Below, piece after piece: positions 1-64,000 of a stretch of DNA of 64,000 bases. A model generated the notes under the pieces. That model made no database searches. It was not told the DNA's origin and worked only from the letters and a program-made list of their open reading frames with translations. How positions within the stretch are numbered: the stretch's first letter is position 1; each line of letters opens with the position of its first letter. The stretch spans positions 283,386 to 347,385 of the forward strand of contig CP064968.1 of NCBI GenBank assembly GCA_016699245.1, in the 5' to 3' direction. The translations under genes were made by a program, and so were the position numbers. Source of the DNA: Candidatus Kaiserbacteria bacterium (GTDB taxonomy: Bacteria > Patescibacteriota > Minisyncoccia > Phycocordibacterales > UBA918).

Positions 1-130
1 TCAGGGTAGCGAATGGTGATGCAAAAAAGTTCTTTCATTTGGGGCAAGTGGGCGACCCTGTAGTTATCACTATGTGATTCATTCTAGCGGTGAGGGGTCG
101 CGTAGCGACTCCTCACACTATAATCCTAGA

Positions 131-153
131 AAAACCGCAACCGCGGTTTTTTT
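131..153. terminator. Hairpin AACCGC-aacc-GCGGTT with an A-run before and a T-run after. Possible bidirectional intrinsic terminator.
   Basis: Perfect 6-bp stem with a 4-nt loop, followed by TTTTT and preceded by AAAA. Confidence 0.35.
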
Positions 154-184
154 GATTAAGTTAATTCATATACACATACAAATT

Positions 185-214
185 TATAAAACCGCAAAGA
201 TTTTGTCTTTGCGG
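185..214 (-). terminator. Intrinsic terminator downstream of the minus-strand ORF 272..616.
   Basis: 9-bp stem CCGCAAAGA/TCTTTGCGG with a 5-nt loop. An A-run on the plus side gives a U-tract on the minus strand. Confidence 0.4.
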
Positions 215-271
215 GTGGCATACTCTTGTGGGGCATGCTGTTTCTTTTCTCTTATGGAGGAGTGTGACTGA

Positions 272-616
272 CTAACCCTTCATGGGCCGATGACTAATCT
301 TGGCTGAACCGAACTTGCACACAATATGAGTTGCTCTGATGACAGCAAGATGGAGCTTTTCGACAGTGATTTCAGCGTCCTTTGTATCGCCATTCACGGT
401 AATGAGTGACTTCGCATGTTGAATCAAAAAGAGCGGTTTGACTGCAGGTTTTCCGAAGACTCCATAGGCAATGACGGTGTGGCTTCTCTTTGTGAGCGTG
501 AGAATTTCATCTCGCGTCATGGTACTGCCGTCAGCCATGAGAAATTTATTTCCAAGCGGTGCATTGGTATCCATTGACTTTCTCCAAAAATGAAAAAATT
601 CAGCAAGTGCTGACAA
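272..616 (-). CDS. Hypothetical protein, 114 aa.
   Basis: Long ORF with a terminator-like hairpin immediately downstream. No recognisable motif. Confidence 0.45.
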   Translation of the reverse strand: MSALAEFFHFWRKSMDTNAPLGNKFLMADGSTMTRDEILTLTKRSHTVIAYGVFGKPAVKPLFLIQHAKSLITVNGDTKDAEITVEKLHLAVIRATHIVCKFGSAKISHRPMKG

Positions 617-657
617 AGCAATACTACATCAGAAAACAGGTGCGTCAAGACTGAAAC

Positions 658-1173
658 TTGACAATATCATTATATGTGACATTATTAATAAACTTTCCTG
701 AATTGTTCGGGTGGGTGTATGGCGAAGCCATACTTGTACCTTCAACTGAGGATACCCTGATGTCAAATACAAAAGTTAGTTTTGCAGAGACTCTCATCAT
801 TAAAGTGGGACGTTTCTTGCGGGAAGAATACCCCAACATTGCCTTCGCGAGTTGTACTGGCATATCATGCCAACAACTGACAACAGAAAGCGCGCTCGGT
901 CTCCTGGATGCTAATTCGGCTCTTCAGCTGAACTGGTGGCAGAAGATTTTTTGCCTCCCTCGCCGCCGGTTCATGGGCGTGCTCTGGTTTTCTAACGAAG
1001 CAAGGAGTGCGACTCATGGCAAATGGGTTCTGGAGGTGTATGGCGACCAAGACATTGACTTCCTGAAGGGAGTCTCTGTCAGGCTCGCTGAGAAGTTCAA
1101 TACTTCCGTGCATCTCAAGTTGATCAGCGAGAACGCTCACTACGAAACGTTCTACTCGGACGACGACATGTAG
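658..1173 (+). CDS. Hypothetical protein. The true start may be an internal Met.
   Basis: 171-aa ORF followed by a strong hairpin plus T-run at 1200-1232. Confidence 0.4.
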   Translation: MTISLYVTLLINFPELFGWVYGEAILVPSTEDTLMSNTKVSFAETLIIKVGRFLREEYPNIAFASCTGISCQQLTTESALGLLDANSALQLNWWQKIFCLPRRRFMGVLWFSNEARSATHGKWVLEVYGDQDIDFLKGVSVRLAEKFNTSVHLKLISENAHYETFYSDDDM

Positions 1174-1199
1174 ATAGCGCCACCCTTCGCCCTGAGAGT

Positions 1200-1232
1200 C
1201 ACCCTCTTGTTTCGGCAGGAGGGTGGTTTTAA
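1200..1232 (+). terminator. Intrinsic terminator after ORF 658..1173.
   Basis: Stem CACCCTC/GAGGGTG with a 12-nt loop, followed by GTTTT. Confidence 0.5.
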
Positions 1233-1233
1233 T

Positions 1234-1515
1234 TTATTTAAATATTTGAGCATGATTTCCAATACTCACGAGTGTTAACACAAGAATTCCGTTATCAATC
1301 TGATAGAGGAGTAAAATATCGGGAGCAATGTGACACTCTCTAAAATCCTTTAAATTTCCTGTGAGTTTATGATCTCTATACTTTTCATTAAGTGCTAAAC
1401 CTGATGCTAATGTGAGAACGATTTCTGCAAATACATCTTCTTTGAAACTGTTTAATTGTTTGACTCTCTTATAAGCAGTTTTGAAGCGTTTTGTTCTGAC
1501 AATCTCGTACACCAT
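1234..1515 (-). CDS. yafQ: Type II toxin, YafQ/RelE family mRNA interferase.
   Basis: 93 aa. The motif RDHKLTGNLKDFRECHIAPDILLLYQ aligns with E. coli YafQ KDHPLQGSWKGYRDAHVEPDWILIYK. Adjacent to a DinJ-like antitoxin with a 3-nt gap. Confidence 0.75.
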   Translation of the reverse strand: MVYEIVRTKRFKTAYKRVKQLNSFKEDVFAEIVLTLASGLALNEKYRDHKLTGNLKDFRECHIAPDILLLYQIDNGILVLTLVSIGNHAQIFK

Positions 1516-1518
1516 ATC

Positions 1519-1794
1519 CTATTTTTCCAAGTCGCTCATGAGAGCATCAACGGTAGCAAAACGTTTTGCAGAATTCTTGGCTAACTCTGTTTCAAGTATA
1601 AGCGCTCGCTCTTGAGCAAGGGTAAAACCATTTTCAGTGAGCAAATCAAGTGGAATTCCTTTTCGATGGACAACATTTGTTAAAAACAATGTAATTGCAC
1701 TCGACATATCAATACCCAACTCATCAAGCGTTGCGCGAGCAGCCTTTTTTGTTTTTGAGTCAATTCTAATTTGTATTGTGTCTTGTGTTTTCAT
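1519..1794 (-). CDS. dinJ: Type II antitoxin, DinJ/RelB family.
   Basis: 91 aa. The N-terminal ribbon-helix-helix-like stretch IQIRIDSKTKKAARATLDELGIDMSSAITLFL matches DinJ. Sits upstream of the yafQ-like toxin. Confidence 0.7.
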   Translation of the reverse strand: MKTQDTIQIRIDSKTKKAARATLDELGIDMSSAITLFLTNVVHRKGIPLDLLTENGFTLAQERALILETELAKNSAKRFATVDALMSDLEK

Positions 1795-1923
1795 AATGCT
1801 ATTATATAGAATGTAGTGACAGTGTCAATACATGAATATATATCAGAAAAATCAATAACTGCTAATTGATTTAAGATTGTTTTGCGAAGGGTAGCCCTTT
1901 GTCAGGCTTGAAGAATCCTGATT

Positions 1924-2496
1924 TTATATTCCCTTTTGTGCGAAAAGGGTAACTTGCTTCAGCCATGATGTGCGCTTTGCGTCATCGACGCGCTCAGTGG
2001 GGCCATATGCTTTGACGGAAGCACTAATGCCTGCAAAGCCCAAGATGCCATGAGCAAGTTCGTTGGTGTAGTCACCAAATTTCCACCAGGTCATAAATGG
2101 GCTATGAGAGCCATTTACAATAAAAACTCGTGCAGTCTTCCCTTTTAAATGCGGGACGACTTTTTTAGTTTGAGGATCAAAGTTGAATGCAAAGCCAGGA
2201 AGCCACATACGATCAAACATACCTTTCATTAAAGCAGGCATAGAGCACCACCAGTTCGGGTATACAAATACAATATGGTCTGCCCATCTGATTGCTTCTT
2301 GTACATGGAGCAGGTCTGGCTCTAATTGTTGTATTTCTTTGTATCCTCGGTGAAGTACAGGGTCGAAGGCAAGGCTCCCTACATTGATCCGCTCTACCTC
2401 ATGTCCCGCGAGACGTGCAGCCTCTTCGTAGGTGTCTGCCACAGTACCGGAGAAAGAACTATTCGTAGGGTTACCTAAGAAGACCAAGATTTTTTT
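1924..2496 (-). CDS. Flavodoxin-like NAD(P)H-dependent oxidoreductase (NAD(P)H dehydrogenase (quinone) / ACP azoreductase-like family).
   Basis: MKKILVFLGNP...HIVFVYPNWW..MPALMKGMFDR is typical of the Flavodoxin_2 fold. Start chosen at MKKIL. Confidence 0.6.
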   Translation of the reverse strand, partial: KKILVFLGNPTNSSFSGTVADTYEEAARLAGHEVERINVGSLAFDPVLHRGYKEIQQLEPDLLHVQEAIRWADHIVFVYPNWWCSMPALMKGMFDRMWLPGFAFNFDPQTKKVVPHLKGKTARVFIVNGSHSPFMTWWKFGDYTNELAHGILGFAGISASVKAYGPTERVDDAKRTSWLKQVTLFAQKGI

Positions 2497-2563
2497 CATT
2501 ACAAATATGGTACCACAGAAAATGCGCCGCTTTGCCACGCGCTTTTATAAACTGTGAAGAAGT

Positions 2564-2863
2564 TTAACGATGAATCGTCCCGTTTGGGTTGAATTTTGCA
2601 GTGGGGCCTTGTGCGCCTCCAGGCATTTTGTCACCCATGAGGGCTTTGAGTTCTGCTTGGTACTTGGGCATCACTTTCATTGCAGCGGCCATCTGTGTTT
2701 TTCCGGACTTAATCTCTGCTTGCATTTCACTCGCAATCTTCTCAAAGAGTTTTGGATCTTTCTCGATGAGCGTCATGATAAGTTCACGCTGTTCTGGAGG
2801 TGCATCCTTGAGTTGCTTTTCAAGCAACTTTTTCATCATAAAACCTTTTGCTTTTTCAAACAT
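2564..2863 (-). CDS. Hypothetical small protein, 99 aa.
   Basis: ORF in a gap between genes. Lys/Glu-rich with no recognisable motif. Confidence 0.35.
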   Translation of the reverse strand: MFEKAKGFMMKKLLEKQLKDAPPEQRELIMTLIEKDPKLFEKIASEMQAEIKSGKTQMAAAMKVMPKYQAELKALMGDKMPGGAQGPTAKFNPNGTIHR

Positions 2864-3010
2864 ACAAATATCTTAAAATAGTAATCAAGAGTCTATCCAA
2901 TAACACCAGATACGAGGCATCGAGGAGAAAAAACATGAGGCGTACTTGATGTACGATGAATGTTTTTACGACGAAGATAACGAAGTAGGTGGGGTTAGTG
3001 GATAGGCTCT

Positions 3011-5594
<2,584 letters not shown>

Positions 5595-5614
<20 letters not shown>

Positions 5615-7181
5615 ACAAAATTACTGGTACAGATGTGCGAACGAAGACTTGAAAGGTGACTATTGCCTCCTTAAGTGTTGCATCAATCTCATCACTGATG
5701 GTGCGCTCTTTTTTGATGAACTCAATCACCTCTGGTTTGTCGCGCTCCATCATGCCGAGAAATTCCTTTTCAATAACACGCACATTAGGAACAGACGCAC
5801 CCTCGAGGATGCCTGCGTTTGCGGCGAAGATAGAAATTGCTTGCAAGTAGAAGGGTTGTGTTTGGTGTTGGTCTTGCTTCAAAAGTTCTGTGTATCTGCG
5901 ACCGCTTTCAATACGCTTCTTTGTATCTTCATCGAGGTCTCCGGCAAACTGCATGAAGGCTTCAAGCTCACGAAATTGTGCAAGCTCAAGGCGAATCTTT
6001 CCGGACACCTTTTTCATTGCCTTTGTCTGTGCAGACGATCCCACACGTGATACTGAGATACCCACATTGAGTGCAGGACGGATACCCTTGTTGAAGAGGT
6101 CGGTCTCTAGGAAAATCTGTCCGTCGGTAATAGAAATCACGTTGGTTGGAATGTACGCGGACACGTCACCCTCCTGTGTTTCAATAATAGGAAGTGCAGT
6201 AAGTGAGCCTCCTCCGAGTTCCTTTGAAAGTTTTGCTGCTCTCTCAAGGAGGCGAGAGTGTAGGTAAAAAATGTCTCCAGGATAGGCCTCGCGTCCTGGT
6301 GGACGCCGAAGGAGGAGCGACATCTGGCGATACGCCACCGCGTGCTTGCTCAAATCATCATACACAATGAGTGCATCTTGGCCTTTCTCCATAAAATATT
6401 CACCAATAGCCGCTCCTGCAAATGGTGCAAGGAACTGGAGTGGTGAGGGATCTGCGGCAGAAGTGGAAACCACAATAGTGTATTCCATTGCCCCCTGCTC
6501 TTCAAGGGTGCGTACGATACGTGCGGTCTTTGACTCCTTCTGTCCGATAGCAACATAGATACAGATAGGGCGCTTCTCCTTTGGCTCGTACTTTTGATTG
6601 ATGATGGTGTCGATAGCCACAATCGTCTTTCCGGTAGCACGGTCACCGATGATGAGTTCGCGCTGTCCGCGGCCGATAGGAATCATTGAGTCGATTGCTT
6701 TGATACCGGTGTGAATAGGCTCGTTCACTGAAGAACGATCCATCACGCCGTACGCAACACGCTCGATAGCCATAGCGCGTGTATTCGTATACGCTCCCTT
6801 TCCGTCAAGAATTTCTCCAAGTGGATTCACCACACGTCCTACGATGTCATCACCCACAGGGATACTGAGAAGTTTCCCCGTGCGGCGCACGAGCATACCT
6901 TCGTGTACGCGCGACGCATCGCCAAGCACCACTACTTTCACAGACTCTTCTTCGAGGTTGAGCACAAGACCAAAAAGAGATCCCGTATGCTCCATACTCT
7001 CTTTGAGTGAGCGTCCTTCAGTGTCATCAAAGAGCACCATTTCCATCATGCGTGCATCTTTAACCCCTTCAATCTCAGCCACGCCGTCGCCTACAGCGAC
7101 CACGGTTCCCATTTCCTCAAGTCCACTCTCGGGCTTGATTGATTCGATTTCCTTCTTTATCCTCTCAATGATTGTGCTCAT
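5595..7181 (-). CDS. atpA: ATP synthase F1 alpha subunit.
   Basis: 528 aa with the P-loop GDRATGKT. Overall AtpA architecture. Confidence 0.97.
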
Positions 7182-7182
7182 A

Positions 7183-7567
7183 TTAATCTACTAGTCTGTG
7201 ATAGGTGTCTAATAATGTGCTTTTGTAACTATGGTCAATCCGCTTTCCTTTTCCTGTGACGATAAATCCTCCGATAATGGTTTCATCAGTCTGTACACTG
7301 TATGTGCCTTCTGGGACTATGCGAGCCACTGCGGCCTCTATTGCACCGCGCTGACGCTCCATATCCACTTCCCGTGCAATCAACACTTTTGGCGTGTCGC
7401 CTGCTTCCCTACGCTCAATTTTTTCAAGTAAACCACGCAATACACGTGGGTACATCTTCCCCAAGCCTCTCCGCGCGAGTAATGCCTCTAGGTTATTGAG
7501 CACAGCCTCAACATCCATACCTTGAGTGATGGATTCGTATGCGGCTTCTGTGTACTCTTTGATGTGC
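7183..7567 (-). CDS. atpH: ATP synthase F1 delta (OSCP) subunit, compact.
   Basis: Sits between atpF and atpA with OSCP-like helical composition. Start taken at MHIKEY, 2 nt after the atpF stop. The longer ORF to 7620 would overlap atpF. Confidence 0.7.
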
Positions 7568-7570
7568 ATA

Positions 7571-8023
7571 TTATTTTGAAAGTTGTGACACGAGAACTTT
7601 TTCTGCAGCAAGGAATGCAACCTTTGCTATTTCCGCCTCACTTTCCTTGAGTGCTTGTGTCTTTAAATCTGCGGCAAGTTGCTTCGCGTTCTGAATATCG
7701 CGAGCGATTTTCTCTCCTGCTTCTCTAAGCATCGCTTTCTCCTTTTCTTCAGCACTCAGCGTTGCGCGTGAGTAAATAGCACCTGCCTCTGTGTGTGCCT
7801 CCTTCACAATCACCGCTTTCTCCGCAAGCGCGTCAGTGCGCGCCTGTGCAGCATGCTCAGCATCTTCTATACCCTTTTTTATTTTTGATTCACGGTCAGC
7901 AAGCATTTTGAGAACCGGTGTATACAAGAAATACCCGAGCAGACCCATGAGGATGCTGAAGTTCAAAATCTGAATGACGATGAGTCGCCAGTCGATGCCA
8001 AATGCGTGGATGATTTCTTCCAT
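7571..8023 (-). CDS. atpF: ATP synthase Fo subunit b.
   Basis: 150 aa with a single N-terminal transmembrane helix and a long charged helix (AEHAAQARTDALAEKA...). Confidence 0.85.
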   Translation of the reverse strand: MEEIIHAFGIDWRLIVIQILNFSILMGLLGYFLYTPVLKMLADRESKIKKGIEDAEHAAQARTDALAEKAVIVKEAHTEAGAIYSRATLSAEEKEKAMLREAGEKIARDIQNAKQLAADLKTQALKESEAEIAKVAFLAAEKVLVSQLSK

Positions 8024-8082
8024 AAATCTAAATAAAATTATAAATTCACCATTTCGAGCAACATGCTCGAAACACTGGATTA

Positions 8083-8355
<273 letters not shown>

Positions 8356-8468
8356 TTAATTATTTCTAATGGACAATACGAGAAGTGAAACCTTCACTGC
8401 TCGAGAGTACCCACTATTCATTCCTGTAGAAACTTTTTCTCCCCTGTGAGAAAAAGTTTCTACCGGAA

Positions 8469-9245
8469 TCAATGCGCCGGTTCTGAAGTTGCTATTTTGA
8501 TAAAGAACAACGTCAAAATCGCAAACACAAATGCTTGAATGAATCCCACAAAGACTTCAAAAGCCATAATAGGTACAGGAACAAAATAGGGTACAAAGAA
8601 AATCACTACCACAAGGAGCGTTTTCCCCGCAAAGATGTTTCCAAAAAGACGGAATGAGAATGAGATAAGGCGCGCTATCTCCGAGATGAGGTCAATGAGC
8701 CCCACGGCAAATGCAAGTGGTGAAGAAAAATTGATAAACTTCCCCGCGTACTTAAAGGCACCAATAGCCGCAATCCCAGAGAATTGAATTGTGAAAAATG
8801 CTATGAGTGCAAAGGCGAGTGTAATATTGAGGTCAGTATTTGCGGGATATAAAAAAGGTACAAGTGTTTGTTCACCATGTAGTTCAAGGTGAATGCCGAT
8901 TGAACTCACGCCAGGAAGTAGTCCAAGCCAATTGAGTGAGAGTATGAAGATGAAGACAGTCATGATAAGCGGAAAATACTTTCGCGCAAGTTCACGACTT
9001 TCAAGTGTCTCTGCAATGTATTCATACGTGCTCCCAATAAGAGCCTCTACAACCACCTGCCCACGAGACGGTACCATCTTCAGTGTGTGCTTTGAATAGA
9101 TTGCAATTCCGATGAGTATAGCCATAACAAACCAGACCATCACAAGAGTGCTCGTAATCGGTATGTCAAAAAAGTGCCCCAAAACAGGCGCACTCAGGTG
9201 AATCGCAATTCCACCCTCAGTTGCTGCATGTGCAATATTCATCAT
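8469..9245 (-). CDS. atpB: ATP synthase Fo subunit a.
   Basis: 258-aa polytopic membrane protein. The conserved Arg helix motif RLFGNIFAG is present. Confidence 0.92.
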   Translation of the reverse strand: MMNIAHAATEGGIAIHLSAPVLGHFFDIPITSTLVMVWFVMAILIGIAIYSKHTLKMVPSRGQVVVEALIGSTYEYIAETLESRELARKYFPLIMTVFIFILSLNWLGLLPGVSSIGIHLELHGEQTLVPFLYPANTDLNITLAFALIAFFTIQFSGIAAIGAFKYAGKFINFSSPLAFAVGLIDLISEIARLISFSFRLFGNIFAGKTLLVVVIFFVPYFVPVPIMAFEVFVGFIQAFVFAILTLFFIKIATSEPAH

Positions 9246-9336
9246 TTTCGCGCATCATATCAGATGTACGTCCTAAAATAAAGGCATTACTTTGGGTATT
9301 TCTTGCCTTTTGAACGCAACTCACCACCCCACCTCC

Positions 9337-9392
9337 TGGGGGGGGAATATCAACAGCAAAAAAGACAAGCCCCCCCCCTTGGCTCACATAAA
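9337..9392. repeat. Two complementary homopolymer tracts, G8 and C8-9, separated by about 28 nt in the atp operon leader. Potential long hairpin or slippage-prone tracts.
   Basis: The sequence reads cctggggggggaat...caagccccccccttgg. Confidence 0.6.
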
Positions 9393-9534
9393 AACCCCCG
9401 CGAATTTTAAAAAGTCAAAAAAGACTCATTCGCAGGGCTTGGCGTTGTGATAATAGAAAGAGGACGGGGAATCGTGGCCACCTGTATTATTACCGGGAAA
9501 GAGATGACAATATTTGGATGATTGGTACTGGTCA

Positions 9535-9804
9535 TTACCACAAGAACACTTTAAACGGATTCCATGGTTTCTTGACGGATGTAGTCGGGGTAGTCAGAGG
9601 TGTGGACTGATCCTTCAAAAGCGTGACCTCGCTACGACGGACGCGTTGCGTCATGCCTTTGATGTGATATGAGGCAGTGCCAGCCCAGGGTGTTTCATAC
9701 CGTTCTTTGATTTCGACTACCTTTGCCGATAAGATGGCAGACGCACCCATTGTTGTCGCCATGGTTACGCGCTTCGCAACTTTTGACTCGAACGCGTTTG
9801 CCAA
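9535..9804 (-). CDS. Hypothetical protein upstream of the atp operon. No similarity to AtpI or AtpZ.
   Basis: 89-aa ORF and the only ORF in a 1-kb gap. Weak support. Confidence 0.25.
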   Translation of the reverse strand: MANAFESKVAKRVTMATTMGASAILSAKVVEIKERYETPWAGTASYHIKGMTQRVRRSEVTLLKDQSTPLTTPTTSVKKPWNPFKVFLW

Positions 9805-9996
9805 TTATTTCGTCATCTTTCTCTCTTTGCACGGTGTAACTCCTTTCTGGGTTTGATTAGTACGTGAGTCAAGCCTAAAATGCTTGCTCTTTTGGCGATG
9901 AAAATAACAAATTTAAAGCAAAAAATACTATACAGTATTTTATATAAAAGTCAAAAAACTTTGCAATATCTTCATTCTCCCTTCCCGACCCCTTCC

Positions 9997-10074
9997 AATA
10001 AAAAATACAAGAAAGAATCTGGTATTTTTTATTGGTGGACCCGACAGGAATTGAACATTACATGTTCGGTACAC
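9997..10074 (-). repeat. Copy A: a degenerate terminator hairpin, 24 nt identical to the tRNA-Ala 3' end (tggtggacccgacaggaattgaac), and an 18-nt junction attacatgttcggtacac.
   Basis: Exact match to the T-arm/acceptor 3' part of the tRNA at 10312-10335. It diverges after gaac. Confidence 0.8.
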
Positions 10075-10159
10075 TTTGTGGATATTTTACTTCGCTTACA
10101 CTCGTAAAATCTCTCACAAAGTCTTCAATTCCAGCCACACCCAGGCAGTTACAAAAATA

Positions 10160-10229
10160 CCTGTCAAGAAGACTGGTATTTTTGTAACTGTGGACCCGAC
10201 AGGAATTGAACATTACATGTTCGGTACAC
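10160..10229 (-). repeat. Copy B: a second partial tRNA-Ala 3'-end copy (21 nt) with the same 18-nt junction.
   Basis: tggacccgacaggaattgaac followed by attacatgttcggtacac, preceded by a degenerate copy of the terminator hairpin. Confidence 0.8.
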
Positions 10230-10276
10230 CTCTCACAGCAACTGTTCGAGGTCTTCAATCCCCCCGACCCCTTCCA

Positions 10277-10310
10277 ATAAAAAATACCAGAAAGAATCTG
10301 GTATTTTTTA
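10277..10310. terminator. Bidirectional intrinsic terminator immediately 3' of tRNA-Ala.
   Basis: Stem ATACCAG/CTGGTAT with loop aaagaat. An A-run before and a T6 run after. Confidence 0.7.
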
Positions 10311-10311
10311 T

Positions 10312-10388
10312 TGGTGGACCCGACAGGAATTGAACCTGCGACCTTCTGAGTGCAAAACAGACGCTCTAGCCAACTGAGCTACGGGCCC
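10312..10388 (-). tRNA. tRNA-Ala (anticodon UGC), with the CCA end encoded.
   Basis: Reverse complement GGGCCCGTAGCTCAGTTGGCTAGAGCGTCTGTTTTGCACTCAGAAGGTCGCAGGTTCAATTCCTGTCGGGTCCACCA folds as a cloverleaf. G3:U70 Ala identity pair, anticodon loop TTTGCAC, T-loop TTCAATT. Confidence 0.9.
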
Positions 10389-10545
10389 AAATGAGGAAGG
10401 GGAAAAGTTTACTTTTCCATTTTCCGAATGCCGGGCACTGCGTCACGAAGTGAGTACAGGCCCGAAATGAGGGGCAAAATAAAAGTTTATTTTTATTTTG
10501 TCCGAATGAGGGCCCGCGTCGCTTTGCGAGTACAGGCCCATTTCC
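10389..10545. repeat. Imperfect tandem repeats of roughly 70 nt in the tRNA-Ala 5' leader. Each carries an A/T-rich palindrome.
   Basis: Units are g(t/c)gagtacaggccc, (g)aaatgagg, a hairpin (GGAAAAGTttACTTTTCC or CAAAATAAAAgtttatTTTTATTTTG) and ccgaatg, repeated two to three times. Confidence 0.55.
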
Positions 10546-10734
10546 TGAAAGATTCAGAACCCGAATATAATACGCATTTTACACGATTTGGTCAACTCGT
10601 TCCCTAGGGTTACCCTCTGGAACTTTCATTAGATATAGCACCTACGAGTGCGAGAACTGCACTTGAGATGAGTATGGGATCAATATATTTGGCAAAATAA
10701 TTAGTCGCTAGGACTAGTGAAAATAATAAGAAGA

Positions 10735-11331
10735 TTACTGCAACCTGTGTTCTTGATAGTTTTTTTGAACTATCGAGAACACTACCACCTTGATGTGGTC
10801 TTTTATTGAAAAAACATTAGCAATAAGTACTTTTCCACCATAGACAAGTGCTGAACGCATTTTGGTATTAAAGCCCAATCCTTCAAAAGAGTCTTGATTA
10901 ATAATACTGTGATTGTTCGTTGCCGGGGTTGGTATAAGCGCAATAATCAAATACACCAGGTATGCGTAAAATTGTAGTGAGATAAAACCATATAACACAC
11001 TTGAAAGGAGACTCAATGTTCCGTCTGCGTGTGACGCATACAGTGTATTGGAGAGAAGAAAAAAGGTTACGATACTCAAAAGCAGAAATGAAACTGAAGC
11101 AATGTATCGAATGATGGCTGAAATAGCAGATCTCCTAATTAAAGAATGTAATGCAATTCCTCCAAATATCACGATTAATAAAGCATATAAAGTCAAAAAC
11201 CACTTATCAAGTATTAGTTGTATTGAGGTGTTTACTAAAAATAAGTAGAGTGCAACTGCCCAAAATACTAAGGAATTGACAATATAGACTCCAGAGAGCA
11301 TTTGTCGAGCGAACATTACCCCAAGAAGCAC
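10735..11331 (-). CDS. Polytopic membrane protein, C-terminal part, in a low-GC islet.
   Basis: 198 aa with about 6 predicted transmembrane helices. Starts at a GTG in a frame +1 relative to the upstream 66-aa transmembrane ORF. Confidence 0.5.
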   Translation of the reverse strand: MLLGVMFARQMLSGVYIVNSLVFWAVALYLFLVNTSIQLILDKWFLTLYALLIVIFGGIALHSLIRRSAISAIIRYIASVSFLLLSIVTFFLLSNTLYASHADGTLSLLSSVLYGFISLQFYAYLVYLIIALIPTPATNNHSIINQDSFEGLGFNTKMRSALVYGGKVLIANVFSIKDHIKVVVFSIVQKNYQEHRLQ

Positions 11332-11516
11332 TGAAACAAAAGGTACGAGATTAATAATCTCAAATCCATTACCTGACTCGGTACTACTATATTGGAAATA
11401 AAGATTGCGATGAATAATCCAATAGCAATGATCTCTTTCCGAAACTTATTAAAGTCGAACTTAATAACAATAAAGGCGCGAAGGAAGATTCCGAGCGTTA
11501 TAAGTATTGATTCCAT
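11316..11516 (-). pseudogene. N-terminal fragment of the same membrane protein. Likely a frameshift at a G4 tract, or two short membrane ORFs.
   Basis: The 66-aa hydrophobic ORF ends 16 nt inside the downstream ORF. The frames would fuse with a 1-nt change near cttggggtaatg. Confidence 0.35.
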
Positions 11517-11873
11517 AATGATTGAAATGTATGATTACAATTTAACTACGCGTTCACTTTTATTTCACTTCAAGGGAACCTGAAAGGGATCCTTACATGT
11601 CCACCCTCTTGGTGGAGTATACGAGATTGGATACCCAGGTATCTCAGTTCTGTATGTAGATACCATCATAATTTCTCCCATGAATGCATCCACGCCTGCA
11701 TCTGCTATCTAGTTTCTTTTGCGTTGTTGCACTTTTGCCTTCCCACACTATAGTTTAATTATCACTAGCAAAATTGTAAATTAACATTTTTTAAGAAAAC
11801 GTTAATTTAGTGCTAAAGTGAGATATATTTATGTTTTTTGTTACCACTCACCTCGTGTAACCTTAGTAAAATA

Positions 11874-12143
11874 TTAAAACTTCCTTTGAAATTTTCGATA
11901 CACGTCACCGTCGTTCCTTTTGCCAATAACGTACACATTAATCATTACATCATCCCAGTTGTAGATAATTCTGTATTCACCACAATCAATTCGGTAGTAC
12001 GGATAGCCTTGCAACTTTTTTGCGTCCTGAGGTAGGTTGTTTTCTTGTAAAGAAATTAATGCAGCAGCAATTTGACGTTGCTGCTTGGGAGGTAGACCGA
12101 CTACGAACTTTGCAACTTGTTTATGAAGCTTTATCTGGTGCAT
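11874..12143 (-). CDS. Type II toxin, RelE/ParE family.
   Basis: 89 aa. KKLQGYPYYRIDCGEYRIIYNWDDVMINVYVIGKRND matches the RelE/ParE core. Overlaps the upstream antitoxin by 23 nt. Confidence 0.75.
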   Translation of the reverse strand: MHQIKLHKQVAKFVVGLPPKQQRQIAAALISLQENNLPQDAKKLQGYPYYRIDCGEYRIIYNWDDVMINVYVIGKRNDGDVYRKFQRKF

Positions 12144-12399
12144 TGAGTATCGTGTTTAAGAAATCTTGACTCTCGGCAGCGGAAATAAATTCATGGGCGC
12201 TCACCCTATTCGCTTGCTCCCCCCAATATGCATCGTCTGATGTAGTGAGTCTGGCGTACTCAGTTGGAGATAGCACAATAGCCACCGGTCTGTCGTTGCG
12301 AGTGATGGTGATTGGCTCTATGCGCGCTAAATCAACCAAATCGGCGAAACGATTTTTTGCCTCTGTTGCAGTAATAGATTTATTAGTCATAATAGCCAT
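12121..12399 (-). CDS. Type II antitoxin, Phd/YefM family.
   Basis: 92 aa. The N-terminus ITATEAKNRFADLVDLARIEPITITRNDRPVAIVLSPTEYARL is the classic Phd/YefM fold signature. Confidence 0.75.
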   Translation of the reverse strand: MAIMTNKSITATEAKNRFADLVDLARIEPITITRNDRPVAIVLSPTEYARLTTSDDAYWGEQANRVSAHEFISAAESQDFLNTILNAPDKAS

Positions 12400-12643
12400 T
12401 TTAGCTAATTTAACTAAAATGTCAATCTATCTCACTAAGTTGGAGTGAGAAAGAGTCTAATCCCTGCCCCTTCATTTTTCCGTATCGTTCATGACTGTCG
12501 CTATTATTCTCGTGCTGTCCTCACTAAGGACATTATTGTAGTGAGAGTAAGTTCGATATTATCTCCATTCACACCAGAAAACATACAAAAAACGGGCTAC
12601 ACAAAACATGTAGCCCGCCACTGGGTATCTTCTTCATTTCATT

Positions 12644-13141
12644 TTATTCTGTGGTTTCCTCAACAAAAGGTCTGAGCCTTCTACGTAAATTTCGCAGCGC
12701 ACCTGCTTCTGGATCTTCAGGATTATCACAATACAAAGAAAGATCAGCCGCCCCAACTGTATGACCAAGCCTTTTTTCCAAAAGATAGAGATGCGTTGGG
12801 TCGCATTTCCAGAGCATTTGTAAAAGCATAAAGACAAAAAAGTCAAAACTCTTCCTTATCTCTTCGTACTGTACAGGGTTCTTCTCCTTAAATTCTGAAT
12901 AGAAGCGATCCACTCCGTCAGAGTCAGAAATCCAAAGATCTTCGAGCGTTGCCAGAGGATGATCATCTGCAAAACCTTTTTCTCTTGCAAAGCGCCCGAT
13001 TGCGTCATTCTGATCATTATAAAGCTTAAAGAGTAAATCGATAATGTGCTCGCATTGCTTACACATATTCTCGATTTCATCCGCTTCTGAAAAGAGGTGA
13101 TGAACCTTTGCAAGACATTCTTGTACCGCAGTCGTAGCCAT
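12644..13141 (-). CDS. Hypothetical protein, 165 aa.
   Basis: Clean ORF with no recognisable motif. Confidence 0.45.
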   Translation of the reverse strand: MATTAVQECLAKVHHLFSEADEIENMCKQCEHIIDLLFKLYNDQNDAIGRFAREKGFADDHPLATLEDLWISDSDGVDRFYSEFKEKNPVQYEEIRKSFDFFVFMLLQMLWKCDPTHLYLLEKRLGHTVGAADLSLYCDNPEDPEAGALRNLRRRLRPFVEETTE

Positions 13142-13276
13142 TGCTTAGTCTCCTAAAAAAATCTATGTAACGAACACTTCCACTCGATAATAGTATGACA
13201 AGTTTTTAATTTGTAAAGGGGTTACTTTGAGACATTTTAATTTCGCGCCCGAGGTCGGACCTCGTGAATACTCCCC

Positions 13277-13660
13277 CTACGCCACATACGGCACAAAAAT
13301 AAGTATTCCTATTACGAGTGCAGTGATGGCGGCTATAAGCACGGCGCCGGCGGCTACGTCTTTGGTGTCTTTGGCGTAGGGGTGGTAATTAGGCGAGGTG
13401 AGATTAATATCAATTTCAATTGCGGTATTAAAGGCCTCTGCAGTGAGTACAAATCCGCCTGCAAGGATGAGGAGTATCCATTCGGTCTTCATAATCCCAA
13501 AATAGAAGCCAAGCCCCAACGCAATACTAAAAACGACCACATGCACCCACGCATTGGGTGTTGTCTTCATCAAAAGCCAAATACCTCGCAATGCATACGT
13601 AAAACTCTTTGCGCGTTGCACTACAAAAAATTCCTCTGGTGTATCGAGTGGTTCTTTCAT
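13277..13660 (-). CDS. dgkA: Diacylglycerol kinase / undecaprenol kinase family (DgkA).
   Basis: 127 aa with 3 transmembrane helices. Motifs SFTYALRGI and AEAFNTAIE are typical of prokaryotic DAGK. Confidence 0.75.
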   Translation of the reverse strand: MKEPLDTPEEFFVVQRAKSFTYALRGIWLLMKTTPNAWVHVVVFSIALGLGFYFGIMKTEWILLILAGGFVLTAEAFNTAIEIDINLTSPNYHPYAKDTKDVAAGAVLIAAITALVIGILIFVPYVA

Positions 13661-13664
13661 AGTA

Positions 13665-13790
13665 AAAGCATAACATGCTTTGATTTTCTAGGGTTACCCC
13701 AGGAAACCCTAGGAAAACAAGACTGTAATCAAAACAGTTATTCCCTAGGGGAACCCTAGGGAATACAGTCCGCGCGAAGCGCGGACTGTA
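13665..13790. promoter_or_regulatory. Cluster of CCTAGG/GGGTTACCC palindromic motifs plus a 10-bp perfect GC hairpin (cagtccgcgc-gaa-gcgcggactg) in a divergent intergenic region.
   Basis: ctagggttaccccaggaaaccctagg and ccctaggggaaccctaggg. Related motifs occur at 10599-10623 and 20261-20297. Confidence 0.5.
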
Positions 13791-13837
13791 TTGTGTACCA
13801 AGGTGTCGCCTTGCTGCTATAGCTCCTCTATTTATGT

Positions 13838-14842
13838 CTACTCAGTAGTGAACTCTCGTACCGCTCCGCATGAGAGGGTGCTGTCGTCATCCTCGTCTTC
13901 ATACTCAACACAGAGTGCAAAAAAGATATCTGTATTGTCGTTTAGACCAGAGATGTCCTCACTCAGTTCATCGAAGTCATCTACATCAGAGTCGACAAGC
14001 ACCTTTTGAAGGTCATCTCCATCCTCATCCACGTCGTCGTATGAGTCAAAGTCGTCTTCAACATCTGAGACAGCGTCCTCATCCTCTCCATACACAAAGA
14101 ATGCACGCCCGTTGTCGAAGTCATTCATGTCGACTGTTCCTCGCAGTTCTGCGCTTTCATCATCAATATCAGTTGCACTCCGTGTTGTAACTACCGGTTC
14201 ATCATCGTCATTGTTGTTGTCGTCTCGATCTCCGTCCGTAGTAAAGTTGTTTGTTGTGCCGTAGTCCCTATCGCCATCTTCATCGACTGCTACTGCTCGA
14301 TAGTAGTAGCGCGTGTCTTCACTCAGATCATCCACTTCTACTTCTATAGTGTCGCCGTCGTCATTGTCATCGAGATTCTCTCGCGAAGTCTTGAGTGAGA
14401 GATTACCTGACGAGCGCCCATACTCAAAGTAGAGCTCCGCTTCGTCTTCATTATTCATATCGACGATTGCACGCAGTGTTGCACTATTTTCATCTACATC
14501 CGTTGCGCTCTGTGTTCGTACGTCTACATCGCTATCATTATTGTTATCACTGTCGCTTGAGGAATACCTGTGTTGCTGATAACTCGCAAGAATCATCATG
14601 AGTTGATGGATCTGCGCTCTGAGGTATTCGGTATTGTTGTCCCCTCGGTATGAACGATTCCACTCCCAATTATTACGATACTCATATCTATTTTCATTTT
14701 GCTCAGAAGAAGAGACACATGCACCGTTGGGGTTATAGTAACTGTTCCAACTGCACGCCGCCTCTGCTGTTTGTGGTGCTCCTACAAATCCGCACGAGAG
14801 TATTGCAACAAAAAATGTACTTACAATGAGAAAGTTTTTCAT
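13838..14842 (-). CDS. Secreted, extremely acidic protein with two FN3-like repeats.
   Basis: Signal peptide MKNFLIVSTFFVAILSCGFVGA. Repeats carry RSATD(V/I)D(E/D)xSAxLRGxVDMN...YG...YYYRAVAVDEDG, with a D/E-rich C-terminus. Confidence 0.6.
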   Translation of the reverse strand: MKNFLIVSTFFVAILSCGFVGAPQTAEAACSWNSYYNPNGACVSSSEQNENRYEYRNNWEWNRSYRGDNNTEYLRAQIHQLMMILASYQQHRYSSSDSDNNNDSDVDVRTQSATDVDENSATLRAIVDMNNEDEAELYFEYGRSSGNLSLKTSRENLDDNDDGDTIEVEVDDLSEDTRYYYRAVAVDEDGDRDYGTTNNFTTDGDRDDNNNDDDEPVVTTRSATDIDDESAELRGTVDMNDFDNGRAFFVYGEDEDAVSDVEDDFDSYDDVDEDGDDLQKVLVDSDVDDFDELSEDISGLNDNTDIFFALCVEYEDEDDDSTLSCGAVREFTTE

Positions 14843-14999
14843 AAAATACTTATTTATGATTAATACTCTTAGTATACGCTTGAATTCACTCTTGTGTATA
14901 GACGATGTACAGTTTGTGTCACGTAATTTTCATTCCCATATCACGCACTCCGAAGCACCTTTCAGCCTTTGGTTATGTATGACCGCATGCTATACATAC

Positions 15000-15641
15000 A
15001 TGATAATGAAAATCGTACCCACACATCCCATGAAGCGGCTTTCTGACATAACGGTAAGCCTTTTGCTTCTCATGCTCCTTTCTCCGCTTATTATACTTTT
15101 TCTCGTTCTTATATTCAGTGAGCACTGCATTCGTATGCGACCATTTGACCCACTTTTTTATTCAGAGGAACGATGGTCAGGGGGGAAACTCTTTACTCTC
15201 TTCAAATTCAATATCTTTAAGCAGGAGGTGATTGATGGTATGCGTGCACGTTCAGAGTTCATATATACAAAAACACTCGAGCGCGATGGCTCCCTAATAT
15301 TAATAGGTTGGATACTCAAGCAAATCTACTTAGATGAACTACCGCAACTGTGGAATGTACTTATGGGGGACATGAGTATCGTCGGTCCCCGACCTGTAAA
15401 TGTTGAAGTGCACAGGGTGCTTGCGCAGAATGGTTTTTGTGAGAAGGACAGAATACGTGCTGGCATGACCGGACACTATCAGGCCACTCATAAATTAGAG
15501 CGTAGTGGAGGAAGCCAAGAAGCGCTTGATCACTACTACATCGAATTTTGCGCACATAATCCTTGGTATAAGGTGTTACTTTTCGATGTACAAATTATGC
15601 TTCGTACCCTAAGGGTGCTTTTTTATGCACGAGGCATATAA
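15000..15641 (+). CDS. Polyprenyl-phosphate glycosyl-1-phosphate transferase (bacterial sugar transferase, PglC/WbaP C-terminal-domain type).
   Basis: N-terminal transmembrane helix followed by LPQLWNVLMGDMSIVGPRP ... RAGMTGHYQ, the Bac_transf signature. The start is uncertain among 15000, 15006 and 15030, and the upstream in-frame extension crosses the divergent promoter. Confidence 0.75.
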   Translation: MIMKIVPTHPMKRLSDITVSLLLLMLLSPLIILFLVLIFSEHCIRMRPFDPLFYSEERWSGGKLFTLFKFNIFKQEVIDGMRARSEFIYTKTLERDGSLILIGWILKQIYLDELPQLWNVLMGDMSIVGPRPVNVEVHRVLAQNGFCEKDRIRAGMTGHYQATHKLERSGGSQEALDHYYIEFCAHNPWYKVLLFDVQIMLRTLRVLFYARGI

Positions 15642-16689
15642 TCAGTGCATGAATACCCTATCCACGAGAGAAGTGCTCACAGAGAAAGCCACAAAAAATG
15701 TACGTGACATGGTTACGGTGGCGCTTCTTCATACACATCCACATAAAGCGCTCGTCGTGTATGACACCGAGAATGAACTTTCAGAGATCATTACTGATGC
15801 ATACAGAAATGTGCTCCCTGATGCGCAGTTTATCGATTTTAATACGCACACCAAAGATGAAATCATAGCCCTCTTTGATGCGCTTGCCCCGCGTGATTTG
15901 GTGATACTTATTCAATCCACAGACTTCCGTCTCAACGAGTTTCGTATTCGTATTCAACTCTTTCAGCGCAAACTAAAAGTGATTGATCATCTCCACTTGT
16001 ATCGCAATACTCCTGACTCATGGGAGACATACATTAATGCGCTTGCATACGACCCAGAGTGGTATCGCGGTGTAGGACGCAGACTGCAGGAAAAACTTGC
16101 AAATACCAACACATTGCGTTTCATCGGTACTGGTGTAGAACTTGTGGTGACGGGAGGGCTTGAGATTCCAAAAGTAAACATTGGTGATTATACAGGTATG
16201 GAAAATATCGGCGGCACCTTTCCTATTGGTGAAGTGTTTACCGAGGCAGTGAATTTGAGCGCGATGGATGGTTCACTCATGGTGTACGCGTATGCAGACA
16301 CCGACTACCACACCGGTATGCACGAGCCCTTTCGCATAGACATACAGGATGGGCTCGTTACAGGATGGAGCGACAATACTCCTGACTCTTTTGTGAAGAT
16401 TGTAGAGTTGGTAAAAAGAAATGAGCGACCCATACTGCGCGAGATTGGCTTTGGGCTGAACCGTGCAATTACTCGTGAGCACTACTTGAAAGACATCACT
16501 GCGTTTGAGCGTATTTTTGGGTTTCACTTCTCTCTCGGTGAAAAGCATACTGTCTATAAAAAGCAAGGGATAACTGCAGACAAAACACGTTTCCACGTAG
16601 ATATATTTCCTTTGATTGAACAGGTATATGCTGACGATGTATGTATTTTTGATAACAATCAGTTCACGAGTGTGCTTTTGGAGTCGTAA
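15625..16689 (+). CDS. Hypothetical protein, 354 aa, translationally coupled to the sugar transferase.
   Basis: Overlaps the upstream gene by 17 nt. No confident family. A possible metallopeptidase-like fold is speculation. Confidence 0.45.
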   Translation: MHEAYNQCMNTLSTREVLTEKATKNVRDMVTVALLHTHPHKALVVYDTENELSEIITDAYRNVLPDAQFIDFNTHTKDEIIALFDALAPRDLVILIQSTDFRLNEFRIRIQLFQRKLKVIDHLHLYRNTPDSWETYINALAYDPEWYRGVGRRLQEKLANTNTLRFIGTGVELVVTGGLEIPKVNIGDYTGMENIGGTFPIGEVFTEAVNLSAMDGSLMVYAYADTDYHTGMHEPFRIDIQDGLVTGWSDNTPDSFVKIVELVKRNERPILREIGFGLNRAITREHYLKDITAFERIFGFHFSLGEKHTVYKKQGITADKTRFHVDIFPLIEQVYADDVCIFDNNQFTSVLLES

Positions 16690-16708
16690 GTATCTTTATT
16701 TTTATGAA

Positions 16709-16741
16709 CCCCCCCGTACGAAGCAAAGCTTCTTACGGGGG
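16709..16741. terminator. GC-rich hairpin between the convergent genes 15625..16689 (+) and 16752..16997 (-).
   Basis: CCCCCGTAcGAAG-caaag-CTTCTTACGGGGG with a T-rich stretch upstream. Confidence 0.55.
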
Positions 16742-16751
16742 CACTTTAGAA

Positions 16752-16997
16752 TCATTCTTCTTCGTCCACATCATCCTCAAAATCAAATTGCTCTCCTAGC
16801 TCCTCAAGTGCATCAGTGATAACTTCCACTTCCTTATCTGAAATCAGCCCTGCAGCAAGTTTTGATAGCACATCATGGATCTCGTTTGGTGCATATCCCT
16901 TGTGAATGAGTTTCTCCGCTTCTTTCAGTACCAAATTTTCTTCTTCATTACTTTTCTTTAGTGCCAACAAAAACATTTTCTCAAAAGGATGTGCCAT
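16752..16997 (-). CDS. Hypothetical small acidic protein, 81 aa.
   Basis: ORF with an acidic C-terminal tail DFEDDVDEEE. Confidence 0.4.
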   Translation of the reverse strand: MAHPFEKMFLLALKKSNEEENLVLKEAEKLIHKGYAPNEIHDVLSKLAAGLISDKEVEVITDALEELGEQFDFEDDVDEEE

Positions 16998-17048
16998 GCG
17001 ACTTTAGACTTATTTGATATGTTGTTACTTTGTTTCTGCTACTTTTCA

Positions 17049-17231
17049 TCAGTGTTTTGTTGGTTCGTCACGTCTAGGTTCAACTAAAGTGTCATCATCT
17101 CCTCCGAAAATGCTTTCTGCTGCAGAAAAATCATATTCTTTTGTTTGTGCATTTTCAGTTGGTAGTTGGGCAAGTTTTTGTTTTTCAGTCATCTTAAATT
17201 CACCGTTCGCACGCTTTTGTTTTTCGGTCAT
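17049..17231 (-). CDS. Possible small protein with a duplicated MTEKQK(R/L)A motif.
   Basis: Only the 3' part of the annotated 162-aa ORF is plausible, because the 5' part runs through tRNA-Pro. Confidence 0.2.
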   Translation of the reverse strand: MTEKQKRANGEFKMTEKQKLAQLPTENAQTKEYDFSAAESIFGGDDDTLVEPRRDEPTKH

Positions 17232-17396
17232 TGCCCAAAGATTTGATTCAAAATGCCCCATAGTGTTATGTGCTAATAGTATGTTAAAAGTATAGCATTT
17301 TGCTATACTGTCCAGCATATGTTCCATAACAAAAGCATTTCTGTCGGGGTGTTGTATAGTAGTAGAACGTATCCATGTCGGGGACAAAAACAAAGT

Positions 17397-17467
17397 CGGG
17401 CTATAGTATACCGGTAGTACGCGTCCATGGGGTGGATGTAGACCGAGTTCGATTCTCGGTAGCCCGA
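17397..17467 (+). tRNA. tRNA-Pro (anticodon GGG), with no encoded CCA.
   Basis: CGGGCTA-TA-GTAT-ACCGGTA-GTAC-G-CGTCC-ATGGGGT-GGATG-TAGA-CCGAG-TTCGATT-CTCGG-TAGCCCG-A. Features are C1:G72, U8, A14, GG in the D-loop, U33, G37 and T-loop TTCGATT. The acceptor stem is extended by a perfect 14-bp flank. Confidence 0.8.
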
Positions 17468-17513
17468 CTTTGTTTTTGTCGGGAAGTGTGGGGCACTTCC
17501 CATATAGACTAAC

Positions 17514-17545
17514 AAAAACCGACGGCGCATTTGCCATCGGTTTTT
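17514..17545. terminator. Bidirectional intrinsic terminator after tRNA-Pro and after the minus-strand gene 17548..17847.
   Basis: AAAAA-CCGACGGC-gcattt-GCCATCGG-TTTTT. Confidence 0.65.
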
Positions 17546-17547
17546 GT

Positions 17548-17847
17548 TTAATGACAGCAGCTGTCTATTTTCTTTGCTAATTCGAAATCGGCACGAGTCA
17601 GTCCTTTTACATCGTGAGTAGTTAACTTTACTTTAATCTTATGATACGAAAGTTCAATTGTGGGGTGGTGCCCCATTACTTCTGCGTGTACTGCGATACG
17701 GGCAATGAGGGAGAGTCCTGCTACAAAAGACGCCGATTCAAAAGACTTTGAGAGTTCAGTACTCTTTGCATTGACTGTCCACTCTGAAATCTGCGATAGT
17801 TTTTTGACTACATCAGTACTTGAAAGTTTTTTTGGTTTTGTTGCCAT
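17548..17847 (-). CDS. Pterin-4-alpha-carbinolamine dehydratase (PCD/DCoH family).
   Basis: 99 aa. E-x-M-x-H-H-P (EVMGHHPTIELSYHKIKVKLTTHD) is the PCD signature. Confidence 0.75.
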   Translation of the reverse strand: MATKPKKLSSTDVVKKLSQISEWTVNAKSTELSKSFESASFVAGLSLIARIAVHAEVMGHHPTIELSYHKIKVKLTTHDVKGLTRADFELAKKIDSCCH

Positions 17848-17864
17848 GGATATACTCTAGTCTA

Positions 17865-18851
17865 TCATTTATACCGACGCTGCATAGTAATTGCATCCTG
17901 AAGTAAGTGGGTAATAAAGTCCGTATATGATGCGCCCACCGCAGTGATTGCCTTAGGAAACGATGATTCCTTCGAAAGCCCTGGGAGTGTGTTGACCTCC
18001 AGAAAATAAATGCCATCGTCTGCAACAATAAAATCGGAACGTGAATACTGAGAAAGACCCAAAGTTTCGTGAACCAGTTGTGCAATGAACTCTAATTCAT
18101 TTTTTGTTTGTCTATCAAATCGTGAAGGGCAATGCTGTTCTGCAAGGCCGCCCAGTTTTATTTCATGTGAAAAATAGTCTGCATTCGGAGGTAGGACAAT
18201 TTCGACTGGGGGTAGTGCGTATACGCGCTTGTCTCGATATCTATCGATAATACCTGCGGTTGCTTCCCTGCCCGGAATTTTAACTTCGACCATCACTTCT
18301 TCGTATGTACTGAGTGCATCAGTGAGTGCCTGCTGCAAAAGGAGTGGATTCTTAACTGACATAGTGCCCACAGACGAGCCGGCGTTCAGGGGCTTTATGA
18401 TGTAGTGCGGTCCAAAGGTATCCACTATTTTTTCTGCGACGCGACCAAGGTCACCGAGCGAATCTCTGGATACTTGAATGTGATGAGGCATCTTGATCCC
18501 CGAGTCTTTTAGAATATGCTTGGTCGTAGGCTTGTTCATGGCAAGTCCTGATGAAAAAGCTTTGCTACCCGTATATGGTACAGAATATCGATCTAAGAGG
18601 CGTTGCACGGTGCCGTCTTCTCCAAAGGTACCGTGAAGTGCATTAAATACTGCATCTACTCCACCAAGGATTTGTTCTGGGAGGCGCACGATGCCATCTA
18701 CAATCCATTCGCCATTCTTAGCAATGACAATATCAAGAGGATCAAACTGCGCACGATCAATATGCTCGAGTACTGAAGCACCCGTCCACAATGAAGCCCG
18801 ATATTCATCCCCAAATCCTCCACGTAAAATAGCAACACGTACTTTCCTCAT
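17865..18851 (-). CDS. ddl: D-alanine--D-alanine ligase.
   Basis: 328-aa ATP-grasp protein. N-terminus VAILRGGFGDEYRASLWTGASVLEHID and C-terminal FLEVNTLPGL motifs. Confidence 0.9.
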   Translation of the reverse strand: MRKVRVAILRGGFGDEYRASLWTGASVLEHIDRAQFDPLDIVIAKNGEWIVDGIVRLPEQILGGVDAVFNALHGTFGEDGTVQRLLDRYSVPYTGSKAFSSGLAMNKPTTKHILKDSGIKMPHHIQVSRDSLGDLGRVAEKIVDTFGPHYIIKPLNAGSSVGTMSVKNPLLLQQALTDALSTYEEVMVEVKIPGREATAGIIDRYRDKRVYALPPVEIVLPPNADYFSHEIKLGGLAEQHCPSRFDRQTKNELEFIAQLVHETLGLSQYSRSDFIVADDGIYFLEVNTLPGLSKESSFPKAITAVGASYTDFITHLLQDAITMQRRYK

Positions 18852-18942
18852 GTGTATTTAGTGTACCACGCCACTTTGAAGCATCTCTGACATTACTCAC
18901 AGCAAAATCAATTTCACCTATATTATTCTTTAGGGAAGTTCA

Positions 18943-19818
18943 CTAAAGATCGGTTTCGTTGATATTTTTCCATACACGATGCCTACTCAAGTTTCCGTAC
19001 ACTCCTTCAAGTAAGTCTAAATCCTTGTTGCTATCGACGAGGAGTTGGACATTTTTATACGCGAGAGATTTTATAAGATGACTGCCTACTTCGTCCTGCA
19101 TATACGTATCATACATATCCCTAAAAGCCTCAAAGTCCTTGATGAAACAATGTCCACCTGCACCACGCCCTGTTTGATGCACGGGCTCTGTATGACTCAC
19201 TCCAATACGTGGATCATGAATAAAGGCATCCTTTACTCGAGTCCAGTCACCACCCATTTTTGTGACGAGGTCATAGAGCATATTCATGTAAATAACCTTT
19301 GTGAAAAGAAAACAGTTACCTGCATATTTCACAAACTCAGCATCCCGAGCGTGCAATATGCTTTCGTATGGAGCTTTCGGTAGCACCTCGAGCACTTGGT
19401 TTGCTTTTTCTGTATATGCTTCGTTTTCAAATGGTATACCGATGATATTTCTGTTTGGATGTGCAGCATCATACGCTGCTGTCTTCTCTACAAGAAATTC
19501 TGGGCTGTGCATGACATAAATATTTGAAAACTCTGTTTGCAGTATTTCTGTAGTACCGGGAAGAATAGTCGACTTTATAACTGCAATTTTTTCTTTTCCT
19601 ACCAGATGAAGCACTCCACGCACTGTATCAATATTAAATCCATTTGGAGTTGTGGGAGTCGGCACGGCAATAAACACGATGTCGCAATCTGCTATAAAAT
19701 CTCTGTTTCGTACATAAGGCTCCTCCAGGCCATAGCGCACGACCTGATACCCACGCTGTTCAAAATCATCAGCATAATTCCTTCCAATCCATCCTTGCCC
19801 GATAAATCCAACTTTCAT
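18943..19818 (-). CDS. UDP-glucose/GDP-mannose dehydrogenase family protein, short form lacking the usual C-terminal UDP-binding domain.
   Basis: Rossmann MKVGFIGQGWIGRNYA and the catalytic Cys motif GGHCFIKD. Total about 290 aa against 390-450 aa typical. Confidence 0.7.
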   Translation of the reverse strand: MKVGFIGQGWIGRNYADDFEQRGYQVVRYGLEEPYVRNRDFIADCDIVFIAVPTPTTPNGFNIDTVRGVLHLVGKEKIAVIKSTILPGTTEILQTEFSNIYVMHSPEFLVEKTAAYDAAHPNRNIIGIPFENEAYTEKANQVLEVLPKAPYESILHARDAEFVKYAGNCFLFTKVIYMNMLYDLVTKMGGDWTRVKDAFIHDPRIGVSHTEPVHQTGRGAGGHCFIKDFEAFRDMYDTYMQDEVGSHLIKSLAYKNVQLLVDSNKDLDLLEGVYGNLSRHRVWKNINETDL

Positions 19819-19860
19819 ATACATGCTAACTTACGAATACTATCAAAAGATACAGATTAC

Positions 19861-19890
19861 AAAACCCCGACGTCTTGGCGCCGGGGTTTG
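19861..19890. terminator. Bidirectional terminator downstream of rpsT.
   Basis: AAAA-CCCCGaCG-tcttgg-CGcCGGGG-TTT. Confidence 0.6.
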
Positions 19891-19898
19891 AATTATAT

Positions 19899-20168
19899 CT
19901 ACTTCACTACTACCTTCCTGAGTGACGCAACAAGACGTGACTTCTTCCTGCTTGCAGTGTTGTCTTTGATGACGCCACGCTTTGCTGCTTTGTCTATTGC
20001 TTTGAATACGCTTGGGAGTAATGCTTCTGCTTCTGTTACTGCTCCTTTGGTTACATTGGTACGGAAGTCTTTGACGACGTCGTGGACGATAGTCTTTGTA
20101 CGGATGTTAAACACGCGCTTATTTTGCGCTGCGCGGTGTGCTTTCTTTGCGTTACGTGTGATAGCCAT
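19899..20168 (-). CDS. rpsT: 30S ribosomal protein S20.
   Basis: MAITRNAKKAHRAAQNKRVFNIRTKT...AEALLPSVFKAIDKAAKRGVIKDNTASRKKSRL has the S20 pattern. Start at the internal Met of the annotated ORF. Confidence 0.85.
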   Translation of the reverse strand: MAITRNAKKAHRAAQNKRVFNIRTKTIVHDVVKDFRTNVTKGAVTEAEALLPSVFKAIDKAAKRGVIKDNTASRKKSRLVASLRKVVVK

Positions 20169-20260
20169 ATTGGGCGCTACTATACTGTATGGAGGGGGTT
20201 TTGGCAATGATTCTAATTCAGCATACGCTTATTGCATTGACAAGCCCCCACTCTTGTTTT

Positions 20261-20297
20261 GTCACAGGGTAACCCTGTGTCACAGGGTTACCCTGTG
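20261..20297. promoter_or_regulatory. Two tandem copies of the perfect palindrome CACAGGGT(A/T)ACCCTGTG upstream of rpsT. Candidate operator.
   Basis: gtcacagggtaaccctgtg and tcacagggttaccctgtg sit directly adjacent, about 90 nt upstream of the rpsT start. Confidence 0.55.
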
Positions 20298-20315
20298 CAG
20301 GGTTGGTGAGGTGGG

Positions 20316-21530
20316 TTAGATTGGTTTTCGCTTTTTTCTGTGGAATGTGATGGCGAAGCGATGTGACTCAGCATTCGCAAGCAAAATGGCGTCCTTGTGC
20401 TCTGCAATCATATTTTTGGGGCCTATACAGTGGTGTGGCTTGTGATGTTCGTCTTTTACCACCCCAACCACAGGAATAACGCTCATATTGCCTTCAAGCA
20501 CTCTGAGTGCCGCATTTCTTTGTGCTGTACTGCCATCTACCACAATAAGATCAGGTAGTGTCCATTCTTCGTGTTTTAAACGTCGTGTGAGTATCTCTGT
20601 AAGGGCTCTTGTGTCATCAGGGCCGTTACACTCTTTGATAATGAACTTGCGGTACTCCGATGGTACAGTTTCGCCTCTATTAACCACCGTCATTACACCC
20701 ACCATTGCATCTCCCTGCATATGAGCCACGTCGTACGCTTCAATGCGCATACTTTTGTTATCACGATACTCACGCACTTCCCGCTTTAAAAGTGACACAT
20801 CCTGTATATGATGTAGTGCAAAAATTTTCTTTTTGAGCACCAGTGCTTCTTCAAACTTTTGTGCGCGAGCTTTGCTGTGCATCTGCTTTTCAAGGTCCGC
20901 AACAATTTTCTCCTTTTTCCCCTCAAAAAACAGTCGAATATGCCGAATAGTCCGAGCATACTCTACTGGTGTACACTGCTCTGGATATAAGCCAATCTGT
21001 CTATTGAAATCCACTTTTCCCTTGTGCATTTTATTCTTATATGTATCGAGAGGAGCAACGATATCATAAAATTGAAAAAGTTTTCGAATAATTTTAAGTG
21101 CTTCTCTGAAAAGTGTACCGTTGGGAAAAGGGCCATACTCATGAGTATACGTATATGACGCCAAGTCTTTCCCCCGTACCACAAGTATACGGGGAAACTT
21201 TTCATCAGTGATGATAACGTGGTTAAAACTTTTATCGTCTTTTGAACGTGTATTGCACACTGGCTTATGTGTACGAATAAGATTGGTCTCGATGAGCATT
21301 GCCTCGAGTACTGAATCGGTCTGCATCCATTCAACCCGTACTGCATCTGCCACCATCTTCTCAATTACAAAACTCCTCTTTTTTGCAATATCATTTCCGA
21401 AATAACTTGCGAGCCGTTGTTTGAGTGACGTCGCTTTTCCTATATACAAAATATCTTTTTTGACACCCAAAAAGAAATACACCCCAGGGGTGTTAGGTAC
21501 ATCTTTCCAATGTATTTTCTCTCTTTGCAT
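20316..21530 (-). CDS. uvrC: Excinuclease ABC subunit C, short form. It has GIY-YIG, UVR and the RNase H-like endonuclease region, but no C-terminal (HhH)2 domain.
   Basis: GIY-YIG is PGVYFFLG...ILYIGKATSLKQRLASYF. The UvrC family region is RIEAYDVAHMQGDAMVGVMTVVNRGE ... ESHRFAITFHRKKR. Length is 404 aa against about 600 aa typical. Confidence 0.85.
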   Translation of the reverse strand: MQREKIHWKDVPNTPGVYFFLGVKKDILYIGKATSLKQRLASYFGNDIAKKRSFVIEKMVADAVRVEWMQTDSVLEAMLIETNLIRTHKPVCNTRSKDDKSFNHVIITDEKFPRILVVRGKDLASYTYTHEYGPFPNGTLFREALKIIRKLFQFYDIVAPLDTYKNKMHKGKVDFNRQIGLYPEQCTPVEYARTIRHIRLFFEGKKEKIVADLEKQMHSKARAQKFEEALVLKKKIFALHHIQDVSLLKREVREYRDNKSMRIEAYDVAHMQGDAMVGVMTVVNRGETVPSEYRKFIIKECNGPDDTRALTEILTRRLKHEEWTLPDLIVVDGSTAQRNAALRVLEGNMSVIPVVGVVKDEHHKPHHCIGPKNMIAEHKDAILLANAESHRFAITFHRKKRKPI

Positions 21531-21537
21531 GCATGAA

Positions 21538-24174
21538 TTAAAGCATTTCTTTCAGATATCTTCCTGTATGTGACTTAGGATTCGCTGCAATTTCCTCGGG
21601 TGTACCTTTTGCAACGAGTTGTCCGCCCCCTTCTCCTCCTTCTGGGCCAATATCAAGTACGTAGTCGGTACATTTGATAAGATCAAGGTTATGCTCAATG
21701 ACCATGACTGTATTACCGCGATTTACCAACTGCTGGAGAATCTCTATAAGTTTTTTCACATCTTCATAGTGAAGACCGATAGTAGGTTCATCAAGAAGGT
21801 ATATTGTTTTTTGAGTGTGTGGCCGATACAACTCAGATGCAATTTTAACACGCTGTGCCTCACCTCCTGAAAGGGTCGTGGCACTTTGTCCCAGTTCAAG
21901 ATAACTCAACCCCACATCGAGGAGTGAGCTGAGTCGCTCATGAATAGAGGGAACATCAATAAAAAATGCATCTGCCTCCTCAATAGTCATATGAAGTACT
22001 TCATAAATATTTTTTCCTTTGTAATACACCTCAAGAGTTTCTTTGGTGAAGCGTCTTCCGTCACATACATCACACGTCACAAAGACGGTAGGTAGAAAAT
22101 GCATCTCAACCGCAATTTCGCCGTTGCCTTGACATGCCTCACAACGTCCTCCTTTCACATTAAATGAAAAGCGTCCTGCCTTCCATCCACGTGCACGCGC
22201 CTCACCGGTGGCCGCAAAGAGGTCACGGATATGCGTAAATGCACCCGTGTACGTGGCGGGATTAGAACGTGGTGTGCGTCCTATGGGAGACTGATCTATG
22301 AGCACGGTGCGTCCAAGGTACTCAGTGCCGGTAAGGCTTGTCGCGTTATAGGTATGTGGTGTGCGAAATTTTTTGTCGAGACGAGAACGTAAATTACGAT
22401 GAAGAATTTCATACATAAAAGTAGATTTTCCACTTCCAGAAACTCCGGTGATAGAAATGAGACGTCCAAGCGGAATATCAACATTTAAATTCTTGATATT
22501 GAATGCCTTCCCCCCACGAATCTTAATGGAGCCCTTTTCACCATCTCGTCGCTCAGCAGGGATTTCTATTGCAGTCTCACGGCGCAAGTAAGAAAGGGTA
22601 AGTGAACCCGATGTATTTTTCTTTTCTGCAAGAAGTGCGTCGAGATAGCCACTGACCACCACTTCCCCACCATGAATACCCGCACCGGGACCAATATCGA
22701 CAAGATAGTCAGCGGCAAAAATAGTATCTTCATCATGTTCTACCACAATGATGGTATTGCCTAAATCACGAAGATGCGTGAGTGTTTGAATAAGCTTTTC
22801 GTTGTCACGTTGGTGAAGGCCGATAGTAGGCTCATCAAGAACATACATTGCACCCACGAGCCCAGAACCAAGTTGTGATGCGAGTCTGATGCGCTGGGCT
22901 TCCCCTCCTGAAAGTGTATTTGCACGACGATTCAAGGTAAGGTATTCAATACCCACATTTATCATAAAGTCGAGTCGTTCAATAACTTCACGAAGCGCGG
23001 GCCATGCGATATCTTGATCCTTCTTTGAAAGCTTTAGTTCAGAAACAAACTTCACGGCTTCGCCAATAGTCATATTGGTAAAATCGACGATATTTTTTCC
23101 AAGATTCTTTTTTCCATCTCCCCCTATATATACACGCATTGCCTCGGGACGAAGACGTGCACCCTTACACACCCCACACTCATCAGTATTGAAAATACCG
23201 GTCGTACCGAGCCCGTTACATTCCGGACACGCACCATATGGGGAGTTAAAAGAAAAGAGACGAGGCTCCACTTCAGGAAATGACGAACCATCAATTGGGC
23301 AGATAAATTTTGCTGAAAGAATTCGCTCCTCGCCATTTGGCGTACGCATTTTCACAAGACCATTCGACTCGCGGAGTGCAAGTTCTACCGCCTCAGAAAG
23401 GCGCTCACGTGCATTCTTTGGTGAATGGGAAAATTCGCTTACGTATATTTCGTCCACGAGCACGTCTATGTCATGACGTTTGTTCTTATTGAGAATGATT
23501 TTCTCACGGAGCATCTTGATTTCACCATCAATACGCACTGTCTCGTATCCTTTTGAGAGTAGGTCATACAGCATTTGGTAGTACTCGCCCTTTCGCCCCA
23601 CCACTACTGGAGAAAAAATTGAAACGCGCGCAGAACTTACCTCAACGCCCATCACATTTTTTGCACTGGGGTCATGCATATGTTTTATTTCACGGTCTTC
23701 AATAGATTTTAAAATAATCCCGAGGATTTCGTCCTGAGACAGTTTTTGTATTTGCACATCAGTGTCGAGGCAATACGGTTGGCCGATGCGCGCATACAGA
23801 ATACGAAGGTAATCGTAGATTTCTGTAATTGTTGCCACAGTTGAGCGAGGGTTCCGCGAGGCTGATTTTTGATCAATAGAGATCGCAGGCGAAAGTCCTG
23901 AAATTTCATCGACGTCGGGCTTTTGCATTTGCTTCAAAAACTGTCGTGCGTATGACGAAAGTGACTCCACATAGCGACGCTGTCCTTCAGCAAAAATAGT
24001 ATCGAACGCGAGCGAGGATTTCCCGCTTCCTGAAAGACCCGTAAAAACAACCATTTTATTACGTGGAATTTCTAAATTGATGTTTTTGAGATTATGCGTT
24101 CTCGCACCACGAATAATGATTTTTGGATCATTTGGTTCCTCCCATGATGTTTTAGTTTGTTTTTTCTGAGCCAT
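21538..24174 (-). CDS. uvrA: Excinuclease ABC subunit A.
   Basis: 878 aa with two ABC modules ([15 protein letters not shown] and [10 protein letters not shown]; LSGGEAQR twice) and zinc-finger Cys clusters. Confidence 0.97.
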
Positions 24175-24234
24175 AGCATGAGGCCATATGTTGGCGCATA
24201 TGGATATGTAGATACGATTATACAGGAAAATATA

Positions 24235-25623
24235 CTATTTTGAAGTGTGTGGTTCCCTGAGATAGGTCACCTTAGGAAGGGTGATTACCACATGAGTGCC
24301 GACACCCTTGATTGATTCCACTGCAATAGAGCCTCCCATGAGTTCAATGAGTTGTTTTGTAATCCACATACCTAAGCCGGTGCCCACGGTATTATCAACT
24401 TCAGCAATTTGCACACGGAAAAATGGGGCAAAAAGATTTTTTTGATTCTCTGCGCTGATGCCCATGCCGGTATCTTTTACACGAATCTCTAAACGATCAT
24501 CTCTATCTTCAATAGAAAGCGTTATAGAGCCTGCTTGTGTATACTTGATAGCATTACTGACAAGATTTGTAAGTGCTTGGTGAAAACGCTTTTTGTCAAT
24601 AAACATCTTAATGGGGTATATTTTGTTTATAGGGTATATTTTTGTATCTTGTGTGAGTGCAATATTTTTTTCTTTTGCAATAGGTTGCATTATCTCTAAA
24701 ACAGCAGACACAACTTCTTGAATATTGGTATCAGAAGATGTAATAGATAATTTTCCTGAGTGAATACGCGCTACATCGAGAAGATCGTTCACCACAAGCA
24801 CAAGCCGTTCTGCAGCGTCTTCAATATTATGCGCATATTTACGCATCTCATCAGAAACGTCTTTGTTTTCAACAATCATACTCGCAAAGCCACGCATCGC
24901 GGTAAGTGGTGCTCTGAGTTCATGCGCAATCATGTTGGTAAACATATCCTTCATTTCATTAGCTTTTTTTGATTCAGCATACAAATACGAATAGTCAATG
25001 AGTCGTACATGACGAAGTACGAGTAGTAACACAACTGCAAGTAGCCCAAAAAGCCAATAATAGGCATTGATGATGCGAGAGGCAAAAAGTGCATCTGTAT
25101 GCACGAGCGATGTCTCGGTAAATATATAATAATCATCACCAGTATCTGCCTTAACGACTCGATAACTTAACCAATAGCGGACTCCATCACGAGCTTGTGG
25201 CTTTGTCGTGGAACGGTTTGGGTCCGCGTTTGCAACACGATACTCAGTTGGATTTTCAACAATGGTTCCTATCTGAGAAATATCAAGCGATGCAACCACA
25301 TCAAGATATGGGCCATTTTCGCGGGCAACGACAAAATTAATTATGTCTTCATTGAGTTGTGCAATGCGTGTTAATTCACTTTGCATGACATTCTGATCAT
25401 ACTTCGCAGTATCCATAAGTGATTTATAGACGTCATGCATCATACCAATCCTGTCCTTTTCAAGTCTTTCTTGATTGTCGCGAGCAGCATTCAAAAATTG
25501 CAATCCACTCGCTACAAATGCGATTGGTATGACACACATCAAAACAATAGTCATGAGTAATTCAGGATGTTTTCGCACATATCGGTAACCACTTATAATG
25601 AGTGAGAAAGCAGATTGAATCAT
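24235..25623 (-). CDS. Sensor histidine kinase. Orphan, with no response regulator in the window.
   Basis: Two transmembrane helices flanking a sensor domain of about 150 aa. HisKA is MIAHELRAPLTAMRGF. The HATPase_c domain has DTGMGIS and GTGLGMWI motifs. Confidence 0.9.
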   Translation of the reverse strand: MIQSAFSLIISGYRYVRKHPELLMTIVLMCVIPIAFVASGLQFLNAARDNQERLEKDRIGMMHDVYKSLMDTAKYDQNVMQSELTRIAQLNEDIINFVVARENGPYLDVVASLDISQIGTIVENPTEYRVANADPNRSTTKPQARDGVRYWLSYRVVKADTGDDYYIFTETSLVHTDALFASRIINAYYWLFGLLAVVLLLVLRHVRLIDYSYLYAESKKANEMKDMFTNMIAHELRAPLTAMRGFASMIVENKDVSDEMRKYAHNIEDAAERLVLVVNDLLDVARIHSGKLSITSSDTNIQEVVSAVLEIMQPIAKEKNIALTQDTKIYPINKIYPIKMFIDKKRFHQALTNLVSNAIKYTQAGSITLSIEDRDDRLEIRVKDTGMGISAENQKNLFAPFFRVQIAEVDNTVGTGLGMWITKQLIELMGGSIAVESIKGVGTHVVITLPKVTYLREPHTSK

Positions 25624-28298
25624 GAAGTACGTGAAGTTTTTAAGACTGTTTTTTTACTGCGGGTAAATGCACCAATGAGCAACAACACTAAGCCGAGTGA
25701 AACAATAATAACCGATGCAATAAAAATCATATTGTTTTTATTTGTAAAACTAGGTTGTGCATTTTGTGCCTCGAGGGCAGCACTCATTGCGTCTGCTCTG
25801 GTAAACGCATCTGCAGTTTTTACAAATGGTAGTGGGTTACTTTTTGCAATGACACTACCTGCATTGTCAATGATTGTTAAATATATTTCATGCTCACCAT
25901 TTTCGAGTTCTTTGTCAAAAATGTAATTCCAACTTCCGTCACTTCGTGTCTTAACCGTAACCATGATAGGTGTGCTATAGACATAAAGTGTAACAAAACT
26001 ATTTGGCAGAGCAGACCCTGAAATAAATGCTCGTGTTTTTTGCTCTGGAGTATCGGGTGTAAGAGTGGTCAAGGTATCAATAGTGAGCAAGTCTTCACGG
26101 ACAATACCTGTTTCTTTTGGAGATTGATATGCAACGAGAGCTTCAGGATTGCTATTGTGAGGATTATACCCTAGAGTAATTTCTGAACTGTCAATGAATC
26201 CATCACCATCGGTATCTGCAGCAAATGGATTTGTTTTATACAGACTTATCTCATCATAGTCGGTAATGCCATCTTTATCGGAATCGTTCGTAATAGCATC
26301 ACCCACACGTTCTTTTATAATAGCTTCATTTTTTAATGTAAACTCTTGTAGCTCATTCGTTATTTGAGAAAGATAGGTATTAATTTGATCGATAAGTTCT
26401 TTTTTCTTAATACTTTCAGGAAGTTCTTGCACTGTATCATTTTTAAGTTTTTCAATATCCTCCTTTGCTTTAAAAACTCCATCAACATTTCCCGAACGTT
26501 GCGCGCTTGCAAGGGCATCCAAGTAAATATTGAGTTTCTTGCGATGCTGTTTTAAAATAGTACTTACATTTGAACGTGAACCTTCGTCAGGTTGAATTCT
26601 TGTTATAAACACATCAACTGGTTCAACATAAATAGTTGAACCATCAACCACATCATCCAGACCATCACTCAACGATGGTAAGTCTGATGCAATGTTCTTA
26701 AGCCCATCAATGACATCCTCTTGTTCAGGAGTAAATGCATCCATTACCTGATTACGTACAACTACTTCAAAACGAGAACTTTCAGTAAAGCCAAATGCTG
26801 TCTTAACACGTGAATGAATAATATAGGTACCATTTGGAGTTTGTGATGTGTCCCATTCGTACGACCAACTTGTTTCAGAAAGCTTCGTCGCTAGACCAAG
26901 AAAATATGTTGAAAAAGAATTACTAGAATTACTGTAGAACTCAACCCAATCAACGGGTGACGTAGAGACGTTAATGTATACAAAACCTGATACAGGGGAT
27001 GTTTCACTAAGTGAGAGTAGAATTATTGGCGCTATTGGTTTTTCTTCTGTCGTAGTAGCGAGGGGAGGTGGTACCACAGGATGGTTTGCAATTATCAAAT
27101 TTACTCGTGAACTTTCGACTATCTTACCATTCACGATAGCGCGTATAAAAAAGTCATATTCGCCATCAGGTAAAAGTTCTGACTTCCAGTTGAGCCCCCA
27201 TTCATTGCCATTACGGTTTGTTGCAAGCCCAACGTAATACAACGCTCTTGATTTGATATTGTGTGCATGTATGGTTATTCGAGTAGCGTTATCGACAACA
27301 ACCTTAAACTCCATCGCTTTTGTAATTATTCCTGTTTTTGAAGTTGTGAACTTGATTGATGATTCACTTTCGTTTATAGGTGAGTCCTCGCTTGTGCTCG
27401 CTATCGCTCCAATATCATTCGCATTTGTCTCGGAATCTTTTGATATTTCTGGAGTATTATTTCGAACATCATAAACTTCAAGACCGGTATAGTCATATGT
27501 TGTGTCATGATTCATTACGACTACTTTGATACGGTATTCGGCATTGTTGAATTTTGTTGTATCCCAATAAATCCTCCATGTGTTTTCGTCTACCTTCTGT
27601 GCACTGCCGAGAACGATAGACTGTGTCGAATTCCGATTATCAAGAATTACTTTAACACTTGAACTTTGTGGTACGGTAATTGTAATGGGGACGGTTCCAC
27701 TGAGAAGTGGGCCACCTTCTATGAAAATGTTTGGTATTGGAGTTATATCCGTGAATCCAGCATCTGTTGCAGCATTTGTAGTAGAAGTTGCAGGTGTCTG
27801 AGTGAGAGCAGCGGTCTGTGAGCTACCGATAAAAGTTAGCATTGCATCGCTACTTGCTGGAGCACTAAGAAGTGAGAAAAATGTACCGACAAACATAAGG
27901 AAAAAACCAGCAATACGCGCGACAATCGGAAGCCTCTTTTCAGTAAGAATCGGAAAACGGAATGGTGATTGTATGGCTGGCTTCTCAAGTACAGAGGTAG
28001 AAATTACGGATACTGCTTGCTTGGAAGGTTTTTTAGTTTCTACTATCTTCGCTTTTAACACGGATTGGGCTATGGGTGCCTTTGATTTTTTAGTATTATT
28101 AGTTATGAGAATATGCAAATTTTTCGGCTCAGAATTTTTTTTGAGTTTTATAATTGTGGATTTCGGCTTAATGGGTAGCTTCATTACATTACTGGAGATT
28201 ATTTTTTTCTCCTCTTTTTTTTTAGATGCAGTAAGACGTCCTGGTGCTTTCACCGGGACTTTTGTTTTTGCTGTCGGTTTCATCACGCGGGCAGCCAT
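25620..28298 (-). CDS. Large surface protein, 892 aa. Lys-rich N-terminus, transmembrane helix, Ig-like beta domains, thrombospondin-type-3-like calcium-binding repeats and a C-terminal transmembrane anchor.
   Basis: DSDKDGITDYDE and DTDGDGFIDSSE are Dx(D/N)xDG repeats. Transmembrane helix near residue 130 (IAGFFLMFVGTFFSLL) and a C-terminal IFIASVIIVSLGLVLLLIGAF. The stop overlaps the histidine kinase start (ATGA). Confidence 0.6.
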   Translation of the reverse strand: MAARVMKPTAKTKVPVKAPGRLTASKKKEEKKIISSNVMKLPIKPKSTIIKLKKNSEPKNLHILITNNTKKSKAPIAQSVLKAKIVETKKPSKQAVSVISTSVLEKPAIQSPFRFPILTEKRLPIVARIAGFFLMFVGTFFSLLSAPASSDAMLTFIGSSQTAALTQTPATSTTNAATDAGFTDITPIPNIFIEGGPLLSGTVPITITVPQSSSVKVILDNRNSTQSIVLGSAQKVDENTWRIYWDTTKFNNAEYRIKVVVMNHDTTYDYTGLEVYDVRNNTPEISKDSETNANDIGAIASTSEDSPINESESSIKFTTSKTGIITKAMEFKVVVDNATRITIHAHNIKSRALYYVGLATNRNGNEWGLNWKSELLPDGEYDFFIRAIVNGKIVESSRVNLIIANHPVVPPPLATTTEEKPIAPIILLSLSETSPVSGFVYINVSTSPVDWVEFYSNSSNSFSTYFLGLATKLSETSWSYEWDTSQTPNGTYIIHSRVKTAFGFTESSRFEVVVRNQVMDAFTPEQEDVIDGLKNIASDLPSLSDGLDDVVDGSTIYVEPVDVFITRIQPDEGSRSNVSTILKQHRKKLNIYLDALASAQRSGNVDGVFKAKEDIEKLKNDTVQELPESIKKKELIDQINTYLSQITNELQEFTLKNEAIIKERVGDAITNDSDKDGITDYDEISLYKTNPFAADTDGDGFIDSSEITLGYNPHNSNPEALVAYQSPKETGIVREDLLTIDTLTTLTPDTPEQKTRAFISGSALPNSFVTLYVYSTPIMVTVKTRSDGSWNYIFDKELENGEHEIYLTIIDNAGSVIAKSNPLPFVKTADAFTRADAMSAALEAQNAQPSFTNKNNMIFIASVIIVSLGLVLLLIGAFTRSKKTVLKTSRTS

Positions 28299-28355
28299 AT
28301 CGTTCTACTAGTATACCGTGAAGAAGACCTGTGCAGGTGTGTGGACTGTCAATAA

Positions 28356-30410
28356 CTATTTCTTTTTCTTAAGTGCCTCAAGTGATAGGATTTCGTCGCG
28401 CAGGATTGCTGCAGTTTCAAAATCGAGCTCTTTCACTGCTTCCGCCATTTGCGCTTGTTTCTCCTTAATTACTGCTTTTGGGTTCTTCAAATAGAGTTCA
28501 GTATCTATAGTGAGGAGTGTTGATACTGCTTTACTATGCTCGCTGCGCATTTCTGCAGTAATATCTTTAATTTCTTTTGCTATTGTAACGGGGGTAATGT
28601 TGTGCTTTTTGTTATATGCAAGTTGAATTTCTCTGCGACGATTAGTTTCACTGATGGCATAGGTAAGTGCGGGGGTCATTTCGTCTGCATAGAGGAGTAC
28701 ACGCCCATTCACATTCCGCGCGGCGCGACCAATAGTCTGAATGAGCGATGTTTCCGAACGAAGAAAGCCGGATTTATCTGCATCAAGAATCGCAACGAGC
28801 TCTACTTCAGGAAGGTCGAGACCTTCACGAAGAAGGTTTACCCCCACCACACAATCAAACACACCCCTCCGGAAATCAGTAAGTATTTCAATACGTTCAA
28901 TAGTTTTTACATCACTATGAAGGTACTTAGAATTCACCCCACGCTCTGTGAGAAACTCGGAGAGGTCTTCAGCCATCTGTTTGGTAAGTGTAGTAACGAG
29001 AACGCGTGTCCCTTTTTTGATAGTCTTAACCGATTCTTCAATAAAATCTTTTACCTGCCCCGGATAGTCACCACGCTCAGTCACTGGACGTAAATCAATC
29101 ATAGGGTCAATCAACCCTGTAGGTCGAATAATTTGCTCTACAATTTGTCCTCCATTTTCAGGACCATGCGCGAATTCAAATTTCCCTGGTGTTGCTGATG
29201 TATATATACACTGCCCAACATTCTTTGAAAACTCGTCAAAAGTCAGTGGACGATTATCAATAGCGCTTGGTAGACGAAATCCATGCTCTACGAGCGTATT
29301 TTTACGAGAGCGGTCACCAGCGTACATTCCACCGATTTGCGGAATGGTGACATGTGATTCATCAATAATGGTAAGAAAATCAGGTGTACCATCTTGTGCA
29401 CGCGGAAAATAGGAAAGAAGTGTGTATGGCGGCTCCCCTGCTACGCGACCATCAAAATGTCGTGAGTAGTTTTCGATACCATTGCAGTATCCAACTTCAC
29501 GTATGAGGGCGAGGTCGTGGTCACTACGGCGCTTTAAACGCTGAGCCTCAAGCAGTTTCCCCTCTCTTTCAAACACCTTGAGTTGTGCATTGAGTTCATC
29601 TTGAATATCTTTGATTGCACGCTTCCTCTCTGCTTCAGGTGTCACAAAGTGTTTTGCAGGAAAAAGGAAAAATGACTCACAGATTTCAATAATGGAGCGC
29701 GAAAGCGCATCAATTTTTGTAATGTGTTGAATAGTATCTCCTGCAAACTCAAGACGATAAATCACCCGTTCGTTTGTCGGCATTATTTCTACAGTATTCC
29801 CTACTGAACGAAAATGCGCTGGCGTGAGGTCAGCATTGGTTCGTTCAAAATACATTCCCACAAGAAGTCTAAGTGCATCACCACGAGAAAGTATTGCCCC
29901 AACCTCAATCTTTTTATGAACTTTCTCATATTCGATAGGAGAACCGAGACCATAGATACATGACACTGATGCAACGATGATTACATCTTTGCGGGTGAGC
30001 AGTGCCTGCGTGGATGCATGGCGGAGTCTATCAATCTCATCGTTAATCATCGCCTCCTTTTCAATGTAGGTGTCAGAAATAGGCATGTACGCCTCAGGTT
30101 GGTAATAATCGTAGTATGAAACAAAGTAATGCACCGCATTGTTGGGAAAAAAGTCTCGATACTCCTGTGCGAGTTGTGCAGCGAGCGTTTTATTGTGTGC
30201 AATCACCAACGAGGGCTTTTGAATTTGGGCAATCACATTTGCTGCGGTGTACGTCTTCCCTGAGCCGGTCACACCCAAGAGCGTCTGGTGGCGCATACCA
30301 GACTTGATTCCCTGCACAAGCTTTTTAATAGCCTCCGGCTGATCGCCTGCAGGCGTTTTGTCAGTTGCTAATTCAAATTCCATATCTGTGAGTATACATT
30401 CAGATTGCAC
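28356..30410 (-). CDS. uvrB: Excinuclease ABC subunit B.
   Basis: 684 aa. GVTGSGKTYT Walker A, the beta-hairpin region YFVSYYDYYQPEAY and a C-terminal UVR domain. Confidence 0.97.
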   Translation of the reverse strand: MQSECILTDMEFELATDKTPAGDQPEAIKKLVQGIKSGMRHQTLLGVTGSGKTYTAANVIAQIQKPSLVIAHNKTLAAQLAQEYRDFFPNNAVHYFVSYYDYYQPEAYMPISDTYIEKEAMINDEIDRLRHASTQALLTRKDVIIVASVSCIYGLGSPIEYEKVHKKIEVGAILSRGDALRLLVGMYFERTNADLTPAHFRSVGNTVEIMPTNERVIYRLEFAGDTIQHITKIDALSRSIIEICESFFLFPAKHFVTPEAERKRAIKDIQDELNAQLKVFEREGKLLEAQRLKRRSDHDLALIREVGYCNGIENYSRHFDGRVAGEPPYTLLSYFPRAQDGTPDFLTIIDESHVTIPQIGGMYAGDRSRKNTLVEHGFRLPSAIDNRPLTFDEFSKNVGQCIYTSATPGKFEFAHGPENGGQIVEQIIRPTGLIDPMIDLRPVTERGDYPGQVKDFIEESVKTIKKGTRVLVTTLTKQMAEDLSEFLTERGVNSKYLHSDVKTIERIEILTDFRRGVFDCVVGVNLLREGLDLPEVELVAILDADKSGFLRSETSLIQTIGRAARNVNGRVLLYADEMTPALTYAISETNRRREIQLAYNKKHNITPVTIAKEIKDITAEMRSEHSKAVSTLLTIDTELYLKNPKAVIKEKQAQMAEAVKELDFETAAILRDEILSLEALKKKK

Positions 30411-30412
30411 AT

Positions 30413-30446
30413 AAAAAAAGCCGGTCTGTTATGCGGACCGGCTTTT
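30413..30446 (-). terminator. Intrinsic terminator for the HD-domain gene.
   Basis: AAAAAAA-GCCGGTCT-gttatgc-GGACCGGC-TTTT. Confidence 0.7.
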
Positions 30447-30453
30447 GAAGCCA

Positions 30454-31101
30454 CTACTTGTTCCAAGATTTTTCAACCTCTCGTATAGCACATTCAAGTT
30501 CGTGGATGAGAATGGTGTGCTCTTCAGCAAGAGGTATATAGAAATCATATGTTTCTTGAATCTTCCTTTGTTGCTTTTCCGTTTCATGAGCCCAAAGTGT
30601 CATGATGTTGTGGAGTCGATCGGCCAGTTTGATCATTATGGGTCGTCGTGGTGCAGATTGTAAATGCACGTGATACAGTGCATTCCGCTTCTTTTTATCT
30701 CCACCAAAGTCTACAATGTCAAACTTTGTGACCCACCACACAAGTTCCGCGATATCTTTATTATACGCAAATTGGATATATTCATCATTCCACCCAAGAT
30801 GGGGCAAGTCCTCAACATTGTCATGCAAAATTGCAGCAGCGATTACATGTGGGTCACGAATGCGTAAATGTTCCAAAAGTATGATTGCTACCGCTTCAGG
30901 GTGCCCAAAGTAGGGTGAACCACCGTCACGTTTGATATCTTCAAAAGCGCACATCGTTTCGTCGTACGCTTTTTCAATTAGACTGTATCCAATACTCCCT
31001 TTGAGGAAATACAGGCGAAGACGTCTGAAGAATTCATCTTTTGACTGATACATCAAAATCAGATTGCGAATACCTTCGAGCATGGAAGTTCCTTTCGTCA
31101 A
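30454..31101 (-). CDS. HD-domain (p)ppGpp pyrophosphohydrolase-like protein (small alarmone hydrolase, SpoT/Mesh1-type HD domain only).
   Basis: FGHPEAVAIILLE...AAILHDNVEDL...LIKLADRLHNIMTL corresponds to the RelA/SpoT HD hydrolase motifs. 215 aa with no synthetase domain. Confidence 0.7.
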   Translation of the reverse strand: MTKGTSMLEGIRNLILMYQSKDEFFRRLRLYFLKGSIGYSLIEKAYDETMCAFEDIKRDGGSPYFGHPEAVAIILLEHLRIRDPHVIAAAILHDNVEDLPHLGWNDEYIQFAYNKDIAELVWWVTKFDIVDFGGDKKKRNALYHVHLQSAPRRPIMIKLADRLHNIMTLWAHETEKQQRKIQETYDFYIPLAEEHTILIHELECAIREVEKSWNK

Positions 31102-31153
31102 AAATCAACCGAATGGATTAAACCATAGAATGCGTTAAACGTACATACAGGTA

Positions 31154-32353
31154 CTACGCTGAAAGCAAAATGTGTTCGCGAAGTTTTTTTGTAAAATTGA
31201 CGATGAAATAGAGGTTATGGAGTGATGCGAGATGGGGCCCAAGCATCTCATGTGCACGAAAAAGATGAGCGAGGTAGGCACGCGTGTAGTGGGTGCATAC
31301 GTAGCAATCGCAGCCCTCATCTGGCTTTCCTAAATCTGTTTGATATTGTGAATTTTTTAGTGAGATGCGCTTAATCCCCTCGTGTGTATGTGTATAGATA
31401 CTACCAGTGCGCCCTAGGCGTGTCGGTAATACGCAGTCAAACGTGTCGCACCCCATCTGGACACCATCTACAATGTCCGCAGGCTCACCAATACCCAAAA
31501 GATGTCGTGGTTTATTCTCGGGTAGAATATCATTCACCACCGCTAGTGCATCCCCGAGATCTTCTTTTGAAAATGAACCGCCAATGCCAAAACCATCAAA
31601 ATCCATAGCGGCAAGTGTACGAGCGCTTTCCTGTCGCAAATCTAAGTAGCGTCCACCTTGCACGACTCCATAAAGTCCTTGCTTCTGTAGTGCTTCATAA
31701 TTACGTTTATGCGCAAGGAGCGAGCGCTTGGCCCAACGGTGCGTGCGTTCCATTGCTTCTTGTTGATACTCTCGGGGTGCGGTGGGTGATGTACACTCAT
31801 CAAAGGCAACGATAATATCTGCACCAATACTATGCTGGATCTCAATTGAGCGCTCTGCAGTGAAGCGATGCATGCCACCATCAATATGTGACGTAAATGT
31901 CACTCCATCTTCATCAATGACACAGAGTTTCCCTTGACTCTCAGCAAGCTCTTCTGAATACACCGCAAGTCCTGCGTCTTCCGGTACCACAACATCTTCT
32001 TTTGCAAATTTTGTCACCCCTTTTCCAAAGGCTGCCCCAAGCGAAAACACCTGAAATCCCCCTGAGTCTGTCATGGTGGGTGTCTGCCAATTTGCAAACC
32101 TATTGAGCCCCCCTGCTCTCTCAATAATATCGGTTCCTGGCTGGAGGTAGAGATGGTAGGTGTTTGCAAGTGTTACTTGATTACCTACATATTCTTTCAA
32201 ATCTTCCCCCTTCACTGATTTCACACTTCCCTTTGTACCCACCACCACAAAAGCTGGTGTTTCAATATCACCATGGGGAGTACGAATAACGCCAGCCCGG
32301 GCACGTGTCCCCGACTGGCGCTTCACAATGTCAAAAGTAATAGGATTTGCCAT
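31154..32353 (-). CDS. tgt: Queuine tRNA-ribosyltransferase (tRNA-guanine transglycosylase).
   Basis: 399 aa. N-terminal TPHGDIETPAFVVVGTKGSVK, LGIGEPADIV, and the zinc site CDCYVCTHYTRAYLAHL. Confidence 0.92.
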   Translation of the reverse strand: MANPITFDIVKRQSGTRARAGVIRTPHGDIETPAFVVVGTKGSVKSVKGEDLKEYVGNQVTLANTYHLYLQPGTDIIERAGGLNRFANWQTPTMTDSGGFQVFSLGAAFGKGVTKFAKEDVVVPEDAGLAVYSEELAESQGKLCVIDEDGVTFTSHIDGGMHRFTAERSIEIQHSIGADIIVAFDECTSPTAPREYQQEAMERTHRWAKRSLLAHKRNYEALQKQGLYGVVQGGRYLDLRQESARTLAAMDFDGFGIGGSFSKEDLGDALAVVNDILPENKPRHLLGIGEPADIVDGVQMGCDTFDCVLPTRLGRTGSIYTHTHEGIKRISLKNSQYQTDLGKPDEGCDCYVCTHYTRAYLAHLFRAHEMLGPHLASLHNLYFIVNFTKKLREHILLSA

Positions 32354-32402
32354 TACACTTTCTTACACATAATGACGGACATCGGATGTCCGTCATTATG
32401 TG

Positions 32403-32948
32403 TTATTTGATTTCGAGGAGTTCTACGGCGAAGACGAGGGTTGCGTTTGGAGGGATGGCACCCACTTGCATGTTGCCGTATGCCATACTGCCAGGAATCA
32501 CCAAGATGCGCTGACCACCTACTTTCATACCAATAAGCCCCTTCTCCCACCCTTCAATTACCTTGCCATCACCTACGGTAAATATAAATGGTATTCCTCG
32601 GTCATATGAGGAATCAAACTTAACACCATCCTGAGTCGTACCGATGTAGTGCACGGTAACTGCATCACCTTCTTTTACAACAGCATCACCCGTACCTATG
32701 CGAACGTCGTCAGTAACCATCTCAACAAGAGTGCCCCCTGCTGAATGTGCATCCTTCAGTGCGTCTTCAAGTTCTACTGAATTCTTTTCTTCTTGACTTA
32801 CCGCTATCACCGCTCCTTGTGTAGCACCGTCTACCGCGTTATTAACCACAAAAACATCAGTCTGAAAACGCATGACGCCGAGAGCAAGCGCCATTACTCC
32901 GATACTAAAAAAAATTCCTATTGCTTCTGTTTTATTGAATGGATTCAT
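32403..32948 (-). CDS. FKBP-type peptidyl-prolyl cis-trans isomerase, membrane-anchored or secreted.
   Basis: N-terminal transmembrane/signal segment. The FKBP core is GDAVTVHYIGTTQDGVKFDSSYDRGIPFIFTVGDGKVIEGWEKGLIGMKVGGQRILVIPGSMAYG. Confidence 0.88.
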   Translation of the reverse strand: MNPFNKTEAIGIFFSIGVMALALGVMRFQTDVFVVNNAVDGATQGAVIAVSQEEKNSVELEDALKDAHSAGGTLVEMVTDDVRIGTGDAVVKEGDAVTVHYIGTTQDGVKFDSSYDRGIPFIFTVGDGKVIEGWEKGLIGMKVGGQRILVIPGSMAYGNMQVGAIPPNATLVFAVELLEIK

Positions 32949-33004
32949 AGATTACATTATTTATTCTTCACTATAATAGCGGTGTTCAGAAAACATGCAA
33001 GCAA

Positions 33005-34072
33005 CTACCGTGGTACCGTGATGGTACCGAAGGTAACGTCCACATGCGAATCGTTCCCTAGATTGCTTAAAATACGTTCACGGAGTCCACTTGCAGTCAT
33101 TTCATCTGCGTGGTGTGGTTGGCTTTCTGTATCAACACTTGAAAACGGCATCAGTGTGTATGTAATCTCTGCTTTGTCTATCTTCATGTGTACACCCAAC
33201 ATTTCTTGCACATTTTTACTAAAAAATTGATCGAATACAAAATTGCCCAGAGAGTAGAAAATGGGTTTATCTTTATAGAGTTCGACATCCTGCACAACAT
33301 GTGGATGATGTCCGATCACTACATCAATTCCCTCGTCAATAAGTGTTTTAGCAAGTTCTTCCTGAACGTCATTATGGATAAGTTCATACTCTTCACCCCA
33401 ATGCACGTATGCTACTTGTATATCACTTTGCTGATTCAATTCAGTAATGGATGCTCTGAGCGTATTTGAGGCTGGTGCGCCAAAGAGAGTGTGCACAAAA
33501 AGTATCCCAACGTGATGTGTTCCCACTTCTACTACTTTAATGCTTTTTTCGGTAAGTCCCTTTGGGTCACCACCGCAGATAAGTCCGTATTCTTCACAGA
33601 GCGTGCGTGTGTGCGTGAGTGACGCTTTCCCATAGTCGAGAGCATGATTATTCGCAAGTGAAAGTACGTCAAAACCAACCGTTTTTAAGTGTGCAAGGTA
33701 TACTGGTTCGACTGAGAACTGAAACGTATAATTTGGGGTTGGGTAATGCACCTTCGATACAACACCTTCGAAATTTCCTATGGTAGCATCGGGTGACGAA
33801 AGAGTGCTCTCGAGTGCTTCAAATGGATACCTCATGCCTGATTTCTTCATGCGAGATTCCACTGCGCGCGCAAGCATGATGTCACCCACAAAAAGTAAAG
33901 TCCCGGGTCTGGCCACTGGTGCAAATAATGGAAGCGTATCCTTCTCTTCTGCATTCGACATTTTGTTTTTCCACGTATCCTGCATAATGGAAGCACTTTC
34001 AACAAAAGGAGTTATCCCTGTTATAAAAACGAAGCACACAAATACAGTAATACAAAAAAATCGCGTTTTCAT
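33005..34072 (-). CDS. CapA/PGA_cap family metallophosphatase-like capsule biosynthesis protein.
   Basis: Signal peptide followed by LLFVGDIMLARAVE ... HWGEEYE ... VVIGHHPHVVQ, the PGA_cap family motifs. Confidence 0.75.
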   Translation of the reverse strand: MKTRFFCITVFVCFVFITGITPFVESASIMQDTWKNKMSNAEEKDTLPLFAPVARPGTLLFVGDIMLARAVESRMKKSGMRYPFEALESTLSSPDATIGNFEGVVSKVHYPTPNYTFQFSVEPVYLAHLKTVGFDVLSLANNHALDYGKASLTHTRTLCEEYGLICGGDPKGLTEKSIKVVEVGTHHVGILFVHTLFGAPASNTLRASITELNQQSDIQVAYVHWGEEYELIHNDVQEELAKTLIDEGIDVVIGHHPHVVQDVELYKDKPIFYSLGNFVFDQFFSKNVQEMLGVHMKIDKAEITYTLMPFSSVDTESQPHHADEMTASGLRERILSNLGNDSHVDVTFGTITVPR

Positions 34073-34079
34073 ATATCTC

Positions 34080-35168
34080 TTATGTTCCCTGCTGAGAAGT
34101 TTTTATGTGTGAGTGATAGATTTCGAGGAGCACGAGAAAAAGGCTCAAAATAACGGGGCCAAGAATAAAGCCAAGTGGTCCAAAGAACACAATTCCTCCG
34201 AGCACTGCAATAAGAATTAAAAATGGATGCATCTTGTTTCCCCTGCCCATTACATAGGGACCAAGGAGATTATCAATTAATCCCACTGCGAGTAGCCCCC
34301 AAATAGTAAGGAGGAGGGCTGGCAGTTGTGCCCCCATAATGAGAAGGTACGCCACTGCAGGAATAAACACAATCGCTGTACCCACCCCAGGCACCAAAGC
34401 ACCAATAGCTGCAACGCAGCCCCAGAGAATTGCTCTATCGAAGCCAAAGAGTGTAAGACCCACTGCAGTGAGTGTCCCTTGTACCATTGCAACAAGCACC
34501 GTTCCAAGAGCGACTGCACGTATCGCTCGGGCAAGACGCGCGATAATTTGCTCATCATAACTATCACGAAGCGGACTCAACTTGATAAGATATGTTGTGA
34601 AGTAGCGTCCATCGCGAAAAAAGTAAAATGCTGCAATCAGACTAATAAAAAACTGAAACACTGTCGCCGCTGTAGTTGTAAAAATGGTGACGAAATGATT
34701 GACAATAAATGTCGCTGCTTGCTGAATCATCATGGCGATGTTCAACGTGAAATTGGGTATCACCTTTTGCACTACTTGTTCAATAGATGCAATTGAATTA
34801 AAAAAACTGATATTGTCAGATGTACCTATGAGTGAATATACCGAAACTGCCTCGTGTAAAATAAGTGATGCAAGAATACCCAGGGGGAGCACAACCACCG
34901 TAAGCACAAATGCAAGAGAAATAAATGCAGCGAGCGTTTGGTTGCGTCGTGGGGTTTTAAGAATAATACGTTCATGAATGGGATAACACACAGTTACCAC
35001 AATAGCAGCAAGAGAAAGCGCTCCGACAAAAGGTACAAACAAACCCCATACAAGGTATGCACTCGCTCCTAAAATTCCAAAAAAGAAAATGTGTTCAACC
35101 AATTTTTGTGGTGTAATGCTCATAGGTATATTGTATAGTGAAAATATGTATGAATAAAGGCCAGACAT
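34080..35168 (-). CDS. AI-2E family transporter (PerM/UPF0118).
   Basis: 362 aa with about 8 transmembrane helices. Typical N-terminus with a short charged loop IHERIILKTPRR and a Gly-rich C-terminal transmembrane region. Confidence 0.7.
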   Translation of the reverse strand: MSGLYSYIFSLYNIPMSITPQKLVEHIFFFGILGASAYLVWGLFVPFVGALSLAAIVVTVCYPIHERIILKTPRRNQTLAAFISLAFVLTVVVLPLGILASLILHEAVSVYSLIGTSDNISFFNSIASIEQVVQKVIPNFTLNIAMMIQQAATFIVNHFVTIFTTTAATVFQFFISLIAAFYFFRDGRYFTTYLIKLSPLRDSYDEQIIARLARAIRAVALGTVLVAMVQGTLTAVGLTLFGFDRAILWGCVAAIGALVPGVGTAIVFIPAVAYLLIMGAQLPALLLTIWGLLAVGLIDNLLGPYVMGRGNKMHPFLILIAVLGGIVFFGPLGFILGPVILSLFLVLLEIYHSHIKTSQQGT

Positions 35169-35463
35169 GCTGTCTGGCCTTTTATCTAATACACAAAGCG
35201 TTGCTGTGATGCAGTTGCCGTGGCTTCGAGAAGTCCAAACGAAGCACTGAGAGCTGAATCTGCAGAACTAAACGTTTGCGAAAAAAGTGAGGAGATGTAC
35301 CAAAGAATGATAACAAATCCAATTGCTCTAAACATAGTGAATGCGCTGCGACATATACCGTATGGGACGAACATACGGCGCAAAATAAAGATGCATGACG
35401 CGAGCGAGAGCGGAAGAACTCTACATTTATACTATAACACGCTTCACAACAAAAGTACAGTGA

Positions 35464-36015
35464 TTAGTCGAGTAGTGCTTCAGCAGAGATTTTGAGATCT
35501 TCCGGTGCAAGCACTCCGCGGGTGTGTACGGTTATGACGCCATCTGTAGCATAAAAGACGGTTTCGGGCATTGCATATCCCCCTACCCCTTTGTAGAAAG
35601 TGTCGGCAGGGTCAACAAGGAAAATAATCTTAGAATCATCAATGCTATATGTCGCTAGATATGCACGGATGACCGCTTTATCCTCCATGCGATTAATAGC
35701 AAGAATCGTAAGTGCGTCACCCTTTGACTCTTTCAGAGTACTGAGTGCTTCGAGTTCTTCTTTAGAAAACGGCATCCATGTGGCCCAAGAATTGATGATA
35801 AGTGGTTTCCCTCTAAAATCAGAAAGTTTCACTGGATTACCGTCTAAGTCTGTGTATGACTGTTCCACTGGAGGTTCGATTGTTTTAAGGTCGTTATGAA
35901 GACCTGAAAATGGACTGAGTGGAGAGCGCAGTGCAAAGAGTACTGCTCCGCACATGAGCACTATTCCAATAAGTAGACCGAGACCAATCTTTTGTTTTAC
36001 TGTGAGGGTAATCAT
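35464..36015 (-). CDS. TlpA/redoxin-like thioredoxin-fold protein lacking the CxxC active site.
   Basis: N-terminal transmembrane helix. FRGKPLIINSWATWMPFSKEEL aligns to the redoxin motif LVNFWASWCGPC, with Cys replaced by M-P-F-S. Confidence 0.5.
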   Translation of the reverse strand: MITLTVKQKIGLGLLIGIVLMCGAVLFALRSPLSPFSGLHNDLKTIEPPVEQSYTDLDGNPVKLSDFRGKPLIINSWATWMPFSKEELEALSTLKESKGDALTILAINRMEDKAVIRAYLATYSIDDSKIIFLVDPADTFYKGVGGYAMPETVFYATDGVITVHTRGVLAPEDLKISAEALLD

Positions 36016-36017
36016 TC

Positions 36018-36503
36018 TTAGCCCTTCATGAAAAGTTCAAAGTTTTCAGGTGTCTCACCTTCTGCTGCGGGAATAAGATTCAATTCTACAGGGCGACCCT
36101 CGAAGGTTGCTTTAATCGTTGCATCTTTATGTGCGTCGAAGGTCACCATAAAACGTTGTGGTGTGACGGTCTGTGCGCACGTTTCAGCGTGATTCACAAC
36201 TTTGAAATTTACTATCACGGTTTCGGGCGATGATTCTTGAATAACAACATCTGAGTACTCGAGAAGGTCACAGGGGGTTGGCATGAGAATCTCCCCGGCG
36301 AGTGTATGTGTGGGTGCTATAAAGAAATGCTTTGCGTCGATGCGGGTAATATTGGCATACGGTCCTTCTCCTGGAATCTGTGTGCCTGGAGTTACCGAAG
36401 GCGCCTCAGCGATCTCACTTTTCTTAAGGTATGCAAAAACAAACATGCCAACGACCACGAGTGCAAGGATAATAAACGCTACGGTCATATGTCGGTGTTC
36501 CAT
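36018..36503 (-). CDS. Hypothetical membrane-anchored protein, 161 aa.
   Basis: N-terminal transmembrane helix followed by a Cys-containing soluble domain. Ends 3 nt before the next gene. Confidence 0.45.
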   Translation of the reverse strand: MEHRHMTVAFIILALVVVGMFVFAYLKKSEIAEAPSVTPGTQIPGEGPYANITRIDAKHFFIAPTHTLAGEILMPTPCDLLEYSDVVIQESSPETVIVNFKVVNHAETCAQTVTPQRFMVTFDAHKDATIKATFEGRPVELNLIPAAEGETPENFELFMKG

Positions 36504-36567
36504 AATACAAAATGCTTAGCGACTAATTTCGTTTATTATACCACTAAGTATGGGGTGTGTGTACATT

Positions 36568-37863
36568 TTATTCAACAGCAGCACTCGTAGTTACTGTTTC
36601 TTCTATCGTCACCTCGTAGTCTTGGTTTTGCTTGGTGGCATGGCTAATATAGAGCGTAATCGCAACAAAAATAGTAATAAGTGCAACTATCGAAATAAAG
36701 AACCACTTATAACTAAGCATAAAACGCCATATAGTAGTAATGACATCAAGTGACTCCTCTGCAGTAGTAAGTCGTGTACGCAGATCGAGGACGCCATCAC
36801 GAATTGGAGCTGCAACTGCATGATACGTATGAAGTGTTCGTGGAGTTTTATTTGAGAGACTTTCTTTCTTCGCTTCTTCGCGTTCTTTCTTGTCGACATC
36901 CACACCTGCAAGCATGAGCATGCGTCGCACATACGCCTTTACCATGAGCGTAATGAGTGTGATAAAAATGCCAAGAATAGTAAGTACGATAAGTGTCCAC
37001 TTAATAGGTATCACCCAAAAGTATGCCACGGCTGTCACATTTTTGATTTCATTTTCACCGTAGCCAAGAGTCGCTATAGCTTTATACCGTCCAATATCAG
37101 TCATTTTAAACTCACTTTTCCATGAGAAATTAAAATCACGAATAGTGCCGGGGAGTACATTGCCGTAGTGTGTCTGGTAATTCACAGGAATAGTACCTCG
37201 TTCAGTACCCCACATGTTGGTAATCTGAATATCTCCTTTTGGTTGAAGATGAACGTTGCCCTTGTTTTCAAAGCGAAGTGAAAACGTGGCGTCAGGCACA
37301 TCAAGAAACGCATCGAGAGCACGAAACTCACGGATAGTTGCAGCCTCATGCATATCTCCTTCTACCCGCATAAAAAGAAGTGACGTCACCACTTGTGAGG
37401 TGAGCACCGCAAGTTCATTGGTGTTTTTAGGTGGCTCCGTAGAAATTTGAATCGCAGCGTAGTGTCCGCCCGGTGAAGCATTCTCGGGCACCTCAACAAA
37501 AAATGACACGTCGGCAGTTTGTTCCGGGGGAATAACGTATGGACCTGAAGGGAGTGTAATCCACTCAGCAAGTGTAGCATTATCCCCACCAGCTTCACCA
37601 AGAGGTATGAATCTCCCCTGTCCTGCTTCACCCACGGCTTTAAAATTGAATAACTCAGCATACACCGTAAGCGGATAGGGATTTCCATTTACTACTTTCA
37701 CACTACTTTGCCAAATATCACCTGGGTTTATCGAAAGTTGAAAGAGCGGCGGTGTCACACTCATCACCTGTTTTTCTTGCGCATACGAAAACGATACACA
37801 GAGACAAAACAGAACAAGTGACAGGAAGACATACACACTATTTTTGTGAATTCGAGTCATCAT
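36568..37863 (-). CDS. Signal peptide, beta-rich ectodomain and C-terminal transmembrane anchor surface protein. Paralog family A. The architecture resembles CscA/DUF916-type anchors.
   Basis: Signal peptide ending at SYAQE with a VTPPLF motif. Transmembrane helix WTLIVLTILGIFITLITLMV, then a charged tail and a second C-terminal transmembrane helix. Confidence 0.5.
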   Translation of the reverse strand: MMTRIHKNSVYVFLSLVLFCLCVSFSYAQEKQVMSVTPPLFQLSINPGDIWQSSVKVVNGNPYPLTVYAELFNFKAVGEAGQGRFIPLGEAGGDNATLAEWITLPSGPYVIPPEQTADVSFFVEVPENASPGGHYAAIQISTEPPKNTNELAVLTSQVVTSLLFMRVEGDMHEAATIREFRALDAFLDVPDATFSLRFENKGNVHLQPKGDIQITNMWGTERGTIPVNYQTHYGNVLPGTIRDFNFSWKSEFKMTDIGRYKAIATLGYGENEIKNVTAVAYFWVIPIKWTLIVLTILGIFITLITLMVKAYVRRMLMLAGVDVDKKEREEAKKESLSNKTPRTLHTYHAVAAPIRDGVLDLRTRLTTAEESLDVITTIWRFMLSYKWFFISIVALITIFVAITLYISHATKQNQDYEVTIEETVTTSAAVE

Positions 37864-38921
37864 GGTGTTTTAGACGGATGTGTGAGATCGACATCATGAT
37901 GCTTTGGTTCACTTTGTGAGTCACGCACATGGACCGTAAGTCGCTCACTGTGGTCATCTAAATCGTCTTCACCAAAATATTTTTTGTGGACATACCAGGC
38001 AAGTACGGCTACAAGCAGGATACATCCAGCCAAAAATATCAAAAGTAGTTTAAGTGGGAAGACATAGAAAAAGGAAGTATCCTGAATCGATGCACGCTGT
38101 GTAGTTCCATATTCTACAGAGAGAAATGCCTTATACTTTCCGAATAATCCTTTCGTAGGCACTGCTCCCGTAAACGTATACTCACCCCCCGGACTAATGC
38201 TTACATTTTCATTATTTACAGGCATGGTACCCACTTCTTTTCCAGTGCTATCATAGAGAATGATTTCACCCTGTGGGACTAATACTTCATCTCCTGGGTT
38301 CGTAAAAGTAAACACAGCGGCTTGGTTGTCAACCTTGGTCACAAAGCGACTCACAATAAATTTTGAGAGTTTTAGAAACTCATTTGTATCATCAGCAATC
38401 GTGAGCGTCACAACAATGCCCGGTGCTTGGCCATTCACTACCTGTTTTTCAGCTTCATCGCGATTACCACCGTTACCAAAACCGATGAACGCATGATACG
38501 TACCGGGAACAGGATTGGGCGTTACACGAACGGTGAGTTTCACTGTCTTCGCTGCGCCAGATTGTAAATCAATACCGAGACGACTGATTTCAAGCCACGA
38601 AGCAAGCGAAGTAGTACGGTCGCTTTCTACGGGCGCAAGAAACTTATCAATCGTACCTCCCTCCTGTAGTGAGATATTGTTGACTGATGGATATATAGTG
38701 ACGGGTGCTGTACCTGTGTTGGTGATAGTAATTTCTTTTTCGACAATATCACGCGCCTCTGACTTGAGGTCGATGACCATAGGACTCACCGTGTACGATG
38801 TAGTTGCGTGTGCGTTTGCACCTCCGCACAAAAAGAGCATGGGTAATAAAAGTCGGAATATGAGTGCTTTAAAAGATTGGAACTGAAACATAGCGAATTC
38901 TTGATTCATATACTCCTGCAT
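37860..38921 (-). CDS. Same architecture as the protein at 36568..37863. Paralog family A.
   Basis: The start probably lies at a Met downstream of the giant-gene stop (38909 or 38891). Has a YTVSPMV motif, a C-terminal transmembrane helix LLLIFLAGCILLVAVLAWYV and an acidic/His tail. 4-nt overlap with the downstream gene. Confidence 0.5.
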   Translation of the reverse strand: MQEYMNQEFAMFQFQSFKALIFRLLLPMLFLCGGANAHATTSYTVSPMVIDLKSEARDIVEKEITITNTGTAPVTIYPSVNNISLQEGGTIDKFLAPVESDRTTSLASWLEISRLGIDLQSGAAKTVKLTVRVTPNPVPGTYHAFIGFGNGGNRDEAEKQVVNGQAPGIVVTLTIADDTNEFLKLSKFIVSRFVTKVDNQAAVFTFTNPGDEVLVPQGEIILYDSTGKEVGTMPVNNENVSISPGGEYTFTGAVPTKGLFGKYKAFLSVEYGTTQRASIQDTSFFYVFPLKLLLIFLAGCILLVAVLAWYVHKKYFGEDDLDDHSERLTVHVRDSQSEPKHHDVDLTHPSKTP

Positions 38922-41900
38922 CTTGTAATCCTCGAATCAAAATGCGGTATATCACATCGGTGGTCTCACCCGCGACTGGCTGTGAACTATATGATACCTC
39001 ATCAAGCGTTGAAGTGCTCACGCGAGCGAATGTATCAGGTGCCAAAAAGCGTGCTGTAGAAACTCCGTCTAGCGTATCATCACTTGTGTGATATCCAAAA
39101 CAGCTTGCAGCACTCACACTACAACCTGTAGTCCACGCTGCAGGTACTGCATTGGTGCTCGTAAGCGGCTTCATAGTAGCGCCCATTCCACTCGTGAGTT
39201 CGCTATCCATAACCATGAATATCTGATACCCCTCAGTGCCATTCGTATCAATAGTGAGTCTGTGTGCACCTTCTTTGATACCATCAGGAACAAGTTTACC
39301 AAATGGTAGTGTCGTGGGAGTGGTATTGATATCAAGTGTTATTCCTCCTTCTACAACGGTAGATGAAGCAATACCTTCCATGGTGAAGTCGAGACTGGCA
39401 CCCTCGGTCACGAGTGAGGGGTATGATTCACCTATATTTGTGGTCACCGGAATACCCTGCACTAAGTCAAAAAGCCTGAAGTAGTAGACGCGATTAACGC
39501 GTGGACCTGCTGACTTAAGTGTAAATTCGTATTCTGCAGCAGTATTACGGTTGTGGCGGAACCCAGTAAGTGGCAATGGCGAGAGGTTGTGAGTACCACA
39601 ACCATCTCCCACACTACTCACACACGAATCTGCATCAGAAAGTGTCTTGGTAGTGATCTTCACGTTATCTGCCCCATTACTGTCGTCATAGCACCATGTA
39701 GAGGAAGCGGTACAGGTCGATGATGCAGTGAGATCGAATGCAGTACTGAAATTAGGGGATTCAGAGTACTGCAGTTTAAAACGCACGTCGTCACGTGAGA
39801 TATTCTCTGTTTCCTTTACGGTCACACGAAGTTTCGTCGTGCTCCCGTTTACAAAGTCGATAGGTGCGGTATTTTCACTTGCAAGCGCGCTTACGGGAGT
39901 TTCGTTCAGAACATCATCATACCAACGCCAATTTTGTGTCTTTGGGGTAAAACTTGCAGTGCGAATTTGTGGGTAATTTGCATAGTTACCCATCAATGTC
40001 CCATTAGATTCCACGAGTCTGAAGCAATAGAATGTTTCAGCACTTGCACCATTTTGTTCAATAAGCCAATCATACTCGATATCATCACCCTCAGGGACTG
40101 CATACGCATTCACAGCACTATCATTCATCTCTTCAAAGGTACCCGCAACATCTGAAACACTCAGTACCGTTGTTGTTGGACTCCCCACGAGTTGTGTACC
40201 GTCCGCTAGATTGGTTGCATCAGCACCACGCCATATAGTACTTGAACTCATGTCGCCGAGTGTATTCCAATTGGTTTCATCTATTGCACTACATGTGGTA
40301 AGCATTTGTCCATATTGAAGTTTCCACGATTTAGTCTCAGCAGGAAATGTTGCATTTATGGCACGCACGGACATACGTATGCGAATTGTTTCAGCTTCTC
40401 CGAGAGGCTCATCTAATCCAGTAAGTGCTTCATTTTCGCCAAGCGCACTATCCCCTATAGGCCACGCATCGAGCGGCAGTAGCGCATTGTTGTCAACATA
40501 CAATCGATAATAATTTTGACGATAGGTAAGTCCGGCTGTTGGCCACTCGACTATAATCGTACGATACGCGAGTTGTGCACCCGTGTCAGAGCGCCACAAT
40601 TCATAGTGTGTCGATGAGGCGATGGTTGCTCCTGCTATCGGTCGAGGAAAGGATCCGTCTGTTCCCGCGACACGTGAATTTACAAAAATAGATGCATTAG
40701 TGATGTCAGTGAGTGTCTTACCTATAGGAACACTGAGGGTAAATGGTTCTGCACCGTTTAACGAATCCCCATTTGAGTAGGTCACATCCATGGCTCCCGC
40801 AGACGTCTGCATATTTTCGATAATCCATGCCACAGAGGTCTGATTTCCTGGTGTTGTCGCTCCTGTTTGCAGGAAGTATGAGACGTAGCCAATGCTTGAA
40901 AGCCACACTTCATGGCCAAATTCGTCAATTCCTGCAAGACCGCCCCCCACACGCTTCTGTGCGTGAAGCATAGTACGTGCGAGACTGTTAACTGCTGTAA
41001 TTGATTCTGTTTCTGTTGTACCCGCAGCACTATATGTATGCTCACTTCGTTGTATTGCCCAATTTAAACCAGTAAATTCTACAACTGCGTAACTCAACAC
41101 CACAGCATCACTACCCGCTTCACCACGAGTAAATGCTGCTTGATCACTTGCTGAAAGCCACTCAGATGTAGATTGCATAGTATTGTAATCAGCAGTTCCC
41201 GTATCTGGACTACCAACTCCGGTAATAAACACGACGACATCAGTATCATTACCAATATCGCTGATGACTGATGTGGTTGCTGTGAGGCTCGTTGTGGTAT
41301 ATGCAATAGTACCCTGACTTCGTACAATCATTTCATTATCTGCCCCTATAGAACCGATATATTCAACTATTTCCCACGACACTCTCGTGGTTGTCGCCGC
41401 TGCAGTTGCGGGACGCTGGATGGTAAACGATGTTGTAATATTTGATGGATCTAAAATATATGCTGTTACATCGTCTGCATTTTGATTACCACCCGCGGAA
41501 CTATCCCCAGCACCGGTATGGTGTGAATTCGTGATACGGACGAACGCACTTGTTGATGCAGATGGTGCAATGTAGTCAACACCGGCTACCAGAGTGATTG
41601 CATTTGTAGAAAAATTAACTGTTCCTCTTTGAATTTCAAAATCTCGTTCAGGAGAAGTAGTGAGTTCAGGATATATAGGATATGCATTGAGTGGTGTTCC
41701 TCCATTTGAGACACGGAAGCAATAGGTAATATCGTATCCCGCATCAACCGTGGGCTTCATAGAGAACTCAGCCTCAATAAATTGAATTGGGGAAAGAGTC
41801 GTTGTTGCAACTGTTGAGAGTAATTCCTTAACGGCGCTATTTGGGCTCACAAAATTTGTATTTTCATCAGTGACTGCACCTTCCGCAGATCCAAAAATAT

Positions 41901-44900
41901 TCGTGGTATCGCTTTCATCAGTAAGATTTGACGTGGTTGCCATATTCCATGCACCACCCAAAGCACCCACATCAGTCCAAGAGCCAACGTCACTGCATGT
42001 TGTAATCTTTGTTCCGTATTCTACGCGTAGCGCTGTGTCACCAGAAGTAACCGCGCCTTCATTTGAAACCTGTAGTCGAAGACGAACAGGTGACGTGAGT
42101 GCAATGTTTGCCGCAGGAGAATCCTCATTTCCTCCCGTGAACGATGTTGCGGTGGTCTCATCTCCATTGTCGTTTCTCCAGTGGTAGTGTGTCTGTGTGA
42201 GTACTGCTCCGAGCAGTGTCGTCTCACCACTCAGGTCACGAGTGATGGTTGGACTTACTGAGCCAACTGAGACGGTAAGATTCATAGATGGATTCTCCAT
42301 CACAATATTGATTGTCTCACCATTTTGCGCCGACGAGGTCACATCAAGCACTGGATACAGACAGAGCGTCGAGGTCGTACTTACGGTGACAGACCCTGTG
42401 AAGGTGGATGTTCCATTGAGAGATGAAAAACCATCGGTGTCAGTGGAGCCAAACTGGTCGTCGCCCACAGTATAGGATTCTCCAGCACAATCGTATGGTG
42501 CAGTAACATCAAGATCATACCTGAGTTCAATGTTATCGAGACCTGTCTCAGCATTCACGGTTCCATTTTCTGTAATAGTAATACTCGTAACGTCACGAGA
42601 GTCGACATTCTCTGTAATCACAAAACCTGTCCCAATATATTGGGTTGTCGTGGGAATAGTGAAATTGACCATCTGCGATGAGGTGGCAACGGTTACAAGT
42701 ATGTCAGCGGAAATGTTGGCTCGAGGATATACGCGATATTCAGAGAGTGGACTTCCCTGATCACTGACCCTAAAGCAGTATGTGTTCCCTTCAATAGCAG
42801 TTGTTGACGCAACAATGGAATATTCGAATTCAACAAACTCTGTAGTGGTGAGGACAATTGGACCTGTCTCCGACGATGTGGTTTTGACTGCGTAGTTCGG
42901 TGAGTGGAAAAGCGCATTTTCATCACTCACGGCTCCGTTTCCCTCTACAGTTATGTTTGTGGTACTATCCCCGTCATTTAAATTCCCTGATACTGACATA
43001 TCAAAGTCTCCACCAATAGCCCCCACATCTACCCAGCCTGTAGCAGCGTCACAGGTACTCGGGTTTGGAGCGTACTCAAGCCGGTACTGTATAGCAGGTG
43101 TCGAACTACTTCCTTCATTTGATACCTCAACACGCAGACGTGTTGTGGACCCCTGTCGCATTGTGGTGAGTGATGTGTCTTCGACACCGGCCGTTTTTGA
43201 TGTTGCATTTACCTCATCACCATCATCATTTCTCCAGTGATAATGCATAAGTGTCGGAGCGTCATTGTAAATTGTCGTCGTTCCAGGAATATCTTGAGAA
43301 GATACGGGGCCAGCCGTACCTCCCGTAACAAAAATATCAGATCCTGGGTTTTCAATAGATATTTCGATAGTAGAATCTCCATCAGCAGTATCCAGCACAT
43401 CAAAAACTACGTACACACAGAGGGTCCCCGTATCACTCACGGAGACAGTACTACCCGTAAAAGAAGACACTCCATCGGCGCCTGAGAAGCCATTCACATC
43501 TGTTGAACCAAAGCGACTCTCGGAACCATCATATGATTCGCTTGTACAGGTGTAGGGAGACGAGGTGTCCATTTCATAATACAATTTCACATTCGCAATA
43601 TCAGTTGATGCATCGACACTTCCGCTTTCCGTAAGGGTAATCCCTGTCACATTATACGAGTTTAAAACATCCGTATTGTATATAACAAACGTACCTCCAA
43701 TGTACACATTACTTGTACTTGCATTGACTGTTGCAACCTGATTATCAAGCGTCGGAATCGTAGGACTCGGGAGATCAATGAGTGTCGCCCCGTATACATC
43801 ATCAGTGACATCACCAAACCAAGTTGCATAAATCCTATCGCTACTTACTTGATTAAGGTCCATACCGTAGATACTCGTAGGGCTCGTGTTTACTGGGCCT
43901 TGTATAAATCCCCAACTCGCCATATCATCCGTTGACTTTCTCCAGAGTACACTCGCTGTATTAGCACTGTTTGCTATACCCTGCGCACTGTACGCAACAT
44001 ACACGTCATCATTGCTCGCATCGAGTGCGATGGCGACGTTCGTAAGTCCTGATACTGTCGATGCGACTACGTCAGTAGTAGCCGTCCAAACACCGCCCGA
44101 GTATTTGGCAGTGCGAATTTGGTCGTCACTGCCGGGTGTGGCATTTCGCGCAATGTATGCAAGATACACATCCCCTGTCGTTGGACTCACGGTAACTGCC
44201 ATACCTATGTCGTACGTTGTGTTATCAGGAGCATCAGAATCAATCGTCGTCGACGCAGCGTCCCACGTATTGGTGCCACTATCATATACTTTACTTTCGA
44301 TATTTTCTGCAGATGCGCCTATGTCACGATGTATCGCTATGATGTCGCCACCAGAGAGTGGTGCAAGTATTGCATAGTTGTTTGTACGTCCAAACGGATC
44401 TGTTCCTGCCTCATCCCAGCTTGCAGCGAGATTACAATTTGCAGTGCACATGAGGACAACAGAATCTGAAGCATCAATACTACTCGCGTACAGCGTTCCG
44501 TCTGTGGCTTTTGTTATTGAAATGGAGTTTGATCCAGCAGTAAGTGTCCCCCCTTGTGCAGGTGGACCTATGAATACACTCACGGGAGATGTACCCATAA
44601 GAAGAGTGTCCCCAGCAGTATCGAGACGGTTATACCAGACATCATCTGGATTCTCATCGAATGTTGCAATATGAATGTAGGTACCCGTGTCCCCTGGCGT
44701 CCACTGGTCGTACCATACCGTTACCATGGCACAATCAGTCTGTGCATCCACAGTGGTCGTTGCACTCCATGTCGTTCCGCCATCGGTAGTTTTTCTGTAC
44801 ACACAGTAGCCAGGAGCGTCGCGGAAGAATTTATACCCTGTCTGATCGTCGGTAAAAACAGTTTGTGATCCTGAAATATGGTGTGACGTCCCTGTTATAA

Positions 44901-46266
44901 ATGCGTCACTGTCGATAGTGTCCATAGTATACGCATCAGTATCATTTACTCCATCAGGACTCACCGTCGTAACCTGTATCCCTGGATGAATGTCTGCAAT
45001 GGTGTCCCCCATAATATCGTCTCCTGTGTTTTGAAACCATGATGCATAGATTCGCTCACGATTGCTTATATTTAGGTCCACCCCATAAATGTCGTTGGGG
45101 GCATCATTCATGGGACCCTCTTCATACGTCCATGTACTCATACCATCAGCGGATTTTTTCCAGTACACATTTGCACTTGCTAAGGTTGTGGGGACAGTAA
45201 GAGCACTGTATGCAACATATACATCATCATTGCTCACATCGAGCGCAATTGCGACGTTTGTGACGCCATACTCACTGTATCGCACAACCTCTTTCTTTAG
45301 AGTCCATACACCCCCCGAGTACACTGCGGTACGAATCTGATCGTCGTTGCCTAATGCAGCGTTCTGAGCAACGTACGCAAGATATATATCTCCTGTTGTT
45401 GGACTTACCGTGAAAGCCATCCCCGCATCATAGGTTGTGTTATCGGGGGCGTTCGTATCAAATGTTGTCGTAGCCGCGTCCCAGGTTCCGCCCGTATTGT
45501 TCCATACTTTACTTCCCATATCCTCAGCTGCTGCGGCAATATCTCGATGAATCGCGAGAATATCACCACCAGGAAGTGGCGCTAGAATTGCATAATTTGC
45601 CGTAAGGCCAAAGGGATTCGTACCAGTCTCAATCCAACTTCCAGCGATGTTACAATTTGCAGAACACTCAACCACATACGAATCGGAGCCATCAATGTTA
45701 CTTACATAAATTGTCCCATCTGTTCCCTTCGTTATTGAGGCAAGGTTTGATCCTTCAGTAATAGTACCTCCTTGCCCAATTGTCGTACTTACCGGCGCGG
45801 AACCCATCAACAAACTATCACTGGATGTATCAAGGTTGTTATACCAGACGTCGTCCGGGTTTGTGTCAAGTGTCGCAATATGAATTATCGTACCAGTGTC
45901 TCCGGGAGTCCATCGGTCATACCATACGGATATCTGGATACAGTCAGCCTGCCCATCCACAGTAGTCGTCGCACTCCATGTCGTTCCACCGTCGGTTGTC
46001 TTTCTGTACACACAGTAGCCAGGGGCATCGCGGAAGAACTTATACCCTGTCTGATCGTCGGTAAAGACAGTCTGCGAACCTGATATAAGATGTGCGGTAC
46101 CGTTAATGTGTGCATCGGGATCAATGGTTGCTTCGGCAGCCTCTGCAATGTGTGTGGGATGAAAAATAAGTCCATCACCAAAACTCCCGACAAGAATTAC
46201 GGCAAGCAAATACAGGGAAATAGCGACTCTAATACCCCGGAGTTTTTTAAAAATTCCTCCATGCAT
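38869..46266 (-). CDS. Giant secreted surface protein, 2465 aa. Two tandem Asp-box (BNR) motif-containing domains of about 405 aa each, three WR(N/W)DDG-type repeats, and a conserved C-terminal domain shared with ORF 53744..54880.
   Basis: Signal peptide with a cleavage-site-like HIAEAAEA. The Asp-box TDGGTTWS occurs twice. Repeats read YHWRNDDGDE...RLRVEVSNEG. The C-terminus is TTLPFGKL...RIRYVSVPIF. Confidence 0.7.
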   Translation of the reverse strand: MHGGIFKKLRGIRVAISLYLLAVILVGSFGDGLIFHPTHIAEAAEATIDPDAHINGTAHLISGSQTVFTDDQTGYKFFRDAPGYCVYRKTTDGGTTWSATTTVDGQADCIQISVWYDRWTPGDTGTIIHIATLDTNPDDVWYNNLDTSSDSLLMGSAPVSTTIGQGGTITEGSNLASITKGTDGTIYVSNIDGSDSYVVECSANCNIAGSWIETGTNPFGLTANYAILAPLPGGDILAIHRDIAAAAEDMGSKVWNNTGGTWDAATTTFDTNAPDNTTYDAGMAFTVSPTTGDIYLAYVAQNAALGNDDQIRTAVYSGGVWTLKKEVVRYSEYGVTNVAIALDVSNDDVYVAYSALTVPTTLASANVYWKKSADGMSTWTYEEGPMNDAPNDIYGVDLNISNRERIYASWFQNTGDDIMGDTIADIHPGIQVTTVSPDGVNDTDAYTMDTIDSDAFITGTSHHISGSQTVFTDDQTGYKFFRDAPGYCVYRKTTDGGTTWSATTTVDAQTDCAMVTVWYDQWTPGDTGTYIHIATFDENPDDVWYNRLDTAGDTLLMGTSPVSVFIGPPAQGGTLTAGSNSISITKATDGTLYASSIDASDSVVLMCTANCNLAASWDEAGTDPFGRTNNYAILAPLSGGDIIAIHRDIGASAENIESKVYDSGTNTWDAASTTIDSDAPDNTTYDIGMAVTVSPTTGDVYLAYIARNATPGSDDQIRTAKYSGGVWTATTDVVASTVSGLTNVAIALDASNDDVYVAYSAQGIANSANTASVLWRKSTDDMASWGFIQGPVNTSPTSIYGMDLNQVSSDRIYATWFGDVTDDVYGATLIDLPSPTIPTLDNQVATVNASTSNVYIGGTFVIYNTDVLNSYNVTGITLTESGSVDASTDIANVKLYYEMDTSSPYTCTSESYDGSESRFGSTDVNGFSGADGVSSFTGSTVSVSDTGTLCVYVVFDVLDTADGDSTIEISIENPGSDIFVTGGTAGPVSSQDIPGTTTIYNDAPTLMHYHWRNDDGDEVNATSKTAGVEDTSLTTMRQGSTTRLRVEVSNEGSSSTPAIQYRLEYAPNPSTCDAATGWVDVGAIGGDFDMSVSGNLNDGDSTTNITVEGNGAVSDENALFHSPNYAVKTTSSETGPIVLTTTEFVEFEYSIVASTTAIEGNTYCFRVSDQGSPLSEYRVYPRANISADILVTVATSSQMVNFTIPTTTQYIGTGFVITENVDSRDVTSITITENGTVNAETGLDNIELRYDLDVTAPYDCAGESYTVGDDQFGSTDTDGFSSLNGTSTFTGSVTVSTTSTLCLYPVLDVTSSAQNGETINIVMENPSMNLTVSVGSVSPTITRDLSGETTLLGAVLTQTHYHWRNDNGDETTATSFTGGNEDSPAANIALTSPVRLRLQVSNEGAVTSGDTALRVEYGTKITTCSDVGSWTDVGALGGAWNMATTSNLTDESDTTNIFGSAEGAVTDENTNFVSPNSAVKELLSTVATTTLSPIQFIEAEFSMKPTVDAGYDITYCFRVSNGGTPLNAYPIYPELTTSPERDFEIQRGTVNFSTNAITLVAGVDYIAPSASTSAFVRITNSHHTGAGDSSAGGNQNADDVTAYILDPSNITTSFTIQRPATAAATTTRVSWEIVEYIGSIGADNEMIVRSQGTIAYTTTSLTATTSVISDIGNDTDVVVFITGVGSPDTGTADYNTMQSTSEWLSASDQAAFTRGEAGSDAVVLSYAVVEFTGLNWAIQRSEHTYSAAGTTETESITAVNSLARTMLHAQKRVGGGLAGIDEFGHEVWLSSIGYVSYFLQTGATTPGNQTSVAWIIENMQTSAGAMDVTYSNGDSLNGAEPFTLSVPIGKTLTDITNASIFVNSRVAGTDGSFPRPIAGATIASSTHYELWRSDTGAQLAYRTIIVEWPTAGLTYRQNYYRLYVDNNALLPLDAWPIGDSALGENEALTGLDEPLGEAETIRIRMSVRAINATFPAETKSWKLQYGQMLTTCSAIDETNWNTLGDMSSSTIWRGADATNLADGTQLVGSPTTTVLSVSDVAGTFEEMNDSAVNAYAVPEGDDIEYDWLIEQNGASAETFYCFRLVESNGTLMGNYANYPQIRTASFTPKTQNWRWYDDVLNETPVSALASENTAPIDFVNGSTTKLRVTVKETENISRDDVRFKLQYSESPNFSTAFDLTASSTCTASSTWCYDDSNGADNVKITTKTLSDADSCVSSVGDGCGTHNLSPLPLTGFRHNRNTAAEYEFTLKSAGPRVNRVYYFRLFDLVQGIPVTTNIGESYPSLVTEGASLDFTMEGIASSTVVEGGITLDINTTPTTLPFGKLVPDGIKEGAHRLTIDTNGTEGYQIFMVMDSELTSGMGATMKPLTSTNAVPAAWTTGCSVSAASCFGYHTSDDTLDGVSTARFLAPDTFARVSTSTLDEVSYSSQPVAGETTDVIYRILIRGLQDAGVYESRIRYVSVPIF
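43665..46095 (-). repeat. Intragenic tandem duplication, two units of about 1215 bp, with stretches of 100% identity. Encodes the duplicated Asp-box (BNR) domains.
   Basis: Antisense ORF pairs in the provided six-frame ORF track are offset by about 1215 nt (44554 vs 45772; 43886 vs 45089). The 44-aa stretch SGSQTVFTDDQTGYKFFRDAPGYCVYRKTTDGGTTWSATTTVD is identical in both copies. Confidence 0.8.
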
Positions 46267-46485
46267 TTCCTCTCTATTATCGCGTACTTACGAGTGTAAA
46301 ACAATTGCTCACCTGTGTGAAAACACCTTATAATATCAACACAAATAGCCACACCTCTCTCCTTTCACTTGAGAAATGTGCCACATCGTACGTTCTACAT
46401 TTTCCACGTATGACATTCTCTGCATGCTATATGTGCAACGTACTATATTGCACATTTCGGAGTGGAGTTGGAGTTTAGGTGTGCC

Positions 46486-48276
46486 CTAGATTTTAATTTC
46501 CTCGTTCAGAACATCCTCCAATGGTACATATGGCTCAACTACTAAGTCCTCAATTGATATTACTTCGTCTGTTGTAGTACCCTCACTGAAAGAAGGAATG
46601 ACTACATCACTCACTTCTACTGCCACTTCAGGTGTGCTTGAACTACTTTCATCCTCAGTAAAGACTGGTATCACTAAATCACCCTCATCGAGACCATCAT
46701 CAGTCGTAGTGCCTACGTCATCATTCTCGTCGGAGTCGGTCTTTGGCTTAGGCTGCGTAACAGGAGCAACAAGTGCGCGCTCCTCACCAGTTTGCTCGGG
46801 ATTAGGAATCTCTTCGGGAACAGGTGTAGGTCTTGATGCAAGATTGAGTACCTCACCACTCTTGAGGTCGTATCCACGAGTTTCTATATCTCCCGTGTCC
46901 ATTTTTGCATCATATACTAATACAAAGCGTGGATTTTCAATCGATCCACCGTCGGCGTCTTCGATGGTATGAGTGGCACCAGAGCGCATATCGTATACCT
47001 GCATACGCCATGCATCTTCTTCGAATGACTGCCACACGACATGGGTACCATTCACACTCGGAGCAATATCATGAGTGGTATTGTCAGTGAGCATTGTACG
47101 TTCTCCGTCTGTCTCAAGGAAAATCTCCCAGTCATTCCCTACCCACCCTTGCCATACTACCGCATCACCAAAGACACTTGGCTGCATGTTGTTATACCTA
47201 TCATCGGTGAGTTGTGTCTCTTCTCCAGTTTCAAAATCAAATTGAATGATTTGATATCGGCCATCTATAAGCCTGTGCCATACAGCAGTATTAGAGACTT
47301 CATCAAAGTATGGCGCCTCATCATCCAACTGATTATCAGTAAGTGTTACTAACTCTGCATTTTTTTCGGCATATATCTCTTTGTCACCCTCGGCGTCAAC
47401 TGCAGAAAAAATTCTGTCGTTGTTCTGAACACGAGGAGCATCTTTCGAAGTTGCACAGTAAAAACTACCATCACCAACCGTAGTACACTCATCTTTTGAA
47501 AATGAAAACTTGTTTTCATCATTTGTGACTACATGCACTATTGGCTCTTCCATAGTTGTGCTAGATGTAGTTTCTAGGGTAGCAGAGACTTCTTCTCCTA
47601 TATTTTCTGGGTCAGGTGTAACATCCTCAAGAGGAAGTACTTCCTCAGGCAAAGTGACCTTAGGGATTACTTCTTCTTGTGGGGTTTCAATTTCAACTAC
47701 TTCCTCAGTAGTACTTCCACGTTCAGACAAGACTTCATCAACAGTCACTTCGATAGGGGTTTTTGGCAACGATTCTGCTTTTTCTTCAGTGGCTGCCTCG
47801 GACAATTGTTTTGTTGTGTCCTCTATTACTTCTTCATATAGTGAATTAATTGTTTCCTCGAGTAGTGGTTCAGATGATGATTCTGTAACTTCCTCTATTA
47901 CGAATACAGGAGTTGCTTCTGGTTCTTCAAGTATAGACCCATTAGTGACATTTTCTGTCCCTTCAGTGACAATACTTGCTTCAATTGGTGTCAATGGAAC
48001 CTCTTCTGTGTCTGACACCTCAAGAGCATCATCTGCAATATCAACTACATCAGTGATACCGACTTCTTCTTGTTCTACTTCTGTATCTTGATCTCGTAAA
48101 ACTAATTCTCCATTATCCATAACAACCTCATCTGCAAATACAGGGGCGAGAGGCAGGAATACAAGTACAACGAGTAGCACAAGAGAAAAAGCACTGTATA
48201 CCAGATACTCTAAACCCCGCATTTCTTTATGCGCTCCTATCATTATATACCGTTGTTTCATTGCTCTACGTTCCAT
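46486..48276 (-). CDS. Membrane-anchored acidic protein with an E/T/V-rich low-complexity stalk and a C-terminal beta-propeller-like domain.
   Basis: N-terminal transmembrane helix LVYSAFSLVLLVVLVFLPL. Repeated ...VVWQ... blades (AVWHRLIDGRYQ, DAVVWQGWVGNDWEIFL, THVVWQSFEEDAWRMQVY). Confidence 0.5.
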   Translation of the reverse strand: MERRAMKQRYIMIGAHKEMRGLEYLVYSAFSLVLLVVLVFLPLAPVFADEVVMDNGELVLRDQDTEVEQEEVGITDVVDIADDALEVSDTEEVPLTPIEASIVTEGTENVTNGSILEEPEATPVFVIEEVTESSSEPLLEETINSLYEEVIEDTTKQLSEAATEEKAESLPKTPIEVTVDEVLSERGSTTEEVVEIETPQEEVIPKVTLPEEVLPLEDVTPDPENIGEEVSATLETTSSTTMEEPIVHVVTNDENKFSFSKDECTTVGDGSFYCATSKDAPRVQNNDRIFSAVDAEGDKEIYAEKNAELVTLTDNQLDDEAPYFDEVSNTAVWHRLIDGRYQIIQFDFETGEETQLTDDRYNNMQPSVFGDAVVWQGWVGNDWEIFLETDGERTMLTDNTTHDIAPSVNGTHVVWQSFEEDAWRMQVYDMRSGATHTIEDADGGSIENPRFVLVYDAKMDTGDIETRGYDLKSGEVLNLASRPTPVPEEIPNPEQTGEERALVAPVTQPKPKTDSDENDDVGTTTDDGLDEGDLVIPVFTEDESSSSTPEVAVEVSDVVIPSFSEGTTTDEVISIEDLVVEPYVPLEDVLNEEIKI

Positions 48277-48397
48277 AAACCAAGTATATTAGCCGTATTT
48301 TGATTTACTCTGATACCTCCACCAACTTAAATACAAAAGGTACCTATGACTAATAATAACAGTGTATCCCACTCTTATCCACATTATTATCAACAGT

Positions 48398-49138
48398 TTA
48401 GCGTGTGAATGAGTCGGCAAGAATAATTGAAAAATCTCTAAATGTCATGCGTCCATCGCCATCAAAATCGTATGTTTTCGCCTTAGTAAACCACGCAGCC
48501 ATGAAGGTACTAATATCCTTCAAGTCCACCTTCCCGTCACCATCCATGTCAGTAATGATAGAAATAGTTGCTTCAGCAGAAAGAACCCCATCCTCACCCA
48601 ACACCGCAATCTTAACTTCATTCTTTCCGTCATTTTCGGTTACGGGGATAGGCGTACCCTTACCATCCCCCGCCACCAACGCAGACTCACTAACAAAAAT
48701 ACGTGCACTCCCTGATTCAATTGCACGCAGTTTCACACGAGCAATGGAGTGTTCTCCAATGAAGCCTTTACGAAAAGTACCCCCACGAAGATATATTTTT
48801 CCGTCTTTGAAATAGGGTGTTTCTGTCCACAGTGTAATCACTGAGGTTCCTGTATCAATCCCCACCACCTCGATTTTATCTTCGGGGTACGAGAGCACAA
48901 GATCAACTGCATTAATTGCAACATGTACTGTAGCTGAGACTGTTACAAAAAATTCTTGATCACGAGTAACCGATGTCTCACTAGTTGCAATGGTGATATA
49001 TGAACTATTTTCTGATATAACTGAAGCAAGACTTGCAAAAAGCGCTGCAATCACTACTGCAGGGAAAGCATATTTGATGGTAGTAAACTGCTTTCCTGTA
49101 TACTTTGGGAAAAAAAGTTGCCAGAGTTTTTCAAACAT
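48398..49138 (-). CDS. Cohesin-like domain protein with a C-terminal dockerin-type (EF-hand-like) repeat pair.
   Basis: N-terminal transmembrane/signal segment. The cohesin-like beta-sandwich is FFVTVSATVHVAINAVDLVLSYPEDKIEVVGIDTG..ITLW. The dockerin is DMDGDGKVDLKDISTFMAAWF...YDFDGDGRMTFRDFSIILA. Confidence 0.6.
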   Translation of the reverse strand: MFEKLWQLFFPKYTGKQFTTIKYAFPAVVIAALFASLASVISENSSYITIATSETSVTRDQEFFVTVSATVHVAINAVDLVLSYPEDKIEVVGIDTGTSVITLWTETPYFKDGKIYLRGGTFRKGFIGEHSIARVKLRAIESGSARIFVSESALVAGDGKGTPIPVTENDGKNEVKIAVLGEDGVLSAEATISIITDMDGDGKVDLKDISTFMAAWFTKAKTYDFDGDGRMTFRDFSIILADSFTR

Positions 49139-49141
49139 ATA

Positions 49142-49801
49142 TTAGGGTGCCACTCGTGAACGAATCTCGTCAATACGTTTATTGTATACAACCAGAAGTT
49201 CGCCAATTTCTTGCGCATCGCGTGCAAGGGTTGTTACCTTCACACTTTGTACCGATTCTCCGGAAATGAGTGCTGTAACAATTTCACTCTGAAGACGCTC
49301 TTGATCACGAAGTGCTGTACTGCGTGATTTCTCAAGTGATACGATTTCTTCCCACTCCTTTTTGTAATACGATTCTATGTCACGTTCACTGAGTGTTGCA
49401 AGGAGTGTGAGTAATTTTGTGTATTGAGTAAATTCGCGCTCAAGTTTTGAGACCATGAGCGCTTTCCTTTCCGAGTAAAATCTACCGCAACTCTCTCTGA
49501 GAGTCTGTACCGCAATCAAATCACGTTTGGTGAGTGTTGCAAGTGAATTGAGAAGTTCTTCATACTCGCTTCTACGCGGACAATCACTAATAATAATTTC
49601 AGTAATATCATCGGCCCCATTTTGATCAGTAATTTCAGCAAGAGTTCGCATGTACTCTAGCTCCTCTGTAAGCATGGTATGCACCTCAGCCTCCATTGCA
49701 CGCTGATTATGATGCACAAACCATGCACCACCAACAAACACAAGTGCGATTCCCAAAAGAATAAATGAAATCAAAATGTGTATATGTATATTTTTTTTCA
49801 T
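49142..49801 (-). CDS. Hypothetical membrane-anchored coiled-coil protein, 219 aa.
   Basis: N-terminal transmembrane helix ILISFILLGIALVFVGGAWFV followed by a charged helical region. Confidence 0.45.
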   Translation of the reverse strand: MKKNIHIHILISFILLGIALVFVGGAWFVHHNQRAMEAEVHTMLTEELEYMRTLAEITDQNGADDITEIIISDCPRRSEYEELLNSLATLTKRDLIAVQTLRESCGRFYSERKALMVSKLEREFTQYTKLLTLLATLSERDIESYYKKEWEEIVSLEKSRSTALRDQERLQSEIVTALISGESVQSVKVTTLARDAQEIGELLVVYNKRIDEIRSRVAP

Positions 49802-49807
49802 AAATAA

Positions 49808-51553
49808 CTATTTCAGTACGTTTTCAATATCTTCAATTTCTTTACCAATCTTACTTTGTGCATTCTTTAGGTCATTCTCAATACGCTCAATGAGCGTTGC
49901 TTCTGCTTTCGTTAGTTTACCCTTTCGTGATTCTTTGAGCTCTGCAATACTCACATCTAAGTTTTGTATAATACTCGTAAATTCAAGCGAGAGACGTTCT
50001 TCTGCCTCAATGGTTTCCTTACGCACTTTTCGTTTCCTGAGTGCAAGACGATGCCAAAGATACCACGAGCCAAAGATAAGTACGATGAGAAGTGCAACAA
50101 TAGGCACAAGTACCGAGAGAATATTAATCACGATAGTTCCTGCAGCGACATAGCCTGGAATTTCAACAATAATTTTAATCGCATCAGATTTTTCACTGAC
50201 ACTTCCAAATGCATCACGGGCAACTGCGGTAATGGAATATACACCTGTTTCGAATTTGTTGTCCGGGATAAAACTAAACTCACCATCTGCATTACTCTGT
50301 ATTACATACGGATTTTTGTCAGAGTCACCTTCTGCTACGCTTACGATGGTATTGTCACTTGTACGTATCACTTCAATAGCAACTGTTGCATTCGGACGTG
50401 TCTTTCCTTTAATAACAGGAATGACTTCAGTATTTATGCGCGAGGGAAACTCGACAAAAGTAGGTTTTTCAAATGCATCAATAGTAAATGAATGACTCGC
50501 AATAGCAGTATTTCCTGCACTATCGAATGCTTCTACTGAAATAGTGTGGTACCCCGGCATAAGGGACTCGAGTGTATACTTTTTTAATCCCTCGGCGTCC
50601 TTGAAGATGATTGGCTCTTTGCCATCTATCTGAATTTTATATTCACGTAAAGGCGATACATCCTCAAAGGCAAAAAGAAGAGTTTTATTTGGATTATCCG
50701 CACGTGGTGTCTCTTCAGAAATTGTAAAGTTCTTTGGTGTTTCAGTATCTACACGCAATATATATTCAGCAATGCGTCCCCATCCGTCAGCATTTTTGAA
50801 TTGCAAATGAAAATATGAAACCCCCTCAGGAAGGTCTTCAAGTTTTTTTGAGGTAAGGGGTTCATCGTAAACCTTTGTAGGTATGGTACCCGACGTATTA
50901 TCAAGGAGCATGCGTACTGCAGTCACGCCAGCAGGCAAAGTCCAACTGAGTGCCGCATTCTTTTCCTTGTACCATACTGATGAATCAGGATGTGTACTTG
51001 AAACAATTTTTGGTGCTGAGGGTGTGTTTGCGGGCGGGATGTATTCTGGTGCTGGTGACTCACCTTTTGCTGCAATAGTAAATGTTCCTCCGTTCATCGA
51101 GGTGAGTACGTTGGTGCCCATGCCATCTGCAGCAAGCACGGAGCCACTTTTAAAAGTCACTTTGGGAGTGCCTGCGGCGAGTGGCTTAAAGGTAATAGAA
51201 ATAATAGTACCTGCAGCACCTTTGTAGCCCGTTGGTGAACCTCCGCCAAAAGAGATTGTTCCAGCGGTATTTGAGAATGTCGGCTCTTCAGTCCAGAGAT
51301 TAAAAATCGAACCACCACGAGTGACATTCGTCACCGTGAGTTCACGCGGATTAAAAGAAAGTTGCCCATCCGCTGCATTGACTGACTTTCCTTCAGTATT
51401 AAGCACGACCGAAACAGTAAAGATTGTACCTGCTGTATATACGCCTGTGTTTGGGCTTACTTTAAGTATTGCAGCCTCAACATGTTGAGTACCACCAATG
51501 TAACATCCAAGAAGAAGAGTTAATCCGAGTATGTACTTTTTAAATAAATTCAT
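49808..51553 (-). CDS. Cohesin-like domain surface protein with Ig-like domains, a C-terminal transmembrane helix and a cytoplasmic coiled-coil tail.
   Basis: Signal peptide. The cohesin-like N-domain is ILKVSPNTGVYTAGTIFTVSVVLNTEGKSVNAADGQLSFNP...GSIFNLWTEEP...ISFGGGSPTGYKG. Transmembrane helix IVINILSVLVPIVALLIVLIF. Confidence 0.6.
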   Translation of the reverse strand: MNLFKKYILGLTLLLGCYIGGTQHVEAAILKVSPNTGVYTAGTIFTVSVVLNTEGKSVNAADGQLSFNPRELTVTNVTRGGSIFNLWTEEPTFSNTAGTISFGGGSPTGYKGAAGTIISITFKPLAAGTPKVTFKSGSVLAADGMGTNVLTSMNGGTFTIAAKGESPAPEYIPPANTPSAPKIVSSTHPDSSVWYKEKNAALSWTLPAGVTAVRMLLDNTSGTIPTKVYDEPLTSKKLEDLPEGVSYFHLQFKNADGWGRIAEYILRVDTETPKNFTISEETPRADNPNKTLLFAFEDVSPLREYKIQIDGKEPIIFKDAEGLKKYTLESLMPGYHTISVEAFDSAGNTAIASHSFTIDAFEKPTFVEFPSRINTEVIPVIKGKTRPNATVAIEVIRTSDNTIVSVAEGDSDKNPYVIQSNADGEFSFIPDNKFETGVYSITAVARDAFGSVSEKSDAIKIIVEIPGYVAAGTIVINILSVLVPIVALLIVLIFGSWYLWHRLALRKRKVRKETIEAEERLSLEFTSIIQNLDVSIAELKESRKGKLTKAEATLIERIENDLKNAQSKIGKEIEDIENVLK

Positions 51554-52626
51554 GATTGTGTTTCTTCTTCGATTGTTTCTTCGTTCAGTAATCGTTGTTT
51601 ACGTCTCCAGAGTGCATAAAATACAAGCGCGGTTATAAGTATAATAGTCCCCGTTACGATTATAGTGGTAATGAGCATGTCACGAGACATACTACGAAGT
51701 GCAGTATCAGGAACCAGAGTTACAACACGAATGTTACCTGCCTTATCAATAGCTTTTACACGAATCGTGCTATTCAGGGTTTGATCCTTGAGTACATAGG
51801 GACTTTCAGTTTCAATCCACGGCGCGTCTGCACGTCCCCATCTGAATGCACTGAACTCTGCAAATGGTTCTTCCATTACTTCATAGTGATCAATACCAGA
51901 TTGTTTGTCGTTTGAATTAAAGACTATGAAGTATTCATTATTAAATGCAACATCGTCTTTGGTAAGAGTAATGGTAAAGTCTGAAGGAATTTCGTTGTCA
52001 CTGCGCACATCATCCTTCCACGTGTCTTGGATTTGGGTACCTGCGGTATCTGCTAGATTAATACGTGCTTCTTGGAGTTTGAGTGGTGCTGGAGTACCGC
52101 TCCCATCATGTAAGAGCACTTGTGAACTTTCATCGAGCCAAATACGAGGCGATTTATTATCGCTTCCGCTACCAATCGTGAAGCCTGGTGATTGAAAAAC
52201 GATTTCAAGTACCATATTGGTAAGACTTGGATCACCCGCGATACGTCCACAATAGCCACCAGGCAATCCTCCAGCAAAACGAATGGTGTGGTTTATCTCA
52301 TCAATTTTTGGAGATTCAACCCAGAGGTTCAAAATAGAATCACCGCGAGAAATATCGACAGCGTTGAGTGCTGCATCATAATGAATAGTAGCATCGACAG
52401 TATTAACACACTCTCCTTCATCAGTATCAAGGCGAAGTCCTACCGTGACACTATTTCCCCGAAAAATATCAGCGCTTCCAGGATCAAAGTACAATGTTGC
52501 AGCGTGCGCATGTGTGGCAATCACCCCAAAAAATAATACAGCAAAAAAAGCAATACGCACTCGTATATCCATCATATAACTAAAAGTATACCAAATCGTA
52601 ACCTTAAAAGGAGGGGGACTGTACAC
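51550..52626 (-). CDS. Cohesin-like domain surface protein with a C-terminal transmembrane anchor. Paralog of the gene at 49808..51553.
   Basis: ATLYFDPGSADIFRGNSVTVGLRLDTDEGECVNTVDATIHYDAALNAVDISRGDSILNLWVESP...RFAGGLPGGYCG. Transmembrane helix LITTIIVTGTIILITALVFYALW. 4-nt overlap with the downstream gene. Confidence 0.6.
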   Translation of the reverse strand: MYSPPPFKVTIWYTFSYMMDIRVRIAFFAVLFFGVIATHAHAATLYFDPGSADIFRGNSVTVGLRLDTDEGECVNTVDATIHYDAALNAVDISRGDSILNLWVESPKIDEINHTIRFAGGLPGGYCGRIAGDPSLTNMVLEIVFQSPGFTIGSGSDNKSPRIWLDESSQVLLHDGSGTPAPLKLQEARINLADTAGTQIQDTWKDDVRSDNEIPSDFTITLTKDDVAFNNEYFIVFNSNDKQSGIDHYEVMEEPFAEFSAFRWGRADAPWIETESPYVLKDQTLNSTIRVKAIDKAGNIRVVTLVPDTALRSMSRDMLITTIIVTGTIILITALVFYALWRRKQRLLNEETIEEETQS

Positions 52627-52685
52627 AGACCGAGAAGGCTTTCGTTATTCTTAACTTCAATATCAAAGACTCAGAAAATAAGTCT

Positions 52686-53024
52686 CTACAGAACCAACTC
52701 ACCTTCTTTTGGCTTAGTGGCATCCACATCAGTAGGGTGTAATTGACATTTTTGGAGACATTTATCTCTAAAGTAGATTGCTCCAATCCGTCTAATAGTC
52801 TCAATATTCATCCCTTGGGTGTAGGCAAAATCTTTAAATATTTTATCTGTTTCTTTATCAAATTCTATGTCATCAAACAGATCAAAGACTTTCTCTTGAA
52901 TTTCGTATGCTGAAATGTCGCAATTATAACCGCATTTTTGATGCAGTTCATTCTCATGGGAATCAATATAGGTTTTCATGCCACTATCTTTCAGAACACG
53001 TTCACCTTCTGTAAGTAAACGCAA
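52686..53024 (-). CDS. Hypothetical protein, 112 aa, with a TTG start. The frame is open a further 141 nt upstream without an ATG.
   Basis: ORF with Cys/His spacing HQKCGYNCD...CLQKCQLH. The alternative start is an internal ATG at 52979. Confidence 0.35.
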   Translation of the reverse strand: MRLLTEGERVLKDSGMKTYIDSHENELHQKCGYNCDISAYEIQEKVFDLFDDIEFDKETDKIFKDFAYTQGMNIETIRRIGAIYFRDKCLQKCQLHPTDVDATKPKEGELVL

Positions 53025-53261
53025 CGGGGAGGCATTACCAATCAGTGTTAATCTCTTATTATCTTTGGCAATACTCTGATTGTTAGCAATATCTTTAATA
53101 CCATCTTTTATTTCACCAATACTTTTTGTTAGCCAATCAACATTTGTTTTCCTTAAACTCGCTTACCGCTACAATTCTTTCCAAACCCCCCACCCAACCT
53201 GTGGTAATTATACTTTATTTTATAAATTATTTCTTTGAACTTGTATATAACTAAAATATTT

Positions 53262-53660
53262 GGAGACAGAATCCGAAATTATTGTCGCTTCGCTCTGTAA
53301 TTTCGGGTCACGGCCTCAGAAAATATAGGGGCTTGGGAAATTGATTCCGTCTTCGCGCAAAAATTTTTAGGAAAATGCGCGGCCTCAGAAAATATTGGGG
53401 CTTGGTATATAGATTCGCTACGGGGTCTTACGACGTCACTTTTTCTTCCGGGGGGAAGAAAAGGTCTCCTTTTTCATTATGAGAGAAAAAGGAGACAGGC
53501 TCCAAAATTATTGTCCTTACAGGACCTGTCCACTCATTGGGTCTTTTGTTTCACTTCATTCACAAAAGCCCTCAATGAGTCTTGCAAAGTGACATTTAGT
53601 CCTGTCACGCGGCGTGGGCCGGCCTCCAGAAAATATAGGGGCTTGGATATAGGATTTTCC
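53262..53660. repeat. Composite dispersed repeats in a 700-bp intergenic region. Two S-units are 5' ggagacagNNtccRaaattattgtc, and three R-units are ggcctc(c)agaaaatatWggggcttgg.
   Basis: S1 is at 53262-53292 and S2 at 53491-53520. R1 is at 53312-53336, R2 at 53381-53405 and R3 at 53621-53646. A 12-bp perfect hairpin GTCTCCTTTTTC/GAAAAAGGAGAC lies at 53464-53496, and the palindrome CTGTGACgaaGTCACAG at 53679-53695. Confidence 0.7.
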
Positions 53661-53743
53661 TTTTTCTGTGACGAAGTCACAGAAAAAAGGAAAAACCCTT
53701 CTCGTGGTGGGAGATAGGGTTTTCCTTATTCTTGTACTGTTGC

Positions 53744-54880
53744 TTAGAACGTCGGAGTTGCTACATAGCGCAGTGTCGTAGTGTAGTCGTCACCTGCTTC
53801 TTGCAAAGCCGAAATTTGAATCTGATAGCCGACACGTGCAGCACCGGAGTTTATTGTTGTTCCATCAGAGGGACCATTATGGCCCATGATAGCAATCGGT
53901 GTTGTACTTCCAGAAACCCACTCATTCGAGCCGAACTGTACAGATCGGGCAAGAATTGCTGTGTCATTTGAGGTTAATCCCCAATGACCATAGGAATTTG
54001 GATTTGCAATCAGACCTCCTGGACCCTGCCATGCCGAAGGCGTAACAGTGTTTGTCCCATCGATGAAGCCATCGATAGTCGCACCAGTTGTAGATTGCAA
54101 GCTGCCTGCTTGTTGAACTGTTACGGTGTAGCCTACTGAGGCGTTCGTCGAAACAGAGAGATCATGCGCAAGTGTACGTGATACTCCGATTGGCAAATTG
54201 CCAAAAGGAAGTGTTGTTGGGGTTGAGGTTGCAATAGTGGTCGTGGGACTACCGTTTACTGTTGAACTGGAATTTACTCCAGTGACCGTAAAGGTGAGTG
54301 ACGTATCCACATTTGCCGAAACCGTAACCTGGTCAACAATTGCAACACGCATCTCTCCTGAATCTTGCATCGTACCCGCAATTGTAATTGGGTATGATGT
54401 CGTAGCAGATGGATTTACAATTTTTATAGCACCGCCAGTAGCATTTGAACCAATCTTAATTATCATATCTGATGATGAAGCGGTTCCGCCGTCTGTTGGT
54501 GTCTCGAATGTAATCGCATCTGTACCAATACCAGTCACTCCCCATGTACCTGCCCCACTCGCACCCGCAAGCGTTTGATCAACCGTATTAACACTGAGGT
54601 CAATATCGCCGATTAAAACTCCTGAAGTGTCGAATTGTGAAGCAAAAGTAACAGTAAAGTTTGAGCTTGTTGCCATACCATTTGGTAGTTCAAAAGCTAT
54701 TGTGTGGTTTGATGTTACAGAAGGTGCTGAGTTGCTCAGCGTATCACTTGCGTTGGTGATTGATGCCGCCTCCGCAAAGCGGAAGAATGTTGGAAGACCA
54801 GTACTCCAAAGGAATAAGGCAAGTCCAACCGTCATCGCAACAGCCTGAAGAGTTCGCACGGTTCTTGCCGTGTGAGTCAT
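53744..54880 (-). CDS. Secreted protein, 378 aa. Its N-terminal leader and C-terminal domain of about 150 aa are homologous to the termini of the 2465-aa giant protein.
   Basis: N-terminus ...FFRFAEAAS (giant: HIAEAAEA). C-terminus SLTFTVTGVNSSSTVNG..TTLPFGNL...VGYTV...HWGL...TLRYVATPTF, against the giant's SLDFTMEGIASSTVVEG..TTLPFGKL...EGYQI...AAWTT...RIRYVSVPIF. Confidence 0.6.
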   Translation of the reverse strand: MTHTARTVRTLQAVAMTVGLALFLWSTGLPTFFRFAEAASITNASDTLSNSAPSVTSNHTIAFELPNGMATSSNFTVTFASQFDTSGVLIGDIDLSVNTVDQTLAGASGAGTWGVTGIGTDAITFETPTDGGTASSSDMIIKIGSNATGGAIKIVNPSATTSYPITIAGTMQDSGEMRVAIVDQVTVSANVDTSLTFTVTGVNSSSTVNGSPTTTIATSTPTTLPFGNLPIGVSRTLAHDLSVSTNASVGYTVTVQQAGSLQSTTGATIDGFIDGTNTVTPSAWQGPGGLIANPNSYGHWGLTSNDTAILARSVQFGSNEWVSGSTTPIAIMGHNGPSDGTTINSGAARVGYQIQISALQEAGDDYTTTLRYVATPTF

Positions 54881-55175
54881 AGGCTTTTCGTTGTATTAAT
54901 CAATACATTGACTCTAATAATGAGTAGTGCGTAGTTGGTGCTCTTTCCAACATAAAATTGCACTCCGCAAACACGAAAGTCTCCACCTCTCTAATGTTCA
55001 CTTTCAATGTATTACGCCTACCCAACAATGCCCGGCTGTGAGCATTTGCAGTAGAGACGTATTACTACCTCCTACAAGCGATATACACTCCTCACATGTG
55101 TGGACTGCATACCTCAAGTAGGCGTAACTTCATTGTAGCGTATGAGAAAATAATTTGCGTGAGTTATACACAAGA

Positions 55176-55350
55176 TTGAAATAGAGAATAGAAAATATGG
55201 AATATGGAATAGGACAACACTTCGTGTTGATTTTATATTCCATATTTTCTATCTTCTATTCTCTATTTTCTATTCCCTATCTTCTATCTTCTATTCCCTA
55301 TTTTCTATTTTCTATTCTCTATCTTCTATCTTCTATTCTCTATTCACTAT
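55176..55350. repeat. Palindromic microsatellite element E1. Arrays of the 8-mer AGAA(A/T)ATA / TTCTAT(C/T)T in inverted orientation around a GC core caacacttcgtgttg.
   Basis: Lies directly downstream of the stop of gene 55352..56479. The two arms are (agaataga/aatatgga)n and (ttctatct/ttctattc)n. Confidence 0.8.
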
Positions 55351-55351
55351 T

Positions 55352-56479
55352 CTACCCCGTCCAGTTGAACAAAAGGATTGAAAAGTCCTCGAGGCCTACT
55401 TTGCCGTTTTGATTGATGTCAGCGGGTGGGTTTGAATTGCCACCGGGGGTTCCCCACCAGAAAACAAGGATAGAGAAGTCTATAAGATTTACTTTTCCAT
55501 CACGATTGAGGTCGGCGTTACTTGTTGCTTTCCCTTCTACACCCACAAAAAGTGAAAGTACAGTGCCGTAGGGGCTTTCTATTTTTAAGGCTCCCGTACC
55601 AGAGACAAATCGCGCTTTGAGCGTATGTGTATCTACTGATACAGTACCCGTATTAAACGGTATAGACCATGCACCAAGTGCGTCTGAAGTAGTAGTGAGC
55701 ATCTTCTTTCCATTATCAATGGAAACTTCTACGGTGACACTGGGCATAGTTTGCCCACTGAGCGTAATGGTATCACCCGGATTTACATTCACCGTAGATG
55801 CACGGAGTGTTGGTGGCACCATGATGCCATTAAGACTTGTTACAGCCCCCTGCGTTACATCAAACGTCGTGTTCACCGTGAGTGAGCGGGTTCCCGATGA
55901 GTCTGTCGCCCAGAAACTAAATGATGCAGTACCGGGATCAGTCGTCACATTAAACTGAAACTCACCCCTGCTGTTGGTACGCACAGTTCCTACCGTGTCA
56001 CCGTCAATCAAAATATTTACTGTAGCGTTCGGAAATGCTTTTCCAGTGATGGTTACTTGTGTTTCACCCAATGGCTCATCGCGACCACCGCTCCCTGAAC
56101 TACCGCCTCCTCCCGTAGACCCTCCTCCACTATCAGCTGTTTGGCGACTACAGTCACCAGCACAAAAGTCTCCATCATCATTATTTCCATCGTCACATAC
56201 TTCTCCTTCAAGTGTCTGTAAAATGGCGTCACCGCAGTAATTACCATAAAGACAATCTGTGCCACACTGCCTACCTGCAATAGTCGTACTATATGTCCCA
56301 ATCTCTCCCGGAACATCACATTCCTCACCTTCATTAACAAGAGTGTCTCCACAAATGCTAATACGAACTGTCGTTGTGGAAACACTAATATTTGCAAATA
56401 CATCTGATGCACAACTAAAGATAATTATTGCATAAAACACTGGTACAAATAGCCGCATTGAGACGCATAGCATATGCAT
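55352..56479 (-). CDS. Secreted protein with Cys-rich CxxC/ECD repeats, a Gly-rich linker, Ig-like domains and C-terminal dockerin repeats.
   Basis: Signal peptide. The Cys-rich region is CGDTLVNEGEECDVPGE...CGTDC...YCGDAILQTLEGEVCDDGNNDDGDFCAGDCS, followed by GGGSTGGGGSSGSGG. The dockerin is DLNRDGKVNLIDFSILVFWW...DINQNGKVGLEDFSILLFNW. Confidence 0.6.
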   Translation of the reverse strand: MHMLCVSMRLFVPVFYAIIIFSCASDVFANISVSTTTVRISICGDTLVNEGEECDVPGEIGTYSTTIAGRQCGTDCLYGNYCGDAILQTLEGEVCDDGNNDDGDFCAGDCSRQTADSGGGSTGGGGSSGSGGRDEPLGETQVTITGKAFPNATVNILIDGDTVGTVRTNSRGEFQFNVTTDPGTASFSFWATDSSGTRSLTVNTTFDVTQGAVTSLNGIMVPPTLRASTVNVNPGDTITLSGQTMPSVTVEVSIDNGKKMLTTTSDALGAWSIPFNTGTVSVDTHTLKARFVSGTGALKIESPYGTVLSLFVGVEGKATSNADLNRDGKVNLIDFSILVFWWGTPGGNSNPPADINQNGKVGLEDFSILLFNWTG

Positions 56480-56485
56480 AGCGAA

Positions 56486-57409
56486 TTACTTTCTTCTTCG
56501 TGTCCGAATGAATATAAGGAATGGTACGAAGAGTATAAAGAGCACTGGGATGATTACTGAAAGTTGATGGGGGAGTGAAAGACCAAGGAATCCGAATCCC
56601 GCAGTTTGTAAAGTACCATATGGCAATACACTAAGATTGACCTCACCACTGAGCTTTACATCTTCTTCATTCAAAATTTCAAAACGAGCGAGGTAACTCC
56701 CTGCTGGAAGTTTCGTGGGGATTTCAGCAAAAATAGATTCAGTTGCAAATGGATCTACAGTATCAATACTTCCCTTTTTATGAGCTTCTTCAAGAAGCAC
56801 ATTACCTGTCTTATCGTAAATTCTAAACACAACATCAGACGGTGCAATCTCTACGTTACCTATGTTCTCAATAAGCATTTCGAATCGAATTTTTCCCGGG
56901 AAATATAGCCAGCCAACTTTGTGTCCTTCGTTTAAGTCAGATACACCAATTTTACGAACTTTGAAGTCCTTAATTTTTTTATCAATAACAGTGAGGTCGA
57001 CATCGAGTTGAGCACCAAGAGAAATACTCACCGCACCTCCAGCAACCTGATCATCAGGGGCACCAGTTTTGATGCGAATATTCCCTTTATATTGTTTAAA
57101 ATCAGCATCCTTTGGAACAGTCACTTTAACGGTCATTGGAACTTTTTGAACACCTTGTGGCAAGAGAAATTCGTTACCTTCATTGATAACTATCCATCCA
57201 TTTATTTCAGGAACATCAACATTCACTGTTGCTTTGAGGGCGGTGGTAGGATCACTACGGACAAGATAAATAGTCTGTTCGTATACAGAATTACGGGTGA
57301 GACTTACGTTCGTTACATATGGTGGCGTTACACCAAAACCTGCATACGTAGTATGCACAAAAACAAAAAGTACCGCTACTGAAAAAATGATTGAGCGAAA
57401 CAGTGCCAT
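56486..57409 (-). CDS. Signal peptide, beta-rich domain and C-terminal transmembrane anchor surface protein. Paralog family A, third member.
   Basis: Signal peptide ending TTYAG, a GVTPPYV motif, and a C-terminal transmembrane helix IIPVLFILFVPFLIFI followed by RTRRRK. Confidence 0.5.
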   Translation of the reverse strand: MALFRSIIFSVAVLFVFVHTTYAGFGVTPPYVTNVSLTRNSVYEQTIYLVRSDPTTALKATVNVDVPEINGWIVINEGNEFLLPQGVQKVPMTVKVTVPKDADFKQYKGNIRIKTGAPDDQVAGGAVSISLGAQLDVDLTVIDKKIKDFKVRKIGVSDLNEGHKVGWLYFPGKIRFEMLIENIGNVEIAPSDVVFRIYDKTGNVLLEEAHKKGSIDTVDPFATESIFAEIPTKLPAGSYLARFEILNEEDVKLSGEVNLSVLPYGTLQTAGFGFLGLSLPHQLSVIIPVLFILFVPFLIFIRTRRRK

Positions 57410-57520
57410 TATATATATGCAGGCGCTAATGCACCATAACTATAATTATCGTGTACTTACTCTATAAACGCAAGAACCCGCGCTGTATAACGCGGGTTCA
57501 ATGAATCTATGTTTAGAGGA

Positions 57521-59389
57521 CTACCACTGTAATGGTTCACCGACGAGTGCTGTAAATGTGTTCTGACCGGTATATGCCCCTGCAAAAGTAATAGTTCCTG
57601 GAACGCGTATACCCCAATATGCATCACGTTGCGCTGGAGTTGAAGTTGATGTCGACTTAGGTATGTTAATTTCAATCTCCTTTGGAGTCGTTGAGGAAAG
57701 TGTATTTCCAAGGCCTTCAGCGGTAGTATACGCTACACTCGAAGTAGCAAACACTTGCTCGTACTCTGGAATAGTTGCGGTGAGTGATGGAATACAAGGT
57801 GACGCATTTGTGTAGGTACTACACATCGACGATCCTGTAACATCCTTGTCGAGACCAACATTACCTGTTGCTACCATAGTTGTCGTTGCTGTAAGGACTT
57901 CATTTTTCTGTCCCGGTTCGAGTGCTCCGTATGGAATTTGAATTGTAGTGAGATTAAAGGCGAGAAGAGGTAATACATCAACTCCTACAGTACTTTCAGC
58001 ATATGCTCCTACAGCAGTATCATCATCTATACCTTGCACTTGAGCACGCCAGTCGTCTGTGGTGTAGAAGGACGCCGTTGTACTTCCTGTTGGGTCAGCT
58101 ATGTACCACATCGGGAATGTACATTCATAAAGAATATCTGAGTCAGATGAACCGGAACAGGTTGTTGATGAGGCGGTACACACAAGATTCCATGAAGTCG
58201 GTGCAATGTCACTTGGATAACAGTCATTGGGATCGAAGATTGAAGATGATGTACACGTTGTAGAACTATTTCCTGTAGGTGTTCGGTAAATTGATAGGTT
58301 GTAATCAGTAATTTCATCGTCATCTAGACCACCAAATGCATCACAACTATTATTATCTGAGGCTACAAATGATAGAGTAAATCCAGTTGTCTCACTTGAT
58401 TCATTAATCAAAACAATGTCATTTGTGATTGGTTGGGTGAGAGAAATACTAGTTCCACTCACTGTTGGAGCAACGTTGTTTACCGTAAGCGTATTCACTT
58501 GACCTTGTTCACCTCCCGATGCTTCAAATCCATGATTGTCAATGATGTACGGGTATACTCCAAAGTCAGTGTCCTGGGTTGGAATAATTATGGTATACGA
58601 TGCTGAAGCATCATCATCTACATATATGGTTGACGTTGCAAGTGTTACAGCAAGTGGACCATTACATGAGTTTGTTGTTGTTGAAAAGCCAGCCACAGAA
58701 CAAACGGTGAGAAATACTTGGTCGAATTGAGCACCACCAGAACTGTCGTTATCTGTTGAGGTACTATAGAAAGTTACCGCTTGACCAGGGATGCCAGTTA
58801 CAGGATCAGAGAATGCGGTGAAAGTTGGACGATGATTGACTTCAAATGGCGATGAGTTCGTAGCGTTTACACCTTGAGAATATGAGACGCTACATCGTGG
58901 GTTACCAGCGTTTCCGTCACAAATCCAGGAATACCATGCATTTGATTCAGCCCAGCCATCAAGAGTCGTTGTTGCTGCTACTGCTAGTGAACCACTCGTT
59001 GTGGTGCCTGACACTGCCCATTGGACACCAGAGGTACATCGCGGTGCACCGCCTGACGTAGATGTTGGCATAGCGCTGGTATCACAGATGAGAAGCCAGT
59101 AGTCTTCAGAGTTTGAGTCGGTGCCGATTGCTTTCCAAGAAATTACGTCGCCAGCGTTAGTTGGGTTTGTAATGGAGGATTCTATTATTTCAGTAGTTGA
59201 TGCCGTCCATGCAGGAGGGGTATTTACAACAATAACCGTCGTGCTCGCAGTACTTTGCGCATCTGCTTGCTTTATCTGGCTTTCACCAAGATTAAAAATG
59301 AATACTATTGCAAAAACTACTACACCAATGAATGTGGTATACACAGTAATTTTACCTGCCGTACGTAAATGATCTGTGTTATATGACAT
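57521..59389 (-). CDS. Large secreted Thr/Ser-rich beta-domain protein, 622 aa, N-terminally anchored.
   Basis: N-terminal transmembrane helix ITVYTTFIGVVVFAIVFIF followed by repetitive T/S-rich Ig-like regions. No catalytic motif. Confidence 0.45.
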   Translation of the reverse strand: MSYNTDHLRTAGKITVYTTFIGVVVFAIVFIFNLGESQIKQADAQSTASTTVIVVNTPPAWTASTTEIIESSITNPTNAGDVISWKAIGTDSNSEDYWLLICDTSAMPTSTSGGAPRCTSGVQWAVSGTTTSGSLAVAATTTLDGWAESNAWYSWICDGNAGNPRCSVSYSQGVNATNSSPFEVNHRPTFTAFSDPVTGIPGQAVTFYSTSTDNDSSGGAQFDQVFLTVCSVAGFSTTTNSCNGPLAVTLATSTIYVDDDASASYTIIIPTQDTDFGVYPYIIDNHGFEASGGEQGQVNTLTVNNVAPTVSGTSISLTQPITNDIVLINESSETTGFTLSFVASDNNSCDAFGGLDDDEITDYNLSIYRTPTGNSSTTCTSSSIFDPNDCYPSDIAPTSWNLVCTASSTTCSGSSDSDILYECTFPMWYIADPTGSTTASFYTTDDWRAQVQGIDDDTAVGAYAESTVGVDVLPLLAFNLTTIQIPYGALEPGQKNEVLTATTTMVATGNVGLDKDVTGSSMCSTYTNASPCIPSLTATIPEYEQVFATSSVAYTTAEGLGNTLSSTTPKEIEINIPKSTSTSTPAQRDAYWGIRVPGTITFAGAYTGQNTFTALVGEPLQW

Positions 59390-59461
59390 ATACTAATATG
59401 AACTGATTACCATAATTCTACTTTATTCAAGCTCAACAAAACCTTAGTTATACACAGTTTG

Positions 59462-60670
59462 TTATTCATAACGAATAGCATCGAGTGGATTAAGTAAGGA
59501 CGCACGACGTGCGGGAAAAATTCCTGTTAAATACCCCACTGAACCCGAGAATAAAGCAATGAATACAAGGAATCCTATAGGAAACTGGAAGAGATCAACA
59601 CTCTTCCCTCCGAACTGACTCGCTGCAACATTCAACATGATATTCACAACAAATCCCAAGGTTACCCCCATGAGTATCCCACTTACTCCACCAAGAAAAC
59701 CCACAATGATTGACTCGGACACAAACAAAAACTTAATATCGCGTGGTGAAGCGCCTATAGTACGCATGATACCAATCTCTTTGGTTCGCTCCAAAAGAGT
59801 CACTGTCATGGTATTAAACATACCAATAGCAGATACAAGAAGTGCAATACCACCAAACGTCGCCAAAACAACTTGAATTCCTTGGAAAATCTTGGATGCT
59901 TGCTCTACTGTCTTTGAAAGCGCAGTCACGCGATATCCTTCTTCAATAAGTGATTTTTCAACGTCTGCCAAAAATTCGTTCGATACAACCTTCACTTGTG
60001 CTCTGTCGTACTCCTCTATTCCTACATAGTTACGGAGTTCAGGAAGCATCATGAGTACATTAAGCACACCTTCTTCTTTGGTAATTCCTTTTACACGGTA
60101 TTTTTTCTCAATATTGATTTCCGTAACTAGGTCTGTGCCATCATCTGTAGGAACAAGGAGTCTAAAGGACACCTCCTGTCCAATAAAAGATTCAGCATCT
60201 TCAACACCGAAGAGTTTAAGAACGGCTGGTGAGAGCATGACTTCGCCCGTATTAGCAATATCTTCCTCAACAAAGGTGTCTCCGAAGGATGCAGTAATAC
60301 CAGCATATCGTAGATATGCTGGTTCAGCGCCCTGGATAAAGATATTTCCCGTAAGACCCTTGTAGGTAATCAGAGCGGGAAAACGGGCTAACGGCGCTGC
60401 ATCTTCAATATTTACATTTTTTTCAAAGCCTTGAATCACTTCGTCTGTAATTGAAAGGTTACGTGCACCAGTAGCAGACACACCAAGTGAAAGAAGGCTG
60501 TCTCCAAAGACGATTTGTTCAAGAATGATTTGCTGAAGTCCAAAACCAAGACCCACCAAAATCACCACAGCACCTGTACCAACACCCATACCAAGGATAG
60601 TCAGCCAGGTACGCATCGGATTCGTTTTAAACATGCGCGTTGAAAGACGCGCGAGATCCGCTACTTGCAT
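59462..60670 (-). CDS. ABC transporter permease, FtsX-like (MacB/LolCE family).
   Basis: 402 aa. N-terminal transmembrane helix, a large extracytoplasmic domain and three C-terminal transmembrane helices (TVTLLERTKEIGIMRTIGAS...). Confidence 0.8.
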   Translation of the reverse strand: MQVADLARLSTRMFKTNPMRTWLTILGMGVGTGAVVILVGLGFGLQQIILEQIVFGDSLLSLGVSATGARNLSITDEVIQGFEKNVNIEDAAPLARFPALITYKGLTGNIFIQGAEPAYLRYAGITASFGDTFVEEDIANTGEVMLSPAVLKLFGVEDAESFIGQEVSFRLLVPTDDGTDLVTEINIEKKYRVKGITKEEGVLNVLMMLPELRNYVGIEEYDRAQVKVVSNEFLADVEKSLIEEGYRVTALSKTVEQASKIFQGIQVVLATFGGIALLVSAIGMFNTMTVTLLERTKEIGIMRTIGASPRDIKFLFVSESIIVGFLGGVSGILMGVTLGFVVNIMLNVAASQFGGKSVDLFQFPIGFLVFIALFSGSVGYLTGIFPARRASLLNPLDAIRYE

Positions 60671-60683
60671 ATACTACATATAG

Positions 60684-60880
60684 TAATAGAAAATTGAGAA
60701 TATGGAATAGAGAATATAGGATAGAAAATAGAAGATAGAAAATAATAGGAAATAGAGAAGATATAGATAAATATTCAACCATCTCTATCCTCTATCCTCT
60801 ATCTTCTATCTTCTATTATCTATTATCTATTTTCTATTTTCTATCTTCTATCTTCTATTCTCTATCTTCTATCTTCTATA
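60684..60880. repeat. Palindromic microsatellite element E2. Same 8-mer inverted arrays. The core is atattcaacc, not a GC palindrome.
   Basis: Fills the entire gap between the ABC ATPase stop (60883) and the permease start (60670). Confidence 0.8.
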
Positions 60881-60882
60881 TA

Positions 60883-62205
60883 TTACGTCTTATAACTCAC
60901 ATCCACACCAAGAGCGATGAGTTTTTCCATATACCGTGCTAAGTCATCACTTGTCTTTTCATCGAGATGGAGCCCGCCATTTTTATATGTAGCCATGAGT
61001 TGTGCATGAAACTCTTTTTCGCCATGAATACCCGATAATCGGTCTGCAATCATTGTCGTAAGATTGGCTTCAGTGACTTTTGTAAGCGGAACACTGTGGT
61101 GTTGAAGAAGATACTCACGAACACGTTCAGCAAACTTATGCTGAGAGAAAAAGGCCGCATCAGAATCATTGTCATTGCGAAAACGCTTGATATCAGTTGA
61201 CTGTTTAACAATCGATACCGACACATTAGCCATATGTTCTGCGATTTTTCTGTCGACACCCACTCCCCCTTCATCATATTTTTTCACGAGTGCATCGACA
61301 AATAGTTTTTTATGTATCTTACCCATGATGAGTAAGTGGATTGCTTTTTCAATACGCGAAAGCTGACTAAAGGTATACTCTTGTGTAAGAAAGTTGGTGA
61401 GACTCTTCACACGTAATGTATCAACCGAGTCATACGGGAAAAGACGTGCGAGTTCCTCTAACTCAGTAACGATGGTCTCCCCTTCTCGTACCGGCTTTAT
61501 TTGTTTGCGCTGTGGATTGACCACTTCTCGCACAATAAAACCATCTTTAAGGTAATAGACTCGATGTGCATAAGAAAGGTGTGCGGCGTTGTGTGACACC
61601 ATGATAATGGTGCGCATATCAAACGTATTGATCTCATCAATCTTATCCATAACCTGTTGAGTAGAAATACTGTCAAGGTTACCGGTAGGCTCGTCAGCAA
61701 GAAGTATCTGTGGGTCGTTAACCATTGAACGAGCTACCGAAACACGCTGCTGTTGACCTCCTGAGAGCATAGAGGGGATCTTGTGAGATACCGCACCCAC
61801 ACCAAAACGGTCAAGGAGCATCTGCGCACGACGCTCACGAGTTGCCTTGTTCGCATCACAAAAAATCATGGGGAGCGCTACGTTGTCGAGTACGGAGAGA
61901 GAGCCAATGAGGTTGAAAGACTGGAAAATAATACCCATCACATACCGTTGAAAATACACACGCTCCTGAGGTGGATATGCATAAATATCATCGCCACGAA
62001 TAAGAAGTGTCCCATCACCCGGTGGCAAAGAGCCCTGTATGGCATACATGAGTGTCGACTTACCACATCCAGAAGGACCGAAGAGAATAATGTATTCCCC
62101 TTCATAGATGTCGGTATTGACGTGCTGGAGCGCTTTAAACTCATTCGACTTCCCTTTGTTGTAGGTAATCGTGAGGTCACGGCATGTGATAAGTGGTTTT
62201 GCCAT
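60883..62205 (-). CDS. ABC transporter ATP-binding protein (MacB/LolD-like) with a C-terminal extension of about 210 aa of unknown function.
   Basis: Walker A GPSGCGKST, signature LSGGQQQRVSVARSM, Walker B LLADEPTGNLD and H-loop MVSHN. Residues about 230-440 show no recognisable motif. Confidence 0.85.
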   Translation of the reverse strand: MAKPLITCRDLTITYNKGKSNEFKALQHVNTDIYEGEYIILFGPSGCGKSTLMYAIQGSLPPGDGTLLIRGDDIYAYPPQERVYFQRYVMGIIFQSFNLIGSLSVLDNVALPMIFCDANKATRERRAQMLLDRFGVGAVSHKIPSMLSGGQQQRVSVARSMVNDPQILLADEPTGNLDSISTQQVMDKIDEINTFDMRTIIMVSHNAAHLSYAHRVYYLKDGFIVREVVNPQRKQIKPVREGETIVTELEELARLFPYDSVDTLRVKSLTNFLTQEYTFSQLSRIEKAIHLLIMGKIHKKLFVDALVKKYDEGGVGVDRKIAEHMANVSVSIVKQSTDIKRFRNDNDSDAAFFSQHKFAERVREYLLQHHSVPLTKVTEANLTTMIADRLSGIHGEKEFHAQLMATYKNGGLHLDEKTSDDLARYMEKLIALGVDVSYKT

Positions 62206-62212
62206 AAGCTAT

Positions 62213-62400
62213 GAAATAGAAAATATGGAATAGAAAATGTATGAGATAGAAAATAGAAGATAGAAAATAGAAGATAGAACAACGCTTCGCGTTGTTTCAA
62301 GATTTTCAATTTTTACTATTCTATATTCCATATTTTCTATTTTCTATTCTATATTATCTATCTTCTATCTTCTATTTTCTATTCCATATCTTCTATCTTC
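62213..62400. repeat. Palindromic microsatellite element E3. Same 8-mer inverted arrays around a GC core gaacaacgcttcgcgttgtttc.
   Basis: Fills the gap between the stop of gene 62400..63959 and the ABC ATPase start (62205). The core is similar to that of E1. Confidence 0.8.
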
Positions 62401-63959
62401 TAACCATTTATATTTTTAACCCAACCGAAGGTGCTCTCGAAGTTTTCAATAATAATGTCGATGATATTCTTTTCTTGAATAGGCGTAAAAAGCACAAAGT
62501 TTTCTGACTTCACACTATTCTTAGATTCGTCTGCACAATCAAGCCAAAACTGATACACCGTTGCTGGTGCAAAATCGACAATCACCTCTACATGCTGCAT
62601 AGCGAAACCAGTGTCTTTTGAATCAATAACCGTAGGTTCAATACCACCGGTAATACCTTCACGATACGAGAGAGCACAATGGGCTGGTTCATCCGTAATC
62701 CATTCTATAATTGTTTGAATACGTGACTCCCCGCCCGGGAAGAGTGTGGATTCGTTCGTCACATTACTGATGATTGGTGGTGCTGTGTCCTTTACCGTAA
62801 TAAAAGTAATTGGATTGCTCTTTACACGGTCGCCACCTGCGTTTTCTGCAATAACAAAAGCAACATACCGTGTACCTAATGTAAGGTCAGAAATACGCAT
62901 TTGATGATTGGTGGCGAGGGTAGGACGACCTATTGAGTTTTGGGTACCCTTCGTCAAGTCTTGATACTCGACGAGTGCTTTTGCTGGAACTGTAGTGTCC
63001 CACGCGAGTGTTGCGGAGTTTTCCTCCACTTTCAAAATACGAAGATTTTTTATATCAGGGCGTGATGCCTTTGTCTTGAATGTATAATCACGGCTCTTCC
63101 CCTCAATACCGTATGTGTCTTTCGAACGCACTTGGAAATGATACTCGGTATATGGATCAAGACCAATCACGCGTACCTCGTGGTCAGTGGTATTACCACC
63201 CGTACTTGCTTGAGAGAAGGCATATTGACCTTCGGTATATGTATCTGATGGAGAAAAAAGAACTTCAGAACTAGATTCACGGTCGGTAGTCCATTTTACG
63301 AGTGCACTTGTGGTTTCTACAATCACCGTCGGAGGACCCACAATAGTGAGATCTTCGGTAATACCTTGAATTGCTTTTACCGTTTCATTGAGAATTTCTT
63401 GGAGTTTTTCTGGCGAATTGATTTGTTTAATTTGTTCGAGCACTTCTTGCACGGTCTGTGATTCAGATTGTGACTGTGATTGTGATTCAGACTGAGACTG
63501 GCTTTCACTCTGCACTGTTTGGCTCGTCTCAGTCTGCGTTTCTTTACCCTCCCCTGCTTCAGCGCCAGATTGTGGGTCACCGTCAGTGACTACTTTATAG
63601 TTTGCAGAAATGCCCTGATTCCCATCAGCATCTGAAGAAACAACGCGAAAATAGTAGGTACGACCAGGTTCAAGGGTATTCAGCGTTACAGAATGCTCAG
63701 TACGAATCGCTTCAGGAATACGTACGGTACCGTAATCTTCTTGAAGTCCATAATTAATAGTTGAATCAGCATCTTCATCAGTCTGCCAGGTAATCGTCAC
63801 TGTATCTTCCGCAACGTTGGTGATTTGCACATTCGTGATATCAGGCGGTACCGTGTCTGCAGCATGCACAAGAGGAGAGACCTGTGCAAAGTACACAATA
63901 CAAAAAAGCGTTACTACCGCTGTTGAAAGCGCTCGAATCATGTACAGTAAGTGTACCAC
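62400..63959 (-). CDS. Secreted protein with 3-4 fibronectin type III-like domains and an SQSESQ low-complexity linker.
   Basis: Signal peptide. The FN3 pattern is PPDITNVQITNVAEDTVTITWQTDEDADSTINYG...LEPGRTYYFRVVSSDADGN, repeated (KNLRILKVEENSATLAWDT...). Confidence 0.6.
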   Translation of the reverse strand: MVHLLYMIRALSTAVVTLFCIVYFAQVSPLVHAADTVPPDITNVQITNVAEDTVTITWQTDEDADSTINYGLQEDYGTVRIPEAIRTEHSVTLNTLEPGRTYYFRVVSSDADGNQGISANYKVVTDGDPQSGAEAGEGKETQTETSQTVQSESQSQSESQSQSQSESQTVQEVLEQIKQINSPEKLQEILNETVKAIQGITEDLTIVGPPTVIVETTSALVKWTTDRESSSEVLFSPSDTYTEGQYAFSQASTGGNTTDHEVRVIGLDPYTEYHFQVRSKDTYGIEGKSRDYTFKTKASRPDIKNLRILKVEENSATLAWDTTVPAKALVEYQDLTKGTQNSIGRPTLATNHQMRISDLTLGTRYVAFVIAENAGGDRVKSNPITFITVKDTAPPIISNVTNESTLFPGGESRIQTIIEWITDEPAHCALSYREGITGGIEPTVIDSKDTGFAMQHVEVIVDFAPATVYQFWLDCADESKNSVKSENFVLFTPIQEKNIIDIIIENFESTFGWVKNING

Positions 63960-64000
63960 CTGTTTGGTACAGACTCGGTGTGTGTTATTAACACACTAGT

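Follow-up and report, generated by a model that had tools for sequence, protein, structure and literature searches.

Bacteria carry more heptamer SSRs than expected (Rehm et al. 2015, PMC4692102). In Xanthomonas, 89-93% of them are intergenic, at a mean distance of 28 nt past the upstream ORF; 70-75 convergent pairs are found per genome, and the repeats are variable between close relatives (PMC4692102). The 5'-UTR of hmw1A in H. influenzae contains a 122-nt hairpin in which the SSR (ATCTTTC)n is base-paired to a purine-rich arm. This hairpin is cleaved by RNase III, expression falls as the repeat number rises, and changes in the SSR require the hairpin (Rapun-Araiz et al. 2025, PMC12721329).

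The window analysed here, a 64-kb stretch of a Candidatus Kaiserbacteria genome, contains three intergenic elements (E1, E2 and E3) whose closest precedents are the heptamer repeat pairs of Xanthomonas and Nostoc and the hmw heptamer hairpin. Like the Xanthomonas (GGGAATC) and Nostoc (GGGGAYT; STRR-type) repeats, they consist of tandem 7-nt units in which certain positions are constant and the rest vary freely (PMC4692102). They also lie just past the upstream ORF, as do about 90% of those repeats, they form convergent opposite-strand arrays able to fold into a stem-loop, which are frequent there, and they differ in length and sequence among close relatives. In contrast, the Xanthomonas and Nostoc units are rich in G (G-quadruplex candidates), and each genome has about 180 scattered copies, mostly of 4 units, whereas the units of E1-E3 are AT-rich and number up to 14-16 per arm around a GC core hairpin. 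Moreover, the three copies visible here are clustered in one CPR operon, at junctions that are 1-nt translationally coupled in relatives.

With hmw1A and hmw2A, the elements share a pyrimidine-rich heptamer (ATCTTTC there, ATCTTCT here), a purine-rich arm, a long imperfect hairpin, proximity to surface or export genes and a strain-variable unit number. However, only one arm is an SSR in hmw, whereas both arms of E1-E3 are imperfect SSR arrays, and the hmw element is a proven transcribed 5' UTR that is RNase III-cleaved and phase-variable. The TAACTGA repeats of Beggiatoaceae, Cyanobacteria and Bacteroidetes are likewise intergenic heptamers with stops in all three frames, located near start codons and scattered phylogenetically, but they are direct repeats only (one inverted in 170), of 2-6 copies and without a hairpin (MacGregor 2015, PMC4679880). 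The Correia elements of Neisseria (CREE/NEMIS) and other MITEs are, like E1-E3, intergenic inverted repeats of 100-200 nt that fold as RNA hairpins and whose presence differs between strains; they can also serve as substrates for RNase III, and promoters can arise at their ends (PMC2649163, PMC3184786). Correia elements, however, are bounded by defined inverted termini, duplicate a TA target and exist in hundreds of near-identical copies. No such feature was found for E1-E3, which are internally simple-sequence arrays that grow in place.

Architecture of the elements

The three elements and their parts are as follows.

55176-55354, minus strand: E1, a purine array and a complementary pyrimidine array
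55179-55212: E1 purine arm (plus strand), short, about 5 units
55215-55229: E1 GC core hairpin CAACACTTCGTGTTG, exact
55230-55351: E1 pyrimidine arm (plus strand), long, about 16 heptamers
60684-60882, minus strand: E2, between the ABC ATPase TAA and the FtsX/MacB permease ATG
60685-60772: E2 purine arm (plus strand)
60773-60783: E2 centre, AT-rich, without a GC core
60784-60881: E2 pyrimidine arm (plus strand), 14 regular heptamers
62206-62402, minus strand: E3, between the fn3 gene and the ABC ATPase gene
62210-62279: E3 purine arm (plus strand)
62280-62294: E3 GC core hairpin CAACGCTTCGCGTTG, exact
62295-62316: E3 spacer
62317-62402: E3 pyrimidine arm (plus strand), which takes in the TAG of the fn3 gene

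The elements are 175-200 nt long. The initial annotation had described a purine run followed by its reverse complement, which is seen in all three, but had taken the unit for an "ATTCT-type" 8-mer. TRF gave a period of 7 nt with the unit CTATYYY / RRRATAG, and the label is a misnomer, the heptamer being CTAT followed by three pyrimidines; as the units were parsed on C[TC]AT, the invariance of CTAT is partly built in. With at most one mismatch, TCTATYTTCTATYT matched 32 times in the 64-kb window, each time within E1-E3 (32/32), where 0.11 matches were expected, and the window holds no other arrays of this type. The arrays are imperfect: their longest perfect runs span 2-3 units and their matches reach 68-89% (TRF).

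The GC cores of E1 and E3 are indeed related, as had been proposed, and differ by one compensatory pair. They have no further exact match in the window and were absent from the 215 loci searched. Pairing between the arms is about equally good in several registers offset by multiples of 7, so that E1-E3 are complementary arrays rather than one strict palindrome. On both strands the purine arm comes first, which places TAG in all three frames from either side and a U-rich tract after the core hairpin on either strand.

Flanking genes and promoter-like motifs

The elements are surrounded by genes for surface proteins and a transporter, all on the minus strand.

55163-55173, minus strand: promoter-like TTGTGTATAAC, extended -10 type (alignment columns 3-13)
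55352-56479, minus strand: Big_6/dockerin surface protein gene (Pfam)
59462-60670, minus strand: MacB-type permease (FtsX + MacB_PCD; Pfam), downstream of E2
60883-62205, minus strand: ABC transporter ATP-binding protein of 440 aa (Pfam ABC_tran)
62400-63959, minus strand: fn3-repeat surface protein gene (Pfam)

A further surface-protein neighbour carries a cohesin domain. The ABC ATPase, which has E3 upstream and E2 downstream of its gene, is 100% identical to QQR65265.1 of Candidatus Kaiserbacteria.

The elements had been said to fill stop-to-start gaps precisely, beginning within about 3 nt of the upstream stop codon and ending at the next start. The first of these boundaries was confirmed throughout. 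The TAG of the Big_6/dockerin gene (55352-55354) is the first E1 unit on the coding strand, the TAG of the fn3 gene (62400-62402) is the first E3 unit, and the TAA of the ABC ATPase gene (60883-60885) lies 3 nt ahead of the E2 array. The second boundary applies to E2, which ends 14 nt short of the permease ATG at 60670, and to E3, which ends about 5 nt short of the ABC ATPase ATG at 62205. E1, in contrast, stops at the promoter-like TTGTGTATAAC, which leaves about 296 nt to the next start codon. The space between E1 and the next gene is filled by a structured RNA that is conserved, well supported and unclassified.

The TTGTGTATAAC motif adjoins E1 on its 3' side (coding strand) and is kept in relatives, and related TGTGNCATAAT motifs are located 6-12 nt ahead of start codons in many loci. 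The permease gene has the -10-like hexamers TACTAT/TATATG 7-13 nt before its ATG. For the ABC ATPase gene below E3, no convincing -10 or Shine-Dalgarno sequence was found in the window, and an efficient terminator at E3 would silence this gene.

Predicted folding and terminator-like features

As coding (minus) strand RNA, E1, E2 and E3 fold with predicted energies of -40.4, -74.5 and -71.9 kcal/mol (z = -4.3, -6.0 and -9.9), far more stable than shuffled sequence, and E3 folded as DNA gives z = -8.0. The suggested giant imperfect hairpin is borne out insofar as the folds beat 200 of 200 shuffles, but not as one strict palindrome, given the several registers. The elements orthologous to E2 and E3 in the conspecific strain L209 reach z-scores of only -2.1 and -1.7, so a giant hairpin is no conserved requirement for function. 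Sense and antisense stability did not differ consistently among 11 elements, which gives no sign of selection on the coding strand at the RNA level.

A canonical terminator spans 20-40 nt and combines a GC stem with an unbroken U tract, and REPs are short, GC-rich and RAYT-associated. Similar to bidirectional intrinsic terminators and REP/BIME, the elements follow a stop codon, present the same A-rich/hairpin/U-rich order on both strands and occupy a slot that different hairpins can fill in different strains. Unlike them, their arms are AT-rich repeats of 35-120 nt and E2 has no GC stem. A terminator scan detected the core hairpins and U-rich tails. The U-rich tracts are interrupted, with about 4 U in the first 8 nt; together with the missing GC core, this makes canonical intrinsic termination doubtful for E2. 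The initial annotation had put forward four roles with no preference among them: a terminator or attenuator, an RNA processing or stability element, a length-variable tuner and a MITE-like element. The terminator role gains some support from the slot between stop and promoter or start and from this geometry, and may be considered a candidate function.

Variation among relatives

E1-E3 evolve very fast. Between the window and L209, E2 is 66% and E3 53% identical, whereas third codon positions show 86-99.7% identity and ordinary spacers 99-100%. The E2 and E3 counterparts in conspecific strains are degenerate, weakly folding A-rich/core/T-rich sequences. E1 is missing from the conspecific L209 and L211, where its site holds other, ordinary GC hairpins; it takes the place of about 600 nt rather than being cleanly inserted. 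A 51-nt hairpin is common to window positions 53415-53465 and to the E1 site of L209/L211, and small hairpin modules of this kind are dispersed.

Many Kaiserbacteria have tight junctions of 1-8 nt here, presumably the ancestral state: the gap between the ABC and permease genes is 1-8 nt in 23 loci, and the fn3-to-ABC junction is 1 nt in L004 and L006. At the latter junction, L001 and L005 carry an unrelated inverted-repeat element, whereas L209 and L445 carry a degenerate version of E3. The orthologues of E2 in L001, L209 and L445 are much shorter or degenerate; compared with L001, the window has about 90 additional nt in the 5' arm of E2, and the 3' part aligns. Length variation between strains, one of the roles initially suggested, gains some support from unit counts, since L209 and L445 differ by indels of 7 and 14 nt, that is, whole heptamer units. 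L445 is intermediate, with a short regular AGAAAAT/AGAGAAT array compared with about 14 units in the window. The arrays had been judged too structured for simple-sequence expansion, but this intermediate strain and the unit-sized indels indicate that slippage builds them.

Within the window the elements resemble each other more than their orthologues, with an 8-mer Jaccard index of 0.17-0.22 between paralogues and 0.04-0.13 between orthologues. With the unit vocabulary kept constant, the long substrings common to the arms are without significance, which leaves the core and the k-mer vocabulary as the evidence for copying between sites. E2 and E3 are identical in four contigs from four samples of one strain, and three contigs of the L001 lineage also carry identical elements.

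Probable origin and possible function

We favour the view, at a probability of about 0.5, that E1-E3 are overgrown terminator-type intergenic spacers that arose by heptamer expansion and were homogenised or copied between sites. The basic module, located between the stop and the next promoter or start, would be a small core hairpin preceded by an A/purine-rich tract and followed by a U/pyrimidine-rich one; such a module is present in conspecific strains too. In other phyla, 90 of 120 arrays of the same heptamer fall outside long ORFs. In the lineage of the window, the AT-rich flanks may have grown by slipped-strand mispairing of RRRATAG / CTATYYY in blocks of 1-5 units. The unit vocabulary and the GC core could then have spread or been homogenised among the three nearby sites, possibly by ectopic gene conversion, template switching or copying. 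The outcome would be 175-200 nt with complementary arms able to form AU-rich hairpins of 50-80 bp.

If it forms the 3' end of the upstream gene's transcript, such a hairpin would act at most generically: it might terminate leakily or insulate, stabilise the 3' end or be cut by RNase III. In this role it would uncouple genes whose translation is coupled across a 1-nt junction in many relatives, and the downstream gene would then depend on the -10 box at the edge of the element. The elements probably have no more than a generic function, be it termination, insulation or RNase III processing, and are most likely not a new kind of machine. Nevertheless, the arrays are nearly confined to ABC gene junctions in about 980 kb of relatives, which a purely generic spacer model does not predict.

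The recurrence of 7/8-mer arrays specifically at ABC gene junctions in several lineages would fit an hmw-type contingency switch, in which a transcribed hairpin is cut by RNase III and a slippage-set number of units tunes the output of the ABC ATPase, the permease and the neighbouring surface protein. The close resemblance of the unit to that of hmw1A, the long, imperfect hairpins, the differences in unit number between strains and the neighbourhood of surface proteins (fn3, Big_6/dockerin, cohesin) and a MacB-type exporter all point in this direction. We nevertheless consider such a switch unlikely, as perfect runs of 2-3 units are a poor substrate for frequent reversible slippage, E2 and E3 are invariant among the four same-strain contigs, as are the elements of the three L001-lineage contigs, and conspecific strains have no strong hairpin. 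In addition, if the downstream genes are leaderless from the edge -10, the hairpin would be outside their mRNA. We regard as less probable still a non-autonomous transposable element (MITE-/Correia-like or REPIN), mobilised by a transposase encoded elsewhere, with E1 and E3 as recent insertions and the repeats as part of the inverted termini. A semi-mobile, MITE-like reading does gain some support from presence/absence and replacement polymorphism: conspecific strains lack E1, and E3 is missing or different at the orthologous junction. The GC core is common to E1 and E3 and found nowhere else in the data, paralogues are closer to each other than to orthologues, other small hairpin modules such as the 51-nt one are clearly dispersed, and Correia elements also provide promoters and RNase III hairpins (PMC2649163). 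However, no target-site duplication or sharp common termini were found at any of the three sites, and no transposase or RAYT among the window ORFs scanned. E1 replaces sequence rather than interrupting it, the copies are not near-identical and the unit vocabulary explains the similarity of their arms. The three copies in 64 kb all lie within 7.2 kb, about 900 kb of relatives carry such arrays at the same junctions only, and the history of E2 is one of vertical descent and growth in place.

Very little weight can be given to cooperative binding of direct and inverted heptads by a small protein, such as a ribbon-helix-helix omega-type repressor, at an operator or centromere-like site. The omega protein of inc18 plasmids binds to sets of 7-10 WATCACW heptads whose orientation is mixed, and E1-E3 similarly show a strict 7-bp period, an invariant 4-nt CTAT/ATAG with 3 variable nucleotides, and both orientations directly upstream of promoter-like -10 motifs. 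Yet that invariance owes something to the parsing anchor, the degenerate units at conspecific orthologous sites leave no conserved binding consensus, at least 27 heptads per site far exceed known operators, and no candidate binder was found among the Pfam-scanned window ORFs, which lie outside 52604-53024. Least probable of all is an assembly artefact, in which mis-assembly of low-complexity or fold-back reads would have created artificial palindromic arrays. In the public assemblies L026 and L122, runs of N break up arrays of this heptamer, which shows that they are hard to assemble, and the collections searched contain no second assembly of the window strain. However, elements of the same style occur at the same junctions in independent assemblies from different projects (L001-L003, L144, L174, L194, L209-L214 and L445), the flanking genes are intact and the in-array stops fall at the orthologous codon position.

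Gene context and architecture of the repeat elements

The three elements E1, E2 and E3 were found where the initial annotation had placed them. They amount to three copies in 64 kb of a 1.05-Mb genome, all inside 7.2 kb, and every gene of the locus is on the minus strand:

62400-63959, minus strand: fn3 surface protein, followed by E3
62206-62402: E3
60883-62205, minus strand: ABC transporter ATP-binding protein (ABC ATPase), followed by E2
60684-60882: E2
59462-60670, minus strand: MacB/FtsX permease, followed by two unknown proteins
55352-56479, minus strand: Big_6/dockerin protein, followed by E1
55176-55354: E1

The rest of the window carries housekeeping genes (ATP synthase, UvrABC, Ddl, Tgt) and surface proteins, and the window ORFs that were scanned include no transposase. 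The elements had been described as filling the gaps from stop to start. With regard to the upstream end, this holds for all three, as each lies within 3 nt of the upstream stop codon: the first repeat unit is the upstream gene's TAG stop in E1 and E3, and in E2 the stop codon lies 3 nt ahead of the array. The next ATG is found 14 nt past E2 and about 5 nt past E3, but E1 does not reach the next gene. It terminates at a conserved promoter-like TTGTGTATAAC, after which about 290 nt of conserved non-coding sequence extend up to the ATG at 54880.

The repeat unit, previously given as an 8-mer, is a heptamer. Tandem Repeats Finder (TRF) reported a period of 7 in all six arms, with 4.7-14.6 copies and 68-89% matches, and higher-order periods of 14, 21, 28 and 35 nt were also observed.

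Arms of the three elements (TRF)
E1: 55180-55212 and 55243-55344 (latter 14.6 copies)
E2: 60685-60744 and 60784-60879 (latter 13.7 copies, 89% matches)
E3: 62214-62279 and 62317-62402

Parsing of the units on the pyrimidine strand gave CTAT followed by three pyrimidines, the variants including CTATCTT (17 units), CTATTTT (10) and CTATTCT (6), and a 14-nt compound unit, CTATTCCATATYTT, recurs in the arrays. When up to one mismatch was allowed, TCTATYTTCTATYT matched the window 32 times, against 0.11 expected, and all 32 matches fall within E1-E3.

On the plus strand, each element consists of a purine-rich array followed by its complementary pyrimidine-rich array. RNA folding of the coding (minus) strand, which had been suggested as a check, predicted long hairpins of -40.4, -74.5 and -71.9 kcal/mol for E1, E2 and E3 (z = -4.3, -6.0 and -9.9, respectively), and DNA folding of E3 gave z = -8.0. 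The arms pair almost as well in registers offset by multiples of 7. The proposed palindrome is thus retained as a pair of complementary arrays, but not as one strict palindrome. A 15-nt GC hairpin is central in E1 (55215-55229, CAACACTTCGTGTTG) and E3 (62280-62294, CAACGCTTCGCGTTG), the two versions being one compensatory pair apart, and E2 is without this core.

Small ORFs are called inside or across the elements (window 55197-55412 and 62292-62507 on the plus strand, 61938-62309 on the minus strand), and a 34-aa "gene" is placed by the caller in the E3 homologue of the conspecific strain L209 (L209:4341-4445 and equivalents). Repeat composition accounts for the open frames on the pyrimidine arms. 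A reading of the arrays as coding repeats was rejected, since TAG is present in all frames.

The same junctions in other Kaiserbacteria

We compared 88 syntenic loci around the ABC gene, of which 8 were obtained by exact-protein look-up and 80 from metagenomes. The junction between the ABC gene and the permease measures 1-8 nt in 23 of the 88 loci, and that between the fn3 and ABC genes is 1 nt in two loci, L004 and L006 (TAA-T-ATG), and 1-6 nt in several others. As such gaps recur across relatives, tight and presumably translationally coupled junctions are common and probably ancestral. Other loci have spacers of 20-40 nt at the ABC-flanking junctions, barely more than a TGTGNCATAAT box located 6-12 nt before the ATG, and further loci have inserts of 100-500 nt, many with significant hairpins but unrelated in sequence. 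Elements in the style of E1-E3 were found at these junctions in five loci (L001, L144, L149, L174 and L194), where an AT-rich purine arm, with units such as ATATGGA, ATAGAAA and ATTGAAA, is followed by its complementary arm; L159 and L193 have a version built of 8-mers. Across about 980 kb of syntenic loci plus the window, dense arrays of this kind are confined to the two ABC-flanking junctions and E1.

Several other features of these loci were noted. An extended -10-like box (TGTGNCATAAT, or TATAAT/TAGAAT) lies 6-12 nt upstream of start codons, usually without a Shine-Dalgarno sequence; it precedes the permease ATG in, for example, L153, L161-L163, L165, L168, L174, L188, L194 and L207, and window gene starts in general also have such a box close upstream. 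These features suggest that leaderless or near-leaderless mRNAs are common in these Kaiserbacteria. In L006 (11418-11684), and also in L007, rpsT (ribosomal protein S20) with its own terminator hairpin is located between the ABC ATPase and the permease, which is further evidence that this junction is favoured for insertions. A second, unrelated hairpin family of about 125 nt occupies ABC-flanking junctions in L001:9851-9975 and L005:9836-9960, with related copies at L165:2903-3035, L168:7866-7990, L175:5868-5992 and L184:4376-4510. Its conserved motifs are TCTTYGTTGYTGC and TTCACYGTA, with GCGCCTCRAA common to L001, L005, L165 and L184. Covariation was observed at 8 of 21 inner-stem pairs, and the flanks of the L001 element resemble a TAATATG duplication.

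Turnover of the elements within the species

The strains compared come from two projects, one comprising L209, L210, L211, L214 and L449 and the other L445. The flanking genes of L209 and L211 are 95-97% identical to those of the window, the ABC gene of L445 is 93.7% identical, and the permease and the 307-aa protein of L209 have the same amino-acid sequence as their window counterparts. Between the window and L209, third codon positions of the flanking genes are 86-99.7% identical and two ordinary spacers 99-100%, whereas identity falls to 66% in E2 and 53% in E3. The L209 versions are degenerate spacers, A-rich, then a small central hairpin, then T-rich, and fold only marginally better than shuffles (z = -2.1 and -1.7); the giant hairpin is therefore not conserved even inside the species. 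As L209 and L445 have nearly the same E3 despite a 6% difference in the ABC gene, the window's E3 is the remodelled copy.

With regard to E2, repeat numbers differ between strains, as the initial annotation had thought they might: the T-rich arms of L209 and L445 are separated by one 7-nt and one 14-nt unit indel. The E2 of L445 opens like that of the window with TAATATATA and continues with a short regular array (AGAAAAT AGAGAAT AGAAAAT AGATAAA), where the window has about 14 units. E2 can also be aligned to the more distant L001 over its 3' half, and the 5' arm of the window is about 90 nt longer. Taken together, the indels, the short array and this alignment are direct evidence for growth in place by heptamer steps. 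Exact-protein look-ups with the window ABC, dockerin and 378-aa proteins gave no match, so that the window strain is without a second assembly in the collections searched.

E1 is missing in L209 and L211, where the site is taken up by ordinary GC hairpins together with about 600 nt of other hairpin modules. The three elements share more 8-mers among themselves (Jaccard 0.17-0.22) than with their orthologues (0.04-0.13), and the GC core is absent from all 215 loci examined. These two observations point to homogenisation of, or copying among, the three neighbouring sites. Long substrings common to the arms were not significant against a whole-unit-shuffle control, and a 28-nt stretch common to E1 and E3 was discarded as proof of copying, being expected from the common unit vocabulary. 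The argument for copying is consequently based on the GC core and the k-mer comparison.

Two further observations concern the surroundings of the elements. From window 55359 to 64000, divergence from L209 declines steadily along the locus, with nucleotide identities of 92.6% (fn3), 94.9% (ABC), 95.9% (permease), 98.9% (622-aa gene) and 99.8% (307-aa gene), which suggests a recombination mosaic whose breakpoints lie near the repeat elements. The spacer downstream of the 378-aa gene (window 53300-53700, minus strand) is a patchwork of small repeats with three copies of a AAGCCCCTATATTTTCTGAGGCCG-like motif. It includes a 51-nt hairpin, GTCACTTTTTCTTCCCCCCGGAAGAAAAAGTGAC (53415-53465), of which a copy with 94% identity is present at the E1 site of L209 and L211, so that hairpin modules move between spacers.

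Nature and possible function of the elements

Across strains the same architecture is kept: a tract rich in A or purines, then a core hairpin, then a tract rich in U or pyrimidines, with a stop codon on one side and the next promoter-like box on the other. Such a layout is that of a bidirectional terminator-type spacer. Since each strand begins with the purine arm, a TAG is found within 21 nt in any frame from either side, and a U-rich tract follows the core hairpin on either strand. A scan for terminator-like sites called both GC cores, with tails CTATCTTCTA in E1 and ATTTTATATT in E3, both interrupted. Given the conserved geometry and the detection of both cores, we favour the reading of E1-E3 as terminator-type spacers with AT-rich flanks that slippage has inflated, to which we assign a probability of about 0.5. 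The interrupted U tracts and the coreless E2 argue against a clean terminator, as do the lack of a convincing -10 or Shine-Dalgarno sequence for the window ABC gene behind E3 and the lack of a folding advantage for the sense strand. If the elements have a function, it would be a generic one: RNase III processing, protection of the 3' end, or leaky termination or insulation. Transcription of the elements, their termination or cleavage, and the conversion mechanism are inferred.

The most serious rival to this reading is a switch of the type known from the H. influenzae hmw adhesin genes, in which a pyrimidine heptamer simple-sequence repeat (SSR) forms one arm of a long 5'-UTR hairpin (PMC12721329). 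That hairpin is cleaved by RNase III, governs adhesin expression and is needed for changes in repeat number (PMC12721329). The hmw heptamer is nearly identical to the pyrimidine heptamer of E1-E3, which likewise have heptamer arrays and long hairpins, recur at an exporter and surface-protein locus, and differ in unit number between strains; if the -10-like boxes at the element edge are used, the hairpins would lie outside the downstream mRNA. However, the arrays are imperfect and their lengths are identical across several samples of one strain, and we consider such a switch rather unlikely. We are more doubtful still about an RNA-level device specific to this locus, in which a transcribed heptamer hairpin, cut by RNase III or bridged at its base, would fix the ratio of fn3 protein to ABC ATPase to permease through an arm length set by slippage. 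Base bridging is plausible because the stop and the next start fall within about 5 nt across the stem, and if such a device existed, it would be a contingency switch in an episymbiont of the Patescibacteria (CPR), and perhaps a bacterial counterpart to shunting or re-initiation at a hairpin, by which translational coupling is kept across an insert. When folding of the sense and antisense strands was compared as a test for RNA-level selection, no consistent asymmetry emerged.

Mobility driven by a transposase, as in a MITE of the Correia/CREE kind, would agree with the presence/absence polymorphism at orthologous sites (E1 is missing in L209 and L211, and at the E3 junction L004 and L006 have 1 nt). 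Nevertheless, E1-E3 have no sharp common ends, although they are palindromic right to their ends, and no target-site duplication is seen at the E3 or E1 junctions relative to empty or alternative sites. The copies are not near-identical, sharing a unit vocabulary and, in E1 and E3 only, the 15-nt core; the similarity of their arms is no higher than in the unit-shuffle control, and E2 has a vertical history. A MITE origin is accordingly improbable. Omega-type heptad operator arrays are very unlikely, as conspecific strains do not keep the heptads at the orthologous sites and no candidate binding protein was found nearby among the window ORFs scanned. An assembly artefact is given hardly any weight.

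Several other classes were rejected. REP, BIME and REPIN sequences are short (20-40 nt), GC-rich imperfect palindromes present in high copy with a RAYT gene; E1-E3 are AT-rich elements of 175-200 nt in three copies, and the ORFs scanned in the window gave no Y1 transposase. The relatives' REP-like CCAGAAAATAA...TATATTTTCTGAG hairpins were considered as a seed and set aside as a separate dispersed family, their link to the heptamer unit being suggestive but unproven. A CRISPR was dismissed for lack of unique spacers, and a replication origin because the GC skew is monotonic. No Rfam family matched E1-E3 at the gathering threshold; below it, in a permissive search too, just eukaryotic miRNA hairpins were returned.

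Relation to known heptamer repeats

Heptamer SSRs are over-represented in bacteria, and those of Xanthomonas and Nostoc are about 90% intergenic, lie just behind the upstream ORF, often form convergent pairs capable of stem-loops, and vary between close relatives (PMC4692102). Stop codons are built into the TAACTGA heptamer arrays of Beggiatoaceae, Cyanobacteria and Bacteroidetes (PMC4679880). Like the Xanthomonas, Nostoc and STRR repeats, E1-E3 are intergenic 7-nt tandems with inverted arms, their arrays lie 0-3 nt from stop codons, and E2 and E3 vary between close relatives (66% and 53% identity to L209, against 95% in the flanks). Those repeats are dispersed in many copies; of the present arrays, three were seen in the 64-kb window, all within 7.2 kb, and in about 980 kb of relatives they occur at ABC junctions only.

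A scan of a contig collection with the heptamer pattern showed that short arrays of the E1-E3 heptamer are widespread in very diverse taxa and mostly intergenic among the matches listed, which included no Kaiserbacteria. They occur sporadically in many phyla: among the matches listed, 90 of 120 are located outside long ORFs, and a few (L015, L022, L078, L099 and L112) have the purine-first inverted arrangement. Viral contigs were scanned with the array pattern and with a 17-mer signature; the matches were isolated ones, dispersed over AT-rich contigs of viruses and giant viruses, and a rough estimate predicts about 20 or more by chance, so that we judged them uninformative.

E1-E3 are thus an AT-rich, unusually large, core-containing variant of heptamer repeats in a CPR genome, and they have an unusually clear evolutionary series. 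At this locus, the origin of a large hairpin-forming element can be followed through a natural series of dated steps, from a tight 1-nt junction through a short A-rich/hairpin/T-rich spacer and a short regular heptamer array to a giant repeat hairpin. It indicates that heptamer slippage can build such elements in place and that they may then be shared by neighbouring sites, which bears on the long-standing question of the source of REP- and MITE-like hairpins and of bacterial heptamer repeats. It also presents intergenic spacers as the fastest-evolving parts of an otherwise conserved surface-protein/exporter locus in reduced CPR genomes. Should expression be tuned by the arrays, these would be the first loci of the contingency type to be described for this group.

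Long pure AGAAGAT or AGAAAAT arrays of up to about 40 units were also seen at L026:3582-3846, L122:3748-3956, L119:6951-7578 and L028:7831-7912, in unrelated bacteria (a MAG labelled Bifidobacteriaceae, Saccharibacteria, Bacteroidota and Neomarinimicrobiota). Runs of N (assembly gaps) break two of these four. In practical terms, such arrays are hot spots for assembly gaps and spurious ORF calls.

A structured RNA beside E1 and other features

On the minus strand, the conserved stretch at window 54881-55175 separates E1 from the start codon (ATG at 54880) of the 378-aa unknown protein; it is a structured non-coding RNA or 5' leader of about 290 nt. Nine homologues were found in Kaiserbacteria loci. 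RNAalifold predicted 63 pairs, with compensatory double changes at 39 of them; 92.7% of cells are paired, compared with 31-51% when the partners are slid as a control, and the observed values were reached by none of 500 shuffles. Conserved single-stranded motifs are ACAGCCGAGC, GGTGGAGACT, GAAAGAGCAC and ATTATTAGAGTC, and a conserved TTGTGYATAAST ... TACAAT promoter-like region lies ahead. The RNA had no match in Rfam, permissive thresholds included, and the 378-aa protein downstream belongs to no Pfam or NCBIfam family. We regard this RNA as a candidate new riboswitch-like leader, which may deserve more attention than the repeats.

Elsewhere in the window, ARAGORN called a tRNA-Pro(GGG) at 17397-17468 (plus strand), inside the minus-strand ORF 17049-17537; this call, which the Rfam tRNA model did not reproduce at the gathering threshold, may be a false positive. 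At the end of the UvrC-like gene region (20260-20304), an 18-nt repeat that is both tandem and palindromic, TGTCACAGGGTAACCCTG, is present in 2-2.8 copies.
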